Source: a virus. Taken from it: 64,000 nt of DNA. The position numbers and the translations under genes were made by a program. Of this stretch, positions 1 through 64,000 are shown piece after piece. Where the stretch lies: positions 25,708 to 89,707 of the IMG/VR virus record IMGVR_UViG_3300027759_000067, one strand, 5' to 3'. Below the pieces are notes generated by a model that was not told the origin of the DNA, searched no databases, and was given only the letters and a program-made list of their open reading frames with translations. Position 1 is the first letter of the stretch, and each line of letters begins with the position of its first letter.

Positions 1-555
1 TTTGAGCAAGTAGCAGAATGGCAGCATAATCTAACAGTTATACAAAGTCAAGTACGTATAATGCGTGATATTTGTACCTACATTAATGACGAATGTACCA
101 ACAGAGGAGCAACATCCAGCATATACTACAGTGTAGAAAACAATAATATAGGTGAAGCTGCATTAGTTGCTATCAACGAAATTGGTGAAGAAAGCATCCC
201 TGGATTGTTCCTCAGTGAACCTATTAAGAAAGGTCATGTACGTAGATATCGCAAGGGATTTAACACCACACATTCTGTTAAAATCAACGCCTGTGCCAAG
301 CTAAAATACTTAATTGAAAGCGATAGATTAAAGATACATTCTCGTGCTTTTATCAGTGAATTAAAGACATATGTGGCAAAAGGACTGAGTTTTGAAGCTA
401 AAGTAGGCGCACATGATGACCTTGTTAGTGCTATGTTGCTGGTAATTCGTATGACATTAGTACTGCAAGATTGGGATCCTGCTATCTACGATAGGATGCG
501 TGAGGAGCGTGAGGACGAGTTTATCATGCCCATGCCCATCTATATTAGTTCCTAA
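1..555 (+). CDS. Terminase large subunit, C-terminal nuclease domain (5'-truncated; frame open from base 1)
   Basis: VENNNIG and HDDLVSAM motifs typical of T4 gp17-like RNase H-fold nuclease domains. Confidence 0.85.
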   Translation, partial: FEQVAEWQHNLTVIQSQVRIMRDICTYINDECTNRGATSSIYYSVENNNIGEAALVAINEIGEESIPGLFLSEPIKKGHVRRYRKGFNTTHSVKINACAKLKYLIESDRLKIHSRAFISELKTYVAKGLSFEAKVGAHDDLVSAMLLVIRMTLVLQDWDPAIYDRMREEREDEFIMPMPIYISS

Positions 556-571
556 TTAAATAAATAATACT

Positions 572-3500
572 ATGAAACCTATACAACTAATATCGCAAGA
601 TCTCTTTGACAAAGTCCGCAGCCGTTTTACTAATTTAGAAATGGGCGACGAAACAGGTGCAGTTACCATTGACCCAGCAGAAGCACGTTTCTTTGATTTT
701 GACTTTGTTAACGAAGGGGTTGATCTTGGTCGTGTTAGTATGAGTTTAAATGATCTTGGCAGTTTGAAGATTTATTACAGCCAAGGCATTACAGAAAATC
801 AAGATGATCACGCTACACAAATGTGGTACAATTTCCTTAAAGAAATGAGATTGTTTGCCATGCGTAGATTGCTGAGATTTGATACAAGAGACATTGCAAA
901 AACTAATTTAGACAAGAATGATTTTCAACACTTGGCCGCAACACAAGGCCCTAAGGAAGAACCAGATATGAATACTATGAACGAAACTAAAAAAATTAAA
1001 AAGAGTGTGGCGGAAGGCTCGCATGAAGAACAAGTTGCAAGATTGGCCGCATATAATGAAAAAATGGCTGGTAAAAATCCACCAATTGAATTGGGTCTGC
1101 GAGAAGTAGGCAACTGGGCAAAAGTTGGTCACTATGGCGATCCTATCAAAACAGCCTGGCTCAATATAGCAAAATACGGAGTTAGAAATAATAGATTCAA
1201 TAACTCAGTTGAAAAAGTAATGTCAGCAATTAGTGAATTCCCTGATCTTGAGGACGAAGTATACGACATGTATGATATTAACCAAGATGAAGTGGATATA
1301 TTATATAATGCCTATGAAACAGTATATGACCAATGGGAACAATTACAAGGTCAGCAAGGTGTAGCGGAAGGCCTGCAAGAATCACGTTGGAACAATAAGA
1401 GTTCCAGAAAAACTAGCCGCGCAGTACAGGGCAAAACAGAAGTTATTGTACGTCACGCACACGCAGTAGAAGAAACATATCCAGGCGCACGTAGTCAGAG
1501 CAAAAACATCAAGGCAATTTTTATACAGAACGCAGACGGCGAACGTTTCAAGTATCCATTTATACACACAGCAGGTGCGTTCGCAATGGCACAACACGTA
1601 GATCACGGTGGTGTTCCACATGATCCAGCAGGCAAAGCAATTATTAAAATGAGTGAGAATATTGCAAAGTTAGGCGAATTCCAACGACATATACAACGTA
1701 GTTCCTTGCACGCCGATGCACATGGAATTGCAGAACGTGCCATAGGCCACATGAATGAACTTAAAACAAGAATCGCAGCATTAGGAAAACGCCATCATTA
1801 TCAAGCATGGAAAGAAGAATTTGAAGCGTCAGGAATGGGTGAGCCTGCAGACGAAATGATGCTTGACGCAGTAACATTAGAAGATTACAAGAGTAAATTT
1901 ACACAAACAAATTTCCAAGAAGAATTAGTTGGGTTCTTCCCACTACTACATAGCATCATGCGTGAAGCTAATACCGTTGACCTTGAAGAATATGTAGAGG
2001 AAGCAGCAGCACCTTGGGAAGACGAAGAAGCTGATGATAGTGAAAAAGACAAAGACGACCAAACAAATACCAAAGGTTCTGATGGAGCCGAACACGGTGG
2101 GCATTCAAGAGCAAGACACTTGGCAAGACAGGCAATTCCAAAAGAAAAATCAGCAGCAGAAAGCATCAACTCTTTTGAAGAATGGGCAGATTCTACAGAA
2201 CAAGGCAAACTCACAGACGACCAAATGAATCATCTTAAGGCAGCAATTGAGGCATTACCACAGGGACCAAATGGACCACAATTAGACTCTGCGGTGGCTA
2301 ATGATTTCTTTAGCGACCCAGAATTAGGCTTAACAGAATTACCAAATTTTGAAGAATTAACTCAGGCATTACAAGACGAAGAAGGACGCGATGAAGAAAT
2401 TAGAGCAACTCCTTTACAATTATTCCAAACTTGGGCAAAAGAAAATAATCCAGAACTATTAGCATCATTAGGCATGACAGGTGCTGAAGAACCAGCACCT
2501 GCTCCAGAAGCACCTCCTGCTCCAGAGCCTGCACCCGAACAACCAGTAGCAGAAGGCAAGAGCAGTATGGTACACGAAGTAGCCAAGATTGTTAAGAGTT
2601 TTTATAACGCTGATAATGAAAGCGTTGGACCATTCCGTGCAGAAGAAAACATCGCATTGGATTGCAAAAAGCAAATTAGTGAGAAGTTTGGTGAGAAAGC
2701 CGGAGAACAAGCCTACGAAATGGCCGAAGCATTTATTAATAAACTTACACAAGAATGGCAACAAAAACACGGACAGATACAAAAACATAGTCCAGTTGAT
2801 CAAGGCGACGGCCTAAGTGTAGATAGTTTGAAAGAAATATTAGGCAGAATTAAAAGTAAAGTAGAAGGTATTGGAAAACCAGAAATGGAAGAAAAAGATG
2901 AGTGGCATCCATCCAAACATGTCACTGATCCACAAAAGAAAAAAGAACTTGAACCTCATGATAAAGATGTCAAGCGTGGCAGTTATGCCGACCGCGCCAA
3001 CTACTTAGATGCTGCCGGTGTTAAACGTGATACACAACAAGACGAAGGCTTTGTGGGCAATATGATTGACAAGGCTAAAGGTATGTTTGGAAAGACACCA
3101 GCAGCACCGGCCGCTCCAGCACCAGCAACAGGTAACAACGGAGCCCATGCCGATGGTAAGCCAAATTCTTGGATGGAACCAGACATGCGTAAGGACTTTG
3201 AAAATACAGAAATTTCTACTTTTCTCTTATATAACATTCGTATGATATATAGATGGGCTAAAGAAGGTCGTAACATACGCAATTATATTCAAGACTTGAA
3301 GAAATTAGAACACGAAAATATCAGTAAGCCAACAACAGCAGCAGCCTTTAAATTCATTATGGACAATCTTGCTAGTGGTGAAGTAACTGATCCTAAAATG
3401 ATAATGCAAATAGCAGATAAAGCCCACACATTAATGGGACATAGCGATATTGAACAAGCAACTCGTGAAGGCGTAGACAAGAGCCAAGTTCCTGCGGTTA

Positions 3501-3664
3501 TGCGTAAGGAAAAAGGCGGGGACTGGAAAATGTCCACTCAAGATTTAGAAAAAGAACGAGATCAAAGCAGAACAACCAAACCAGGTTTAGACGCACACAA
3601 GGCCAAACTAGGTATGAGTGAAGAGATTGCCGATATTATGAGATTGGTAAATCACAAAAAATAA
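572..3664 (+). CDS. Large acidic head-associated/virion protein with inserted modules
   Basis: 1030 aa, follows terminase, preceded by TAAATA late-type motif; Glu/Pro/Ala-rich linkers and repeated VAEG motifs. Confidence 0.55.
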   Translation: MKPIQLISQDLFDKVRSRFTNLEMGDETGAVTIDPAEARFFDFDFVNEGVDLGRVSMSLNDLGSLKIYYSQGITENQDDHATQMWYNFLKEMRLFAMRRLLRFDTRDIAKTNLDKNDFQHLAATQGPKEEPDMNTMNETKKIKKSVAEGSHEEQVARLAAYNEKMAGKNPPIELGLREVGNWAKVGHYGDPIKTAWLNIAKYGVRNNRFNNSVEKVMSAISEFPDLEDEVYDMYDINQDEVDILYNAYETVYDQWEQLQGQQGVAEGLQESRWNNKSSRKTSRAVQGKTEVIVRHAHAVEETYPGARSQSKNIKAIFIQNADGERFKYPFIHTAGAFAMAQHVDHGGVPHDPAGKAIIKMSENIAKLGEFQRHIQRSSLHADAHGIAERAIGHMNELKTRIAALGKRHHYQAWKEEFEASGMGEPADEMMLDAVTLEDYKSKFTQTNFQEELVGFFPLLHSIMREANTVDLEEYVEEAAAPWEDEEADDSEKDKDDQTNTKGSDGAEHGGHSRARHLARQAIPKEKSAAESINSFEEWADSTEQGKLTDDQMNHLKAAIEALPQGPNGPQLDSAVANDFFSDPELGLTELPNFEELTQALQDEEGRDEEIRATPLQLFQTWAKENNPELLASLGMTGAEEPAPAPEAPPAPEPAPEQPVAEGKSSMVHEVAKIVKSFYNADNESVGPFRAEENIALDCKKQISEKFGEKAGEQAYEMAEAFINKLTQEWQQKHGQIQKHSPVDQGDGLSVDSLKEILGRIKSKVEGIGKPEMEEKDEWHPSKHVTDPQKKKELEPHDKDVKRGSYADRANYLDAAGVKRDTQQDEGFVGNMIDKAKGMFGKTPAAPAAPAPATGNNGAHADGKPNSWMEPDMRKDFENTEISTFLLYNIRMIYRWAKEGRNIRNYIQDLKKLEHENISKPTTAAAFKFIMDNLASGEVTDPKMIMQIADKAHTLMGHSDIEQATREGVDKSQVPAVMRKEKGGDWKMSTQDLEKERDQSRTTKPGLDAHKAKLGMSEEIADIMRLVNHKK

Positions 3665-3690
3665 TTGGCAAAATTAAGCAGCCAAATAGG

Positions 3691-3745
3691 TTGCAATGAT
3701 AAATAAAACTGTGTATAGTTAACGCTATGCACAGTTTTTCTTTTA
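3691..3745 (+). promoter_or_regulatory. sigma70-like promoter (TTGCAA-17-TATAGT) plus TAAATA, overlapping a hairpin/terminator upstream of SSB
   Basis: -35 3691-3696, -10 3714-3719; inverted repeat AAAACTGTGTATAG/CTATGCACAGTTTT followed by T tract. Confidence 0.55.
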
Positions 3746-3801
3746 GTCAGTTGGCTTTAAGAAAGCGGCATAATTAAAACATTTATTAAGGAAAAATCAT
3801 T

Positions 3802-4797
3802 ATGGCAACTTTAGCAGAAATTCGCGCAAAACTTCAAGCATCATCTCAACAAGGCGGCAGCAATGCAGGCGGCGGAGATAACGGTGTATTCCCCCATTGG
3901 AATATGCCAGAAGGATCAACTACCACAGTTCGATTCTTACCCGACCAAGACCCAAACAACACTTTTTTCTGGATCGAACGTGCAATGATCAAATTGCCTT
4001 TCGCTGGTATTAAAGGTGAAACAAATTCCAAACCCGTTACTGTACAAGTTCCTTGTATGGAAATGTGGGGCGAGACTTGTCCAGTATTGACAGAAGTCCG
4101 TCCATGGTTCAAAGATAAATCTTTGGAAGATATGGGTCGTAAGTACTGGAAAAAGAAATCTTATCTATTCCAAGGATTTGTCACTGACAGCAAACTTGTA
4201 GAAGAAGGTAAGACACCTGAGAATCCAATCCGTCGTTTCATCATCGGCTCACAAATCTTCAATATCGTTAAAAACGCATTAATGGATGCTGAGATCGAAG
4301 AACTACCTACAGACTATGTTCGCGGTCTTGACTTCAAGATTGCTAAAACTAGCAAAGGTGGTTATGCTGACTATTCTACTTCTACTTGGGCTCGTCGTGA
4401 ACGTGCTCTTGCTGAAATGGAACAAGCAGCAATTAAACAACACGGTTTGTTTGATTTGAAGAGCTTCCTACCTAAGAAACCAGGCGAAGTTGAACTCAAA
4501 GTTATCGCAGAAATGTTTGCAGCATCAGTTGATGGTGAAGCATACGATGGCGAGCGTTGGGGTCAATACTTCAAGCCAGCAGGCTTTGGTGGTAGTGGTT
4601 CAGCAACTGGTTCTACATCAGCACCAAAAGCAGCGCCAGCACCAGCAGCAGGTATTGAGGAAGACGACGTCCCTTTTGAACGTGCGGCAGCAACACCCGC
4701 TAAAGTGGTTGCAGAAGAAGCACCAGCTACAAGCAATGCAGGCAGCAGAGCAGCAGACATTCTTGCAGTAATCCGTAGTCGCCAACAAGCAAACTAA
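3802..4797 (+). CDS. Single-stranded DNA-binding protein, T4 gp32-like
   Basis: VRFLPD, C..CPV, YWKK, GLDFKIAKTSKGGYADY motifs; acidic/Ala-rich tail. Confidence 0.9.
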   Translation: MATLAEIRAKLQASSQQGGSNAGGGDNGVFPHWNMPEGSTTTVRFLPDQDPNNTFFWIERAMIKLPFAGIKGETNSKPVTVQVPCMEMWGETCPVLTEVRPWFKDKSLEDMGRKYWKKKSYLFQGFVTDSKLVEEGKTPENPIRRFIIGSQIFNIVKNALMDAEIEELPTDYVRGLDFKIAKTSKGGYADYSTSTWARRERALAEMEQAAIKQHGLFDLKSFLPKKPGEVELKVIAEMFAASVDGEAYDGERWGQYFKPAGFGGSGSATGSTSAPKAAPAPAAGIEEDDVPFERAAATPAKVVAEEAPATSNAGSRAADILAVIRSRQQAN

Positions 4798-4807
4798 GGA
4801 GTAACAG

Positions 4808-5863
4808 ATGGGAAAAGCATTTGATATTTCTAAGTTTAGAAAGTCAATTACTAAGTCCATTGACGGACTTGGTATTGGCTTCAATGATCCAACTGACTGG
4901 ATCTCAACCGGCAACTATGCTCTTAACTATCTTATCAGTGGGGACTTCTTTAAGGGAATTCCTCTTGGTAAGGTAACTGTGTTTGCTGGTGAATCCGGCG
5001 CAGGTAAATCTTATATCTGTTCTGGAAACATTATTCGACACGCACAGGAACAAGGCATATTTGTTATTCTTGTTGACAGCGAAAACGCCCTTGACGAAAA
5101 GTGGTTAATTGATCTTGGTGTTGATACCAGTGATGAAAAACTACTTAAACTTAATATGGCTATGATTGATGATGTGGCTAAAACCATTTCTGAATTCATG
5201 AAAGAATACAAAGTTATGCCTGAGGAATCACGTCCTAAGGTGTTGTTTGTAATTGATAGTTTGGGTATGTTGTTGACTCCTACAGACGTTAATCAATTTG
5301 AAGCAGGTGAAATGAAAGGTGATATGGGCCGTAAACCTAAAGCACTTACATCACTGGTTCGTAATTGTGTTAATATGTTTGGCTCGTGGAATGTTGGATT
5401 GGTTTGTACCAACCATACATATGCAAGTCAAGATATGTTCGATCCAGATGACAAAATCTCAGGTGGACAAGGCTTTATCTATGCAAGCTCTATTGTAGTT
5501 GCGATGCGTAAATTGAAGTTGAAAACCGACGAAGATGGTAATAAAACTACCACTGTTAACGGTATTCGTTCAGCTTGTAAGATTATGAAAACACGTTACT
5601 CTAAACCTTTTGAATCAGTACAAGTTGAGATTCCGTACTCAACTGGTATGAGTCCATTCAGTGGTTTAGTTGATTTATTTGAAGCCAAGGGTAAGTTGAA
5701 GAAAGAAGGCAACAGTCTTGTTTATGTAACTAAAGATGGCGAAATTATCAAACAATTCCGCAAGGCATGGAACAGTAATGACAAAGATGGATTAACCATA
5801 GTTATGGCTGAGTGGGATGATACTATTGTGCCTGTAGAGGCAGTGGAAACAGAGGAAGCATAA
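4808..5863 (+). CDS. uvsX: RecA-like recombinase UvsX
   Basis: Walker A GESGAGKS, DSENALD, VIDSLG, SGGQG. Confidence 0.93.
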   Translation: MGKAFDISKFRKSITKSIDGLGIGFNDPTDWISTGNYALNYLISGDFFKGIPLGKVTVFAGESGAGKSYICSGNIIRHAQEQGIFVILVDSENALDEKWLIDLGVDTSDEKLLKLNMAMIDDVAKTISEFMKEYKVMPEESRPKVLFVIDSLGMLLTPTDVNQFEAGEMKGDMGRKPKALTSLVRNCVNMFGSWNVGLVCTNHTYASQDMFDPDDKISGGQGFIYASSIVVAMRKLKLKTDEDGNKTTTVNGIRSACKIMKTRYSKPFESVQVEIPYSTGMSPFSGLVDLFEAKGKLKKEGNSLVYVTKDGEIIKQFRKAWNSNDKDGLTIVMAEWDDTIVPVEAVETEEA

Positions 5864-5864
5864 A

Positions 5865-6110
5865 ATGGAAGAAGATCAAATTATCGGTGTATGGGACACT
5901 TTTAAAGATTATGTCCCTGAAAAAAATCGAGATGCCGCAGCATCACATTTTGTAGAATTTATAATTGGACAAGATGTTGAATTATCAGTTCTTGAATCAG
6001 TTATAGGATTTGATCCACATCTCGACTCTGCTATCCAACTCGTTGTTGAAGAATTTAAAGACGAAGATCAGATAGACGACGATCTTGACTACTACGAAAA
6101 CGAGGACTGA
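5865..6110 (+). CDS. Hypothetical acidic protein
   Basis: 81 aa ORF in the uvsX-uvsY operon. Confidence 0.7.
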   Translation: MEEDQIIGVWDTFKDYVPEKNRDAAASHFVEFIIGQDVELSVLESVIGFDPHLDSAIQLVVEEFKDEDQIDDDLDYYENED

Positions 6111-6112
6111 TC

Positions 6113-6568
6113 GTGAATTGGTACAGCAAAGTAAGCAAGGATATTGCTCACTTGCCAGGCTGTATTGATTACTATTACCTTGAATTAGACACAGCAAGGG
6201 CAGAGGTTAAAATTCACGGAAACGTGGAAAAATCCTCTGCTGCTTTGCCTGGTCTTGTTGCTCATCGATTTAATCAACTTCAAGAAATTGAAGGTATTTT
6301 AGAATATCTAAACATCGAACTACGCCGCTTACGTTCCAAAACTTTTAAGAAATATTTGGAAAACTATCAACGTGCTCTTAGCAGTAGAGATGTTGAAAAG
6401 TATGTAGAAGGTGAGGCAGATGTGGTTGATATGGAAAAGATCATCAATGAGTTTGCACTACTACGCAATCAATGGCTGGGCATTATCAAGGGCTTGGATA
6501 TCAAACAGTGGCAACTAAGTAATATTATTAAACTCCGAACAGCGGGTATGGAAGACGTTGTTATTTGA
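6113..6568 (+). CDS. uvsY: Recombination mediator UvsY-like
   Basis: Helical 151 aa protein with KYVEGEADV and KGLDIKQWQLSNIIKLR; position next to uvsX. Confidence 0.8.
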   Translation: MNWYSKVSKDIAHLPGCIDYYYLELDTARAEVKIHGNVEKSSAALPGLVAHRFNQLQEIEGILEYLNIELRRLRSKTFKKYLENYQRALSSRDVEKYVEGEADVVDMEKIINEFALLRNQWLGIIKGLDIKQWQLSNIIKLRTAGMEDVVI

Positions 6569-6571
6569 CAC

Positions 6572-6609
6572 AGAAAGGACTTGCGTCCTTTCTTATTTTG
6601 TAGTATAAT
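6572..6609 (+). terminator. Intrinsic terminator overlapping a sigma70 promoter (TTGCGT-17-TATAAT)
   Basis: AGAAAGGAC-TTGC-GTCCTTTCT then T-rich tract; -35 6581-6586, -10 6604-6609. Confidence 0.65.
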
Positions 6610-6618
6610 AAATGTATC

Positions 6619-7791
6619 ATGTATATTGAAGATTTACTCCACACATTGATGTACTCTGTTAAGACCAATCGTTATGATTCAACGTTGGTCCAGAGTTTCT
6701 ATGAGCAAATAAATTACAAAAGTTTGGGTTTCACAGAAAAACAAGCTACCATAATGCTGAAAATCTCAAAAGCATACAAACAACAGATCTGTACACATCT
6801 TGGTAAAGATATAACTCCATTATTGGACAATCCACAATTTAAATTTAGTATCAGAACTATCAGTATGGTAAAACATATCTCTGTAATTCCTAATACTAAC
6901 AATACCAAATTCATTATGGTGAAATTTCCCTATGATGAAACATTGGTTAAAGATATAAAAAGTGTAAGACAGAAATTTATATCCGCTGAATGGAATCAAG
7001 ATGAAAAAGCCTGGGTTTTTTCCTTAGAAGGATTGACTGTTGAATATTTTAGTGCATACGTTATCTCCAAGGGATTCACTGCGGATGACCAATTTAAAGG
7101 ATACATGGAGCAAGCCCTGGAAATTACCAACAATGTTGAAAAATATGCTCCTATGCTAACCATTGAGCAAGGAATGCCTAAAATTATCAATATTCCTGCT
7201 CATGTTCCGCAACCTAATAGCACAGACATTGTTCAATCATTGTTTGAAGCAAGACGTGTGGGTGTTACTACCTGGGATCATTTAATTGATAACGTCCTAC
7301 TTGAATCCAATCAATCCTCTTTGATTAAAAATTTCATAAAATCTGAGATAGGTGAGGCATTTTCCATAAATTTAGAAGAAAATTCAATTTTAGATTTGAA
7401 ACCCATTGTGAAGCATTTGTTGCCCTGCATCGTTACTGTACCAGGTGGTAATGAATTAAGCAAAATGCAACAAGCATTAGAATTGTTAAAAGACATCGGT
7501 ATTGAAAATCAAGAAATTAGTGTTTTATTCCGCTTGCCCAACGAAACAGGTGGTGAATTTAACAAATTTGTCAAAGAAGAAAAATTAAATTCTCCTGTAT
7601 CTGAAACAACCAAAGTAGTAATCCTCAGTGGAAAACTTCCTAAGCCATTGTTTGAATCTGAACTAAAATTTAATTGTGTGTTGAACTTTAATTTCTACAA
7701 TGTTCACTATACTCTTGCTAATTTTATGAAAAACAAGCATAATGTTATTAACGTGTTAGCAGATAAAAAACAAAAGACCCTACTATTTTGA
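6619..7791 (+). CDS. Hypothetical protein, possibly helicase-associated
   Basis: 390 aa, overlaps uvsW start; FPYD...W..DEKAW segment is loosely HARP-like. Confidence 0.6.
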   Translation: MYIEDLLHTLMYSVKTNRYDSTLVQSFYEQINYKSLGFTEKQATIMLKISKAYKQQICTHLGKDITPLLDNPQFKFSIRTISMVKHISVIPNTNNTKFIMVKFPYDETLVKDIKSVRQKFISAEWNQDEKAWVFSLEGLTVEYFSAYVISKGFTADDQFKGYMEQALEITNNVEKYAPMLTIEQGMPKIINIPAHVPQPNSTDIVQSLFEARRVGVTTWDHLIDNVLLESNQSSLIKNFIKSEIGEAFSINLEENSILDLKPIVKHLLPCIVTVPGGNELSKMQQALELLKDIGIENQEISVLFRLPNETGGEFNKFVKEEKLNSPVSETTKVVILSGKLPKPLFESELKFNCVLNFNFYNVHYTLANFMKNKHNVINVLADKKQKTLLF

Positions 7792-9242
7792 GCACCTGTA
7801 AAGTTATCATTAAAGATGAAGTAAATGTTAAGATTGATAATTTAGATCTTGACACTCGCAAAGCATTGGTTAAAAAATTCAAGTATGAAGACCCTACTGC
7901 CCGCTTCAGACCCAGCTTCAAATTAGGTCGGTGGGATGGCAGCATCAGTTTTTTTGGTCTCGGTGGATCAACTTATCTAAGTATGCTCGGACCAGTGTTA
8001 GAGTACCTTGAAAGCAAAAACTACTACATTGAAGTTGAAGATCTCAGGACCAGCAGTGCCCTGGAATTTCCTGAAATTTCTGAGGATTTTTGGGGTGATT
8101 TATGCTGGCCCAAAGGACATGTTCAGGAGGGGCAACTTATCCGTATGCGTGACTATCAATGCGACGTTGTAAATAATTTCTTGAAGAATCCCCAGTGTTT
8201 ACAGGAAGTTGCCACTGGTGCAGGTAAGACAATTATCACCGCAACTTTGAGCAAAATCTGTGAAAAATATGGTCGAACAATAACCATTGTTCCTAACAAA
8301 AGTTTAGTGGAACAAACGGAAGAAGACTTTATTAATTGCGGATTAGACGTTGGTGTGTACTACGGAGATAGAAAAAATCTCAACAAAACCCACACTATTT
8401 GTACCTGGCAAAGTTTGAATATTTTAGACAAAAAATCACAAGACAATGACGAGTTATTGACCTTGGCAGAATTTCTAGACGGTGTGAGCACAGTCATAGT
8501 TGACGAGGTACATATGGCCAAAGCCGATGTATTGAAGAAATTATTGACTCAGAATCTCGCCAATGCTCCTATACGTTGGGGATTGACCGGAACCATACCA
8601 AAAGCCGATCATGAGTATCAAGCATTGCGGGCAAGTTTGGGAGATGTTATTCATCACATATCTGCACATGAATTACAGGCTCGCGGTGTGTTGAGTAATT
8701 GCCACGTTAATGTTGTACAAACAGCTGAGTGGAAAGAATTTGGAAGTTATGCAGAAGAATTGAAATATCTTGTCACTGATAGCACTAGGATGACCTATAT
8801 CAGCAACATGATTCGCAATATTGCAACATCAGGAAATACCTTAGTCTTGGTTAATAGAATTGACTCTGGTAAATTTATTATTGAACAAATACCAGAGGCG
8901 GTGTTTGTTTCAGGTGAAGTTAAATCTACAACAAGAAAAGAAGAGTACGATGAAATTAAAACTGCTGATAACAAGATTATTGTGGCGACTTTTGGTGTGG
9001 CCGCTGTGGGTATTAATATCCCTAGGATTTTTAATCTGGTTCTTTTGGAACCCGGAAAGAGCTTTGTTAGAGTTATACAAAGCATTGGGCGAGGTATTAG
9101 AAAAGCTGACGACAAAGACTTCGTCCAAATCTGGGATATAACTGCTTCCGCCAAATACGCTAAACGTCATCTGACAGAGAGAAAGAGGTTTTATAAAGAA
9201 GCCAAATACCCATTTAATATTGAGAAAGTAAAATACCTATAA
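7788..9242 (+). CDS. uvsW: SF2 DNA helicase UvsW-like
   Basis: ATGAGKT, DEVH, GLTGT, QSIGRGIR motifs. Confidence 0.9.
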   Translation: MSTCKVIIKDEVNVKIDNLDLDTRKALVKKFKYEDPTARFRPSFKLGRWDGSISFFGLGGSTYLSMLGPVLEYLESKNYYIEVEDLRTSSALEFPEISEDFWGDLCWPKGHVQEGQLIRMRDYQCDVVNNFLKNPQCLQEVATGAGKTIITATLSKICEKYGRTITIVPNKSLVEQTEEDFINCGLDVGVYYGDRKNLNKTHTICTWQSLNILDKKSQDNDELLTLAEFLDGVSTVIVDEVHMAKADVLKKLLTQNLANAPIRWGLTGTIPKADHEYQALRASLGDVIHHISAHELQARGVLSNCHVNVVQTAEWKEFGSYAEELKYLVTDSTRMTYISNMIRNIATSGNTLVLVNRIDSGKFIIEQIPEAVFVSGEVKSTTRKEEYDEIKTADNKIIVATFGVAAVGINIPRIFNLVLLEPGKSFVRVIQSIGRGIRKADDKDFVQIWDITASAKYAKRHLTERKRFYKEAKYPFNIEKVKYL

Positions 9243-9745
9243 TGCAGATTTTAACATTGAACAACGAGATTTTTTATCTCAACGACTTACCAGAAGAAGT
9301 AGATGAAGATCTAAGATTTGCTGTATTGGATAATAGTGATAATTCGAACCCTGACTATTTCTTCATTCCACTTATATTCTTGGAGAGCTTTACCGGGCCA
9401 GCAGCCGTACTAAAAATTGGACCACACGAACTTACCATGCCCTTGGATTGGTGTGCCATTGTTGGCGATCCTGAAGGTCCTGAAATGGAAGTGCTTCCAT
9501 TAACAAGTTTAAATGATCGTGGATTTAGAACATTCTGCTTTAATCCATTGAGCAGTTTTAGACCAGAGTTTCATGAGATTGATATCATTGATGTTTATCA
9601 AGATGTTAAATGGTATTTTCCAAAGATGAAGCCTGGACAACTATTATGCACACCATTGGAAACAGGGCCTAAACCAACCTGTGCATATTTTGTCAAAGAA
9701 GTTAGTCGTCAAAGTGAATTGGTAGATTATACAAGGTGCTGGTAA
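9242..9745 (+). CDS. Hypothetical beta-rich protein
   Basis: 167 aa, translationally coupled to uvsW. Confidence 0.7.
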   Translation: MQILTLNNEIFYLNDLPEEVDEDLRFAVLDNSDNSNPDYFFIPLIFLESFTGPAAVLKIGPHELTMPLDWCAIVGDPEGPEMEVLPLTSLNDRGFRTFCFNPLSSFRPEFHEIDIIDVYQDVKWYFPKMKPGQLLCTPLETGPKPTCAYFVKEVSRQSELVDYTRCW

Positions 9746-10558
9746 ATGAAAAGCTGGTTTATTAAAAATTGGAATTTATCATATAGCGAAAAACTTAAAA
9801 ATTTTCCTTCAGTTAATTATACAAGTTTACGTGAAAGCGTTGACCGTAGAAAATTTATGCAGGATCAATTTGATCACTTTGGAATAACTAAAACATCTGT
9901 ATATCAAACTGAAAGATATACAGAAATTTCTGATTACGTTAAATGTACAGGAACTGGAGTAGTAAACGATGCTGTAACTTCACAACTAGGAACTATGATT
10001 TCTCATTTAAATCTTATGAGAAATTGGTATGTATCTACTAACGAAGACTATGCTATTTTTTGTGAAGATGATGTTAGTTTTGAAAGTATCAAATATTGGA
10101 ATTTCACTTGGGAAGATTTTGTTGAACATCTTCCTGAAAATTGGGAATGCATACAATTAACAAAAGTAATGGTTCCGTGTGATGCTGGATGTAAAGGTAG
10201 TAAAGAGTTTAATCTTAAATTAACTTGGGGCAGATGGTGGGGCGCTTACTCATTAATGAAACGATCATACGTTAAAAAAATATTAGATAAAACTTGTATA
10301 GGATATAATGAATATTGTTTTGATATAATATATGGAGATATTGATTATGAACCTATTATTGAAAATTTATTATATATAGGCATGGCAACAGTTTATAATT
10401 TTCCTATGTTAGTCGAACAACGTGAATTTAATACAACTTTCTTTTACAAAAACGAAACAGCAACTACATCACAAGAATGGTCACATCATTTTGTATTAGA
10501 AGAATGGCAGACTAATGGAAAAACTTTAGATCTTGATTACGCAATGAGAATAAATTAA
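9746..10558 (+). CDS. Glycosyltransferase family 25-like
   Basis: SL..SVDRR..M, SHL, IFCEDD motifs; AT-rich insert. Confidence 0.75.
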   Translation: MKSWFIKNWNLSYSEKLKNFPSVNYTSLRESVDRRKFMQDQFDHFGITKTSVYQTERYTEISDYVKCTGTGVVNDAVTSQLGTMISHLNLMRNWYVSTNEDYAIFCEDDVSFESIKYWNFTWEDFVEHLPENWECIQLTKVMVPCDAGCKGSKEFNLKLTWGRWWGAYSLMKRSYVKKILDKTCIGYNEYCFDIIYGDIDYEPIIENLLYIGMATVYNFPMLVEQREFNTTFFYKNETATTSQEWSHHFVLEEWQTNGKTLDLDYAMRIN

Positions 10559-10559
10559 A

Positions 10560-10796
10560 ATGAATATATTTGAAAGTCCGGACGGTGGCAAAACTATATA
10601 TCAACGTGAATCACCATACACCGCTGAACGTAAATTAGTCAAAGAAGATTTTTCAATTATATCAAGAATAAAAGAACGGCAGTTGTGGGATGATATTCGA
10701 CAAGCGGCTATGACCAATAATACTTTACATGAAGCCATGGAACGTGTTAAAGTAATATACTACCTGAGCAAAGATAATGGCAACAGCAAAACTTGA
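10560..10796 (+). CDS. Hypothetical protein
   Basis: 78 aa; IFESPDGGKTIY N-terminus. Confidence 0.7.
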   Translation: MNIFESPDGGKTIYQRESPYTAERKLVKEDFSIISRIKERQLWDDIRQAAMTNNTLHEAMERVKVIYYLSKDNGNSKT

Positions 10797-11241
10797 TATC
10801 AAACGTGAACTCAATGCTGTAGATCGTAAGACCTACAACTTCTACGACAATCTCACTGACGAGGAACGTAAAGCATTTAGTCCTTATATCTTAATGCGAT
10901 ATACAGCCAGCGTTCAAGGCGATAGAGATACACAAGAATGGTTCCTTGAAATGACTAATGAAATGGTTAATAAAAATCATTGGGATCTCAGTAAGAATCA
11001 TAAGGCTTTATTGTGGAAATTATTTGCCGGAGTAGGCACCGGCGCCACTGCTTATCATCCATACTTGGCGGCAGGTAAGAAAGAGAAAGCCAATAAGATT
11101 GAAAAATTATTGTGCGAACTTAATCCAGCAATGAAGATGGCAGATATTAAACTAATGGCCAAAATGATGGATAAGAAAGACAAAGAAGAACTATTTGATA
11201 AAATGGGGTTTGATAAGAAACAACGGAAAGAATACGAATGA
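10777..11241 (+). CDS. Putative clamp-loader small subunit (gp62-like)
   Basis: FSPYILMRY motif, size and replication context. Confidence 0.55.
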   Translation: MATAKLDIKRELNAVDRKTYNFYDNLTDEERKAFSPYILMRYTASVQGDRDTQEWFLEMTNEMVNKNHWDLSKNHKALLWKLFAGVGTGATAYHPYLAAGKKEKANKIEKLLCELNPAMKMADIKLMAKMMDKKDKEELFDKMGFDKKQRKEYE

Positions 11242-11456
11242 GTTCTTTAGGTGGCAATTTTAAAATGTTTAAATGGGTACCAGACGGCACCTATGACTAT
11301 AGCGAATATTATGTAAGATATGTTATAATTAACTCTAACCCAATAATAGTTATTGCTAAAGAATGGTTAGACAAGGGTGGTCCAACAGATGTATCTGAAT
11401 CATTACGTCAACCTTGGGGCGCATTTCCTAACTTTCCTCCTAAACCAAAAAAATGA
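11238..11456 (+). CDS. Hypothetical protein
   Basis: 72 aa, ATGA-coupled at both ends. Confidence 0.55.
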   Translation: MSSLGGNFKMFKWVPDGTYDYSEYYVRYVIINSNPIIVIAKEWLDKGGPTDVSESLRQPWGAFPNFPPKPKK

Positions 11457-12148
11457 TTGATCTTGTAGAACAACCTTATACTTGCGTACATTGCGGCAAA
11501 AGTTTTATGAAAGATAAAACTTTGGTTGCCCATATGTGCGAACGCAAACGTCGTGCTCTACAGAAAGATGAGAAACGTGTACAAGCAGGCTTTATGGCAT
11601 TTAATCGCTTTTGGCAATTGACGCAAAATGCTAAACAACCTAAGACCTATGATAACTTTGCTGACAGCAGTTACTATAATGCCTTTGTAAAGTTTGGCAG
11701 CTTCATTAATAATGTCAATCCACTTTATCCAGATAAGTTTGTTGACTATGTGATTAAGAGTGGTGTCAAATTGGATCACTGGTGTAGAGATGAACTCTAC
11801 GAAAGATATCTGTTTGATATGCTTAAAACAGAACCTGTGGAAAGTGCTGTACAAAGAACTCTACAAAATATGATGGAATGGGGCGATGCAAACAATGCCA
11901 ACTATGCACATTATTTTAATTATGTAAGTCTTAACAAAGCGGTACACGACATACTGAATGGTAAGATTAGTTTCTGGATGATACTTAATAGTACTCCTGG
12001 TAAAACTATGATTAGTAATATGAGTGATGAACAATTAATGATGATTGCTCCTGTGTTTGATGTTCCACATTGGATGAAGAAGTTTAAACAAAGTCCAGCA
12101 GATGTTGCATTGGTACAAGAAATATGTGCAGAGGTTGGAATAAAATGA
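11453..12148 (+). CDS. Protein with N-terminal C2H2-like zinc finger
   Basis: YTCVHCGKSF...LVAHMC. Confidence 0.7.
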   Translation: MIDLVEQPYTCVHCGKSFMKDKTLVAHMCERKRRALQKDEKRVQAGFMAFNRFWQLTQNAKQPKTYDNFADSSYYNAFVKFGSFINNVNPLYPDKFVDYVIKSGVKLDHWCRDELYERYLFDMLKTEPVESAVQRTLQNMMEWGDANNANYAHYFNYVSLNKAVHDILNGKISFWMILNSTPGKTMISNMSDEQLMMIAPVFDVPHWMKKFKQSPADVALVQEICAEVGIK

Positions 12149-12534
12149 GTGTAGATAATATTGGAAAATTTCTAAAGTATCATGATATGCAGGTCATTGA
12201 TGATAACAAACGTGCCTATAAACATACACGTATGAATGTAAAATATTTTAACAACTTTGCTGACTATAACGAATTAACGGCAACGGATGCAATTCGATAC
12301 GATACTGAAAAACTACTGACAGTAGAAATTACAGAGAGTGAGTTACAACGTATTGCAGACTTTGAAGCAGAAGTTTTTAATAACTTAAAAGAACACGGTC
12401 ATTATAGAATGTTTGAACATATGACTCAATTAAAAGAACGTGAAAAATATCTTAAGAACAAATATCCAGCAGTGAAGAAAGCCTACGAACATTATAGTCT
12501 AATGTTAAAATTAGCAGAAAGTGGTGAACTATGA
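12145..12534 (+). CDS. Hypothetical protein
   Basis: Start moved to ATGA overlap at 12145. Confidence 0.65.
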   Translation: MSVDNIGKFLKYHDMQVIDDNKRAYKHTRMNVKYFNNFADYNELTATDAIRYDTEKLLTVEITESELQRIADFEAEVFNNLKEHGHYRMFEHMTQLKEREKYLKNKYPAVKKAYEHYSLMLKLAESGEL

Positions 12535-12998
12535 ATATGCTCAAAGGTCAAAACAGCTATGACTCTACATCCACAGGTGCGGTGATTCCTTTCCTTAATA
12601 GAAACGTTACACCCTATGCCACAGAGGCAGGTGGTTTTAAATTTGATCTTGTTCCTGTTGAGAAGCAAAAAGATATTATGCTCAATGTTGGCAGAATGCA
12701 TGCCGAACAAGAATATAATCGTATCATGGAATTAGTTCGAGTATTAGAAGGCCAAGCTCAGCAAATTAAACGTAGATTGGAAATAACCGATGCTGTTCAT
12801 GCCGCTGAATATCAATTCCAAACATATCACGGACAAACATATTGGTTAGTATTTGAACGAGAAAAAAAGAAAACTATATTGGCAAAAAAAGGACCTAACG
12901 ATTGGTCCAGTAGCGCACCAGAAGAATATGAATACATTGCAGCAGTGAAATGGTTAGGCGATCACACTTGGATAGAAGTAACAGAGGAACAACAATGA
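12531..12998 (+). CDS. DUF2452-like protein
   Basis: L..QA..I....VHAAEYQF...GQTYWL...P.DW pattern. Confidence 0.55.
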   Translation: MNMLKGQNSYDSTSTGAVIPFLNRNVTPYATEAGGFKFDLVPVEKQKDIMLNVGRMHAEQEYNRIMELVRVLEGQAQQIKRRLEITDAVHAAEYQFQTYHGQTYWLVFEREKKKTILAKKGPNDWSSSAPEEYEYIAAVKWLGDHTWIEVTEEQQ

Positions 12999-13186
12999 AC
13001 ATACCCAAAGAAGGCAGTAAATGGACCAGCATCAACGAAACATTCGTTGTTATCCATACAATTGAATTAGATGGACATACATGGATACACTATAGAAAAG
13101 AGACCAGCGGACAAGAATATAGTTGCTATGCAGAAAGTTTCTTAGATAGATTTACAGAAATACACAATGAAACAAAAGTTTATTGA
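12995..13186 (+). CDS. Hypothetical protein
   Basis: RBS GAGG and ATGA overlap at 12995. Confidence 0.6.
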   Translation: MNIPKEGSKWTSINETFVVIHTIELDGHTWIHYRKETSGQEYSCYAESFLDRFTEIHNETKVY

Positions 13187-13595
13187 TCTATACATGGACT
13201 GGGCAGCTCGTACTGCTCAACTTAGCCATGCTCAACGACTACAGGTAGGTGCGGTGATCGTAAAGGATGACAGCGTGATTAGTTACGGTTATAATGGTAC
13301 ACCCGCAGGGTGGGATAATAACTGCGAGGACATAGTAAGTTATAATTTAGGCGAACCAATATTAAAAACTAAACCAGAGGTATTACATGCTGAATCAAAT
13401 GCCGTGGCAAAATTGGCCAAAAGTACAAATAGCGGTATGGGCGCTACTATGTTCATTACCCACGCTCCATGTATGGAGTGTGCCAAACTTATATACCAAA
13501 GCGGTATTGGGCATGTTCTATATCGTAGTTCTTATCGGGATATTAGTGGCATCACGTTTCTTGAAAAATCCGGTGTAAAGGTTGAACAAATATAA
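13167..13595 (+). CDS. dCMP deaminase
   Basis: HAESNA and PCMEC zinc motifs, GYNGTP. Confidence 0.92.
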   Translation: MKQKFIDLYMDWAARTAQLSHAQRLQVGAVIVKDDSVISYGYNGTPAGWDNNCEDIVSYNLGEPILKTKPEVLHAESNAVAKLAKSTNSGMGATMFITHAPCMECAKLIYQSGIGHVLYRSSYRDISGITFLEKSGVKVEQI

Positions 13596-14170
13596 TGGAC
13601 ATTGATATAGACTTTCCTGATAGAAAAAAAGTGCTTGATATAATTAAGCATATTCCAGCACGGCTCGAAGATGGAAAGAAACATAACACAGGTGTCTATT
13701 GTCATAACATTCCCTATGACCCTATTAATGATACCGCAAGTTTAGATTATAAATCTGCAGAGGAACGTGGATACTTTAAGATTGACTTCTTGAATGTTAA
13801 TGCTTATGCTGGTGTTAGAGATGAAGCCCATATCATTGAATTACTCAACAATGAACCATTGTGGGATTTGTTATATGAAAAAGATGTGTGCGATCAATTA
13901 TTCCACGTTAATGGATATCACAACTTATTGGCTGAGTTAAAACCTACAAGTATTCTTGATCTAGCCAAGGTCCTGGCCATGATTAGACCGGGCAAGAAAC
14001 ATCTCATCCCAATATGCAAGGAACAAGGATTCCAGGCTATCAAGGATGAAATATGGACTAAAACTGAAGATGCCTATTTCTTTAAGAAGGCTCATGCTGT
14101 TTCCTATGCTAGTGTTATTGTGGTACAGTTAAATTTAATCTGCGAAAAAATTAGTTACGGTTATGGTTAA
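13595..14170 (+). CDS. Minimal DNA polymerase III alpha (DnaE)-like catalytic fragment
   Basis: DIDIDF, KHNTGVY, FKIDFL, IRPG, FKKAHAVSY motifs in only 191 aa. Confidence 0.8.
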   Translation: MDIDIDFPDRKKVLDIIKHIPARLEDGKKHNTGVYCHNIPYDPINDTASLDYKSAEERGYFKIDFLNVNAYAGVRDEAHIIELLNNEPLWDLLYEKDVCDQLFHVNGYHNLLAELKPTSILDLAKVLAMIRPGKKHLIPICKEQGFQAIKDEIWTKTEDAYFFKKAHAVSYASVIVVQLNLICEKISYGYG

Positions 14171-14541
14171 CGAACTGCTCTCATTGATCGCACTAATTGT
14201 ATTGATTTGCGTTTGATGCGTTTCTCAGCTATTTCACCAAGATTCACTGTGGGTCCAAATACTACTTCTATATCCTTACTGCTAAATGTTTTTATGTAAG
14301 GTCTGAACTTTTGCATCTCTTGCTTAAGAAATATGTTGATTGGTATTTTACGATTGCTTTCCCACCACCAAACTTCACCTAATTCTAAAAATATTACACG
14401 TTCCTGCTCATCTATTATCATAGATAAATCATAGATGCTGGAAACATAGTCATCGCAATTGACTACAATACCCACATATTCACGATCGTTGGACTTTAGA
14501 CACGATATAAATGGGAATTTTTCCTGGAATTGGTTACTCAT
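14167..14541 (-). CDS. Hypothetical protein
   Basis: 124 aa; WWWESNRKIPINIFL. Confidence 0.7.
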   Translation of the reverse strand: MSNQFQEKFPFISCLKSNDREYVGIVVNCDDYVSSIYDLSMIIDEQERVIFLELGEVWWWESNRKIPINIFLKQEMQKFRPYIKTFSSKDIEVVFGPTVNLGEIAEKRIKRKSIQLVRSMRAVR

Positions 14542-14562
14542 TGGGTTTTAAATAAATACATT

Positions 14563-15399
14563 ATGCAAATTTTACCAATCTATTTATACGCAAACAAACT
14601 CGATGTTACACTAGATTTGGACGCTACAATCAGGGGAGTTAATCAGGTTATGTATCAACGAGACCTAACAGTACAAAAAGGAATTAAGAATCAAATTAGG
14701 ATTCAATTCAAAAACAGCGACCAAAAACGTATATCCATCTCTACTAGCACTATATTTGTGTTTAGTATGTTTGATGCTATAAATCAACGTTTAATAGTGG
14801 AGAAGGACCTTGAAGTCCTCCCAGAAACTACTAGTACCAAAGGTATGGCATTGCTTACCCTTAACGAAAGCGATACCCTGGATCTTGATAAATCTAGCTA
14901 TACCTATAGCGTGAAACAACAAGACACAGACGGAACTTATACACCGGCATATGCTAATACCTATTACGGTATGAACGGTACACTACATATATCCACTGAC
15001 ATTTATCCAGTATTACAGGATAGTACCACTGTTACTAGCTTTAATCCTACTTTTAATTCTAGTACAGGTTTGTACGAACATAAGAGCGGAAATATACACG
15101 CTAACCCTGCCTTTAATGGTAATACTGCATTGCATACCGTGGCATTTTATATGACTGCCTATAAAGGTACAGTTAATATCCAAGCCGCATTGGATAATAA
15201 TCCTACAGGCGATCACAGCTATTATACCATTGTTTCCAAAGCCTATAATGGTAAATCTGGTGTGGATTATGTTAACTTTGATGGCGTGTTTACTTATATC
15301 CGAATTGTACATATTCCAGCCGCTGGCCCACCCCCTAATACTTCCAACGACACCCCTGGTTTCTTCGGTTCATTTGACAAGGTACTATATAGAAGTTAA
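14563..15399 (+). CDS. Probable virion structural protein
   Basis: TAAATA 4 nt before ATG 14563; Thr/Asn-rich beta protein. Confidence 0.55.
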   Translation: MQILPIYLYANKLDVTLDLDATIRGVNQVMYQRDLTVQKGIKNQIRIQFKNSDQKRISISTSTIFVFSMFDAINQRLIVEKDLEVLPETTSTKGMALLTLNESDTLDLDKSSYTYSVKQQDTDGTYTPAYANTYYGMNGTLHISTDIYPVLQDSTTVTSFNPTFNSSTGLYEHKSGNIHANPAFNGNTALHTVAFYMTAYKGTVNIQAALDNNPTGDHSYYTIVSKAYNGKSGVDYVNFDGVFTYIRIVHIPAAGPPPNTSNDTPGFFGSFDKVLYRS

Positions 15400-15402
15400 A
15401 AT
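15374..15402 (+). promoter_or_regulatory. sigma70 promoter for primase-helicase (TTGACA-17-TAAAAT)
   Basis: ATG lies only 5 nt after the -10. Confidence 0.7.
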
Positions 15403-15407
15403 AGTGC

Positions 15408-16403
15408 ATGAATCAAATTCAGGCAGCACTACAGTCTTTACTACCCGCTAATCGAAAACTAACCACCGGCGGTTGGATAAGTTTCAACGCGGTTTGCTGC
15501 TCACATAGAGGCGATAGACCAGATACTAAGAAACGCGGTGGCGTGATGTTTAACGACGAAAGCTTCACCTACCATTGCTTTAATTGCGGATTCAAAGCAG
15601 GGTGGAGCCCAGGTAAACTACTCAGCAACAATACTAAACTATTATACAAATGGTTGGGCTTGGGCGATACGGATATCAGCAAACTAGGATTGGTAACTTT
15701 AAAATTTAAAGAAGATCAACCTCAGCTGAAAAAAACATTGGTCTTTGATCTAATGGAAAAACCATTACCTAACGAATGCCAAAGTATTACTAAATGGGTT
15801 GAACAAGATTGCCAAGACCCTGAGCTAATAGCTGTGATTGACTATCTACTCAATAGGGGTATGGAATACGATTGGTACAACTGGCACTGGAGTTCAGCAC
15901 CCGGATTTAGAGATAGAGTTATTGTTCCATTCTATGATAAAGGTCAAGTAGTGGGCTATACAGGACGTAAGATCACAGATGGTAAACCTAAGTATCTTAC
16001 TGATAGCCAAAGTGGTTATGTGTTTAACCTAGATAGACAGACCTACGATAGATCTTGTGTTATAGTAGTTGAAGGACAGTTTGATGCTATCGCTGTAGAT
16101 GGCGTGGCCATTATGACCAACGAACCTAACGAAACTCAATGTGCTAGATTAAATGCTGTGGGTAAACAAATCATTGTTGTACCAGATAGAGATCGCCCAG
16201 GTGCTAAGATGATTAAAGCTGCACTGGCTAATGGCTGGGCAGTGAGCTTACCACCCTGGGAAAACAATATTAAAGACGTTGCCGATGCTGTAAAGAAATA
16301 TGGTAGACTTTATACTCTAACCACAATTTTACACTATCGAGAAACTAATAAGATAAAAATACAATTGCTACAGAAAAAATTAGAGGCCCTAACAGATGAA
16401 TAA
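15408..16403 (+). CDS. DNA primase (zinc-binding domain + TOPRIM)
   Basis: YHCFNCG, EGQFDA, PDRD, KDVADA. Confidence 0.9.
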   Translation: MNQIQAALQSLLPANRKLTTGGWISFNAVCCSHRGDRPDTKKRGGVMFNDESFTYHCFNCGFKAGWSPGKLLSNNTKLLYKWLGLGDTDISKLGLVTLKFKEDQPQLKKTLVFDLMEKPLPNECQSITKWVEQDCQDPELIAVIDYLLNRGMEYDWYNWHWSSAPGFRDRVIVPFYDKGQVVGYTGRKITDGKPKYLTDSQSGYVFNLDRQTYDRSCVIVVEGQFDAIAVDGVAIMTNEPNETQCARLNAVGKQIIVVPDRDRPGAKMIKAALANGWAVSLPPWENNIKDVADAVKKYGRLYTLTTILHYRETNKIKIQLLQKKLEALTDE

Positions 16404-17877
16404 AAAAGAGAAAACTCCTAAACCAAACTATACTGCTGAGATGCAGAAACTATACTTGGAGATGTTCTTATCAGATGCTGAAACTTTTGTACGTTGCCAA
16501 AACATTTTTGATCCACTGAACTTTGATCAAAGATTCCAGGATACAGCAGAATTTATTACCAAGTATGTAGATGACTATAAAGTCATGCCCGAGGTTGCAA
16601 TTGTTAACGCAAGTTGTAGATCAGAACTCCAATCTATACAATTACCTAAAGAAAACTACGAATGGCTCATGGACGAGTTTGAGAACTTTAGTAGACATAA
16701 AGGACTGGAACGTGCCATTATAGAAAGTGCTGATCTACTCGAAGCCGGCGACTATGGACCAGTGGAAAAACTGATCAAAGACGCTATACAGATATCACTG
16801 AACAAGGATATGGGTACAGATTACTTTGAGGATCCAAGAGCACGTTTGACTAAACTTAAAGACGGTAATGGACAAATTAGTACAGGGTGGCCTAGCATTG
16901 ATCGCAAGTTGTATGGTGGGTTCAATCGTGGTGAACTGAATATCTTCTGTGCAGGATCAGGCGGTGGTAAAAGTCTATTCTTGGCCAATATGGGCGTGAA
17001 CTGGGCACTACAAGGTCTTAACGTATTGTATCTAACATTTGAGTTGAGCGAGGGCTTGGTGGCCATGCGTTTGGATAGTATGATGACCGGTATTGGTACT
17101 AGAGAGATCTTTAAGAATCTAGACGACGTTGAACTTAAAGTCAAAGTCCTAGGCAAGAAGTCTGGAAATCTACAAGTAAAATATATGCCCAGCGGTAAGA
17201 ACTGTAATGACATTAGAGCCTATCTAAAAGAATATCAGGTTAAGAAAGGATGTAAACCTGACGTTATCCTTATTGACTATTTGGACTTAATGATGCCATT
17301 GAGCGTTAAGGTTAGTCCTAGCGACTTGTTTGTTAAGGACAAATATGTATCTGAAGAGATCCGTAATCTAGCTATGGAAACACAATGTATTACGGTGACT
17401 GCTAGTCAGTTGAATCGTAGTGCAGTTGAAGAGATTGAGTTTGATCACAGTCATATCTCTGGTGGACTATCTAAGATCATGACAGCAGATAATGTTATTG
17501 GTATCTTTACATCTAGAGCAATGAAAGAACGTGGACGGTATCAAATCCAGTTTATGAAGACACGTTCAAGTTCCGGTGTTGGACAAAAGGTTGATTTGGA
17601 ATTTAATGTTGATACTCTACGTATCAGCGACTTAGGTGAAGATGAAGAAACTAGCTTTAGTCAACAAAAAGCAGAAAACGGTACAAGCTCTATGATGAAG
17701 GGCTTTAAACGTACTAGTACAGTGACTACCAGCACAGATGAAACTACTGGTGAAGTTAAATGGGAAAGACCTACTCCTGCCGAAGGGTGGAGCATTGATA
17801 AACCTAATAGAAACCCACTTAAGGTTGCAGGCGATATTAGATCAATGTTGGCTAATATGAACAGCGAAAAAGATTAG
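16396..17877 (+). CDS. Replicative helicase, DnaB/gp41-like
   Basis: AGSGGGKS, IDYLDL, TASQLNR, MKTRSS. Confidence 0.93.
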   Translation: MNKKEKTPKPNYTAEMQKLYLEMFLSDAETFVRCQNIFDPLNFDQRFQDTAEFITKYVDDYKVMPEVAIVNASCRSELQSIQLPKENYEWLMDEFENFSRHKGLERAIIESADLLEAGDYGPVEKLIKDAIQISLNKDMGTDYFEDPRARLTKLKDGNGQISTGWPSIDRKLYGGFNRGELNIFCAGSGGGKSLFLANMGVNWALQGLNVLYLTFELSEGLVAMRLDSMMTGIGTREIFKNLDDVELKVKVLGKKSGNLQVKYMPSGKNCNDIRAYLKEYQVKKGCKPDVILIDYLDLMMPLSVKVSPSDLFVKDKYVSEEIRNLAMETQCITVTASQLNRSAVEEIEFDHSHISGGLSKIMTADNVIGIFTSRAMKERGRYQIQFMKTRSSSGVGQKVDLEFNVDTLRISDLGEDEETSFSQQKAENGTSSMMKGFKRTSTVTTSTDETTGEVKWERPTPAEGWSIDKPNRNPLKVAGDIRSMLANMNSEKD

Positions 17878-18434
17878 AACCAATTGGCTACTTGCTGTTT
17901 ACTGGAATCAGCAATGACTTTATGCCACTGATCTATGTCTGTATAACCAAATACTAATTCAGGCTCTGCACGGGTGAATGACCAACTTTGATTGATGTTC
18001 CAGGGCGCCTCACCTAATATCTCACCTTCTATATGCCCGGGCAACCAACGTGTAAACCCTGCTACTGCACGAAACTGACTGGGCCCTTCATGTCTACTAA
18101 TAGCTGTTAATACGGATACATCACTACTGATGCCTATTTGCTCTGTGAGCTTGTTAGTGGTGGGACTAAACCAATCCAACGTATGTATGATGTGTATACG
18201 ATTGGTGCTTTCACTACCTCCTATATACAAGGGTTGATCGCCATCCATGTTTAATCCTATATTACGCATTACACTATCAACAGTGACGTTATTGGTGTAA
18301 GGCCTATTAATTTGTAAACCTATGGCACCTGAGGTGTCATGATCTATGACTAATATGGCACTCCTGCGTAGAGAAGTATCTGTTCGTTTTGGATGAGCGG
18401 CTAATAAGAAGCCAGTGTAGTTTTGTTCGTACAT
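17874..18434 (-). CDS. YqgE/AlgH (DUF179) family protein
   Basis: GFLLAAHP, GAIGLQINRP, LYIGG, G...W.PG..EGEI...W. Confidence 0.85.
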   Translation of the reverse strand: MYEQNYTGFLLAAHPKRTDTSLRRSAILVIDHDTSGAIGLQINRPYTNNVTVDSVMRNIGLNMDGDQPLYIGGSESTNRIHIIHTLDWFSPTTNKLTEQIGISSDVSVLTAISRHEGPSQFRAVAGFTRWLPGHIEGEILGEAPWNINQSWSFTRAEPELVFGYTDIDQWHKVIADSSKQQVANWF

Positions 18435-18439
18435 GAAAT

Positions 18440-18456
18440 TATTTAACCGATAAATA
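18440..18456. promoter_or_regulatory. Back-to-back TAAATA late-type promoters
   Basis: TATTTA 18440-18445 and TAAATA 18451-18456, 5 and 7 nt from the divergent ATGs. Confidence 0.6.
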
Positions 18457-18463
18457 ATTTTAT

Positions 18464-19156
18464 ATGGCGATACTTGACTTTAATCTGGGGTTTGAAACTC
18501 ACTCTACACTTAACCCACGTTTGTGGCGCAATAACGAACTGGACAAAGATGTGGAGTCGGCACTGATTAAAATAGCCCAAGACTTTAAAAAGTTTATAGA
18601 TGTACCATTTGATGTAGTGGATGTGCGTATAACGGGCGGACAAGTATCATACTTCTATACTGAACATAGTGATTTGGATCTGCATCTAATAGCGGATTTC
18701 TCTAGTGTTCGATGCGATAGAGAAGCTGCTGAACTATTTGACGCTAAACGTTTACTCTATAAAGAGAAATACTCTATTACAGTCAAGGGTATTCCTGTGG
18801 AACTATACGTGGAAGATTTGGATCACCCTGCTGTTAGTGCTGCTTATAGCATACAAACTAGATCTTGGATTACACAACCAAAAAAAGATCTTGGCCCTTT
18901 TGACATCGACGAAATTGAAAGACTAAGCAATGTATGGGGCGAAATAATTCAGCATAGTTTGAGGCTGAAAAACATTAAAACTGCTAGAAAAACCTTGGAT
19001 TTATTACGCAAATTCCGCCATTTAGGCCTCAAAATACACGGAGAATATTCCACGGCTAATCTAGTATATAAGACACTGAGAAACAGCGATCTTATTAAGA
19101 AACTACAGAATTTTATAGACACTGAACACGAGAACAATCTGAGCGTAACTGGCTAG
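18464..19156 (+). CDS. Pol-beta-superfamily nucleotidyltransferase
   Basis: ITGG....Y...SDLDLHL and VELYVED motifs. Confidence 0.75.
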   Translation: MAILDFNLGFETHSTLNPRLWRNNELDKDVESALIKIAQDFKKFIDVPFDVVDVRITGGQVSYFYTEHSDLDLHLIADFSSVRCDREAAELFDAKRLLYKEKYSITVKGIPVELYVEDLDHPAVSAAYSIQTRSWITQPKKDLGPFDIDEIERLSNVWGEIIQHSLRLKNIKTARKTLDLLRKFRHLGLKIHGEYSTANLVYKTLRNSDLIKKLQNFIDTEHENNLSVTG

Positions 19157-19226
19157 CGCGAGACCTTTCCCCGCGCAGCGCCAGCGCAAAAAAAAAGATT
19201 TTCTAATCTATTATACTAGCACTTTA

Positions 19227-19922
19227 TTACCAAACCCACATAGGATAGTTAGAATCTATATAACCTAGATCATACTCACTATACCATCTACCACTTCCTC
19301 CAGCTAGACCGGATAACTTGGATCGCGGTCCATGGGTTAACCCTACTCGATCTACTAATAATTCATAACAACAATGCTCTACTGCTTTTACCCTGTCGTC
19401 AGCTTCTAATAATTTGGGTACTAGACTATTAACAGCAAACTCTAGACTAGAATAGAAGAATCTTGTATCTACGTATGTGGTGTTGAAACCTACTCGATCA
19501 TCATAATGCTGCCAGAAACACGAAGACTTACCCTGCATATATCTGCTAATTTCAGCAAAATTCCTGCAATAGACTTTACCTGTACACTTGTAAAAACTAG
19601 ACTCGGAATTTAATAATACGCTATTATTCAAAGCATATTCTAATAGTCGCGCTTCTCCATAACCTTTTCCACGCTGTTGAACTAATTCCGTGTTTTGCTG
19701 ATAACTAAGTTGCTCAACTTCTATATCAAAATTGGCAAACTCTTCAGGAGAGAATAATACACTGTCTGTGGCATCTACTATGACTACTTTTTTGATACCA
19801 CTTAATATCCAAAATCCTAGAGCTGATCGCGCTGCTAATCGCCTGCTAGCACTATCTACTAATTGTAGATGCGGTACTCCACTAGGAGGCCTGTTGGCTG
19901 TGGTTATTAATACCACACTCAT
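19227..19922 (-). CDS. Putative glycosyltransferase-like protein
   Basis: GKGYGEA and YKCTGK motifs resembling polysaccharide-locus proteins. Confidence 0.5.
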   Translation of the reverse strand: MSVVLITTANRPPSGVPHLQLVDSASRRLAARSALGFWILSGIKKVVIVDATDSVLFSPEEFANFDIEVEQLSYQQNTELVQQRGKGYGEARLLEYALNNSVLLNSESSFYKCTGKVYCRNFAEISRYMQGKSSCFWQHYDDRVGFNTTYVDTRFFYSSLEFAVNSLVPKLLEADDRVKAVEHCCYELLVDRVGLTHGPRSKLSGLAGGSGRWYSEYDLGYIDSNYPMWVW

Positions 19923-19925
19923 GGT

Positions 19926-20483
19926 TTATAAAGTCTCAACTATGAGTCTACGTAGATCTAAACTATGCGCTATATTCTCTACCCTAGACTCATAATCCGC
20001 AGCTAACTCTAAGATCACACTATCTAAACTACGATCAACTTTGAAACTTAGACCACCGGCACGAGACCAATCTCGGCAGTTATCTAATCGATCATCTACT
20101 AATATATCACCGGGATTACAATGTAGATGCTTGTCTACACTATAGGGCCCAAAATGTACCGCTATATCTGTGAAATGTAATTTGGCCCACTCGGCTTTAT
20201 CATGAAATGCCCAGGGTAGATCATTATTGTGCGGTATTGCCGTTAGAAACATTAATTCCCAACCTAGTTGATCTCTATACTGACGGGCTATGTTGACTAA
20301 CTCTGTGGCACGGGGCATTACGGGTAAATGTAAGAATAGATGCGGGTTATTACGCAATCTATGCCAATCTGCATCTGGATACATCTCTCCAGGTGCTGCT
20401 TCTTTACCTAATATACGTAGAGAATTGGCTCTCCAATCTGCTACTACTCCATCCATGTCTAAATATATCTTTGGTTTATTCAT
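19926..20483 (-). CDS. HAD-family 5'(3')-deoxyribonucleotidase (NT5C-like)
   Basis: YLDMDGVVAD, LTA, ILVDDR. Confidence 0.88.
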   Translation of the reverse strand: MNKPKIYLDMDGVVADWRANSLRILGKEAAPGEMYPDADWHRLRNNPHLFLHLPVMPRATELVNIARQYRDQLGWELMFLTAIPHNNDLPWAFHDKAEWAKLHFTDIAVHFGPYSVDKHLHCNPGDILVDDRLDNCRDWSRAGGLSFKVDRSLDSVILELAADYESRVENIAHSLDLRRLIVETL

Positions 20484-20913
20484 AACTGTAGTTTACACTG
20501 TCTTCATTGATGTTTAACACTTGAGCACCATTACGCAAGTGAAATACCCGGGCCATTTCAGTGGGTGGACTTAGTGTAACATACTTCTTTATACTAGGTC
20601 TACTACTTTGAATATGCGACCTTGCTGCAACAATTAACTTTCTCCCTGCTCCGGGTACATAACTCCATATGGTGTAGAATACTGCTACTACTGGCTCATA
20701 GGATGCATACTCTAATAACTCTTCTCGACTACGCGGTACACTGTCTCTATACAATACACATACTACAGCACTGGGCTTACCATACTCATCTTGCGCTACT
20801 ATGATTTCACTCGATTCACTGACTCGAAACTCTATACCAATTTCTGGACGTACTGGATCATCTTTGATTAATTGTACAAGTGGATCTAACGGTGAACTTA
20901 TGATGTGTAGCAT
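20476..20913 (-). CDS. GNAT-fold-like protein
   Basis: AVFYTIWSY.PGAGRKLI and A..FH..NG motifs. Confidence 0.5.
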   Translation of the reverse strand: MLHIISSPLDPLVQLIKDDPVRPEIGIEFRVSESSEIIVAQDEYGKPSAVVCVLYRDSVPRSREELLEYASYEPVVAVFYTIWSYVPGAGRKLIVAARSHIQSSRPSIKKYVTLSPPTEMARVFHLRNGAQVLNINEDSVNYSYE

Positions 20914-20994
20914 GGCGATACCTTAATAATACACGTACTTATCTATTCTATTCAAATTATACGAGTTTAATGACTATAAACAGTAAGTAACATT

Positions 20995-21213
20995 ATGAAC
21001 AACTTATTCCTAAAATTAACCAACGCTAATCCAGTGAACAGAAGCATGCCACTGGCTATACGCAAAGACCTTGTGCTTACTGTACACTCTAATATGGCTG
21101 TACGTGAGGATTCTAGTATAGAAATGGTAACCTACGTTTTTGGACCTCCACACGGTACTTGGGAAGTACTGGAAACCTACGAATACGTAATGGATCAACT
21201 TACACAAGAATAA
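20995..21213 (+). CDS. Hypothetical protein (FlbD-like fold possible)
   Basis: FLKLT...I.KDLV...WEVLETYEYV pattern. Confidence 0.55.
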   Translation: MNNLFLKLTNANPVNRSMPLAIRKDLVLTVHSNMAVREDSSIEMVTYVFGPPHGTWEVLETYEYVMDQLTQE

Positions 21214-21434
21214 TGTATTTGGTGTTTCCATCAAGTACTGACTACGGTATAGAACTGTTGATACTACGTAGACATCTACTCTTTTGGAGCGAGCAAAATA
21301 ATATTCCACATACTTGTACTGTGGAGAATTCAGAGTTTAGAGTGAGATTACCCAAGCAACAACATTATACCCAATTTGTACTACAGTGGCAGGGCCCAGA
21401 ATTCTATATAGTACCAAAAAAAATTGCTGCGTAA
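21213..21434 (+). CDS. Hypothetical protein
   Basis: TAATG-coupled to previous ORF. Confidence 0.5.
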   Translation: MYLVFPSSTDYGIELLILRRHLLFWSEQNNIPHTCTVENSEFRVRLPKQQHYTQFVLQWQGPEFYIVPKKIAA

Positions 21435-21635
21435 AATTTTAACAACCCAGAAAATCTTTACACTAGAGCAAATTTTTGCCGCGTATTTAAAAGCACTTCT
21501 GTTATTAATCTCCCCAGGCCGTTCTAATCTAACTCAACTTTTTTAATGGTGAATTTTGGTGAGAACTTTTTGCAAGCGGGCTTGCTAGCTTGCTAGGGCA
21601 GGGACCATTGCTGCTCCCCACACCCCTCACTCCCC

Positions 21636-21920
21636 TCAGTGTTCCCTGATCCCCTCAAAGTCTAAAACCGACTCAATGCTGGGATCTGGAAGGATTTCTT
21701 CACCGTAGAGATCGAACCCCTCAGCTTCCAAGATGTCGCAGGCCTCCTGGAACAGTTGGATGACCATACGGGTACGCTGGGCCTGTAGTGTGTCCTTCTT
21801 ACGCTGCCGACCGCTGCCCACCTTGTAGACTAGTGCGTAGTGTTCAGCGCAGTAGCTACGGCCCTCTAGTGCAGGATGTGTACAGCGTGGCCCTGTGCCT
21901 ATGTATGTGCATGTAGTCAT
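21636..21920 (-). CDS. Small Cys/His zinc-binding protein
   Basis: C-x7-C...YCAEH. Confidence 0.6.
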   Translation of the reverse strand: MTTCTYIGTGPRCTHPALEGRSYCAEHYALVYKVGSGRQRKKDTLQAQRTRMVIQLFQEACDILEAEGFDLYGEEILPDPSIESVLDFEGIREH

Positions 21921-22168
21921 TAGTCTTCCTGCCTTACTTTGACGACCAGTTCGATCATGTCCTTGCGTTGTTCTTCAGTCATGTCCACCCACATCTCCAT
22001 AGCGGTTGACACTCCAGTCTCCACACCGTCCTGATAGTGTAGGAAGTTGCTGGTCCAGAGTAGGGCAATGATAGCCCAGAACTCCCAGGTGTCTACATTA
22101 TGACCCATGGCATACAGGGCGATGCCCAGTGTTACCGCTATGGCTATGCGTTGTAGGTTCTCGTTCAT
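21920..22168 (-). CDS. Small membrane protein
   Basis: Two hydrophobic segments; TAATG-coupled. Confidence 0.6.
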   Translation of the reverse strand: MNENLQRIAIAVTLGIALYAMGHNVDTWEFWAIIALLWTSNFLHYQDGVETGVSTAMEMWVDMTEEQRKDMIELVVKVRQED

Positions 22169-23037
22169 TATCGTTTCATACAAGTGGTCTTCACCATTGC
22201 GGTCCAGTTGTTAGGGAAGCCCTTCTTTAGATCAGCGATCTTCAATACCATACGCAGGCTGAGCTCACGAAGCTTGTCCTGGTTCTGTTCTACGAACTCA
22301 ATGAGCTCGTCCTCTACACAGGCATCAAAGTCGTAGCGTTCCAGCATCTGGCCTTGTTTAACTACCTGTTTGATTCTAAGGATCTTCTCACGTGCGGTAT
22401 CCATTTGGAGATCAATGTAGTGGCAGCGGCTTTCCAGGGCATCCAAGTGATCTCTGAGCTTCTTGCTACGTACATGTTCAAACTTGATGTTGGTGATAAA
22501 GATAGCGGCACCCTTGAACTCAAAGCGATCCGGTATGCCTTCTGATCTAAGTATGCGGCTGTCTGTGTTCCAGCTGATGTAGCGGCGGCTACCACTGTCC
22601 AATGCACCCTTAAGGATGTTCAGGCTAAGGTCTTCCATAAGGATACTATCGCAGTCGTCGAAGACCACAACGTTACCTTCAGCGGAGAACTCGTAGAGTT
22701 TGCTGTAGAGTCCGATGGAGCTCATGGCACCCTTGACCACTTCGAACTTGGGCTTCTTCTCTGCCAAGATGTTGAACAGCTCGGACTTGAGCAGGACTTT
22801 CTCTACTCCGAAGCTTTTGCCAACACCGGGTGGGCCACTGACAATCATAGCACGGATCTGTCCGTCTTTGACTGCCTTGGTCATTTGATCCAGGATTTCG
22901 AAGCGTTCACCCAGACGTTGGTAGATCTCGTCGTCTGTTTCTCTGGCCACAGCGTCTTGGGTACGTTTGATTGCTGCTTCGTCAAACTCTAGTACGGTAG
23001 CGCCCTTGCTGGGTTTTTGTGCTGCTCTTGTTGCCAT
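22168..23037 (-). CDS. P-loop (AAA-like) ATPase
   Basis: GPPGVGKS, VVFDDCD, FITN, ALESR; start reassigned to 23037 downstream of promoter and RBS. Confidence 0.85.
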   Translation of the reverse strand: MATRAAQKPSKGATVLEFDEAAIKRTQDAVARETDDEIYQRLGERFEILDQMTKAVKDGQIRAMIVSGPPGVGKSFGVEKVLLKSELFNILAEKKPKFEVVKGAMSSIGLYSKLYEFSAEGNVVVFDDCDSILMEDLSLNILKGALDSGSRRYISWNTDSRILRSEGIPDRFEFKGAAIFITNIKFEHVRSKKLRDHLDALESRCHYIDLQMDTAREKILRIKQVVKQGQMLERYDFDACVEDELIEFVEQNQDKLRELSLRMVLKIADLKKGFPNNWTAMVKTTCMKR

Positions 23038-23096
23038 AGTGTTCCTTGGTGTGTTTAAAAGTGTATTATAACAGGGACCTAAGTCCCTGTCAATGT

Positions 23097-23423
23097 TCAG
23101 TCTGCCCGACCGCCTGCGTAGGCTGTGACACCCAGTCGTTCTTTCAGGATCCGAGCGGCAGCTGAGGCACCCGCTTCTTTCACTGACATGCTCTGGGTAC
23201 CGTGGCCACTTGGGTTCCACCATTGGAGACCGCCACCGTAGGCTTTGCTGAAGCCTGCTTTAATCAATGCGCGGCCCAGTTTGGTTGAGCCTTTCTCGTA
23301 GACGTTAACCCAAGCAAAGCCGCAGTACCAGTCCTCACCGTGTTGGGTGATGTGGTCTTGTGCGGCTTGGGCAGCGGCTTGTTGGGCTTCTGCTACAGCG
23401 GCGTTGACGATTGCTTGTTCCAT
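23097..23423 (-). CDS. Early hypothetical protein
   Basis: Own promoter and RBS; CGFAWV motif. Confidence 0.8.
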   Translation of the reverse strand: MEQAIVNAAVAEAQQAAAQAAQDHITQHGEDWYCGFAWVNVYEKGSTKLGRALIKAGFSKAYGGGLQWWNPSGHGTQSMSVKEAGASAAARILKERLGVTAYAGGRAD

Positions 23424-23483
23424 TTAGTGCTCCTTAGTGTGTAAGTAAGTATTATAACAGGGAGTTGCCTCCCTGTCAACCTT

Positions 23484-23747
23484 TTAGTTGTTGTTTATTG
23501 TGTACAATGCATTATCTAAATATTCTGAGATAATTTGCTTTTTGTAAGTGTTAACAATAGTTTCTTGTAGTGTTTCGCAAGCGCACAATAAGTTAGTGTC
23601 GCTGTCGTCTTCTTCTAGCACATAATTAATAACTTGCAGCATTGTTTTACCCGTACGCACTGCTTCGGCAAATACAATTGCTTCGCAATTGTTAACGTTG
23701 TTATTTACAGCGTGGAATCCGTTTGCAGTTTGTGTTACTTGTAACAT
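23484..23747 (-). CDS. Early hypothetical protein, Pro-free, TC/CC-depleted
   Basis: Own promoter and AAGGA RBS. Confidence 0.75.
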   Translation of the reverse strand: MLQVTQTANGFHAVNNNVNNCEAIVFAEAVRTGKTMLQVINYVLEEDDSDTNLLCACETLQETIVNTYKKQIISEYLDNALYTINNN

Positions 23748-23836
23748 AGTGTTTCCTTTTAGTGTTTAAGTGTGTATTATAACGCTAAAGGGCTCCGCTG
23801 TCAACCTGTGTTGCAAAGCCCTTTCACTTTACTCTA

Positions 23837-24115
23837 CTATTTGTTATAACTTGCGTTAATGCGTAAGTATGTACGCCCCCCGCTCCTAAAACCCATGCAG
23901 CCTGTGTAATTGCTTGTTGTTGCTTTAACTCTGTTAGTAAAGCCCACAAGTGTAAACAAGTCTTGTATCTCTTTTACTAATGCGTGTTTATCCGCATAGT
24001 TAATGTCCCATGTTAGCAAGCGTGTATTATTAACACCTTTGTCTGTGTATTTTGCACTGTCCCCTACAATATTGTTTACAATATTGCGTATTGCTTGCGT
24101 ATCCGCTAGTTGCAT
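23837..24115 (-). CDS. Early hypothetical protein, Pro-free, TC/CC-free
   Basis: Own promoter and AGGAG RBS. Confidence 0.75.
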   Translation of the reverse strand: MQLADTQAIRNIVNNIVGDSAKYTDKGVNNTRLLTWDINYADKHALVKEIQDLFTLVGFTNRVKATTSNYTGCMGFRSGGRTYLRINASYNK

Positions 24116-24154
24116 AAAAAGCTCCTTTAGTGTTTAAGTGTGTATTATAGCAGT

Positions 24155-24331
24155 TTAGTCTGCTGTTGTCAAGTCTTTTTGTGTAAAGTTAAACAGCTCG
24201 TTGTAACAAGCAACCAGCTGCTCGTCTGTCATTTTGTAGCAAGCACTATTAGTGTCGTATTCCATTTTAATATTATACAACATTTCCCAACGTGTTAGTC
24301 CGTTGCTTAATTTACGTTTTGTAAAATACAT
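24155..24331 (-). CDS. Early hypothetical protein, Pro-free, TC/CC-free
   Basis: Start at 24331 after AGGAG RBS. Confidence 0.7.
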   Translation of the reverse strand: MYFTKRKLSNGLTRWEMLYNIKMEYDTNSACYKMTDEQLVACYNELFNFTQKDLTTAD

Positions 24332-24341
24332 ATAGTTCTCC

Positions 24342-24632
24342 TTATTTGCAGCAATATTTGTTAGCACTAATTAGTGCGTTATCTTCTATGTACAATAGCA
24401 CACTAATGTAAAATTCGCGTACTAATGTATCTTGCATAATAATTGCGTTATGCAATGCTAGTACATTTTTGTCTGTGTTAAACTGCACTAGTGCGTTAAC
24501 GTTATATGCCACGTCCTCTGCAAACATAGTGTCTATGTCCTCTTCGTTAGCAAATACGTTAATATATTCCTCTGTTGTTTTAAGTAATAGCACGTTAATT
24601 TGTGCAATGTGTTTTGCTGTTAGTTTTTGCAT
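24342..24632 (-). CDS. Early hypothetical protein, Pro-free, TC/CC-free
   Basis: Own promoter and AAGGA RBS. Confidence 0.75.
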   Translation of the reverse strand: MQKLTAKHIAQINVLLLKTTEEYINVFANEEDIDTMFAEDVAYNVNALVQFNTDKNVLALHNAIIMQDTLVREFYISVLLYIEDNALISANKYCCK

Positions 24633-24718
24633 ATAGTTCCTTTTTGTTTATGTGTGTATTATAACGCAGAATAGCACACTTGTCAAGTGTGCTGTTAATA
24701 ACCCTGCTAGCGGTAAGG

Positions 24719-24889
24719 TTATTTCTTGGTGGCTGGGGCCTGCTGTATCTGAACGCAGGTGCCTTTGAATTGCTGTTTCTGTAGGTCCTGAAGAGCCGCC
24801 TGGCATATGGCCTGCTCCTGGAACTGCCCTATGTAGGTCACGCTGGGTGCTGTGGTTCCTATGCCAATGAGTGCTATTGCCCAGAACAT
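24719..24889 (-). CDS. Small secreted/membrane protein, 56 aa (absent from ORF track)
   Basis: MFWAIALIGIG...C...C; GGAGG RBS upstream. Confidence 0.6.
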   Translation of the reverse strand: MFWAIALIGIGTTAPSVTYIGQFQEQAICQAALQDLQKQQFKGTCVQIQQAPATKK

Positions 24890-24890
24890 A

Positions 24891-25109
24891 TCACGCCTCC
24901 TTCTTGGTTAGGGTGGACTTGAACAGCAGGGCGAACAGGAACTGGAGTCCCCAGGCCTGTAGCCAACCTATCTCTCGTGTGCCCTCTACAGCAGGTACAA
25001 GGCATTGGTTCCACAGTTCCATCACCGGCCAAGCCAGTAGGAAGGATAGGAACAGTAGGGTAGCGATACTGGCTACGATTGCACCTAATGCTACGATTGC
25101 GTCTTTCAT
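24891..25109 (-). CDS. Small membrane protein
   Basis: Two TM-like segments, GAGG RBS. Confidence 0.75.
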   Translation of the reverse strand: MKDAIVALGAIVASIATLLFLSFLLAWPVMELWNQCLVPAVEGTREIGWLQAWGLQFLFALLFKSTLTKKEA

Positions 25110-25118
25110 AACAACCTC

Positions 25119-25220
25119 TTACAAAAATGTGTACACAATAGCAATCCCTATAAAGTACAGGAAAAGTGATCCTACTGCTACAATAGCGGCAAACTCGAGT
25201 GTTTCTTTTAACAGTTGCAT
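25119..25220 (-). CDS. 33-aa membrane peptide (absent from ORF track)
   Basis: First ORF after the promoter at 25240, AGGAG RBS. Confidence 0.55.
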   Translation of the reverse strand: MQLLKETLEFAAIVAVGSLFLYFIGIAIVYTFL

Positions 25221-25248
25221 TTCTATCTCCTAAAATTGTATTATAGCA

Positions 25249-25467
25249 TCAAATGCGGAATTGGTCAAGCACTTCTTTAGCCTCGTCTACAGTGGTGATC
25301 TCATCAACGAATGCTGCCAGCATCATTTGGATCAGTGTACGGCACTCGAGTCGTTCTGGCCGGGGCAAGGTAGCGATGAATGCCTCCACTGCCGCGTATT
25401 CCTCAAGACCCCACATAATGTCGCACAGGGCCTTCTGTTTAGCGTTGAGTCCAGTGATAGTGATCAT
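25249..25467 (-). CDS. Early hypothetical protein
   Basis: GGAG RBS, TAATG overlap with upstream peptide. Confidence 0.7.
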   Translation of the reverse strand: MITITGLNAKQKALCDIMWGLEEYAAVEAFIATLPRPERLECRTLIQMMLAAFVDEITTVDEAKEVLDQFRI

Positions 25468-25556
25468 TACATTCTCCAAAAGTAGATTACAAAGGGTCCG
25501 CCGATTAGGGCTGCGACTGCGGTAGCTTGTGCTAGGTCGATTAGTGCTTGTTTCAT
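25467..25556 (-). CDS. 29-aa leaderless hydrophobic peptide (absent from ORF track)
   Basis: TATAAT-ACATAC-ATG; MKQALIDLAQATAVAALIGGPFVIYFWRM. Confidence 0.5.
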   Translation of the reverse strand: MKQALIDLAQATAVAALIGGPFVIYFWRM

Positions 25557-25587
25557 GTATGTATTATAGCCGAGAACTTGGGTCTCG

Positions 25588-25893
25588 TCAACCTATTTCT
25601 AAGACTTTATTCATATCGATGTTGAAGCCGGCAGCATGGACGTAGACTGCTCGTAGTGAAGATTGGGCAAATCGTTGCTCTACCCGTTGTATAGCCTGGT
25701 TCAATGAAGGGGCGCGAACCCGGTATGTATCCTGATTGCCGTCGGCCCACTCTACAGTGACTAGGTGCCAGGTGTTGTTCTCTGCGACTGCATACAGACC
25801 GTTGACCAATAGGACCAACACTCCGGTGATGAGTGTCTCACTATGGGCCAGGCTGGACCCTAGCATCAGGGCTAGGATTACGGCCTTCTTCAT
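25588..25893 (-). CDS. Hypothetical protein with signal-peptide-like N-terminus
   Basis: MKKAVILALMLGSSLAHS; stop lies within the next -35 box. Confidence 0.65.
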   Translation of the reverse strand: MKKAVILALMLGSSLAHSETLITGVLVLLVNGLYAVAENNTWHLVTVEWADGNQDTYRVRAPSLNQAIQRVEQRFAQSSLRAVYVHAAGFNIDMNKVLEIG

Positions 25894-26111
25894 ACAGCGC
25901 CCACCTTTCGGAACAGGTCCATAAAGGCACCGTTGATCTCGTCCATCTCTTCTTGCTCGACATAGAAGTCTGAGCGTGGATCATAGTACTGACCTTCCTT
26001 GGGATCGTAGTAGAGAACACGTCCGGAGAAGTTGAATGGGCCTTCTAAGCCCTTGCGTGGACCGTAATTGTCACGCATGTTGTCCACAGTGTTCAAAACG
26101 CGATATCCCAT
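25890..26111 (-). CDS. Early hypothetical protein (YYDP repeats)
   Basis: Own promoter and RBS. Confidence 0.75.
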   Translation of the reverse strand: MGYRVLNTVDNMRDNYGPRKGLEGPFNFSGRVLYYDPKEGQYYDPRSDFYVEQEEMDEINGAFMDLFRKVGAV

Positions 26112-26168
26112 CTGGTGCTCCTTAGTGTGTAAGTATGTATTATAGCCTCAGATGGGCTGCTTGTCAAC

Positions 26169-26396
26169 CTATTTTTTGGTAATTTCTTCAAGTTTCTCTT
26201 TGTACTCTAGTTCGGACACTTGCATCAAGTAGACTTCACGCAGAGCATAAACGGTTCCAATCAGGAGCATAGTGACGAAGAATGCCTCACCGCCGAAGAA
26301 GTAGACAAAGGTCAGTGCTGCTAGACCACCGAGCACAGCAGAGCCAAAGAGTTTAGCCACGTGTACAGCGGCCTTTTGTTTCAATGTAAGCATCAT
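26169..26396 (-). CDS. Small membrane protein
   Basis: Own promoter; two TM-like segments. Confidence 0.7.
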   Translation of the reverse strand: MMLTLKQKAAVHVAKLFGSAVLGGLAALTFVYFFGGEAFFVTMLLIGTVYALREVYLMQVSELEYKEKLEEITKK

Positions 26397-26427
26397 AGTA
26401 TTTTCCTTTTAAAAATGTATTATAGCA

Positions 26428-26820
26428 TCAAGTTGACACCCGGTCAACCTTAAAATAGCCGTAAGGTAGGCCAACCAGGTAGCACAGGAACTCGTCGTCC
26501 CCATTGCTGCCCTCTGCTTCGTGGATCCAACGCAGGGCCATCTCACGGTCCTTAGCACCGCAGGCTAGGATAGATTGGACACGCATCTCAAAGGCATGTG
26601 CTGCCTCGTGCTCGGCGATCTTGCGTTCTTGATCGTTCTTGACAATCTCGTTCTGCAGGAAGTCAAACTCCCGGTTGAACTTGGACTCATCCCAGAGGTG
26701 TGTGCTGATGCCACGTGGGCGGAAACCGTAGGCATCCTTGTACATATCCCAGAAGATGCTTTGGAGTTCTTCCATGCGGGTCATTGTTTCCATAGTGTGC
26801 TCCAGTGTGTTGCTGTTCAT
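26428..26820 (-). CDS. Early hypothetical protein (DMYKDAYGFRPR)
   Basis: Start either at leaderless ATG 26820 or at GGAG-led ATG 26793. Confidence 0.75.
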   Translation of the reverse strand: MNSNTLEHTMETMTRMEELQSIFWDMYKDAYGFRPRGISTHLWDESKFNREFDFLQNEIVKNDQERKIAEHEAAHAFEMRVQSILACGAKDREMALRWIHEAEGSNGDDEFLCYLVGLPYGYFKVDRVST

Positions 26821-26866
26821 GTGTGTATTATAGCAGGAAACAATGCCCTTGTCAACCAAAGGGTCT

Positions 26867-27100
26867 TTACAGATTCTCACCAGAGATTGTATCAATGGCA
26901 CCAGTGTAGACCGCAACGACGCCGTTGCCTTCCTCAAGCCAGCCATTTATGTTCCAGACGTCACGATGTCGATTGTAGGATTCCACCCACATGAGTGCAT
27001 CCTCACGGGTGTCGAACTCTTCCTCTCCGAGCACCTTGTGATCATTCACATGACCAGCATAGATAGGGTAGATTTGAACATTGTGTACGATTGCCATCAT
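26867..27100 (-). CDS. Early hypothetical protein
   Basis: GGAG RBS directly after the structured leader. Confidence 0.7.
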   Translation of the reverse strand: MMAIVHNVQIYPIYAGHVNDHKVLGEEEFDTREDALMWVESYNRHRDVWNINGWLEEGNGVVAVYTGAIDTISGENL

Positions 27101-27106
27101 GTGCTC

Positions 27107-27318
27107 CAGTTAGGAAAAAGTTAGAGGAACTTTGCTGATCAATTCTGAGCTAGCTACTCTCAGATCAATCGCCGTCATTACTGCCTGCCTATTTCGTCTG
27201 CTTCTCCTTGCGGATTGCCATCTTGTAAGTGGAGGAGTAGCCTGCTAAGGCGGGGCTCAAACCCATAATCCCATCACTCACCTAACGATGCAGGTAACCT
27301 CTAACTCTTTCCTAACTG
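27107..27318 (-). ncRNA. Candidate ~210-nt structured RNA closed by a 21-bp terminal stem
   Basis: Inverted repeat 27107-27127/27298-27318 (the one mismatch is G-U on the minus strand); several internal helices; starts right after the promoter at 27330. Confidence 0.65.
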
Positions 27319-27362
27319 TCTATGCTTGTATTATAACGCACATAGACAGCCTTGTCAACCTT

Positions 27363-27605
27363 TTATTCGTCTCCGCCCCAATCTTTTTTCTCTCCAAACT
27401 CTTCATTGTACTCATAGCCTGCGGTGTAGGCTGTGATCTCCGCTGCTGTCATATCCTTCAAACCAATGCGTGGTGTTGAGTAGGTATCGCCCACATAGTA
27501 GTGTGGATCATATCTACGATTGTAATGGCTGTCGGCACTGCCGCGATCCCAAGGGCCACCGTGACGTTGATCGTAGTATGCTGAACGTGTTGCTTCTGCC
27601 ATCAT
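27363..27605 (-). CDS. Early hypothetical protein
   Basis: Own promoter and RBS; RHGGPWDRGSADS. Confidence 0.75.
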   Translation of the reverse strand: MMAEATRSAYYDQRHGGPWDRGSADSHYNRRYDPHYYVGDTYSTPRIGLKDMTAAEITAYTAGYEYNEEFGEKKDWGGDE

Positions 27606-27650
27606 ATCTCTTGCTCCTAAAATTGTATTATAGCACCGTTTGAATAACCT

Positions 27651-27776
27651 GTCAACCTCTAAGGTCTTTGGTTGACCAGAATAGGTGAACCTCGTATACT
27701 TTGCGGCATACGAGGTTCTGGGGGTTGCCTGAAGACACTACCCTTCAGGGCTTGTGTCTGCTACGCGACAGCAGAC
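27651..27776 (-). other. Four tandem hairpins in an intergenic region
   Basis: Stems 27651/27676, 27687/27718, 27728/27749, 27756/27776. Confidence 0.55.
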
Positions 27777-27789
27777 TTTGGAGCGTTCT

Positions 27790-28065
27790 TTAGACTAGGC
27801 CAAGAGCCATAGCGCGGTAACCAGCTGCAATCAACTTGCGAGTAGGTTGTCCGATTTCGTATTCGGTAACTTGAACGTGGTTGCCAGCGGTACGGGTGTT
27901 AGCGTACACCGCAAATCCTGCTTGGCGGATACGGCTGACTTCAGCTGAAACGTTCTTGATGCCAAAACGCTTCTCAGCTTGGCTTGCGGTTACCTTATCA
28001 CCACTCTTAAGAGCAGTGAAGAGCTTATGGGTCTTAGTGCCCTGATTGATGTTATAAGTTTGCAT
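27790..28065 (-). CDS. Winged-helix DNA-binding protein
   Basis: L.SGDKVTASQAEKRFGIKNVSAEVSRIRQAG HTH pattern. Confidence 0.7.
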   Translation of the reverse strand: MQTYNINQGTKTHKLFTALKSGDKVTASQAEKRFGIKNVSAEVSRIRQAGFAVYANTRTAGNHVQVTEYEIGQPTRKLIAAGYRAMALGLV

Positions 28066-28115
28066 TTTTGTTTTCCTTAATGTTATACTGTTTGCACAGT
28101 TACAACAATATTACA

Positions 28116-28418
28116 TTATTCCTTGATGAGAGTCAAGTGATTTTGGAGATCTTTCCTGGCTCGCTCTTTACCTTCTTCCAGGTACTTCTCAACATCCCTT
28201 AACGTTTTGGTATTACCAAACTCTCGATCAGTGTAGTACTCAATGAGTCTACGTTGGATCATAGTCAGCAAGTCACCGTTCTCGTCGTCGATGATGAAAC
28301 GTACAGGGCAGCGGCTCCAAGATCTACGTGCTTGGAACTCTGCAAACCACTCACGATGCTGCTTGTTATAAGCATCGAATACAATCCAGGGTCTACCATA
28401 AAAGGCTAATCTACTCAT
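28116..28418 (-). CDS. Early hypothetical protein
   Basis: AAGGAG RBS; W..CPVRF. Confidence 0.7.
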   Translation of the reverse strand: MSRLAFYGRPWIVFDAYNKQHREWFAEFQARRSWSRCPVRFIIDDENGDLLTMIQRRLIEYYTDREFGNTKTLRDVEKYLEEGKERARKDLQNHLTLIKE

Positions 28419-28436
28419 TGTGTTGCTCCTTAAGTG

Positions 28437-28493
28437 TCTTAGTTAAACAGAGTACTCATTTCCTTCGTCGCTCGGCACTCTGTTTAACTAAGA
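28437..28493 (-). other. 17-bp perfect inverted repeat with 23-nt loop just upstream of an RBS
   Basis: TCTTAGTTAAACAGAGT / ACTCTGTTTAACTAAGA. Confidence 0.7.
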
Positions 28494-28524
28494 GGGGCAT
28501 ATAGCCCCAATACCCCGCTATGGG

Positions 28525-28917
28525 TTAGAAGGGTGCTTCTTCCAATGTTGCATCAACCTTAGGAGCCTTGGCCTTGGCAGCAACTGCACGGGCTTTGATA
28601 GCATCCATTGTAGGAGTGCTCTTGGCCTTAGGAGCTGCTTTGGCCTTAACAGCCTTAACAGCCCGGACAGCAGGAGTACGCTTCTCCAGGCCTTCTTCAA
28701 GAGCGGCGCGGATGTTAGCGTTGCCGTTGTCGAAGTTGATGCTGATCAGGAACTGGATAGCAGCCGCTTTGGTCATTGGCTCTTTGAGCTCGATCAGATC
28801 AATGTCGGAACTTCCGGTCTTGGCCAGAACCTTGACACGCATTTGGTCATTAGCAAAGCGAGCCTTGATAACACCATTACGAGTAGAAACACCTGCAAAT
28901 TTAAAAGTCTTTTCCAT
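28525..28917 (-). CDS. Basic protein with Lys/Ala/Pro-rich (H1-like) tail, possibly DNA-binding
   Basis: Start 28917 after GAGG; AVKAVKAKAAPKAK tail. Confidence 0.65.
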   Translation of the reverse strand: MEKTFKFAGVSTRNGVIKARFANDQMRVKVLAKTGSSDIDLIELKEPMTKAAAIQFLISINFDNGNANIRAALEEGLEKRTPAVRAVKAVKAKAAPKAKSTPTMDAIKARAVAAKAKAPKVDATLEEAPF

Positions 28918-29017
28918 AATATACCTCTTTCTATGTGTGTGTTGTATGGATTGCACTATTGCTTTCCATACGTTAATTATACAACGGTTTGGGTCCGTTG
29001 TCAACCTCTTTTTGGCA

Positions 29018-29200
29018 TTAGGAGTTGAAAGTTTCGTATGGGCTCATCTCCTCTTGTGGGTTTTCTGCCACAAAGTTGCTTTCAATCCAACCATAGACGA
29101 TCTCTATGGGGCACTCCAGTTGAACTGCAATACTGCGGGCACTGAACCCTGCAATGTACATCTGCTCAATATCGTAACTTAGATCTGCCATCTTACTCAT
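29018..29200 (-). CDS. Small HTH-like protein
   Basis: G.SARSIA..L.CP...VY.W. Confidence 0.55.
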   Translation of the reverse strand: MSKMADLSYDIEQMYIAGFSARSIAVQLECPIEIVYGWIESNFVAENPQEEMSPYETFNS

Positions 29201-29405
29201 CGTAGGCCTCCTCGCCCATTTCGGTTACTGTTTCTTCAAACACCCGAACATCAACGATGCGGGCTGTTTGTTCCTCATTGCTAACACCTTCAAACGCCTC
29301 TCGGAAACTTTGGCAATCTGCCAAGAAGTTGAAAACATCCTCTCGGCCCCAAGTGCCCGGCACTTCCAACACCTGTACCAGTTCTGTGCGTACTGTGACT
29401 TTCAT
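29193..29405 (-). CDS. Hypothetical protein
   Basis: Coupled within operon. Confidence 0.6.
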   Translation of the reverse strand: MKVTVRTELVQVLEVPGTWGREDVFNFLADCQSFREAFEGVSNEEQTARIVDVRVFEETVTEMGEEAYDE

Positions 29406-29878
29406 GCTGTTTCCTTTGTTTCAACTAAAGCCAACACCAACAATTCATAAGCAGCATCGTGGCACTTCACATACCAGTTGCCGTCTTTGCGCAGGATGTA
29501 CTCGTATTCCTCATACTGGTGATGAGCCAAGTAGTCCTGAAAGTCAACGAACTGCTCTTTGGTCAAGTCTTCGCCACGGTCACGTGCGTAGAAAGTAGTA
29601 TAGCCTGCTTCTCTAGCCTTGTCAACTTCTTTCTGGATCTTAGCCTTCTTCACAATGTCAGTCTCATTGTAAGCAGGACCAAAGGGATGCTTCTTGCCGA
29701 TGACCTTGCCCAGCGAACTGATGCCGCCCATGTCGATCAAGTCGCGCAGTTTGAACGGATCGCTGTAATGCTCAGCGAGGATCTTGCCGTTGTGCTCCAA
29801 GTAACCGTCCCAGTGGCAGTAGATTTGCTCTACTGTGCCATCTGCAAACTCTAGTGCGATAGTGCTGCGTGTACCCAT
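29402..29878 (-). CDS. Early hypothetical protein (MGTRS...YCHWDGY)
   Basis: Own promoter and RBS; motif recognised as common in phage early regions. Confidence 0.8.
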   Translation of the reverse strand: MGTRSTIALEFADGTVEQIYCHWDGYLEHNGKILAEHYSDPFKLRDLIDMGGISSLGKVIGKKHPFGPAYNETDIVKKAKIQKEVDKAREAGYTTFYARDRGEDLTKEQFVDFQDYLAHHQYEEYEYILRKDGNWYVKCHDAAYELLVLALVETKETA

Positions 29879-29940
29879 TTGCTCTGCTCCTTAGTGTGTA
29901 AGCGTTAATTATAGCACCGAAGTGCTGTCCTGTCAACCAA

Positions 29941-30138
29941 TTAGCGATTGGCAAACTCGCAGTCGGCACCCTCGGGGCCAACCTTCACTTCGTCATAAAA
30001 AACAATCTCATGCCCGAAGTCCTCACCTTCCAACACTGCCATGCGAGCCTTAGCCAGCTCAGCAGTGGGATACACTCCGTAGATGATGCTCTCAGGAGCG
30101 CCACAGTCCTCAGCACGAACAATAAAAATAGAAGTCAT
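29941..30138 (-). CDS. Early hypothetical protein
   Basis: Own promoter. Confidence 0.7.
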   Translation of the reverse strand: MTSIFIVRAEDCGAPESIIYGVYPTAELAKARMAVLEGEDFGHEIVFYDEVKVGPEGADCEFANR

Positions 30139-30200
30139 TTTGTTTCCTTAGTGTGTGTAAGTGTTAATTATAACAAGGTTTTACCACCTTGTCAACCTCT

Positions 30201-30485
30201 TTATGCAACGTCTACCCAAATATTGCGACCGTACGTGTTCTCTACAACAAAGCCCGGGCTGCAAGGGCAAGAGCAACCTGCAAACTGCGACCATTTTACC
30301 TTTGTGTCGGCACTCCAACCCAATTGGCTAAACAACTTGGGCAACACCTCTTTACGGTAGAACGTATGCGGGCGCTGTCGGCGATTCATTATGTTTTCCA
30401 TAACTGTCTCGCCCACTGGGCTAACATATATGCGGGTCTTGCTGTAACGACGCTCTTGCTCACCTACTTGTACTGTGATTTCCAT
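30201..30485 (-). CDS. Early hypothetical protein (WSQ.AGCSCPCSPGF)
   Basis: Own promoter and RBS. Confidence 0.75.
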   Translation of the reverse strand: MEITVQVGEQERRYSKTRIYVSPVGETVMENIMNRRQRPHTFYRKEVLPKLFSQLGWSADTKVKWSQFAGCSCPCSPGFVVENTYGRNIWVDVA

Positions 30486-30546
30486 TTGCTCTGCTCCTTA
30501 GTGTGTAAGCGTTAATTATACAATGGTTTTACCACTTTGTCAACCG

Positions 30547-30762
30547 TTAAGCATAAAAGGTTGTTGTAAATTCACAACGGCTGTAGATCATTTCCCGTAC
30601 TGCGGTGTCGTTGATCTCACCAAATTGATCACTCTTCTGATCGCCGATGAATCGCATAATGCTCATAGTCTGCTTCCAATCAAGCCCTGCAGCCTTGGCC
30701 AGCTCTACAATCTTGTCTGCAACCAAGTTGCCTTGGTCTGTGAACATATCATAATCTTTCAT
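30547..30762 (-). CDS. Early hypothetical protein
   Basis: Start 30762 after GGAG. Confidence 0.65.
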   Translation of the reverse strand: MKDYDMFTDQGNLVADKIVELAKAAGLDWKQTMSIMRFIGDQKSDQFGEINDTAVREMIYSRCEFTTTFYA

Positions 30763-30763
30763 A

Positions 30764-31036
30764 TCACTCTCCAGTGTAAAGTTCGTAGATGACCCGTGCT
30801 GCTCCGGGATCCAACTCATTGAGCTGACGGGCAGCAGTGATCAACTTGCGATGACGGGCTTGCAACTCTGCACCACGCAGTTCGCCATCACAGGTTAGGT
30901 TCTCTGGGCTTAGATCGCAGTCAATGGTCTCTGCGATGCGCTGCCGGTCTGTGGCGTTGTCCAGGCTTAGAGGTGCCTGCTTAAAGATGGCACGCCACCG
31001 GTTCTTCTCGGCAACATAGTTTGTCAATGCGTTCAT
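30764..31036 (-). CDS. Early hypothetical protein (LSPENLTCDGE)
   Basis: Own promoter and RBS. Confidence 0.75.
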   Translation of the reverse strand: MNALTNYVAEKNRWRAIFKQAPLSLDNATDRQRIAETIDCDLSPENLTCDGELRGAELQARHRKLITAARQLNELDPGAARVIYELYTGE

Positions 31037-31093
31037 GATAGCTCCTTAGTGTGTAAGCGTGTATTATAACAGGGAGTTGCCTCCCTGTCAACC

Positions 31094-31378
31094 TCACATT
31101 GAGTGATATCGTTCCATGCTTGGGTCGCATGGGCCACCGCGGTCTTCACGGCGGATCATAACTTCCTTGCCCGTAAGTATGTTCTTTACACCGACCAGCT
31201 GCTGCCCGTTGAACTTCTCTACGATGTTGATGAACTCTTTCTGCTTGCGTTTGGGCAAGAGGCTGAGCATATCTACTGCCAATTGCGTGGCATAGCCTGC
31301 TGCGAATGCAGGTTCGTGATCTGCATAAAGTTGACTCAGTGCGTCATTGAGTGCTACTTGGTTGTCTGTACGAAACAT
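31094..31378 (-). CDS. Early hypothetical protein
   Basis: Own promoter and RBS; C-terminal CDPSMERYHSM. Confidence 0.75.
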   Translation of the reverse strand: MFRTDNQVALNDALSQLYADHEPAFAAGYATQLAVDMLSLLPKRKQKEFINIVEKFNGQQLVGVKNILTGKEVMIRREDRGGPCDPSMERYHSM

Positions 31379-31453
31379 TCTAGCTCCTTAGTGTTTAAGC
31401 AGTAATTATACAACGGTTTTACCAACTTGTCAACCCCTAAATCTGTTGTCTTT

Positions 31454-31684
31454 TTACAACGGAAGTGGTACTCCTAATAACCCTATAGCATATATGGCTA
31501 ATAGTACTGCATTGACAATGACCAAGTTCATCTCCCGTATCCGCATAGCCCAGATCATATACACTAGAGCACCTAGGTTCAATAGCATAATGTTCAAGGG
31601 ATCTATACGCAAACTGGTACATAGGGCACCGGCAATGACCAAAGCCATGCCAGTCCACTTCAATATGTTATTAAGCAAGAGCAT
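31454..31684 (-). CDS. Three-TM membrane protein
   Basis: Hydrophobicity pattern. Confidence 0.65.
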   Translation of the reverse strand: MLLLNNILKWTGMALVIAGALCTSLRIDPLNIMLLNLGALVYMIWAMRIREMNLVIVNAVLLAIYAIGLLGVPLPL

Positions 31685-32042
31685 TCTCCCGATCCACTTG
31701 CTCGCTCAATGCAGCGAACTTCTTGCTTAGTCGATATACTTGAGCCTTGGCTTCTTTCATAGCCTCGTCAATGAAGTCCTCGGCAGTCCCGTCACTAAGG
31801 ACTTCGCGGGCATCTTCGTATAAGCATCCCCCAAGGTAGGCACTGCCCAACTCGAGCCCTTCGACGAGTACACGTACCCGCAACATGAACCATTCGTAGG
31901 TCCCGTTGTCAATCTTACGGAGGATCTCGTCGATGTTGTCGTCTTCGAAATGATCCCTGGGGTTAATATCTTCATAGGTCTTATCCACAATTACGGTAAA
32001 GCCATCACGCTCAAAACGCTCAATTAGATCATAGTGTTGCAT
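31671..32042 (-). CDS. Early hypothetical protein
   Basis: Coupled; AYLGGC motif. Confidence 0.7.
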   Translation of the reverse strand: MQHYDLIERFERDGFTVIVDKTYEDINPRDHFEDDNIDEILRKIDNGTYEWFMLRVRVLVEGLELGSAYLGGCLYEDAREVLSDGTAEDFIDEAMKEAKAQVYRLSKKFAALSEQVDRENALA

Positions 32043-32329
32043 TATGCCAATTCCTTTTCAGTTAATGTAAGCATATTCGCAGGCACCCTCCACAGGCCCA
32101 TGTTAGTCTTAACTGTGACGAACTTGATAGCAATCTTCTCTACAGTGCCCTGCATGACTCGGCCTGTCTTAGAACTAGTGAAACTGACCTCGTCGCCGTA
32201 GCGTAGGCTTCGCTTGTTCTTCTCCATAAGGCGTGCTCGTGCAAACTTGACAGCATCTATGATCGATGTCAATTCATCGTTGGTAAAGCCGCTTTGCAAG
32301 ATTGCGGTGTTGATCTGCGTAATGTTCAT
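32042..32329 (-). CDS. Early hypothetical protein (SH3/KOW-like C-terminus)
   Basis: L.YGDEVSF...G.V.K...K...V....WRVPANML. Confidence 0.7.
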   Translation of the reverse strand: MNITQINTAILQSGFTNDELTSIIDAVKFARARLMEKNKRSLRYGDEVSFTSSKTGRVMQGTVEKIAIKFVTVKTNMGLWRVPANMLTLTEKELA

Positions 32330-32381
32330 CTCATGCTCCTTAGTGTGTAAGTATGTATTATAACGCCGTTAGGCACTCTTG

Positions 32382-32627
32382 TCAACCTAATACCACTACA
32401 CGACGAACGGACTCTAGGTAGTCGCCAGTCTCTTCGTCGTAGCAGTCCTCGTCGTCAACCAGCTTGTCCATGCGGTGGTACTCACTGAACTCTACAACAC
32501 CTTCACTTACCTCGCCTACCTTGGGCGCTACAGTAGTGCGCCAGTGGTCGCCGTAACTGTAGGCAAAGTGTACTTCAGCGTTGGGGTCCAAATACTCTAG
32601 CTGCTCTATTAGTTGAAATACTTGCAT
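32382..32627 (-). CDS. Early hypothetical protein
   Basis: Own promoter; stop TGA lies inside the next TTGACA. Confidence 0.75.
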   Translation of the reverse strand: MQVFQLIEQLEYLDPNAEVHFAYSYGDHWRTTVAPKVGEVSEGVVEFSEYHRMDKLVDDEDCYDEETGDYLESVRRVVVLG

Positions 32628-32693
32628 GACTGCTCCTTAGTGTGTAAGTGCTAATTATAGCGTGGTTTTACCAATGTGTCAACCAAAGACCCT

Positions 32694-32912
32694 TTAGCAG
32701 TCAGGGTCAAAGTCTGCCCACTCTTGCTCTTCATCGGGCTGACCGTCGTAGTCCTCGTCGTCTTCATCAAAACGCTCGCTCAACTCGTTGGCATCTAGCA
32801 GGTCTTCAACTTCGCTTTCGCTCATGAAAGCGATGCACATGTCAACCACTTGCTCGTGAGTGATAACACCCTGATCTAGCAAGTCGTATAGTCTCTCTCT
32901 AGCTTTAGTCAT
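32694..32912 (-). CDS. Very acidic early protein
   Basis: Own promoter; D/E-rich, ends DGQPDEEQEWADFDPDC. Confidence 0.75.
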   Translation of the reverse strand: MTKARERLYDLLDQGVITHEQVVDMCIAFMSESEVEDLLDANELSERFDEDDEDYDGQPDEEQEWADFDPDC

Positions 32913-32950
32913 CTCTGCTCCTTAGTGTATGCGTGTATTATAGCAGTCTT

Positions 32951-33301
32951 TTACTGATTTGTCAAGTCACCGCGAATGTCCGTGTTCAGCATAGGGTTAA
33001 TCAAACGTCGTAGCTCAACTTCCCGCCGGTGAGCAGCAGCCTTACCACGTATGATCTCATGCACACGGATCTCAATCTCCGACTTGTCAGATAACTCACG
33101 CAAAGCCACGCACAATGCCCAGTCCTTGTTCTCAGTCTTAGCACGGTAGAAATGCTTGTTAGCACGTACACGCACGCTCTTGAGTACAGTGCTCTCAGTC
33201 TTGGCAGTGACACCAATGTAGTTCATGCCATTGACTACGAGCTCATAGATGATGTGATTGCGATCTACACGTTTCTTGCGAGTGTTAAGTTCTTTGTTCA
33301 T
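32951..33301 (-). CDS. GIY-YIG-like nuclease, leaderless
   Basis: HIIY...NYIGVT, R...H, RE...P.LN; TATAAT-ACACAC-ATG. Confidence 0.7.
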   Translation of the reverse strand: MNKELNTRKKRVDRNHIIYELVVNGMNYIGVTAKTESTVLKSVRVRANKHFYRAKTENKDWALCVALRELSDKSEIEIRVHEIIRGKAAAHRREVELRRLINPMLNTDIRGDLTNQ

Positions 33302-34042
33302 GTGTGTATTATAGCGTGGTTTTACCATTCTGTCAACCCCATAATGCCTTAAGGGTTATTTGTTGTCTTTTCACCACATTGCCGGCACTCCACGCCAGGT
33401 TAACATAACGCCAAAAGAAAACCTGATACCCTACTCGGATACCAGGTCTCTTAGTCAGCATACTTAGCAAGTCTCTAGCACACTGCCCGTTCAGCTTGTT
33501 CCAGTATACACTTGTTATACGAGCCTTTACCACCGGAAGTCGTGGTCACTGATTCGACTCAAATAGCGTACAATCTATGACTGTACTCAATATAACCATA
33601 TAAACTGCTTGGCTTCCGGTCCGTTGAGTTTATATCTTATATCTATCTCCAAGTCTACGGTTTCGATATACATTAGACATTGTGGAATTCACTGTCTACA
33701 ACAGTTAAGTCTAGTGTATAGTATAACATACTTATAAGGTTTGGACAACACAGTGTAGATCTCGTGTAGTCTATACACAACATTGACAATATATAGTGTA
33801 TAAACTGATGCTAGAATGGAGACCAAACAGGCTCAGAATCGTGGATTTACGGTGGAGAAATGGTCAAAAATCCCAGAAATCCCACCGTTTTGGCTCAATT
33901 TTCACAGTAAATCTACAGTAGATCTATAGTGATTTTAGATTTCTGCATGGTGGGGATGAGAGGCTATCGTACAATACTCCCACCATAGACCAAAGAAAAT
34001 CACAGTATAGATCGTTTATTCTTTGGTCTTCCCAGGCCGTTG

Positions 34043-34196
34043 CAGCGGGGTATTTGTGTAGGTGTATACAGCGGGGTATTAGGATGTATATAGTCTAATG
34101 TTAGTATGTATAGATCATGCTGTCACACGCTGTCACTACTACATTCGGCAAGTGTATACAGCGGGGTATTAGTGTGTAAGTGTATAGTGGGGTATT
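34043..34196 (+). repeat. Four direct repeats of (C/T)AG(C/T)GGGGTATT in a ~1 kb non-coding region
   Basis: Copies at 34043, 34069, 34159, 34185 (26-90-26 spacing). Confidence 0.75.
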
Positions 34197-34406
34197 GATC
34201 ACCAATTCATTTTATCGCATACATAAGCAGTTGCAAGTATAATCAATGGTGCGCCAATAATAGATAGTAGTTCTAACATAGTATATTCTCCTTTTTTGTT
34301 ATATAAGTATTTAATATTGTTATTAAAAAAATATCTGCTGCAGATGCTAGTGCATTATGTCAGGGTATGGTAAATATTGATTATAAACTTATATAGAAGC
34401 AACACA

Positions 34407-35225
34407 ATGGCATTACCATCATTTCCAGGGCCGATAAGCCTAAGTCAACTACAAACTGAGTTTGGAGGTACTAATCCCATAAGACTAGGTGGAGAGTATC
34501 ATGCAGGGCAAGGGTTAGTAGCACCTGGGCTCAGTGGATACCCTATTGTTGATGGTGTTAGTACAAAAACATTAATACCCAGTGGCACCACAAGCAGGAT
34601 CAGTTTAGGTAATTTCTTTGGAGGGGACGTCACAGAGTTTTATTTTGTAGCAGATTATATAATATTAACCTATTATTTTGCCACTGGATTAGATTTAGAC
34701 ACACGTACACGTATGACCAGTCCGTATTCTGCAGGCACATATGTAGGGTGGGGGCAAAGTGGAAGTGGACAAACTCGAGCTGAAGATCTCGCATATCCAG
34801 AATACAGTCAAGATCTACCCAATGGAGCAATAGCCTTACTATGGGCAGGGGATAACACAAATACAGGGTTAGAATCAGTTCAAATCAACGTAGCAAATAT
34901 TCGTTCGTACTATGGTAACACCACCATAAGTCTTGATCTAAGGGCACAATGGTATATGACAGTAGGAACCACGCCGGTAAAAATACAAGCTGACCTGTAC
35001 AAAGGTGGAACCATGGTATATTCCAGTGGGAACTTCACCTGGACCAACCCCACTGCTACCAGCAGTTTATTAGACATTGCTTCGGGAGAAGTTGCTGCCA
35101 GTATCATCAGAGGGCCCACATTTGGTGGCGATCCGGATAATGGGTTCAGTGAGATTGGTACTAGTGTAGCTGTTATGACCTACAACACATTATCCGGAGT
35201 AGGCCGCTTTGACATGACGGGTTAA
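34407..35225 (+). CDS. Tail-associated protein
   Basis: MALP..GPISLSQLQTEFGG N-terminus typical of tail adhesins; upstream TAAATA. Confidence 0.6.
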   Translation: MALPSFPGPISLSQLQTEFGGTNPIRLGGEYHAGQGLVAPGLSGYPIVDGVSTKTLIPSGTTSRISLGNFFGGDVTEFYFVADYIILTYYFATGLDLDTRTRMTSPYSAGTYVGWGQSGSGQTRAEDLAYPEYSQDLPNGAIALLWAGDNTNTGLESVQINVANIRSYYGNTTISLDLRAQWYMTVGTTPVKIQADLYKGGTMVYSSGNFTWTNPTATSSLLDIASGEVAASIIRGPTFGGDPDNGFSEIGTSVAVMTYNTLSGVGRFDMTG

Positions 35226-35881
35226 GTAATCAACCAGTGATTAATACTAGGTTTAATTTTAGGTCTACGACTGGACATTATAGCTTCTCTAGTCCACAGA
35301 TACATATAGCGTTCAGCGTGTCCGGGAATCCAATCACTGATGTTATATAAGTAGTTCTGTTCAAGATTAACAGGGTTATTAAACAAGTTCAGTTGTCTAT
35401 AGTCGCCGGAAGTAATAATGTTATTATCAGCGTAGGTATGTGAAGTAAGCAAGAGATATTTTATATTACTTTTAAGGAAGTTATCAAAGAAGTGATTGAT
35501 ATCCTCAAAGCTAAGATGCATCAAGCAATCTCTACATATCATAAGATCAGCAATGGGTAGTGGATCTTTAGTTATATCCAGTTGACTCCAGGTATGTTCT
35601 GGGAATTTAGTTTTTAGGTCATTGATCAGAGGTTCGACTATGTCAGCGCCGTGATATTTGTAGTTGTTCAGTTGTGCCAATACTAATGGCATCCAATTAA
35701 AGTCTCCGCAGGCAGCGTCCAAGATAGTGTATATATTCAGTTCTTTGATGATATTAGGTAGTTCTTTAACTAGATTTTCTGTATAGAGTAGGCTACTGCC
35801 CGGACCGCTGTAGGTATTTGGATCTGAGTCTTTATTAGTCCAGAACTGTGTTTGATATATGTTGGTAAAGTGTTCTTGCAT
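35222..35881 (-). CDS. Class I SAM-dependent methyltransferase
   Basis: SGPGS, ILDAACGDFNW, GADIV, DLMICRDCLMHL. Confidence 0.85.
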   Translation of the reverse strand: MQEHFTNIYQTQFWTNKDSDPNTYSGPGSSLLYTENLVKELPNIIKELNIYTILDAACGDFNWMPLVLAQLNNYKYHGADIVEPLINDLKTKFPEHTWSQLDITKDPLPIADLMICRDCLMHLSFEDINHFFDNFLKSNIKYLLLTSHTYADNNIITSGDYRQLNLFNNPVNLEQNYLYNISDWIPGHAERYMYLWTREAIMSSRRPKIKPSINHWLIT

Positions 35882-35969
35882 ACTGATATTTATTATACTA
35901 GTATATAACGGACATCAAATATTAATCAGTGTAGTGTGGTAAATACTGTTTAATCAGCAGAAATAAAGC

Positions 35970-36353
35970 ATGGCAACACTAACAGCAGCATTAACGGGAC
36001 TCACATATTCCAATAGTGGTTATACACAAACCACAACAGCTTGGATATACAGGAATCAGACCTGGACCAATGTCACGGCTAGTAGGGCGTTCGCCACACA
36101 ATACACCAATAGTTTAACCTACCCTATAGAAGTAAGGGTTAGTGTTTATCAAGGGGCAGTAGCATCGTCGGCCAATCTAGTACAGTGTATTATTAATAAC
36201 ACCCAGTACGTGGTGCAGTCGCAATTTTTTGGATTATCGTCATTGGCCTATGAAAGTCTAACGTTTCATGTACCGCCCAGTTCCATATATCAAGTAAATG
36301 TATTTGGTACACAGGGTAATCCCACATTAACCTCTTGGTGGGAGTTAAGATAG
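35970..36353 (+). CDS. Tail-fibre tip-like protein 1
   Basis: QTWTNVTASRA..TQYTN...PI.V.V...VPPSS.Y...W.ELR. Confidence 0.65.
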   Translation: MATLTAALTGLTYSNSGYTQTTTAWIYRNQTWTNVTASRAFATQYTNSLTYPIEVRVSVYQGAVASSANLVQCIINNTQYVVQSQFFGLSSLAYESLTFHVPPSSIYQVNVFGTQGNPTLTSWWELR

Positions 36354-36354
36354 T

Positions 36355-36747
36355 ATGGCAGCAACCACATTCGGCAATGGTATAGTAACTTTTCCAGATG
36401 CCACAGTTCAAAGCACAGCAGGGGTTGAGTTTGGCAATTTTCTTCAATGCATACCCGAAGTTACCAATACAGCCATCAACACCACATATACCAATAGTAC
36501 AGGAAAATCGCAGTATTGGTTTGTCCGTGTTACCAATTCTTATAGTGGACTTGGAGCATTGACCGCTAATTTCATAGTAAATGGTAATACCATATCCAGT
36601 AACACCATTATCTACAATGTCAGTGGGTTTTTCACTTGGGTAGGGGGATTGGTCAAGAATGGGGAAACATATCAAGTTCAGGCCAGTGAATATCTTGCTC
36701 GTGGCACACCCACTGCCACGTGGTTGAAATATGTTTCGGAAAATTAA
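36355..36747 (+). CDS. Tail-fibre tip-like protein 2
   Basis: FPDATVQSTA, NTTYTNSTGK. Confidence 0.6.
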   Translation: MAATTFGNGIVTFPDATVQSTAGVEFGNFLQCIPEVTNTAINTTYTNSTGKSQYWFVRVTNSYSGLGALTANFIVNGNTISSNTIIYNVSGFFTWVGGLVKNGETYQVQASEYLARGTPTATWLKYVSEN

Positions 36748-36749
36748 CT

Positions 36750-37130
36750 ATGGCACAAGTAACACTAGGCGCAAGCACGTTAAAGTATGGAGATAATACT
36801 CTACAAACATATCCACCATGGAAAAAGAGTATGGCCTGGACTGATTTATCGGGCAGTAGGGTTCTAGGTACATATTATACTGTACCAGCCACCACCCCTG
36901 TTCGATGGGTATCAGTAGTAGCTGTGACCTCCAATCCCGGCGCAAACAATTTGACCATAGCCGCCTATATAGGCACAGGTGTTCTAACTCAGTATAGAAT
37001 TTCTTATAGTGCCAACAATGGTTATGGTAATGGTGTATATTTTTCAGTACCCCCGGGTCTGCCCTATACTGTCACTGCTTCGGAACTTGCTGGATATACG
37101 CCCAGTATTTACTGGTATGAAATGTCATAA
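36750..37130 (+). CDS. Tail-fibre tip-like protein 3
   Basis: WTDLSGSRVLGTYYT...VPPGLPY...WYEMS. Confidence 0.6.
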   Translation: MAQVTLGASTLKYGDNTLQTYPPWKKSMAWTDLSGSRVLGTYYTVPATTPVRWVSVVAVTSNPGANNLTIAAYIGTGVLTQYRISYSANNGYGNGVYFSVPPGLPYTVTASELAGYTPSIYWYEMS

Positions 37131-37141
37131 ATATACACATT

Positions 37142-37435
37142 ATGAAACACTTTTTAAACCCTGTTACACAAGACATCTATGCCTACGAAGCTGATGGTAG
37201 TCAAGATTCGATTATACCCAAAGATTACATCCCCTTAACAGATGCAGAAGTTGCAGCACATCGTGAGCAGCGTAGACAAGCTCATTTAGCCACTATAACC
37301 TATGATCAATGGCGTAGAAGTTCATATCCTCCAATGGAAGACTATTTAGATGCTATAGTCAAGGGTGATCAAGCACTAATACAAAAGTATATTGATGCTT
37401 GTCTAGCTGTTAAAGCCCGATATCCCAAGCCTTAA
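37142..37435 (+). CDS. Tail-fibre assembly chaperone-like protein
   Basis: YAYEADGSQD and R...YPP.EDYLDAIVK...CLAVKARYPKP. Confidence 0.7.
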   Translation: MKHFLNPVTQDIYAYEADGSQDSIIPKDYIPLTDAEVAAHREQRRQAHLATITYDQWRRSSYPPMEDYLDAIVKGDQALIQKYIDACLAVKARYPKP

Positions 37436-38190
37436 TTTGGTACGCCGATACTTCGAGCTGCTGGGTTAAGATTTGGGTTAGTCAACCATGTCCAATGATT
37501 AGCCTGTACAGGCGTTAGTCCAATATGGCTACGTGGAATAAAATAGTTGTCATCCCCAATACTCATTTGATCCACTATATTAGAAAACACAGAATCCACC
37601 AATACCAAACTTTGGGCACGTTCTAAGATCATTAGCCAATCAAAGATGTTATCTGTTTTATCAGGTGTAATCTCAATAGTTTGCCAACCTTCGGGCACCA
37701 TACTAGGGTCCCAACCTGCACGATGGTCTGACCCTTCTAGATGTACAACAACATAGTTAGGGTTGGTGACTAAACGATCGTACAATGCTTGTTCTCTAGC
37801 AGGGTTACGTGTAATACATCGGGCCAATTGCCATTTTTCAATAAAAGGAACACCTGTACGTAGGTATTTGTATTGATCAAACTTAGTATGTTGGAAGTAT
37901 ACTTCGTTATGGAAGTCCTGTCCAGTTAATGCTTGATATAGTGGAATGATCTCATCGCATTTAAAGTTCTTCAAACGTTTTAGTGGTTCTTCGTAGAAGA
38001 ATGGACCCTGATCTGGAGCAACTGGTATCCATTTAATCCAAGGGCAAGCAGCAGTCATTTGATCAACCCAAGAGTCAATGATAGGCCAGTATACTTCCCA
38101 ACCTTCTCGATGATAATGATGTGCAATAGGTATGGAGATGATTATATCTCCGAGTCCTCTAGTTTGTATAAGTCCAAGCTTCTTAGCCAT
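37432..38190 (-). CDS. GT-B glycosyltransferase (GT9-like)
   Basis: RGLGDIIISIP, VVVH, VDS. Confidence 0.7.
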   Translation of the reverse strand: MAKKLGLIQTRGLGDIIISIPIAHHYHREGWEVYWPIIDSWVDQMTAACPWIKWIPVAPDQGPFFYEEPLKRLKNFKCDEIIPLYQALTGQDFHNEVYFQHTKFDQYKYLRTGVPFIEKWQLARCITRNPAREQALYDRLVTNPNYVVVHLEGSDHRAGWDPSMVPEGWQTIEITPDKTDNIFDWLMILERAQSLVLVDSVFSNIVDQMSIGDDNYFIPRSHIGLTPVQANHWTWLTNPNLNPAARSIGVPN

Positions 38191-38961
38191 TTAAAAGTAT
38201 TCTCCATTAGGGTGATCAGGGAAGTAGCATTCATTGCGTTCTAGTGGCATATCGTCTCTAGCTTCACAGGCAAAGTTAACGCCTAGACCAATAGCCAAAG
38301 ATAGTGCCACACTTTGATTGCCAATAAATTGTTCACAGCCAGCAATGACTTCTGCCAGTTCAAGTAATGTATTAGTAGGTCTAAAGGGTATATCCCAACC
38401 TGTAGCACATTCAAATGCGATATGTTCTTCGGTTAGACCTACAAATATGCTTTGTTCTTCAATACCGGTATTTTTCCATTGTTGCCAAAGTGGGCTCAAT
38501 GTTCTAGGTTGCCAACGTGCTGTACGATTAATCACAATTGCTCTATCTTTAAGATCCACAGTGTTAGGCACAGTAAGCCAAGGGGTATTTCTTAATTGGG
38601 TATGTATTGTAGTATCAGTAATACCAAATGTGCGAGCATAGAGATCCACATAGTTTCCCGGGTGGCCAACAAATGCAGGTCTAAAGCGATCTAGGTTATG
38701 TGTAATAATGTCTGTATTTGGATCCAGATCTGCATATTTTGTAATATAAGTTTGGGCTTCAAAGAACTCTTGCATAAACTTTGAATCGTTCTTGGTCATA
38801 CGACCTTGATGGAATGGGCTAGGTTTACTACCGTAGTAGTGCATACCAATCCAATCAATTTGGTTCAAGTGGAGATAGAATTCACCGCCACTAAGGTGTT
38901 TCATTATGGGTAGAGCGTAGATGATATCACCCAATGTTCCACTGTGTTTAAATGTTTTCAT
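38191..38961 (-). CDS. GT-B glycosyltransferase (GT9-like)
   Basis: HSGTLGDIIYALP, LAEVIAGCEQFIGNQS; TTGACC-17-TATAAT at 38973-39001. Confidence 0.7.
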   Translation of the reverse strand: MKTFKHSGTLGDIIYALPIMKHLSGGEFYLHLNQIDWIGMHYYGSKPSPFHQGRMTKNDSKFMQEFFEAQTYITKYADLDPNTDIITHNLDRFRPAFVGHPGNYVDLYARTFGITDTTIHTQLRNTPWLTVPNTVDLKDRAIVINRTARWQPRTLSPLWQQWKNTGIEEQSIFVGLTEEHIAFECATGWDIPFRPTNTLLELAEVIAGCEQFIGNQSVALSLAIGLGVNFACEARDDMPLERNECYFPDHPNGEYF

Positions 38962-39052
38962 AATTACCTATTATTATATAGGTATTTAATGATATGGTCA
39001 ACGTCTTAGAAAAAATTTTTGGCTAAATACAGAGATATTATACATTAACTCT

Positions 39053-39835
39053 ATGCCTACACCCGGAAGTCCCATCTCTGTTACTGATTACAACGACATA
39101 CAAGTCATATTAGATGACATATTAGGTCTTGGCGAAAATGGATATGGTCTACCTCAAACAACTTCTAGTCCAATAACTGGAGGAAGAGCAACAATCAACC
39201 AGTGGAATGCATTAATCACTGATCTCAATACTGTACGCCGTCATATGACCAATACAGGAACAAGCACAGCATATTTTGTAAGTGGAAGCACCATAGTCAG
39301 TACCACAACAATTAATAAGTTATATTCAGATTCTTTAGCCATACAGAATTCTAATAATAGATGGATATGTCATCCTAACCAATTCTATGTATCGAGTGGT
39401 AACAAAACACTTTTTCGAGATAGTATATCTTTAAGAACTACCGCCTGGGGAACACAGACTAATAGTATATCACATCAAGTAGTAGCTACATTTCCAGACA
39501 GATTAACCGCACGATATTATTTCAATCTAGGTTCGTATTTAAACTTTGTTCCTTTTATCAATGGTAGAGGATCAAATGATTTAGATGGTGAGTGGATTAA
39601 TTTTATCAATTATCTAAGGGCACCTGTAAATGAATATAGATATACACATAATGAATATGTTAATTATCTAAGTACCACTACAACTATCAATAGTGGTACA
39701 TTACAAGTAAAAATACTAGCAGAAAAAGCCATAGACGAAGCGTCTATAAAATTTACTGTAACCTACAAGAACAATGCATCGTCGACAATATATTTGTTAC
39801 CGTCGGTATCTGTATATAACTTAACAGCCGTTTAA
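39053..39835 (+). CDS. Virion structural protein
   Basis: DYNDIQ...GYG...QWNAL, ARYYFNLG; upstream TAAATA. Confidence 0.6.
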   Translation: MPTPGSPISVTDYNDIQVILDDILGLGENGYGLPQTTSSPITGGRATINQWNALITDLNTVRRHMTNTGTSTAYFVSGSTIVSTTTINKLYSDSLAIQNSNNRWICHPNQFYVSSGNKTLFRDSISLRTTAWGTQTNSISHQVVATFPDRLTARYYFNLGSYLNFVPFINGRGSNDLDGEWINFINYLRAPVNEYRYTHNEYVNYLSTTTTINSGTLQVKILAEKAIDEASIKFTVTYKNNASSTIYLLPSVSVYNLTAV

Positions 39836-39837
39836 TC

Positions 39838-42800
39838 ATGTCTAATATACTACACACAATAAAAAATACCAGCACCACACTTGCGGCCACAATAACCAAT
39901 ATTTCTTTCAGTAGTCCAGCAGGTATACAGCATCATGCAGATCTTAGTGTATTTGGGTTATCCAGTGATTTTACAGGAATATATACAACAGCCTACAGTA
40001 AAAATTATGTTACAGGTAGTCCATTAAGTAGGAAGTATCTGTCGGATACTTCCAATATAGTTAAAACAATATCTGGTTATGATAGTACTACTTTAGTAGT
40101 TAACAATACCACCAACCTAGTCACTGGGTGGGAAGGTAGTGGAGTTTATTCTGGGCGATATATAGTAAGCATAACATCCGCTACTTGGTTATTAATGAGT
40201 AATACTCCATCTGCGCCGCCAACACCGGGTGCCAGTATTACTTTCTCTACTTCCAGTTATGAGATAAAATTACAAACACCTAGCACCACAAGTGGTATTG
40301 GTCCAGGATGGTATATCAATGGCAATGGATATAGTACATCAGCAACTGTTCTTAGTGTAAAAAGTAGTGATACTCTTGTAGTTGATTTTTTACCCACAAG
40401 TCCTTCTGTAGGTAATCCCCTTACATTCTCAACGTCTACTAAAATTAATTATGTAGAGTTAGACAGTGTTACTTCATTGTCCATTGGTCAGAAAGCCTAT
40501 GGTAATGGTTATAGTGGTCAAAGCATAGTTAATATTGCTGGTAATATTGTTACCATGAGTGGGTTGCCTAATACCTATCCAGTGGTAGGAGACCCAATAG
40601 GGTTTGGCACTGGAAATATATATACAATCCCTGCCTCAAGTGAAGTAGGATTCAATTTAGATTTTACCAAATCAATATCTACCACTGGAACCTATACTTC
40701 AATAACATCAGTGGATATTTGGCAAGGTGTAGATAATTCAACTTATTATTTTACCAATTATATAGTTATATCAAGTTCGACATATGCATTGCCAAGTCCA
40801 GGTCCGACAAATGCCATTAGTGACATATACTTCGATAATAACAACCTTGGTCTAGGTTATGGTCTAGCCTATATCAGTCCGTTCCCAAATGCAGAATATG
40901 TGCCAAACACAGGTAGACTTGAACCTGCTGAAATAATTGATAAATCATCAGGTTTTGTTTCAGAAGTTGGTGAGTTTGAAGAACAGAGATTACTGGCTTC
41001 TGGTGCCACAGCCGCAGCGTCTTTGTTAATGTTCAATGACAAAGACACGTTTGGAGATGTTTCATCTGTAAATGATGCAGCAATTAAAACAGCTCTATTT
41101 GAACAGCAATACTCTGAATATCGAAGTATTACCTATCAACAACTCCAAGCTGCTAATATGCTTCCATCACAGTCACAGGTTGATTATAAATTGTTAAGAG
41201 ATGAAGCACAGTTTCAGGCGCAACAACAAGCTAATTCATTGAAAATAACAGCTCAGCAATCTGGTATTATAGTAGCAGTTAGTGATAGTGCTCGCAGCGG
41301 TCTTCAAAAGATAATAGCAGATAATGTTAAAAATGGAATAACTTCAGAAAATAATTATGCGATGGCAGCATTACAAGGCGTTCAAAAAGTTATACAGGTT
41401 GTAGGCGAAGGTATAAATTGGGTAATTGAACGTTTAAGTTTAAACAGTATAGGAAATCTTAGTTTAAATAGTATATACACCAGCGTGAAAGAGTTCAATT
41501 TAAATAGTGTATCAACTGGTTTTAATAATTTTGTTAACAATAACCAATATGTTTCATATGCAATAAAAACTGTTCAAGGATTTGTAACTGATATAGGTAA
41601 ATCATTGCAAGGCCTTGTTCCTGGTATCAATCTTGGATTTACTGATAATAGTAATAGAGTCGGTGGTGCTGCTGCTGCAACATCAATTTTTGGCGATCCT
41701 TTTGTAAAAACTGGAATAGCCATAGTATCAACATTAATGTCGCCGACTACTGCAATTCTATCAACATTAGCATCACTAGCTGGATTCCAGGTAGGTCCTA
41801 CTGGAGAGATAGGTGCAGGGTTAGCTAGGTCTTTGTCAAATCTAACCATCAGCTCTGCATTTGATTCTATTAGTACTTTTATTAGTAATACTGCAAAATC
41901 ATTTGATGGATTTGGAAAAACCATCACAGAAACATTTGATAGACTATTTGGAAATAATCAAACTGCGTTAGCAGCCAATGTTGATGCACTTAGAACAGGT
42001 AATGGTGTTGGTTCAATATTAGGTGGGCTTGATGGCCGCTCACTGAGCACAACATTAAATGGGCTTGATACAAACATTTCTCAATCAACCGGTCTTAGCA
42101 AAGTTTGGGAGACATTATCAAATTTTGGAACAAGCATTTTGAATAACGTTACAGACTGGGCAACTAATTTGTTTACAACAAATAGTGTCGCAACGTCTGG
42201 CCTGGCCATTGTGTCTGCATCATATAGCACTAATATGTCATCAGCTGCAACAATATCAGCAATAGCAGGAACTAATCAAGCTACCAGAGAATCGGTCATA
42301 GCAGCTCTTGCTGCGGCAAACGCTACTGGCACTGGTCGTGAGATTGTGTTTGATGCAGCAGAACGTGCCGGTATAGATCGAGCTACCTTGGCCAACTTGC
42401 AGGCATCCGCAGCCGCAACAGTAAATTACGAAGGAACATTGTACAATAATACAACTGTTACTAAAAATGTAACAAAAGATCCCTACGAAGACACTCCAAC
42501 ATCAACATCGGTATCTCTTAGCTATGATAGTTTTGCTCCAACTACTACAAATCTTGGTGCATTTGGCGAACCAATAATCAGCGGCGGTGGTGGTGATTCT
42601 AGCGGTAGTGTTAATGTTAATGCACGTATGCCAGGTACTTCTAAATTAGCTGGACAAATGATACACGGTGATGCCCTAGTATTATTAGCTGAAGATAGAC
42701 AAGGTACTATACCAGGTGTGGTTATATCAAATACAATCAGTGAACAGCGATTATTAACAATGGTCAGTGAATCTGGTATTAAATTAACTTGTTCGGATAA

Positions 42801-43089
42801 TACTCCACTAACATTAGAAGATGGTAGTTCTATCAATAGTACAGAAGTATTGGGTAAGAAATTACCAGTAGAAGATCAAAATGGATTCCGTTGGGAACTC
42901 ATAGTTGAAGTACTAGATGCAGGACACGGAAAGGTAGCAACAATATATTGTGAAGATCAATGTTATGCTGCTGGAGATGAACCAGGCCGCTGGATATGGA
43001 CACATAATGCCGATGCAATCAAATATGGTGATTTTGCTGCCAATTTTGACGGCCCGGACATTTATGGTCTGAACCTAGGAAATAACTAA
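39838..43089 (+). CDS. Large virion protein with C-terminal Hint (intein-like) domain
   Basis: S/T-rich repeats, helical middle region, GGGGDSSG linker, Hint domain 42607-43008 ending THN. Confidence 0.7.
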   Translation: MSNILHTIKNTSTTLAATITNISFSSPAGIQHHADLSVFGLSSDFTGIYTTAYSKNYVTGSPLSRKYLSDTSNIVKTISGYDSTTLVVNNTTNLVTGWEGSGVYSGRYIVSITSATWLLMSNTPSAPPTPGASITFSTSSYEIKLQTPSTTSGIGPGWYINGNGYSTSATVLSVKSSDTLVVDFLPTSPSVGNPLTFSTSTKINYVELDSVTSLSIGQKAYGNGYSGQSIVNIAGNIVTMSGLPNTYPVVGDPIGFGTGNIYTIPASSEVGFNLDFTKSISTTGTYTSITSVDIWQGVDNSTYYFTNYIVISSSTYALPSPGPTNAISDIYFDNNNLGLGYGLAYISPFPNAEYVPNTGRLEPAEIIDKSSGFVSEVGEFEEQRLLASGATAAASLLMFNDKDTFGDVSSVNDAAIKTALFEQQYSEYRSITYQQLQAANMLPSQSQVDYKLLRDEAQFQAQQQANSLKITAQQSGIIVAVSDSARSGLQKIIADNVKNGITSENNYAMAALQGVQKVIQVVGEGINWVIERLSLNSIGNLSLNSIYTSVKEFNLNSVSTGFNNFVNNNQYVSYAIKTVQGFVTDIGKSLQGLVPGINLGFTDNSNRVGGAAAATSIFGDPFVKTGIAIVSTLMSPTTAILSTLASLAGFQVGPTGEIGAGLARSLSNLTISSAFDSISTFISNTAKSFDGFGKTITETFDRLFGNNQTALAANVDALRTGNGVGSILGGLDGRSLSTTLNGLDTNISQSTGLSKVWETLSNFGTSILNNVTDWATNLFTTNSVATSGLAIVSASYSTNMSSAATISAIAGTNQATRESVIAALAAANATGTGREIVFDAAERAGIDRATLANLQASAAATVNYEGTLYNNTTVTKNVTKDPYEDTPTSTSVSLSYDSFAPTTTNLGAFGEPIISGGGGDSSGSVNVNARMPGTSKLAGQMIHGDALVLLAEDRQGTIPGVVISNTISEQRLLTMVSESGIKLTCSDNTPLTLEDGSSINSTEVLGKKLPVEDQNGFRWELIVEVLDAGHGKVATIYCEDQCYAAGDEPGRWIWTHNADAIKYGDFAANFDGPDIYGLNLGNN

Positions 43090-43134
43090 AGTGTTGGTAT
43101 ACAATACCAAGTCTCTTAAATAACAAATAATAAT

Positions 43135-44577
43135 ATGGCAACTTCATTTGATGTTAATGTAAAACTAGGCAGCGCTATAGGCTTTAATATAGCCGGTGGC
43201 ATCACGGGCGGATATGCTCCACAGATGCAAACTATTAGAACCTTAGATGGTACTACTTCTACACAAAATTTATCATACACTCAGTATCAAGGGCCTTTGT
43301 TAAAAGTTGATCCATTGACAGACTTTATATTATCTGTGGGTAATACAAGTACCAAACAAACGGTAAAACTGCACAATATTGGTAATGCTGTTTTAACAGT
43401 TACAGATGTATTATTCTCATTCTCCCAAGATATTAAACCTATATTATATTTTAGCAGCACTAGTACGTTGGTTAATGGTTCTATTATTAGTATACCACCA
43501 GGAAATACTTCTTCTTTTCAAATATCTTATACTGGAAATACAAAAGGAGTTTTTGACAATGCTATAACTATAAAATCAAATAGCAGTATTGGCCCATATT
43601 ATAAACTTACCACACACCAGGTAGTACAAGTTACATCTAGTTCTACAGTTTCTCCTGCATCATTTACTACCACAACAACAGAGATTGGTAAAATTGAAAG
43701 TGTAAAATATAATATTATTCCTATTATTAATGAATATAACGTAACTAATTTAGCTATTAGATTTACTACAACATTTGTTACCAATACTACCGCTTGGACG
43801 TATACCACAGGTACAAATTCTATAACCGCAACATTTAATTCGTGGGAAGTTAATAATACAAATGGTACCTACATTTCAACATTAACTATAGCAGCTAATA
43901 ATTACACATCAACTGTTACAAATATAGCAATTGTAAATATTGATCATTCATTGAATAAGAATCTTAAAACTTGGGTTAGTCCTGTATCTAAACATAATAG
44001 TATAATAGGTATTAGCTACGATTTAGATAATGGTGAAAGATACCTAACCATTGGTATAGGACTAGGCGGTGATGGATCTAACATCTACGATGCTGGTGGC
44101 AATATATATCAAGATATAAATGCACTTGGGTTAGGTGCTGACACGGTATTAACTCCATACCCATTCTGGTCCAATGTATGTAAGATTAAATTTACAGGTC
44201 TTGCACAAACTTATTACAGCAATGATTACGTGGTTAAACGCACAGCAAACAATAACTATATGAAATACTTTGGCGAATATAATGCGCTAGGTTCGATGTT
44301 TATTATTACAGATGATGGTTATGGATCTCTAACCATTGAGCTGAACCATCTGAGAGAACTTAGCAACGATGAAACATTTGATGCTACATTGCAAAATCTT
44401 ACCAGATCTTTCTATTATTATTCAACCGTGGATGTACTTGGTAGAATATCACCATTACCCACTGAATATTCTAGTTCCATTGATGATTATACCACATACT
44501 TGTTTACTGGATTTAGTTACAATGCCACAAGCAAAACGGCAATTGTTAAAAAAGTCATTGTAGATCTTCCTGTATAA
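43135..44577 (+). CDS. Virion protein with Ig-like (ASH/PapD-like) domain
   Basis: QTVKLHNIGNAVLTV...IPPG....F.ISY...I.I.SN. Confidence 0.6.
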   Translation: MATSFDVNVKLGSAIGFNIAGGITGGYAPQMQTIRTLDGTTSTQNLSYTQYQGPLLKVDPLTDFILSVGNTSTKQTVKLHNIGNAVLTVTDVLFSFSQDIKPILYFSSTSTLVNGSIISIPPGNTSSFQISYTGNTKGVFDNAITIKSNSSIGPYYKLTTHQVVQVTSSSTVSPASFTTTTTEIGKIESVKYNIIPIINEYNVTNLAIRFTTTFVTNTTAWTYTTGTNSITATFNSWEVNNTNGTYISTLTIAANNYTSTVTNIAIVNIDHSLNKNLKTWVSPVSKHNSIIGISYDLDNGERYLTIGIGLGGDGSNIYDAGGNIYQDINALGLGADTVLTPYPFWSNVCKIKFTGLAQTYYSNDYVVKRTANNNYMKYFGEYNALGSMFIITDDGYGSLTIELNHLRELSNDETFDATLQNLTRSFYYYSTVDVLGRISPLPTEYSSSIDDYTTYLFTGFSYNATSKTAIVKKVIVDLPV

Positions 44578-44593
44578 TTTGGTAAAATATCCA

Positions 44594-44622
44594 TTGACAC
44601 AGTTGGTAAAATCTAGTATAAT
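44594..44622 (+). promoter_or_regulatory. sigma70 promoter TTGACA-17-TATAAT with TTGGTAAAAT boxes
   Basis: Boxes at 44579 and 44603 match the early-array spacer motif. Confidence 0.8.
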
Positions 44623-44654
44623 TAACGCATTACAAACACTCTTTGAAAGAAAAC

Positions 44655-45968
44655 ATGAGTAATTGCGATAGCATTATCCGAATTCTAGAAGATCATCCTA
44701 GCCGATTGAACAAAGAAGGCATAATTGAAGCTGAAGCCAAAGCAGATAATATTGAATTGTTTGAAGGCTTCCGTATGGCCTTGGACAATCTATATACTTT
44801 TGGTGTAAAGAAAGTACCTACACATGGTGGTCCAGATGGTCAAGGATTGCCCTGGGAGGCATTTAAAGAACTTGCCCATTTACTCTACACACGACAACTT
44901 ACAGGGCACGATGCACGTGATGCCATTGAACTAGCATTGAGTGCAAGTACACAAAACCAATGGAACGATTGGTATCGTCGTATCCTTATCAAAGATCTAC
45001 GTTGCGGTGTCAGTGAAAAGACTGTAAACAAAGTACTCAAAGCATATACAACAATTAAGAGTGTACCTGTGTTTGAATGTATGTTAGCACATGATGGTGC
45101 TAATCACGAAAAGAAGATTACAGGTAAAAAACTACTAGAACCCAAACTGGACGGTGTGCGTGTTATCACCGTAGTCAATGCCGAGAACCATACTTGTACA
45201 ATGTACAGCCGCAATGGCAAGGTATTAGAAAACTTTGGACATATCACAACAGCTATTGAAGCAAACATTGGATTGTTTGATCGTAGTTTAATCCTTGATG
45301 GCGAAATGGTTAGCTCTAGTTTCCAAGCATTAATGAAACAGGTACATCGTAAAAGTGATGTACAAAGTGATGATGCCCGTTTGATGTTGTTTGACATCAT
45401 TCCTCTCAGTGAATTCCAACGTGGCGAGAGTGTTTTAGGTCAGCGCCGTCGCAGTAATCTATTACGCAGTATGAAAGCTGTGTTTGATAAAGTTGGTAGC
45501 ATTGATGTTATTCCCCAAAAAGAAGTTGATCTTGAAAGTTATGTTGGCGAATTGGAATTTAAGCAATACAACAAAGATGCCATTGAAGCAGGTTTTGAAG
45601 GTATTATGATCAAAGACATTGATGCTGTCTATGAATGCAAACGCAGCGTTAGTTGGTTAAAGATGAAACCTTTTATTGAAGTAAGTTTGGAGATCACGGA
45701 TGTTGAAGAAGGCACTGGTAAGAATGTGGGACGCTTGGGAGCTCTTGTTTGCTCCGGCGTCGACGAAGGTAGGGACATACGAGTTAATGTCGGTAGCGGT
45801 CTTAGTGACGCTGATCGAACTGAGTTTTGGGCTAACCGTGATAGTCTTAATCGTCAAATTGTGGAAGTAAGAGCAGATGCTGTTACACAAAATCAAGATG
45901 GTACTTATTCGTTGCGTTTCCCGCGCTTTCTCCGTTTCCGTGGCTTTGCAGCTGGCGAGAAGATTTAA
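44655..45968 (+). CDS. ATP-dependent DNA ligase
   Basis: EPKLDGVR, LDGE, EGIMIK, WLKMKP, SLRFPRF. Confidence 0.95.
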   Translation: MSNCDSIIRILEDHPSRLNKEGIIEAEAKADNIELFEGFRMALDNLYTFGVKKVPTHGGPDGQGLPWEAFKELAHLLYTRQLTGHDARDAIELALSASTQNQWNDWYRRILIKDLRCGVSEKTVNKVLKAYTTIKSVPVFECMLAHDGANHEKKITGKKLLEPKLDGVRVITVVNAENHTCTMYSRNGKVLENFGHITTAIEANIGLFDRSLILDGEMVSSSFQALMKQVHRKSDVQSDDARLMLFDIIPLSEFQRGESVLGQRRRSNLLRSMKAVFDKVGSIDVIPQKEVDLESYVGELEFKQYNKDAIEAGFEGIMIKDIDAVYECKRSVSWLKMKPFIEVSLEITDVEEGTGKNVGRLGALVCSGVDEGRDIRVNVGSGLSDADRTEFWANRDSLNRQIVEVRADAVTQNQDGTYSLRFPRFLRFRGFAAGEKI

Positions 45969-45969
45969 T

Positions 45970-46212
45970 ATGGAAAAAGACGCAGTAAAATCTATCATCT
46001 ATGGTGGTATCAACGAATTAATGAATAATAGAGATTATTATCGTCGAAGTGCCGTTGGTTCCAGATATAGTGAATGGACTGAAACAGGTATGAAAGTTTT
46101 ATTAGAATACACCGTCTATATGGCTCACTATATACACGATGCCGAAGACAAGGTGTTAGACAAACGTGCCAAAGAATTGGTAATTAAAGGTTTAAAAGGA
46201 GAAGAAGTTTAA
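45970..46212 (+). CDS. Hypothetical protein
   Basis: Follows ligase. Confidence 0.6.
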
Positions 46213-46214
46213 TC

Positions 46215-46433
46215 GTGTCAAAAGAAGACTTAATAACGTCAGATGGAGTAGTAGAAGAAGTATTACCCAACGCAATGTTCAGGGTAAAACTAGCACAAGG
46301 TGCTACCATACTTGGCCACATCTCAGGCAAGATGCGCCAAAATAAAATACAAATCCTAGCAGGTGATAAGGTTCGTATAGAAATGAGCCCGTATGATCTA
46401 AGCAAATGTAGAATAACTTATAGAGAACGGTGA
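46215..46433 (+). CDS. infA: Translation initiation factor IF-1
   Basis: [21 protein letters not shown]....HISGKMR...[20 protein letters not shown]. Confidence 0.95.
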
Positions 46434-46434
46434 T

Positions 46435-46623
46435 ATGGTAGTTGTTGACTACGGAGTTAAGCGGGTTAAGATGCGCTACAAGGTTGATCAAGGTGATAAT
46501 TGGCTTGAAAAAGATCGTTGGTGTGTTAAAAATTTCAAATTTGATGAATATCATCGATGTGGTTTCAGTTTTTACTTTGCAAAAGAAAAACACCTAACGT
46601 GGTTTATATTAAGATGGTCATAA
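46435..46623 (+). CDS. Hypothetical protein
   Basis: 62 aa ending WFILRWS. Confidence 0.55.
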   Translation: MVVVDYGVKRVKMRYKVDQGDNWLEKDRWCVKNFKFDEYHRCGFSFYFAKEKHLTWFILRWS

Positions 46624-46653
46624 AAAAATAGCACCCTAAGGTGCTATTCTTTA
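46622..46653. terminator. Bidirectional intrinsic terminator
   Basis: A7-TAGCACC-CTAA-GGTGCTA-TTCTTT between convergent genes. Confidence 0.8.
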
Positions 46654-47163
46654 TTCTAAGTATGCTGCCCAGCTAGGGTGGCGCAGATCAAACTTCATCT
46701 TCTTCCGCTTGTCAACCAATTGGAAGTAAGTTGGCTTGAATGGCTTAACTTTAGGAACGATTCTCTTATCATTGCCTTTGTTGGCATTACATTTAGCACA
46801 ACTACAGACACAGTTCTCATAGGTAGTCTTACCACCGTGGCTAGTTGGCAATACGTGATCTAATGTAGCGGTTTTGTTGGTTACATCTACACCACAATAT
46901 TGGCATTTGAAAAGATCACGCAGGAATACATTCTGTTTGCTAAAACGCACACTAGTTTTCTTCTTTTGGTATTCCTTTAAGATCATAACAGCAGGCACAC
47001 GGGTTTCCCAGGTTGCGCTATGTACAATCCAATCTTCATACCATTCCAAGACCGTGGCTTTATCTAATACTAAGTATTGTATAGAAACTTCCCAAGGAAT
47101 TACGCTCAGTGGAAGTACAGAGATTGGTGCCGCATCGGCGTTAAGGATAAGTGTAGCTGACAT
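46651..47163 (-). CDS. HNH endonuclease
   Basis: RD..CQYCG, TLDHVLP.S.GG..T.EN.V.SC..CN..K. Confidence 0.92.
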   Translation of the reverse strand: MSATLILNADAAPISVLPLSVIPWEVSIQYLVLDKATVLEWYEDWIVHSATWETRVPAVMILKEYQKKKTSVRFSKQNVFLRDLFKCQYCGVDVTNKTATLDHVLPTSHGGKTTYENCVCSCAKCNANKGNDKRIVPKVKPFKPTYFQLVDKRKKMKFDLRHPSWAAYLE

Positions 47164-47228
47164 GATACTAATATTTATTTGAATAAAATAGAGCTATAAT
47201 TATAACATTAAGTTACCAAAAGAGCAAC

Positions 47229-47516
47229 CTATATTTTGGTAATATCAATATCGCTATCCACAGGTAGTTTCCACAATTGTTTGCGTTCTACACCTTTCTT
47301 TTGAGCAAATTGTTTTGGATTACAATTAGGGCAAACATGATAGAATTGATCATTAATTCTACGATAGTCCATACTGCCCTGATCTCTTTCAAACAAGGAC
47401 TGGCAGCTATCGCATTGTAGTACAGCTACAGTTTTAGTTCTACTATAAGAGTGTGCATTTTTTAGTTTGCTAATTTTAGTGTATTGAGTTTTAATTTTCT
47501 TTGTTTCGATGAACAT
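47229..47516 (-). CDS. Zinc-ribbon protein
   Basis: CDSC...CPNC. Confidence 0.65.
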   Translation of the reverse strand: MFIETKKIKTQYTKISKLKNAHSYSRTKTVAVLQCDSCQSLFERDQGSMDYRRINDQFYHVCPNCNPKQFAQKKGVERKQLWKLPVDSDIDITKI

Positions 47517-47597
47517 TGATTATTTACATTCGGATTACAGAAATCCAAACTAAATACCGTTATGACCTAATCAATGGTCAAAAATCAGGAATTCAAA

Positions 47598-50500
47598 ATG
47601 ACTATTCAATATATCAACACAGGATCCGGAGCCAATGCCGGCGATGGTGACAGTTTAAGATCAGCGTTTATCAAAGTTAACAATAACTTTGCTAGATTTG
47701 CTGTACTTGAAAATGCCACAATAGGATATACAGGTAGTTTTGGTGATACTGGATACACTGGTAGTAGTGGTGCTTATGCCGCAATAGGATATACTGGTAG
47801 TGCTGGTGCTGGTGGAGTATCTATATCAGACTTTGGTGAAGGGTTTAGTCTAACTGTTGCTAACCAGATTGTTACCAACAAACTATACAGTACAAATCAA
47901 ACACAACCAACACAGCACTACAGATTGGAACTTGATACCAATGGTATTATTATATTGCCAGATCAAAGTATTATCAATGGTAGTACTTTACGCGGAGTTT
48001 ATGGTACAGGTGACGCAAACTATACTGGTATCACTATTGGTCCTGATGCCAACCATAGGGAAGAATCTTGGGTATGGGTCGATCACACCGGTGTTAGCAT
48101 TGCTACAGAGTATAGTACAAGTGCTTATACTTGGAAGTTTGATAACAATGGTGTATTAACACTACCATACGGACAGAGTATCAGTAGCGGCCCTTTAGAT
48201 GGTATTAAACTAACCACTGATCGTGGCACCGTATTGTTTGGTAATACTCCGGAGTGTGTGCCAACCTTAGCAAGTCATTTCCACATCATGCGTGATGACC
48301 CTACTACTGTAGATTTATTCTTTGGTGATGACTACAACTATGTTAAGTTACCCTATTATTCAACTTTAACAAATGTGGGTGTAGAGATCAACGCAGACGG
48401 ATACTCTTGGCAATTTGATAAAAGTGGCATACTAACATTACCTAGCGGTAATGCCGTTATTGGAAATACTTTTGGTTCAGATGCTATTCTAGGAAGTACT
48501 GATACTTCGGTAGCAGTGGTTGCTCAAGGTCTATATGGTTCTTCTTCTCTACTATGGGTAGATGACATCGCAAATATAGGATCATCGGGCACACACGTTG
48601 CGGCAGTAGTAGTTAACGATCCATTTGCTTCAAGCAGTGGCACCGTTCAAATAGCAACAGGATTATCTAACGGTCTCATCAGTAACAACATCTGGGAATT
48701 TGGCGCAGATGGTACATTAACTATACCCGATGATATACAAGATGCTAACGGTTCTGTTATCCGTATAGCAACAACTAGTACAGCACCTACTAGAGTTAAT
48801 GGACAACTATGGTTTAACACCGAAGACGGCCGTGCATATATTAGATATGATAATAATTGGATTGATTTTAGTCCTCCAGAAGTTCCTCCTCCAAGCACAT
48901 ACTTAGATGGGTTAATTATAGATGGTACTACAATCAGCACCGTAGATTCAACAGCAACTACAATTTATTTAGAAGGTGATTTAATACCTACAATGAATAA
49001 CACATATGACTTGGGTGCTCCTGAGAATCAATGGAAGTCATTGTATGTTAGTACAGGTACTATCTATATTGGTGGAACACCGTTAAGCGTTGATCCTGAC
49101 GGTAATTTAACAGTAGCAGGAAGTCCAGTAAGTGGAGCATTACCATCCGTACTAGGTGTTGTTACATTCCCTGGTGATCTACTAATTGGTACATTGTGGC
49201 CCAATGACCCAATGCCAATGGGTGACAAAGAAAGTGTAGTCTGGGCCAAAGATGATACTGAATATCTAGGACTTTGGTGGGGCGGAAGTCAAACATATCC
49301 TGATTCAGGATATGGTCCAGTTGCTGGTATCATGATTGGTACTGGTGATGGCAGCATGACTGATGATTTCGTTCAAGGACCTTCCCCAACAGGCACTAAT
49401 ATTACTTTGGCTATTAATGATGATATAGGTACCCTAGAATGGGTATTCGGTAGGGATGGAGAACTAACACTACCAACCAATGGTCGTTTGGGTGCTATAG
49501 ATCCTAAAGGTGGAACCATGCTGGACGGTGGTCTTGGTTCTAATGTAAGTTTAACTAGTTTTTACTCTACTGGAAATTATTCTTCCTGTGTTACTGCCAG
49601 TGCAGGCGGAACACTTTATATCAGAGCATACAATGACGGTGGTCCCAATCCAAGCAGTACTTGGATATTTGATAAAGATGGTAGTTTAACATTACCCGAA
49701 GGTGGAACAATCAAAGGTGGCGGCACAGGTACTAATGTTACTATTGTGGCCAGTACAGGAACTAATCCAGCAGTTTGGATGTTTGAGGCTGATGGTGTAT
49801 TAACATTACCAAATGCTATGACCATAGATGCATCAGACAGTTTTGGTACGGTTAAAATTGGCGGCTCCAATACTCAGATTAGAATTGACGACGGTGGAGC
49901 ACCTCCGGGGTTATATATTAGAACTGATATGACTGGTGCAGATCATGGCTGGTTGTTTGGCACAGATGGTAACTTAACATTGCCACTTGAGTCTAAATTA
50001 AATTCAGGTGGTGTTGGCGTTGCTAATAGTGCAGAGTTTGGTACATCAGTTACGGTATCAACATCAACTGTTGTTAATAGTGAAATCTATATGGGATCCG
50101 GCTACGGTGAATTCCGTAGCATATACAACAAGGTAGGTGAAATTGAATCTGGATTAACCTACGCTGGTGTAGAAGGATTTAATTATGCCCAGTATGGAGA
50201 TGTTAACTTCAGCGGTATGGTTAGTCAAACTCCTCATATAGATAGTATGTATACTATTTCTGTCAGTACAACTACTGGACTGATCAGTATTGGATTTACA
50301 CAGGATGGTGGAACATCAGTATCAAAAGATTGGATTACTGTATTAGGAACACTTAACGCTTACTACACAGTTAATGGTATTTTTGTCGATACTACTCAAA
50401 CTGTTATAGCAGGTGGCGATGGTGTTTTGAGTAGCATTGTTAAATTAACAGATTCTGTGAACATTACTACTATTGATAGTATAACAACAGGTACTCAGAC

Positions 50501-52256
50501 ATGGACCTTTGGCACAGATGGTACACTAACACTACCACACGGTGGCACTATTCTTGACACTGTACCAACACCGGGTATAACAAGAACAAAATACACGGGT
50601 TCAGCGGCATATGATGTAAACTGGTATTCAACTGCCACAGTAATTGAAACGGGTATCGCAACAACAATGAGTGAAAGCTACGATGATACCTTGGTAGGTG
50701 GTGCTGATTATAGTTTCCAATATGCGGGATACTTCAAGGCACCGGCCACAGGTACTTACACATTTACAATGTTTGCCGATGATAGTGGAAGATTCTGGAT
50801 TGGACCAAACGCACTAACAGGATACACTGCCGGAAATGCTAATATAAGTATACCCATGTATGACGAGGGCAGTACTACAACATCGTTAACAGCAGATGAG
50901 TTTTATCCTATAAGATTACAATGGAATAACGCTTCGGGCCCCGGATCGATGGTTTTTAGTTGGAGTAACAATCAAGGACAATCTACCACTACCGACTTTA
51001 CTGGTGTGATATTCGCAGAGCTTGGCCAAACAGCAATAACATCTGATAATGACATTGAATTGAAAATCAACAACGGAACTACCAGCACCTGGACCTTTGG
51101 CACAGATGGATCTACCTCGTTGGCATCTGGAGTGGAGATTTCCAACAGCAGTGAATTTAACTTTGTAACTTGGAATACTGGATCGGCACTAATATTAACA
51201 GATACTGTCAATCTCAATCCTCCTTCGTTCATCTATATTCCCAGTTCATCAGATACTGTGTCTAGAGTTAGTATAGCTAATACTAATACTACTGGGGGAG
51301 TAATGTTAGTTCAAGGACCCGGAGACAGTCAGAGTTCATTAGAAGTCAACAGCGGTGGTGTGTCTATTTCTACTATCGTTAATAATTCTCAAACAGGTGC
51401 TTGGCAATTTAGTTCAACTGGAACATTAAAATTCCCAGATAACACACAACAGACTACAGCCTACACAGGTGGCGGTGCCGGATTTGCTACAACTTCAACA
51501 TTAGTCAACGGTACATCTACAGTTAGTCTCAGTTCAACTGGAACACTAACTGTTCCTGGAAACATCATCCCTGATGCTGACAGTATCTATAGTTTAGGTA
51601 GTCCAACACGTAAATTTAAAGATTTATATGTTAGCACCACAACTATATATATGGGTGACCTTGTTATTAGTGGAAGTCCTAGTACAGGATTAACTATTAA
51701 TGGAAACTCGGCTAACAGCAAACAAACTTTTGTTGGAGGAGAAGGCGTCGGCCCTGATAATTGTTCTTGGATTGAGTGGGCAATTGGCACAAATTATCTC
51801 ACAGTAAGAAATCCTGGTACAAACTTTAAACTTATCATGGAGGGACTAAAGACAGGAAATACATTTAATGCAGTTAGTCCAATTGATCTTACCTTTACGG
51901 TATCATCAACCTTATGGCATTTTGATAATGAACTTACTCCAGATAATCCAGAATATCGAATTGGTGTGAACGAAACAAATGTTTCATTCTCTGGAGAATT
52001 TATATATCTATTAGCAGTTCCTGTACCTGAAAGAACTAATGCACTATCAAATGGTGTATACTCATTAACATTAAATTCTACAGGAACAGTAACATTGCCC
52101 GGATTATTAACATTGCCAGTTACTACATCTATTCCTGCTATAACAACTGCTACAGGTACAGTAGCAGTATGTGATGGTACACTGTGGGACGGAGGTGGTG
52201 ATGGTTTTGAACACTTAATGATTTACATCAACGATGTTTGGACTAAAGTAGTTTAA
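47598..52256 (+). CDS. Long tail fibre with repeated W.F..DG.LTLP units and a PA14-like domain
   Basis: NTGSGANAGDGDSLRSAF.K.N.NF N-terminus; PA14-like GYFKAPATGTYTF..ADD at about 50570-51020. Confidence 0.8.
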   Translation: MTIQYINTGSGANAGDGDSLRSAFIKVNNNFARFAVLENATIGYTGSFGDTGYTGSSGAYAAIGYTGSAGAGGVSISDFGEGFSLTVANQIVTNKLYSTNQTQPTQHYRLELDTNGIIILPDQSIINGSTLRGVYGTGDANYTGITIGPDANHREESWVWVDHTGVSIATEYSTSAYTWKFDNNGVLTLPYGQSISSGPLDGIKLTTDRGTVLFGNTPECVPTLASHFHIMRDDPTTVDLFFGDDYNYVKLPYYSTLTNVGVEINADGYSWQFDKSGILTLPSGNAVIGNTFGSDAILGSTDTSVAVVAQGLYGSSSLLWVDDIANIGSSGTHVAAVVVNDPFASSSGTVQIATGLSNGLISNNIWEFGADGTLTIPDDIQDANGSVIRIATTSTAPTRVNGQLWFNTEDGRAYIRYDNNWIDFSPPEVPPPSTYLDGLIIDGTTISTVDSTATTIYLEGDLIPTMNNTYDLGAPENQWKSLYVSTGTIYIGGTPLSVDPDGNLTVAGSPVSGALPSVLGVVTFPGDLLIGTLWPNDPMPMGDKESVVWAKDDTEYLGLWWGGSQTYPDSGYGPVAGIMIGTGDGSMTDDFVQGPSPTGTNITLAINDDIGTLEWVFGRDGELTLPTNGRLGAIDPKGGTMLDGGLGSNVSLTSFYSTGNYSSCVTASAGGTLYIRAYNDGGPNPSSTWIFDKDGSLTLPEGGTIKGGGTGTNVTIVASTGTNPAVWMFEADGVLTLPNAMTIDASDSFGTVKIGGSNTQIRIDDGGAPPGLYIRTDMTGADHGWLFGTDGNLTLPLESKLNSGGVGVANSAEFGTSVTVSTSTVVNSEIYMGSGYGEFRSIYNKVGEIESGLTYAGVEGFNYAQYGDVNFSGMVSQTPHIDSMYTISVSTTTGLISIGFTQDGGTSVSKDWITVLGTLNAYYTVNGIFVDTTQTVIAGGDGVLSSIVKLTDSVNITTIDSITTGTQTWTFGTDGTLTLPHGGTILDTVPTPGITRTKYTGSAAYDVNWYSTATVIETGIATTMSESYDDTLVGGADYSFQYAGYFKAPATGTYTFTMFADDSGRFWIGPNALTGYTAGNANISIPMYDEGSTTTSLTADEFYPIRLQWNNASGPGSMVFSWSNNQGQSTTTDFTGVIFAELGQTAITSDNDIELKINNGTTSTWTFGTDGSTSLASGVEISNSSEFNFVTWNTGSALILTDTVNLNPPSFIYIPSSSDTVSRVSIANTNTTGGVMLVQGPGDSQSSLEVNSGGVSISTIVNNSQTGAWQFSSTGTLKFPDNTQQTTAYTGGGAGFATTSTLVNGTSTVSLSSTGTLTVPGNIIPDADSIYSLGSPTRKFKDLYVSTTTIYMGDLVISGSPSTGLTINGNSANSKQTFVGGEGVGPDNCSWIEWAIGTNYLTVRNPGTNFKLIMEGLKTGNTFNAVSPIDLTFTVSSTLWHFDNELTPDNPEYRIGVNETNVSFSGEFIYLLAVPVPERTNALSNGVYSLTLNSTGTVTLPGLLTLPVTTSIPAITTATGTVAVCDGTLWDGGGDGFEHLMIYINDVWTKVV

Positions 52257-52303
52257 TAACCCAAATTTAATATTATTTCCAATAAATACAACGAGGAACA
52301 CCA

Positions 52304-53308
52304 ATGGCACATCCGATACAATTTCCAACAGAACCAACAGTAGGTCAAGAATATTTGGCAGAAAACACCGTAACCTACATTTATACAGGAGATCGTTGGT
52401 CTGCTGCCCGTGCAATTACTACTAAAAAGTACTTTTTTACACAAAATGGTTCTTTTTCAGATTGGGAATACAATCCATCTGTTGATGATTTACTAGATGG
52501 CGGCTGGTCAGGCGGCTCAGAACCTAATCCCGGCCCTCCTCCGCCAAACATACCTAAATTCCACTGGACTAAAGATCCAATTGACGCACGTGATTACATT
52601 TGGCAAATACAACCATTAACTGCAACTCCTACCAGCGTAGATCTACGCCCTTACTCATCTGCAATAGAAAATCAAGGTAATTTAGGCAGTTGTACAGGCA
52701 ATGCCATTGCAGCAGCCATTGAACTTGTAGATAGAAAAAAGAACAAACCGCTTGAAGTTAGTAGATTGTTTATCTACTATCAAGAACGACTGTTAGAAGG
52801 TACAATTAGTGTAGATGCAGGTGCTTACATACGTGATGGTATCAAAGCCTGCTATACTTGGGGTGCTCCTGTTGAAAGTTTGTGGCCTTATACAATATCA
52901 AAGTTTGCAACAAAACCTAGCACAGCAGCCTATACTGATGCACTTAGAAGAAAAGTAACAGGTTATCAACGCTGTACAAATTTTGCAGCAGTAAAGAATG
53001 CATTAGCGTCTGGCTATCCAGTAGTAGCAGGATTTTTAGTATATAGTAGTTTCTATAATATTACCAGCAATGGCATCATGCCTTATCCTAATGTAAATAC
53101 AGAACAATTGTTAGGCGGTCATGCAATATGCATAGTTGGGTATAATGATAATTATGGCGGAACTCCTGGCAACGGTAGATTCATCTGTAAAAATAGTTGG
53201 GGCAGTGCGTGGGGCAATAACGGATACTTTTATATGCCTTACCAAGTGATACAAAATACATCCATGAGCAGCGACTTTTGGGTAATAAACGGTGTAACTA
53301 ATCCATAA
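52304..53308 (+). CDS. Papain-like (C1A) cysteine protease with fibre-type N-terminal module
   Basis: QGNLGSC, GGHAICIVGY, KNSWG. Confidence 0.9.
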   Translation: MAHPIQFPTEPTVGQEYLAENTVTYIYTGDRWSAARAITTKKYFFTQNGSFSDWEYNPSVDDLLDGGWSGGSEPNPGPPPPNIPKFHWTKDPIDARDYIWQIQPLTATPTSVDLRPYSSAIENQGNLGSCTGNAIAAAIELVDRKKNKPLEVSRLFIYYQERLLEGTISVDAGAYIRDGIKACYTWGAPVESLWPYTISKFATKPSTAAYTDALRRKVTGYQRCTNFAAVKNALASGYPVVAGFLVYSSFYNITSNGIMPYPNVNTEQLLGGHAICIVGYNDNYGGTPGNGRFICKNSWGSAWGNNGYFYMPYQVIQNTSMSSDFWVINGVTNP

Positions 53309-53321
53309 TAGGAAAATAAAA

Positions 53322-56300
53322 ATGACAACAAGAATTAAATTACGTAGAGATACAGCAGCAAATTGGGTTTCAAACAATCCTATTTTAGCCTTAGGTGAAA
53401 CAGGTTTCGAAACCGATACCCGAATGATGAAGTTGGGCAATGGTTCAACTCAGTGGAATAACTTAAAATATGCTGTCACTGGTGATATGCGTATGTCTGG
53501 TACAACCATTGCCAGCGATACTGATATTAAATTTAGTTCTCACTCTGGACTACGAGAAAATTGGGCATTGACTGTTAATGCTCTTAGTAGTCCAACTGAT
53601 CCTATTGAGGCCTGGACAGATGCTGTGGCCTACGATAGTCAGGGTAATGCTTTTGTTGCCGGTTGGTATGTTGATATTGGACCTACTGCTTCCGCTAAGT
53701 ATAGCGGAGCATTCTTAATGAAAGTTGATTCTACTGGACAAGTATTATGGAACAAATATTATAATGAATATACCACATATGGTTGGGGTGTAGCAGTTGA
53801 TCATGCTGGTAATGCTATATTGATTCTAAGTGAAACTGACAATCCAGATTCTGATATTGTTATGATCAAAGTTAGAGGTGACAATGGTGTTCCAATTTGG
53901 CAAAGATACCTTGCCAGTGTGGGTGACTATGATGACTTTGCTACCAGCATTGATGTTGATGCCAACAATGATATCTTTATCACAGGTTGGAGTGGTGATG
54001 ATGCAGTTAATGATAGTAATGAAACTTTCCTAATCGCCAAGATCAGTGGCGTAGATGGTACTTTTAATAATGGTGGTTGGCAGAAAATGCTTGCTCCAAC
54101 TGAAGGATGTAACACAGGACTCGGATGGGGTATTGCTGTAGATCCAGCAGGCGATGTATGTATTGTGGGCAATGATTGGACAGGCCCAAGGTTTATTGCA
54201 GTGGTTAAACGTCTTGGTACAACTGGTGGTGTAGCATGGCAAACACGCATACTTGATCAACTCAGTTACAATGGCAATGTATATACTGATTTGACACTAT
54301 ACGGTACAGATGTAACATCAGACAGTCAAGGTGACTTTTATGTTACATGGTGGGGAGATTGGGAAGGAGACGGCCCAGGATTCCCTGGCACACAATGCGG
54401 TGTGACCAAACTCAGCGGCACAGATGGTACTGCACTATGGAGTCGTCAAATTGGTTGGCCTGACTACACAAGTGTATCAGGATCCATAGTATGTGACAGC
54501 GATGATAACATCTATGTACATAGCAGTATCAATTCTGATCAAGCCAGCGGCGATAATAACACTAGATTTAATTCTGTTATAGTTAAATTAAACGCACAAG
54601 GTACAGTGGTTTGGAAACGTACATTAAGCAGAGAACAATATACTACATTCAGCAGTGTAGTTCCTATGCCTTACAGTCCAAGTGGATTACCAGGCGGACA
54701 AACAGTGGCAGTCAATGATGAATACTTGTTGATCGGTGGCACACAATTTATTACTGAAGATTATGATAATAATCAAAATTGGAAAAATCAACCATTCTTA
54801 GTACAGGTAGATAAAGATGGTACAGAGTTCTCTGTGGATGGTTGGCATTTTAAAGCCTGCCCAGAATGGCTTGCTGTTAATCTTGTAACTCCTGTAATTG
54901 ATAATCAAAATTTCTTTGATGATGTAACAGCAGTTCCTGGTACATTGACCAATGTTAATGCTGTTGATGTTTATTATGAAACCAACATGGATACCACTGA
55001 TCTAAGTTATAGAATCATGGACCGTGCAGAGACTATGACCTTTGATGGTAATAAATTAACATTACCTCTAAGTGGTAGTGTTGATATTCCACGTAAGAAA
55101 ATTGGACATATCACCAGTGTTGGTAGATTTGATGGTACAGAAGGTCTTAAAGGCGGTAACCAAGAAGGCGATGTATGGTTCAATGGTGTGGTTAGAGATA
55201 CACAAGGCAATAGTTATGTTGCTGGTACTCGGTATATGTATTATCCTTTTAATGACAGTGGATCCAATATCGACGACGATGTTCCACTCTTATTCAAGAT
55301 AGACAGCGATGGTAAGATTGCGTGGCAAGCCAGCGATAGTTTAGATTACTTCACTGAAGCAGTTGATGTTATGATCAATCCAGTGACCAACAATCCTGTG
55401 TTGTTAAGTTTAGATGCTGATCAAGACGGTAGTGAAGGCTTCACAGTTAAAACATTAGATGCCAATAGCGGACAAGTTGTAGGTGATGTTATCCATGTAC
55501 AGGATGCAAGCGGATCTCAACGTGATATAAATGCTCGCAACCTTGCTCTATTGAGCGATGGTACTCCTGTAGTAGCAGGTTATATCAACAACAACAAAGA
55601 AGACTACTTGAATGTAACTAGTGGTGGTGCTGGTCTAACTGGCAGCAATGATACAGATACATTGGTTATACCTAAGAGTGTATTTAATACCGGTAACTAT
55701 CCAAGTGCTAATGGATTATGGTATATCAGTAATCCTTCACCATCCTTAAGTACAGCAATTGTCGGAGTTAATATCTTTAACAATAGTGGATCTGGATTCA
55801 CTGCTACTAATGTAAGCAGCACTGGTACAGATGCTACATTTAATATTAATATTGCACCAGCAACAGGTGTATATTCTGTAACGGTGGTCAGTGGTGGAAC
55901 TAATTATCTCAATGGTGATACGCTGTCTATTCCTACACTACAGTTCTTAGGCGTAGCAGGTCAAGGTGATATAGCCTTAACAGTTACTACCAACGGTAGT
56001 GGTGCAATAACAACTGCTACAACCGTAAGCACAAGTTCTTGGGCTAATATTAAGTTAGTAATTAATAGCCCTTACAATTTCACCACATCTACTAGTACAT
56101 TGAAGGTCTATGAAGAAACCAATGATGATGGATTTATTTGGACACCTAATTGGAGCACTGCTATTGGTGGAACAACTGGTACTGACTACTTCCACGCATT
56201 GGCAGTGGATTCAGACGACAACATTATCGTTGGTGGATATTATGAATACACTGGATTACCACCTACCGATGCTGAATATATTTGGAATAAAACCAGTATG

Positions 56301-57455
56301 GTGGCCAAGTATTCCAGCACTGGAACACAGCAGTGGGCAGTGAGTTTAGATGGTACAGAAGGTGAAGGATTTGTTACAGGTATTGTTACAGATCCTGACA
56401 ATAACATCTATGCTATGAAAAGTTGGACTAACAGTGATAGCAACTATCTAATAAAAGTTTCATCTACTGGTACTATGTTATGGCAAGTTAATATTGGAAA
56501 ATATCAATACTTTAACGGTGGGGATCACGGTATTGCCATAGACAGCGATCGTAACATCCTAATTGGCGGCCAATATTATGGCGATCGTGTAGATAATGAT
56601 GAACACAATTATAACGATGGTATATTACTCAACAAGTTTGACACTGATGGTAATCTATTATGGATGAGACTACTCTATAGTAGAACTCGTGATATTCGCA
56701 ATGGTTATAACGATGACTATCGTAATGCTATTGATATCCACGGTGATAGATTCAGTGTAATTGGTTATAGCGATGCAGTTGGTAATCAAGATTACAATGG
56801 ATTCTTTGCTGATCTACCATTAGATGGCAGCGGTACTGGACACTACAACGACTTTATCTATGAAGCAGTTGAACACCTTGTTGATCGTGTTACTCCTTAC
56901 ACTACAAGTACCGTCTTTACATTTACTCCAGCAACAAGATCACACGCATTTACAGTGACCAATGAAACAAATGTATTGACCATATATACAGATAGATCGG
57001 ACAAAGTTGAAAATGTCTATGAGGACATGGGTGGTGAGATAACGTCTGTTAATAAGATTGTATTTGAAGATGGTACTGAGCAAATGACCAGTGCTCAAGA
57101 CATCCCCCAAGTACCAATGAGTCGTGTAAATAGTGATTCCGATTATATTCTAAGATTAGAAGATCGTGGTCATCATGTGTATTCAGGAACAGAATATAGT
57201 CCATCGTATGTCCGAGTTCCAAGACACAGTGATGTACCATTCCCGATTGGTACTGCTATTACTATCGTCAGCGGTGGGTGGGGCGAAGTAAGAATCAAAG
57301 CACAACATACTGGTGACACACGAATTTATGGTGATGGTACTGGCGACTATAATGATGGTTGGTATATACCAGAAAGATCAATGGCAACATTGCTCAAAAT
57401 TGAAGAAGATGTATGGATGTTGGCAGGTGCTGGCTTAGGTACTGGACATAATTAA
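53322..57455 (+). CDS. Tail fibre/adhesin: Mtd-N-like N-terminus plus beta-propeller repeats
   Basis: IKLRRDTAANW...NPILALGE.GFETDT; many D..GN.Y..G / K.DS.G...W repeats. Confidence 0.8.
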   Translation: MTTRIKLRRDTAANWVSNNPILALGETGFETDTRMMKLGNGSTQWNNLKYAVTGDMRMSGTTIASDTDIKFSSHSGLRENWALTVNALSSPTDPIEAWTDAVAYDSQGNAFVAGWYVDIGPTASAKYSGAFLMKVDSTGQVLWNKYYNEYTTYGWGVAVDHAGNAILILSETDNPDSDIVMIKVRGDNGVPIWQRYLASVGDYDDFATSIDVDANNDIFITGWSGDDAVNDSNETFLIAKISGVDGTFNNGGWQKMLAPTEGCNTGLGWGIAVDPAGDVCIVGNDWTGPRFIAVVKRLGTTGGVAWQTRILDQLSYNGNVYTDLTLYGTDVTSDSQGDFYVTWWGDWEGDGPGFPGTQCGVTKLSGTDGTALWSRQIGWPDYTSVSGSIVCDSDDNIYVHSSINSDQASGDNNTRFNSVIVKLNAQGTVVWKRTLSREQYTTFSSVVPMPYSPSGLPGGQTVAVNDEYLLIGGTQFITEDYDNNQNWKNQPFLVQVDKDGTEFSVDGWHFKACPEWLAVNLVTPVIDNQNFFDDVTAVPGTLTNVNAVDVYYETNMDTTDLSYRIMDRAETMTFDGNKLTLPLSGSVDIPRKKIGHITSVGRFDGTEGLKGGNQEGDVWFNGVVRDTQGNSYVAGTRYMYYPFNDSGSNIDDDVPLLFKIDSDGKIAWQASDSLDYFTEAVDVMINPVTNNPVLLSLDADQDGSEGFTVKTLDANSGQVVGDVIHVQDASGSQRDINARNLALLSDGTPVVAGYINNNKEDYLNVTSGGAGLTGSNDTDTLVIPKSVFNTGNYPSANGLWYISNPSPSLSTAIVGVNIFNNSGSGFTATNVSSTGTDATFNINIAPATGVYSVTVVSGGTNYLNGDTLSIPTLQFLGVAGQGDIALTVTTNGSGAITTATTVSTSSWANIKLVINSPYNFTTSTSTLKVYEETNDDGFIWTPNWSTAIGGTTGTDYFHALAVDSDDNIIVGGYYEYTGLPPTDAEYIWNKTSMVAKYSSTGTQQWAVSLDGTEGEGFVTGIVTDPDNNIYAMKSWTNSDSNYLIKVSSTGTMLWQVNIGKYQYFNGGDHGIAIDSDRNILIGGQYYGDRVDNDEHNYNDGILLNKFDTDGNLLWMRLLYSRTRDIRNGYNDDYRNAIDIHGDRFSVIGYSDAVGNQDYNGFFADLPLDGSGTGHYNDFIYEAVEHLVDRVTPYTTSTVFTFTPATRSHAFTVTNETNVLTIYTDRSDKVENVYEDMGGEITSVNKIVFEDGTEQMTSAQDIPQVPMSRVNSDSDYILRLEDRGHHVYSGTEYSPSYVRVPRHSDVPFPIGTAITIVSGGWGEVRIKAQHTGDTRIYGDGTGDYNDGWYIPERSMATLLKIEEDVWMLAGAGLGTGHN

Positions 57456-57548
57456 TCATGAGTATCATATCAGCAGTCATAGGGGCGGTAGCGTACAATT
57501 AGTATCACAAATAGTTAAACTGAATTATCATAGCAGTTAAATACTGCT

Positions 57549-58301
57549 ATGACTAAATCACAATGGGAAGAACGTAGTAAGAACTGGAATAGTGGCTCGC
57601 CAATGGTTCCAAATTACGAAGTAATTGATTACTTAAAATCACAGATAGACAATGACTCCGATGTATTAGTGTTGGGCGTGACTCAACAATTCCATCAGGC
57701 ATTTGATAATGTAACAGCAGTGGATCGAGAACCTGCAATGATTGAAAGAGTTTGGTTAGGCGACACCGATACCAAACATGCCATACTGGACAATTGGCTA
57801 ACAGTGGATTTACCCGACAATAACTTTGATGCTATACTAGGTGATGGTAGCCTTAACATGTTGGTAAATTCCAAAGAAATACAGACTGTGGTTGATCGTT
57901 GTCGAGAATGGCTCGCACCCAATGGCAAGTTCATATGCCGTATGTTCATACGCCCATACCAACCTATTACTAGAGAATATCTATTAGAACAAGCAGCAAA
58001 TCTCACAATAAGTTGGACAGCATTTCGTAGATTCATTCCTATGTTATTGGCACACGAACAAGGTGCTTTTGTACCCTGGGCAAAAACATACAATTTCTTT
58101 AATGAATTGTTTCCAGATAAAAGTAAGTTACCATTTACCGCTGAACAACTATCACGCATGGATGCTTACAAGGATGTTACAACCAGCACATGGTTCCCTA
58201 CACGTAAAGAGATATTGGATCTGTTGCCCGATGCTGAGTTTGTAGATGTTGGCACCTATGATATTGCTGAACTGTTTCCGTTAATAGTGATTAAGAAATG
58301 A
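57549..58301 (+). CDS. SAM-dependent methyltransferase-like protein
   Basis: VLVLGVT, TAVD, FDAILGDG, L.PNG.F. Confidence 0.7.
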   Translation: MTKSQWEERSKNWNSGSPMVPNYEVIDYLKSQIDNDSDVLVLGVTQQFHQAFDNVTAVDREPAMIERVWLGDTDTKHAILDNWLTVDLPDNNFDAILGDGSLNMLVNSKEIQTVVDRCREWLAPNGKFICRMFIRPYQPITREYLLEQAANLTISWTAFRRFIPMLLAHEQGAFVPWAKTYNFFNELFPDKSKLPFTAEQLSRMDAYKDVTTSTWFPTRKEILDLLPDAEFVDVGTYDIAELFPLIVIKK

Positions 58302-59587
58302 AAGCAGCAATAGCAGCATTGGTTGGTGAGTTAGATAAATCACAATACTTCACACTTGAACAACTACATAACATACAGGAATCACAACTGGCCAACATAG
58401 TCAAGTATCACGCTCAACGTAGCAGTCATTTTGCCGCAAGATTAGCAGCACAGGGATTGAATCCTAAAGACATACTTACTTTAACCAACCTAAAGAAACT
58501 AACGCCCTTTGCCAAGAAAAATATACAGCAAGCAGGCGATGACTTTAACGTTAAGAATGTACCACCTGCACATCTACCAATTGGTAAGTCAGAAACCAGC
58601 GGTAGCACTGGCGAACCCGTAACAATAAACAAATCAAAGTTATGTGACCTGTTTTGGAATGCCCATACTCTACGAGATCATCAATGGTACAAAAGAGATT
58701 ATACAGGCAAACTAACCAGCATACGTGCCACTAATAGAAAGTACTTAGAAGCAGACAACTGGGGAGGACCTGTGCATATGCTATATGGTACCGGCCTGGG
58801 ACAGGGTATTCCTGTGTCTATGGATATTCAACAACAAATGAAACATCTTGCTGAGTTCCAACCTAACATTATAATAGTACATGCCGGTGTGTTAGCGGGC
58901 ATGATCACAGAGTGGGAACGTACTGGATATACACTTACAGAACTTGTACATCTTAAGAACATAGGTGATACATTACACGACGATACAAGACAGCGATTTA
59001 AAACACTAACAGGATTAACCATAGAGGACAACTACAGCAGCAGCGAAGTAGGCTGTATTGCTATACAATGTCCAGAAGGTGGTATGTTCCACATAATGGC
59101 AGAGAATCTCATAGTAGAAGTTATCAACGAGGATGGTACAGGTTGTCAGCCCGGCCAAGTAGGGCGTGTAGTTGTCACTGACTTGTTCAATGCCGCTGCC
59201 CCCGTCATACGCTACGACATTGGAGACTATGCTGAAGTAGGCACACCCTGTACATGTGGCAGACATTTACCCACATTGAAACGTGTATTAGGACGTGAGC
59301 GTGGTTTGTTCCAACGTGCAGATGGTAGTAAGTTTTGGCCCACAGCAGGACAATATGCTGCGGCTAAAGTTGTTCAAGTACGACAATGGCAAATCGTACA
59401 GCATAGTTTAGATGACATAGAGTACAAGTTAGTCACAGATCTGCCACTTACCCAAGAACAACACGATCAACTATTAATTATCTTTCGAGAAAGATTAGGA
59501 TTTGAGTGTGTTAGGATTACAGAGTATAGAGATCAAATACCTTTAAGGAATGGAAAATATGAGGAAACCGTATGTTTAATCGAATAA
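58298..59587 (+). CDS. Phenylacetate-CoA ligase (PaaK)/CapK-like adenylating enzyme
   Basis: TSGSTGEP, YSSSEVG, IRYDIGD, C.CGR..P.L..V.GR. Confidence 0.85.
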   Translation: MKAAIAALVGELDKSQYFTLEQLHNIQESQLANIVKYHAQRSSHFAARLAAQGLNPKDILTLTNLKKLTPFAKKNIQQAGDDFNVKNVPPAHLPIGKSETSGSTGEPVTINKSKLCDLFWNAHTLRDHQWYKRDYTGKLTSIRATNRKYLEADNWGGPVHMLYGTGLGQGIPVSMDIQQQMKHLAEFQPNIIIVHAGVLAGMITEWERTGYTLTELVHLKNIGDTLHDDTRQRFKTLTGLTIEDNYSSSEVGCIAIQCPEGGMFHIMAENLIVEVINEDGTGCQPGQVGRVVVTDLFNAAAPVIRYDIGDYAEVGTPCTCGRHLPTLKRVLGRERGLFQRADGSKFWPTAGQYAAAKVVQVRQWQIVQHSLDDIEYKLVTDLPLTQEQHDQLLIIFRERLGFECVRITEYRDQIPLRNGKYEETVCLIE

Positions 59588-60495
59588 TAGCCATACTATT
59601 ATTAGCCGTTAGTTTATCAGCACAAGCACAACAGAAGCCTATTAGAATGGTCATAGCCTATGGAGCAGGTGGGCTCACTGATATTATCAGTCGTAAGTTT
59701 GAAGAGCCCTTAGAAAAAGAATTAGGACGTAAAATAATTATAGATCCCCGCGTGGGTGCCGGTGGTTATATAGGATTTAAGAATGTAGCAAATACTCGAT
59801 CGGATGAAGTGGTTATTGCCATAACAGACTCTATGGCATTATCTAATATATCATTATTATACGATGATTTAGATATCAACGATTTTAAGTATATTGTACA
59901 AATTGGATACACACAAGGATTGGTATTAGCAGTTCGTAAGGGCAGTCCATTAAAAAACATAGACACTTGGCGTAATCATCGAGGACTGCCCATAAATGTA
60001 GGTGTTAATGGCATGGGTGCTGCCCATCATTACTATAGTTGGTTGGTTAGTAATCAACTGGGTTTTCCAAGGACTGACATTTACTACAAGGGTTCTGGAG
60101 AAATGGTCACTCAGATCATAGGTGGGCATGTTGATGCTATATGGGTTAATCTTGCCAGTATAATTCAATTTGAAAATAGAGTTGATATAGTGGCAATAAC
60201 AGCACCTAAAAGAAATGAGTTAATACCAAATGTACCTACGTTTAAGGAACTTGGTATAGATTTGCCCCCTAAGCCTCTTTTTATGGTAATTGCAAATAAC
60301 ACCACAGACACCGCTACATTAAGAGAAGTTGAACGTGCTGTGACAAAATTGCTGAATAATCCAGAATTTGTAAAATCATTAAGTCTTGAGTTACAAATAG
60401 AGCCAGGAACCGGTGCAGATGCCCGTAATGACACTGAAAAATTATTCAAAGCACAGGCTAAGTTTATAGAATACGTCAAGACATTAAAGAAGTGA
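59572..60495 (+). CDS. Bug/TctC tripartite tricarboxylate transporter substrate-binding protein
   Basis: Signal peptide, PIRMVI.YGAGG.TD...R, GAGG.IG, YKG......IGGHVD, PNVPTFKELG. Confidence 0.88.
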   Translation: MFNRIIAILLLAVSLSAQAQQKPIRMVIAYGAGGLTDIISRKFEEPLEKELGRKIIIDPRVGAGGYIGFKNVANTRSDEVVIAITDSMALSNISLLYDDLDINDFKYIVQIGYTQGLVLAVRKGSPLKNIDTWRNHRGLPINVGVNGMGAAHHYYSWLVSNQLGFPRTDIYYKGSGEMVTQIIGGHVDAIWVNLASIIQFENRVDIVAITAPKRNELIPNVPTFKELGIDLPPKPLFMVIANNTTDTATLREVERAVTKLLNNPEFVKSLSLELQIEPGTGADARNDTEKLFKAQAKFIEYVKTLKK

Positions 60496-60526
60496 GTGTG
60501 CTAAATACACACAGAGGATTCAAATA

Positions 60527-61630
60527 ATGGCGGCCAACGGCATATCAACACTATCTACAAAACAATTACGTCAAGTTGCTAAACTAGATCTGGCTCAATT
60601 AAAGCGTAAAGGCTATACACTATACGCAGATGGTACTACGAATTTTGGCAGCGCACAGTTTAGCGGTAGTAATTACCTGTCAGTAACTAATGCGGCATTT
60701 ACCTTTACTGGCAACTTTACAGTTGAAGGTTGGTATTATCCTACAAATGTAACAGGTTCTCACAGTTTATTTTGTTTAGGGCCAGATCCGGCTAATAGAT
60801 ATGTTTTTGCTTTGTCAGGAACATCGGTAAGCAGTAACCTATACGGCTTTGGCTTAACAACCTATACCAGTACTGTGCCTATCAATACTTGGACTCACAT
60901 TGCTGTAGTACGCAGTGGAAGCACAGTTAAGGTATATATTAACGGTATTGCCAGTGTAACAACAGATACTCAAGCAGGTACAATAGGCAACGGTACATTA
61001 AACATTGGTGCAGATGCCGCCAATGGTGCTCTATTTTTAGGCAACATATCAAACTTCAGAGTAGTAAAAGGCACAGCATTATACACAGCAACATTTACAC
61101 CATCGCTAAGTCCATTTAAGGCCATTGATGGAACACAGCTATTATTAAACACCGACAACGGTGCTAACTTTTTAAAAGATAGTTCAACAAATAACTTTAC
61201 AGTTACTAATTATGGTTCAGTTGTTACATCGAACACTGGGCCAGGCCCGGACACAGTTGCTAACTTTTATCGTGTTCGTAATGTTTACGATATAGATTTA
61301 CTGGCAGACAAATATACCAGCAATACTACCACTGTAATGACCACAAGCACATTAGTCGAAGGACGTCCTTGGGCTACGGTATATACAAGTTTAACTTTTA
61401 CCTACGGCGAGGCTACAATTAGTTTTAGTCTATCCGGCAGTACTTTTAGTAATGTTACTTGCCCTTACGGCGCAGGCGGATATTCAGCTAGTAGTGGTCA
61501 ACTAACTATGCTTGGTACAAAACTCATTGGAGGAACTACTCCTGCTAATGATATAATATGGAACTATGTGTGTGCGGCCAACGATGGTGTTATAACAGGA
61601 TTTACCTACAGTTCAGGTACTCCTCCTTAA
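60527..61630 (+). CDS. Virion protein with LamG/concanavalin-like domain
   Basis: FTVEGW, WTHIAVVRSG...YING, GNISNFRVVKG. Confidence 0.75.
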   Translation: MAANGISTLSTKQLRQVAKLDLAQLKRKGYTLYADGTTNFGSAQFSGSNYLSVTNAAFTFTGNFTVEGWYYPTNVTGSHSLFCLGPDPANRYVFALSGTSVSSNLYGFGLTTYTSTVPINTWTHIAVVRSGSTVKVYINGIASVTTDTQAGTIGNGTLNIGADAANGALFLGNISNFRVVKGTALYTATFTPSLSPFKAIDGTQLLLNTDNGANFLKDSSTNNFTVTNYGSVVTSNTGPGPDTVANFYRVRNVYDIDLLADKYTSNTTTVMTTSTLVEGRPWATVYTSLTFTYGEATISFSLSGSTFSNVTCPYGAGGYSASSGQLTMLGTKLIGGTTPANDIIWNYVCAANDGVITGFTYSSGTPP

Positions 61631-61696
61631 GATATAGGCGTTCACAATTTTAACAACACATTACCCTTTGGGCATTAAAACAGACTAAATAACACT

Positions 61697-61942
61697 ATGA
61701 GAGCAAGAGAATTTACAATCAATATTCCAATTTCGATCAAGATTAACGGTGACGGCGAACCCGAAATTGATATGGGTCAAGATGCTCCTATAGATCCAAG
61801 TGAGCCAAAACAAGATCCTGTTATGGTTCCTCCACTACAACAGCAAATAGAGCTGCAAAAGGCTGACGTTGGTAAAATCAGTCCTATTATTAAAGATCTT
61901 ACACAGGACGAAGTAGATCCAGAAACCAAACAACTGCCTTAA
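61697..61942 (+). CDS. Small late protein
   Basis: TAAATA 5 nt before ATG; MRAREF...MVPPLQQQIEL.K. Confidence 0.65.
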   Translation: MRAREFTINIPISIKINGDGEPEIDMGQDAPIDPSEPKQDPVMVPPLQQQIELQKADVGKISPIIKDLTQDEVDPETKQLP

Positions 61943-61967
61943 TGGTGTCTAAGGGAGCAAGACCCAG

Positions 61968-64000
61968 ATGACCATTAGAAAAATAGAAGCAGGTAGGGTA
62001 ATAACCAAAGATATTGACACCTTCATTGGTTATGAAGGTACGATCTTCTATGACGAACAAACTGGTGAATTTAGATTATCTGACGGTATAACTGAAGGTG
62101 GAATACCCTTAGGAGCTGGTGGCGCCGGTTATGTTTTAACAACAGCAACATCAATTAGACTTGGTGGAGTTAGAATTGGTGCAGGTATTAGTGTAAGTCC
62201 TAATGGAACTATTTCTGTTAATACAGGTACTCCTTATGTTTTAACCATAGCTACCACAAGTACACTTGGTGGAGTTAAAATTGGTGCTGGTATTGATGTA
62301 AGCCCAACGGGTGTAATATCTGTTAATACTGGTACCCCTTATCTTCTAACAACTGCAACCACTAACACACTTGGCGGAGTTAAAATTGGTGCAGGCATTG
62401 ATATAAGTGCAGATGGCACTATATCTGTTAATACTGGTACTGCATATTCATTGCCTGTTGCAACTACTACAACATTGGGTGGTATAATAGCAGGTTTAGA
62501 ATTATCTATAGATAACACCGGTACACTTAATGTTGATCTATCTGCAATCAAGCAATCAATAATACCAAATATTGATCTTAATTATGATTTAGGCACATTA
62601 GAAAATAGATTTAGAAATATATATGTACAAGATATATTCTCCAGTGGTACTATCTATACTAACTCTATAGTAATAAATTCAACAAGTACTATTGGTGGTG
62701 CTGAAATTATTACTACTGCTACTATTTCTCAGTATGCATCTACTTCTACAACAAATGTTCTCATAGCAACTACCAGTACTGCACCTAATGCAGTAAATGG
62801 TCAACTTTGGTTTAATTCCGAGGACGGCCGTGCTTATATAAAATACGATAATGCGTGGGTTGATTTAAGCCCGAGTATAGTACCACCAGTTAGCACATAC
62901 CTGGGTGAATTAACTATAGATGGTACTACAATTAGTACTATAGACAGCACCTTAACAAATATCTATATAGATAGCATTTTAGATGTTAGTGGAGCAATCT
63001 ATACAAATAACTATTTGGTTAGTACTCTTACTAATATTAGTAGTGGTGTTGGCATCAGTGTATCACGTACAAATAGCGGAACTGTAACTGTTAGCAACAC
63101 AGGTGTATTAAGGATAGTAGCAGGTGTAGATACATCTATATCTACTGCCACAGGCGTTGTAATAATAAACAACACAGGTACATTGCAAACAATTACCAAT
63201 CGTGGATCCACAACAACTAATGCTATTAACATTACTTCAACTGCGGCAAGTACAAATACAATCACAGGTGCATTAATAATCGCAGGTGGTGTTGGCATAG
63301 GTGGCGATATATTCATTGATGGTGATATTAGAGATGTTAATGGATCACTAATACATATAGCAACTACCAGCACAGCTCCTACAAGAGTAGATGGACAGTT
63401 ATGGTTTAACTCTGAAGACGGACGTGCTTATATCAAATACAATAATAATTGGATTGATTTTAGTCCAAGTATAGTACCACCAACAAGTACATACCTTGAT
63501 GGATTAGTAGTTGAAGGCACCACTATTCGTACAATAGACACCACAGCTACTACTGTTTATATTGATAAAGATTTAGATGTAGCCGGTGCATTGTTTGTTA
63601 ATACCACAAGTTTTGTAGCAGGTGCAGAAATAATAACTACGGCTACAATTGCTGAATTTGCTTATCTTGGACCACAAGGCATTCAGGGCATACAAGGTAT
63701 TGTTGGTTATACTGGTAGCCAAGGCATTCAGGGTGTACAGGGCATACAAGGTATACAAGGTATTGTTGGTTATACTGGTAGCCAAGGTATACAAGGAACA
63801 ATAGGTCAACCAGGACAAAGCGTAAGAATTACTGGCAGTACATCATCCTATGCTACTTTAGAAACTCCATATACAGGTCTTCAATGGGACGGGTATATTA
63901 CTTTAGATAATGGACATTTAAATGTATGGGATGGTGCAATATGGCTTGATGTTGGTAATATTACAGGTCCACAAGGTACTCAAGGAATTCAAGGTATACA
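61968..64000 (+). CDS. Tail fibre with four 35-aa repeats and collagen-like G-X-Y repeats (3'-truncated; absent from ORF track)
   Basis: GGGAG RBS; Y.L..AT...LGGVKIGAGI repeats 62130-62540; GPQGIQGIQG from 63669; frame open to window end. Confidence 0.85.
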   Translation, partial: MTIRKIEAGRVITKDIDTFIGYEGTIFYDEQTGEFRLSDGITEGGIPLGAGGAGYVLTTATSIRLGGVRIGAGISVSPNGTISVNTGTPYVLTIATTSTLGGVKIGAGIDVSPTGVISVNTGTPYLLTTATTNTLGGVKIGAGIDISADGTISVNTGTAYSLPVATTTTLGGIIAGLELSIDNTGTLNVDLSAIKQSIIPNIDLNYDLGTLENRFRNIYVQDIFSSGTIYTNSIVINSTSTIGGAEIITTATISQYASTSTTNVLIATTSTAPNAVNGQLWFNSEDGRAYIKYDNAWVDLSPSIVPPVSTYLGELTIDGTTISTIDSTLTNIYIDSILDVSGAIYTNNYLVSTLTNISSGVGISVSRTNSGTVTVSNTGVLRIVAGVDTSISTATGVVIINNTGTLQTITNRGSTTTNAINITSTAASTNTITGALIIAGGVGIGGDIFIDGDIRDVNGSLIHIATTSTAPTRVDGQLWFNSEDGRAYIKYNNNWIDFSPSIVPPTSTYLDGLVVEGTTIRTIDTTATTVYIDKDLDVAGALFVNTTSFVAGAEIITTATIAEFAYLGPQGIQGIQGIVGYTGSQGIQGVQGIQGIQGIVGYTGSQGIQGTIGQPGQSVRITGSTSSYATLETPYTGLQWDGYITLDNGHLNVWDGAIWLDVGNITGPQGTQGIQGI

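Follow-up and report, generated by a model that had tools for sequence, protein, structure and literature searches.

Phage T4 encodes two stable RNAs, rnaC and rnaD (species 1 and 2), which are made and processed with the phage tRNA genes and whose function is unknown. The stalks around 16S and 23S rRNA are cut by RNase III, and RNAs that act in cis from the head of a transcript are represented by the rrn leaders and the put RNAs of phage HK022. Adenovirus VA RNA I, which is abundant and similar in size to the RNA described here, is built of an extended terminal stem, a junction in the centre and a stem at the apex, and binds a host protein. Giant phages carry many translation-related genes, and few non-coding RNAs have been described from them.

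The locus described here lies in a 64-kb window (the whole stretch of 64,000 nucleotides that was analysed) of an 89.7-kb IMG/VR record, which is estimated to be 25% complete and encodes UvsW-like and DnaB-like helicases and a DNA ligase. The record holds one copy of the RNA, and this copy is a member of an uncatalogued family that occurs once per genome in giant (about 350 kb), uncultured freshwater phages. A first-pass annotation of the window had proposed a novel structured RNA that is transcribed from an early promoter of its own. This proposal was borne out, and the RNA has no counterpart in Rfam.

Promoter, fold and parts of the RNA gene

The features of the locus, in the order of transcription, are as follows.

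27330..27358, minus strand: early sigma-70-type promoter, 12/12 consensus, with the likely transcription start near 27323
27107..27318, minus strand: RNA gene, 212 nt including both arms of the closing stem
27298..27318, minus strand: P1 stalk, 5' arm CAGUUAGGAAAGAGUUAGAGG, from the inverted-repeat scan and family covariation
27295..27297, minus strand: junction J1/2, UUA, invariant columns in the alignment of 28 members and in the covariance-model alignment
27285..27294, minus strand: P2 5' strand (CCUGC, A, UCGU), covarying with its partner strand
27281..27284, minus strand: UAGG junction element after P2, invariant in 28/28 aligned sequences
27225..27281, minus strand: P3 domain, from the fold and the covariance-model alignment, with a base helix GUGAGUG/CACUUAC homologous to the family P3
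27198..27214, minus strand: P4, the hairpin UCC-GCAA-GGA with its GNRA loop, and 3' of it the conserved GAAGCAG, from aligned relatives
27184..27197, minus strand: P2 3' strand (ACGA, AAUAG, GCAGG), covarying with its partner strand
27174..27182, minus strand: AGUAAUGAC, junction J2/5 and the start of P5, invariant in the alignment of 28 members
27128..27173, minus strand: P5 domain, made up of a GAC/GUU helix at the base and the long, bulged hairpin GAUUGAUCUGAG-AGUAGCUAG-CUCAGAAUUGAUC, from the fold and the covariance-model alignment
27107..27127, minus strand: P1 stalk, 3' arm CCUCUAACUUUUUCCUAACUG, whose last G is the first G of GGAG
26867..27107, minus strand: GGAG (27107-27104), ATG (27100) and 77-aa ORF, which end the promoter/RNA/ORF block

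The promoter of the RNA gene, which the first-pass annotation had placed at 27330-27358, consists of TTGACA (27358-27353), a 17-nt spacer and TATAAT (27335-27330) on the minus strand, and agrees with the sigma-70 consensus at all 12 of 12 positions. Position 27323, previously given as the start of the element, was retained as the likely transcription start, and the first base of the stem was placed at 27318. From a consensus sigma-70 promoter of this kind, the RNA would be transcribed early by the host RNA polymerase.

About 20 consensus promoters of the same form (TTGACA-17-TATAAT) were found on the minus strand between 23065 and 33336, within 10 kb. Most are followed by short leaders that are near-identical to each other; behind the other early promoters most leaders measure 8-35 nt and one measures 48 nt, and the promoter of the RNA is the only one in the array with a very long leader, of about 220 nt. 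The RNA element is flanked by CATAGACAG and CTGGAGCAC, which look like a standard short leader split in two.

Several other features of the array were recorded. Many of its promoters carry a small palindrome within the spacer, for example CAGGGAG-GCAA-CTCCCTG at 31091 and 23479. Around the -10 box of the RNA promoter, a 9-bp inverted repeat (CTGTCTATG / CATAGACAG) at 27316-27349 shares the first three bases of the stalk; it could form only in read-through transcripts from upstream, or alternatively could be an operator. Two minus-strand promoters (33308-33336 and 25563-25591) have an ATG 6-8 nt past the -10 box without a Shine-Dalgarno sequence, and their transcripts look leaderless; a leaderless-type arrangement was likewise seen in three related loci (L009, L011 and L012), ahead of a small GIY-YIG-like ORF. 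A further inverted repeat (28437-28493), with perfect 17-bp arms separated by 23 nt, was seen in the gap between two small early ORFs. It directly follows, on the 3' side, the terminator-like hairpin GGGGC-TATAT-GCCCC at 28508-28494 (minus strand), and may be another processing or termination structure.

The closing stem pairs 27318-27298 with 27127-27107 over 21 bp with one G-U pair, as first reported, and no other inverted repeat in the 64 kb ranks above it. The minimum-free-energy fold of the 212-nt RNA has an energy of -80.4 kcal/mol compared with an average of -60.0 for shuffled sequences (z = -4.9), and none of 200 shuffles folded as well. Every inner helix listed in the first-pass annotation was found in this fold. 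That list lacked the conserved P2 helix (CCUGC/GCAGG and UCGU/ACGA), which, by comparison with relatives, replaces the CGUU/GAUG pairing of the single-sequence fold. The predicted architecture, which is directly supported by folding and alignment, is a three-way junction that is closed by the 21-bp P1, with P2 bearing a branched P3/P4 domain and P5 forming a long hairpin.

The apex of P3 (GGGA/UCCU with the hairpins GGGU-UUGA-GCCC and GCCU-UAGC-AGGC) is specific to the subtype represented by the window copy and was placed in an insert by the covariance-model alignment. At the position of P4, relatives have GGC-GCAA-GCC or GGAGC-GCGA-GCUCU, followed by GAGAAGCG. In the window copy, UAGC in the loop of P3b could pair with GCUA in the loop of P5 (AGUAGCUAG), and the latter loop also includes the palindrome UAGCUA; this complementarity suggests a possible loop-loop contact or dimerisation. 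A kissing contact between the apical loops of P3 and P5 as a family feature (ACG/CGU or CCG/CGG in typical members, UAGC/GCUA in the window) was rejected, as the association was weak, with 26 members that fit and 13 that do not. A blind scan for further covarying column pairs gave noisy output.

The 3' end of the RNA meets the following gene directly: G27107 is both the final base of the stem and the first G of the GGAG ahead of the ATG at 27100, so that the earlier observation of a stem ending exactly at the ribosome-binding site proved accurate. The 77-aa ORF had no Pfam match, and in the window subtype it is co-transcribed with the RNA. The promoter-RNA-ORF block is 99-100% identical in two related contigs (L004 and L006), where the upstream gene is clearly more diverged; because the whole block is this similar, the 100% identity of the RNA across contigs is uninformative on selection.

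Relatives, covariation and genomic settings

Rfam 15 gave no match across the window at gathering scores, and around the element only chance-level matches at E up to 10, so that, as far as Rfam 15 is concerned, the novelty originally claimed stands. The RNA of typical relatives was likewise unmatched in 12 related loci, with chance-level matches only at E up to 10, and ARAGORN found no tRNA or tmRNA. Among 50,697 GenBank phage records, neither megablast and blastn of the locus nor blastn of two typical members returned a match. In a large screen of IMG/VR (PMC10690425), 8,495 unnamed candidate RNAs were reported, none longer than 151 nt. The family is listed in no RNA catalogue and has neither an Rfam entry nor a match in the 50,697 GenBank phage records.

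Two further likenesses were dismissed. A loose resemblance to SRP domain IV, raised in the first-pass annotation, was not upheld, since the SRP models gave no match at E values as high as 10; ahead of the UCC-GCAA-GGA hairpin the 5' side reads CAA and not AGG. What we take to be short likenesses to the 23S L11-binding region and to the sarcin-ricin loop were set aside, as no rRNA model matched.

Identical copies of the RNA were present in three viral and five metagenome contigs. Searches of the element with nhmmer and blastn against 93 loci around relatives of two flanking ORFs recovered only near-identical copies. Diverged elements were obtained by scanning for a stalk arm, in L102/L104 and in L103; these share the stalk, followed by UUACCU..A....UAGG and later by AGUAAUGAC. 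From the invariant pieces, a core pattern for a family search was defined as UUA-CCUnnAnnnnUAGG ... AGUAAUGAC. It matched 75 viral contigs and, in metagenomes, at least 118 contigs with at least 95 distinct cores, and the family comprises at least 140 distinct core sequences. A looser pattern, TTACCT..AGTAATGAC, gave mostly chance matches, and only about 10 of its 119 matches were genuine. The core pattern matched one contig only in a set of 185,579 species genomes of prokaryotes. This sole match is a 9.6-kb contig (DAOUUM010000075.1, L288) from an archaeal metagenome bin assigned to Heimdallarchaeota; most likely, it derives from a phage and was misbinned. The family is known only from uncultured freshwater phages, and each of five near-complete phage genomes (342-383 kb, 95-100% complete) carries exactly one copy of the RNA. 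Such a single copy per genome marks a core gene and not a repeat.

For the analysis of covariation, 28 distinct members including the window sequence were aligned, and a covariance model (R1) of 222 positions and 68 pairs was built from this alignment and its RNAalifold consensus. In the alignment of 48 distinct sequences to R1, which is therefore fitted to the model, 93.6% of cells are standard pairs compared with 38-43% when partners are slid by 1-3 columns, both sides change in 47 of the 68 pairs, and the covariation score is 0.44 compared with 0.05-0.08 in the slid controls. The observed values were reached by none of 500 shuffles. However, double changes were already present in 25 of 42 pairs of the MAFFT alignment. 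The collection of homologues that the first-pass annotation had proposed as a check thus revealed strong covariation. The window copy, which was itself among the 28 sequences used to build the model, scored 112.8 bits in the sense direction over positions 1-222 and 21.3 bits in antisense. G-U or U-G cells numbered 362 and A-C or C-A cells 42; this excess, together with the sense-strand score, identifies the minus strand as the transcribed one.

Individual helices follow the same pattern. In P2, CCUGC/GCAGG of the window corresponds to CCUAG/CUAGG and CCUAC/GUAGG in relatives, and UCGU/ACGA to CCAC/GUGG and CCGC/GCGG. In P1, 16 of 23 pairs show double changes across the family; the inner six pairs are near-constant and the outer pairs covary freely between sequence classes. 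Where relatives have a common 5' arm, the changes in the 3' arm all preserve G-U or U-G pairs. Stalks without interruption measure 19-26 bp in relatives; that of the window (21 bp) ends in GAGG/CCUC, in keeping with the ..AGG/CCU.. inner stalk and the P1 length of about 20-26 bp that characterise the family. The invariant junction strands UUA, UAGG and AGUAAUGAC are all present in the window (27297-27281 and 27197-27174). Judged from these substitution patterns, the element is a real gene for a tightly folded non-coding RNA whose structure is under selection.

The window copy retains the stalk, UUA, P2, UAGG, the base of P3, the GNRA hairpin with GAAGCAG, AGUAAUGAC and the GAC/GUU base of P5. 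Its P3 apex consists of two small hairpins, where other members have one long hairpin, and its P5 is a plain bulged hairpin without the GAGACG loop and the AGAGAUAGA internal loop of the family. Absent from the outer domains are thus the apical hairpin of P3, whose loop reads GACG or GCCG, as well as CAUGAA, GAGACG and AGAGAUAGA. No intermediates between the window subtype and typical members were recovered among the at least 118 metagenome contigs. As aligned here, the window copy is a divergent subtype of the family. Two outer domains found in most members are lost in it, so that its mode of action could differ or it could be in part degenerate. It also tells dispensable from indispensable parts, since the two outer domains are swapped and the stalk and junctions are retained.

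Two classes of relatives were distinguished. Class A members have window-like stalks (CAGUUAGRAAAG...) and lie 5-10 nt after a consensus promoter or behind a conserved element of about 105 nt; downstream there is a new promoter, a lone tRNA-Asp or, in the window, the ORF. Class B members have AU-rich stalks and lie within tRNA arrays, 35-43 nt past the boxA-like motif GTTCTTTAAAA, which was found at this distance before the stalk in 19 of 48 distinct members. No boxA-like motif was found near the window RNA (27318-27400), and the window as a whole gave four weak matches compared with 12 expected; the whole 89.7-kb record contains no tRNA gene. In about 19 of the 48 distinct members the next gene is tRNA-Asp(GTC). 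Many members sit in tRNA arrays, 4-5 nt ahead of tRNA-Asp, and at L283, L221 and L135/L230 tRNA-Asp follows with no other tRNA nearby. Four relatives (L103, L111, L227 and L259) have promoters on both sides of the RNA. Overall, the downstream partner may be tRNA-Asp, Ser, Leu or Glu, another promoter, or the 77-aa ORF. The presence of promoters on both sides, or of tRNA-Asp as the next gene, indicates an independent gene and not a leader.

In one relative (L225), tRNA-Trp is followed by two promoters, and these in turn by a hairpin resembling boxB, a motif resembling boxA, the stalk with the RNA and, after 4 nt, tRNA-Asp. The promoters of this region (126-619) are 98 bp apart, the boxA-like motif reads CGTTCTTTAAAAAG, and the layout is that of a bacterial rRNA operon; the boxB-like hairpin and the 5' stalk arm of the window RNA have AGTTAGGAAA in common. 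The tRNA array of the same related giant phage also contains a circularly permuted tmRNA (6264-6540; Rfam RF04321, 96 bits). In L102, the conserved non-coding element of about 105 nt (3785-3888), which ends in ...GAGUUUGGAGACUCGGCCUAA, precedes the RNA in place of a promoter; the same element precedes the RNA in eight other loci (L104, L227, L232, L239, L130, L140, L231 and L249), and is probably a second uncatalogued RNA.

Contigs of two lake metatranscriptomes span the RNA, one of 280 nt covering 27058-27337 and one of 335 nt covering 27065-27321. One extends into the -10 box; these are assembled contigs, in which DNA carry-over or read-through is possible, and they give weak support to the presence of the element in RNA libraries, not to its ends, strand or level. 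The 335-nt contig runs upstream into the 105-nt element and not into a promoter, and the letters of this element precede the window-type RNA in two runs, so that the window subtype also occurs in that setting.

Function and rival explanations

The reading that we hold with moderate confidence is that the window encodes a stable, trans-acting non-coding RNA that is cut out at its stalk and is a divergent member of this giant-phage family. According to this proposal, the long, uninterrupted outer stalk would be cut by host RNase III, as are the stalks of 16S and 23S rRNA, and the core so released, about 170-190 nt long, would retain the conserved inner stalk. In the phage of the window, the same cut would also part the RNA from the mRNA of the 77-aa ORF, leaving the latter with a short leader. 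The freed core would then act in trans through a host or phage protein bound at the invariant junction.

Cleavage at the stalk was deduced from the rRNA-operon-like layout of relatives combined with what is known of RNase III, and protein binding in trans from the junction strands, which are invariant and rich in purines. The free covariation of the outer stalk next to near-constant inner pairs also favours the stalk as a processing site. That RNase III would release the RNA there is plausible by the rRNA analogy, and the 21-bp stalk has the unbroken pairing over some 20 bp or more that an RNase III substrate should have. The five near-complete genomes have no RNase III gene of their own, and the host enzyme must therefore be assumed. 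By analogy with 6S or Y RNAs, the long stalk could instead remain uncut and merely protect the ends; with regard to Y RNAs, no Ro/Rsr (TROVE) domain was detected in the five near-complete genomes, whereas controls scored.

The main rival to a trans-acting RNA is a role in cis at the head of the transcript, in which the RNA would be an operon leader acting on its own polymerase or transcript, by processive antitermination or co-transcriptional processing, and not a free RNA. We consider this unlikely. It would account for the RNA being always transcribed first, either 5-10 nt past a promoter or 35-43 nt past a boxA-like motif at the head of tRNA genes, and for its single copy per genome; the constancy of the 5' arm, while the 3' arm drifts via wobble, fits a role for a 5' arm that is still single-stranded. 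However, nearly every downstream gene of the window has its own strong promoter, which leaves no long operon to protect, several relatives have a new promoter directly after the RNA, and known cis antiterminator RNAs are far smaller than the RNA of this family. A leader acting on the 77-aa ORF alone, as a riboswitch or translational regulator, is quite unlikely, and the riboregulator that had been suggested at first is, as far as the downstream ORF is concerned, disfavoured with it. The RNA does occupy the gap between the promoter and the ribosome-binding site, the last pair of the stalk contains the first G of GGAG, and in the window subtype the ORF is always next; yet a closing helix of 21 bp is too stable for switching, relatives of the ORF at 57-78% identity lack such an RNA leader, and other members of the family precede tRNA genes or another promoter. 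The varying downstream partner excludes a leader for one particular gene.

Two explanations start from the terminal inverted repeat. A miniature mobile element inserted into a standard early leader would explain why the flanks resemble the halves of that leader and why the RNA occurs in differing contexts. It is nevertheless very improbable and was excluded, because the RNA is single-copy in each near-complete genome tested, its ends show no direct repeat that would mark a target duplication (the flanks GACAG and CTGGA differ), and its compensatory and wobble changes reflect selection on an RNA made from one strand only. A retron-like msr/msd RNA primed on the repeat has next to no probability: the layout of the repeat, which had evoked retron a1/a2 sequences, is its sole support, and RVT_1 was detected neither in the five near-complete genomes that bear the RNA nor anywhere in the 89.7-kb record, while control genomes scored. 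The lack of a reverse transcriptase already noted for the window thus extends to the entire record.

Returning to the trans-acting RNA, a more specific and decidedly speculative version, which we regard as improbable as a whole, is that of a phage-encoded miniature rRNA-type operon. It would be made up of a promoter, a boxA (in relatives), an RNase III stalk, the RNA and a tRNA, with the core of about 180 nt in the place of 16S rRNA. The constant 5' stalk arm and the invariant junction would recruit a host factor, for example a processing factor of the Nus or RNase III type, or else a protein of the ribosome or of translation. In early infection the RNA, as a decoy or an assembly factor, would then divert the processing of host stable RNAs or host translation, perhaps in connection with tRNA-Asp. 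A T-box-like reading, in which the invariant GAC would act as an Asp codon opposite tRNA-Asp, was rejected, as the window copy is without the UGG to which the 3' end of the tRNA would bind; the three GAC/GUU pairs never vary among members, so that the alignment speaks neither for nor against them. The conserved three-way junction, the rRNA-like processing layout and the frequent pairing with tRNA-Asp provide handles for experiments.

Comparison with known RNAs

Retron msr/msd RNAs share the complementary 5' and 3' ends of the RNA, and differ in that the conserved multi-helix core of the family is unlike an msd hairpin and in the reverse transcriptase, which was not found here. The likeness to adenovirus VA RNA I is an analogy of form only, as the latter is a polymerase III product of a eukaryotic virus and has no sequence or structural homology to the family. 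Closer in kind are GOLLD (RF01998) and ROOL (RF03087), which are likewise complex, covarying phage or prophage RNAs that were found by comparative genomics, often lie near tRNA genes and have no known function; they are 2-4 times larger, and neither was matched at E up to 10.

Bacterial rRNA operons, with their P1/P2 promoters, boxB, boxA, stalk, 16S and spacer tRNA, are resembled by relatives of the type of L225, in which a boxA-like motif of the TGTTCTTTAAAA type is followed by a stalk of 21-26 bp around the RNA and then by a tRNA. The RNA enclosed by the stalk is, however, only about 180 nt long in the family and has no rRNA match, and of these features the copy in the window shares the stalk, with no boxA-like motif close to it. 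T4 rnaC and rnaD are likened to the family by position and not by sequence, as many members of the family sit inside tRNA arrays; they are shorter (about 120-140 nt), and the window copy differs from them in lying near no tRNA.
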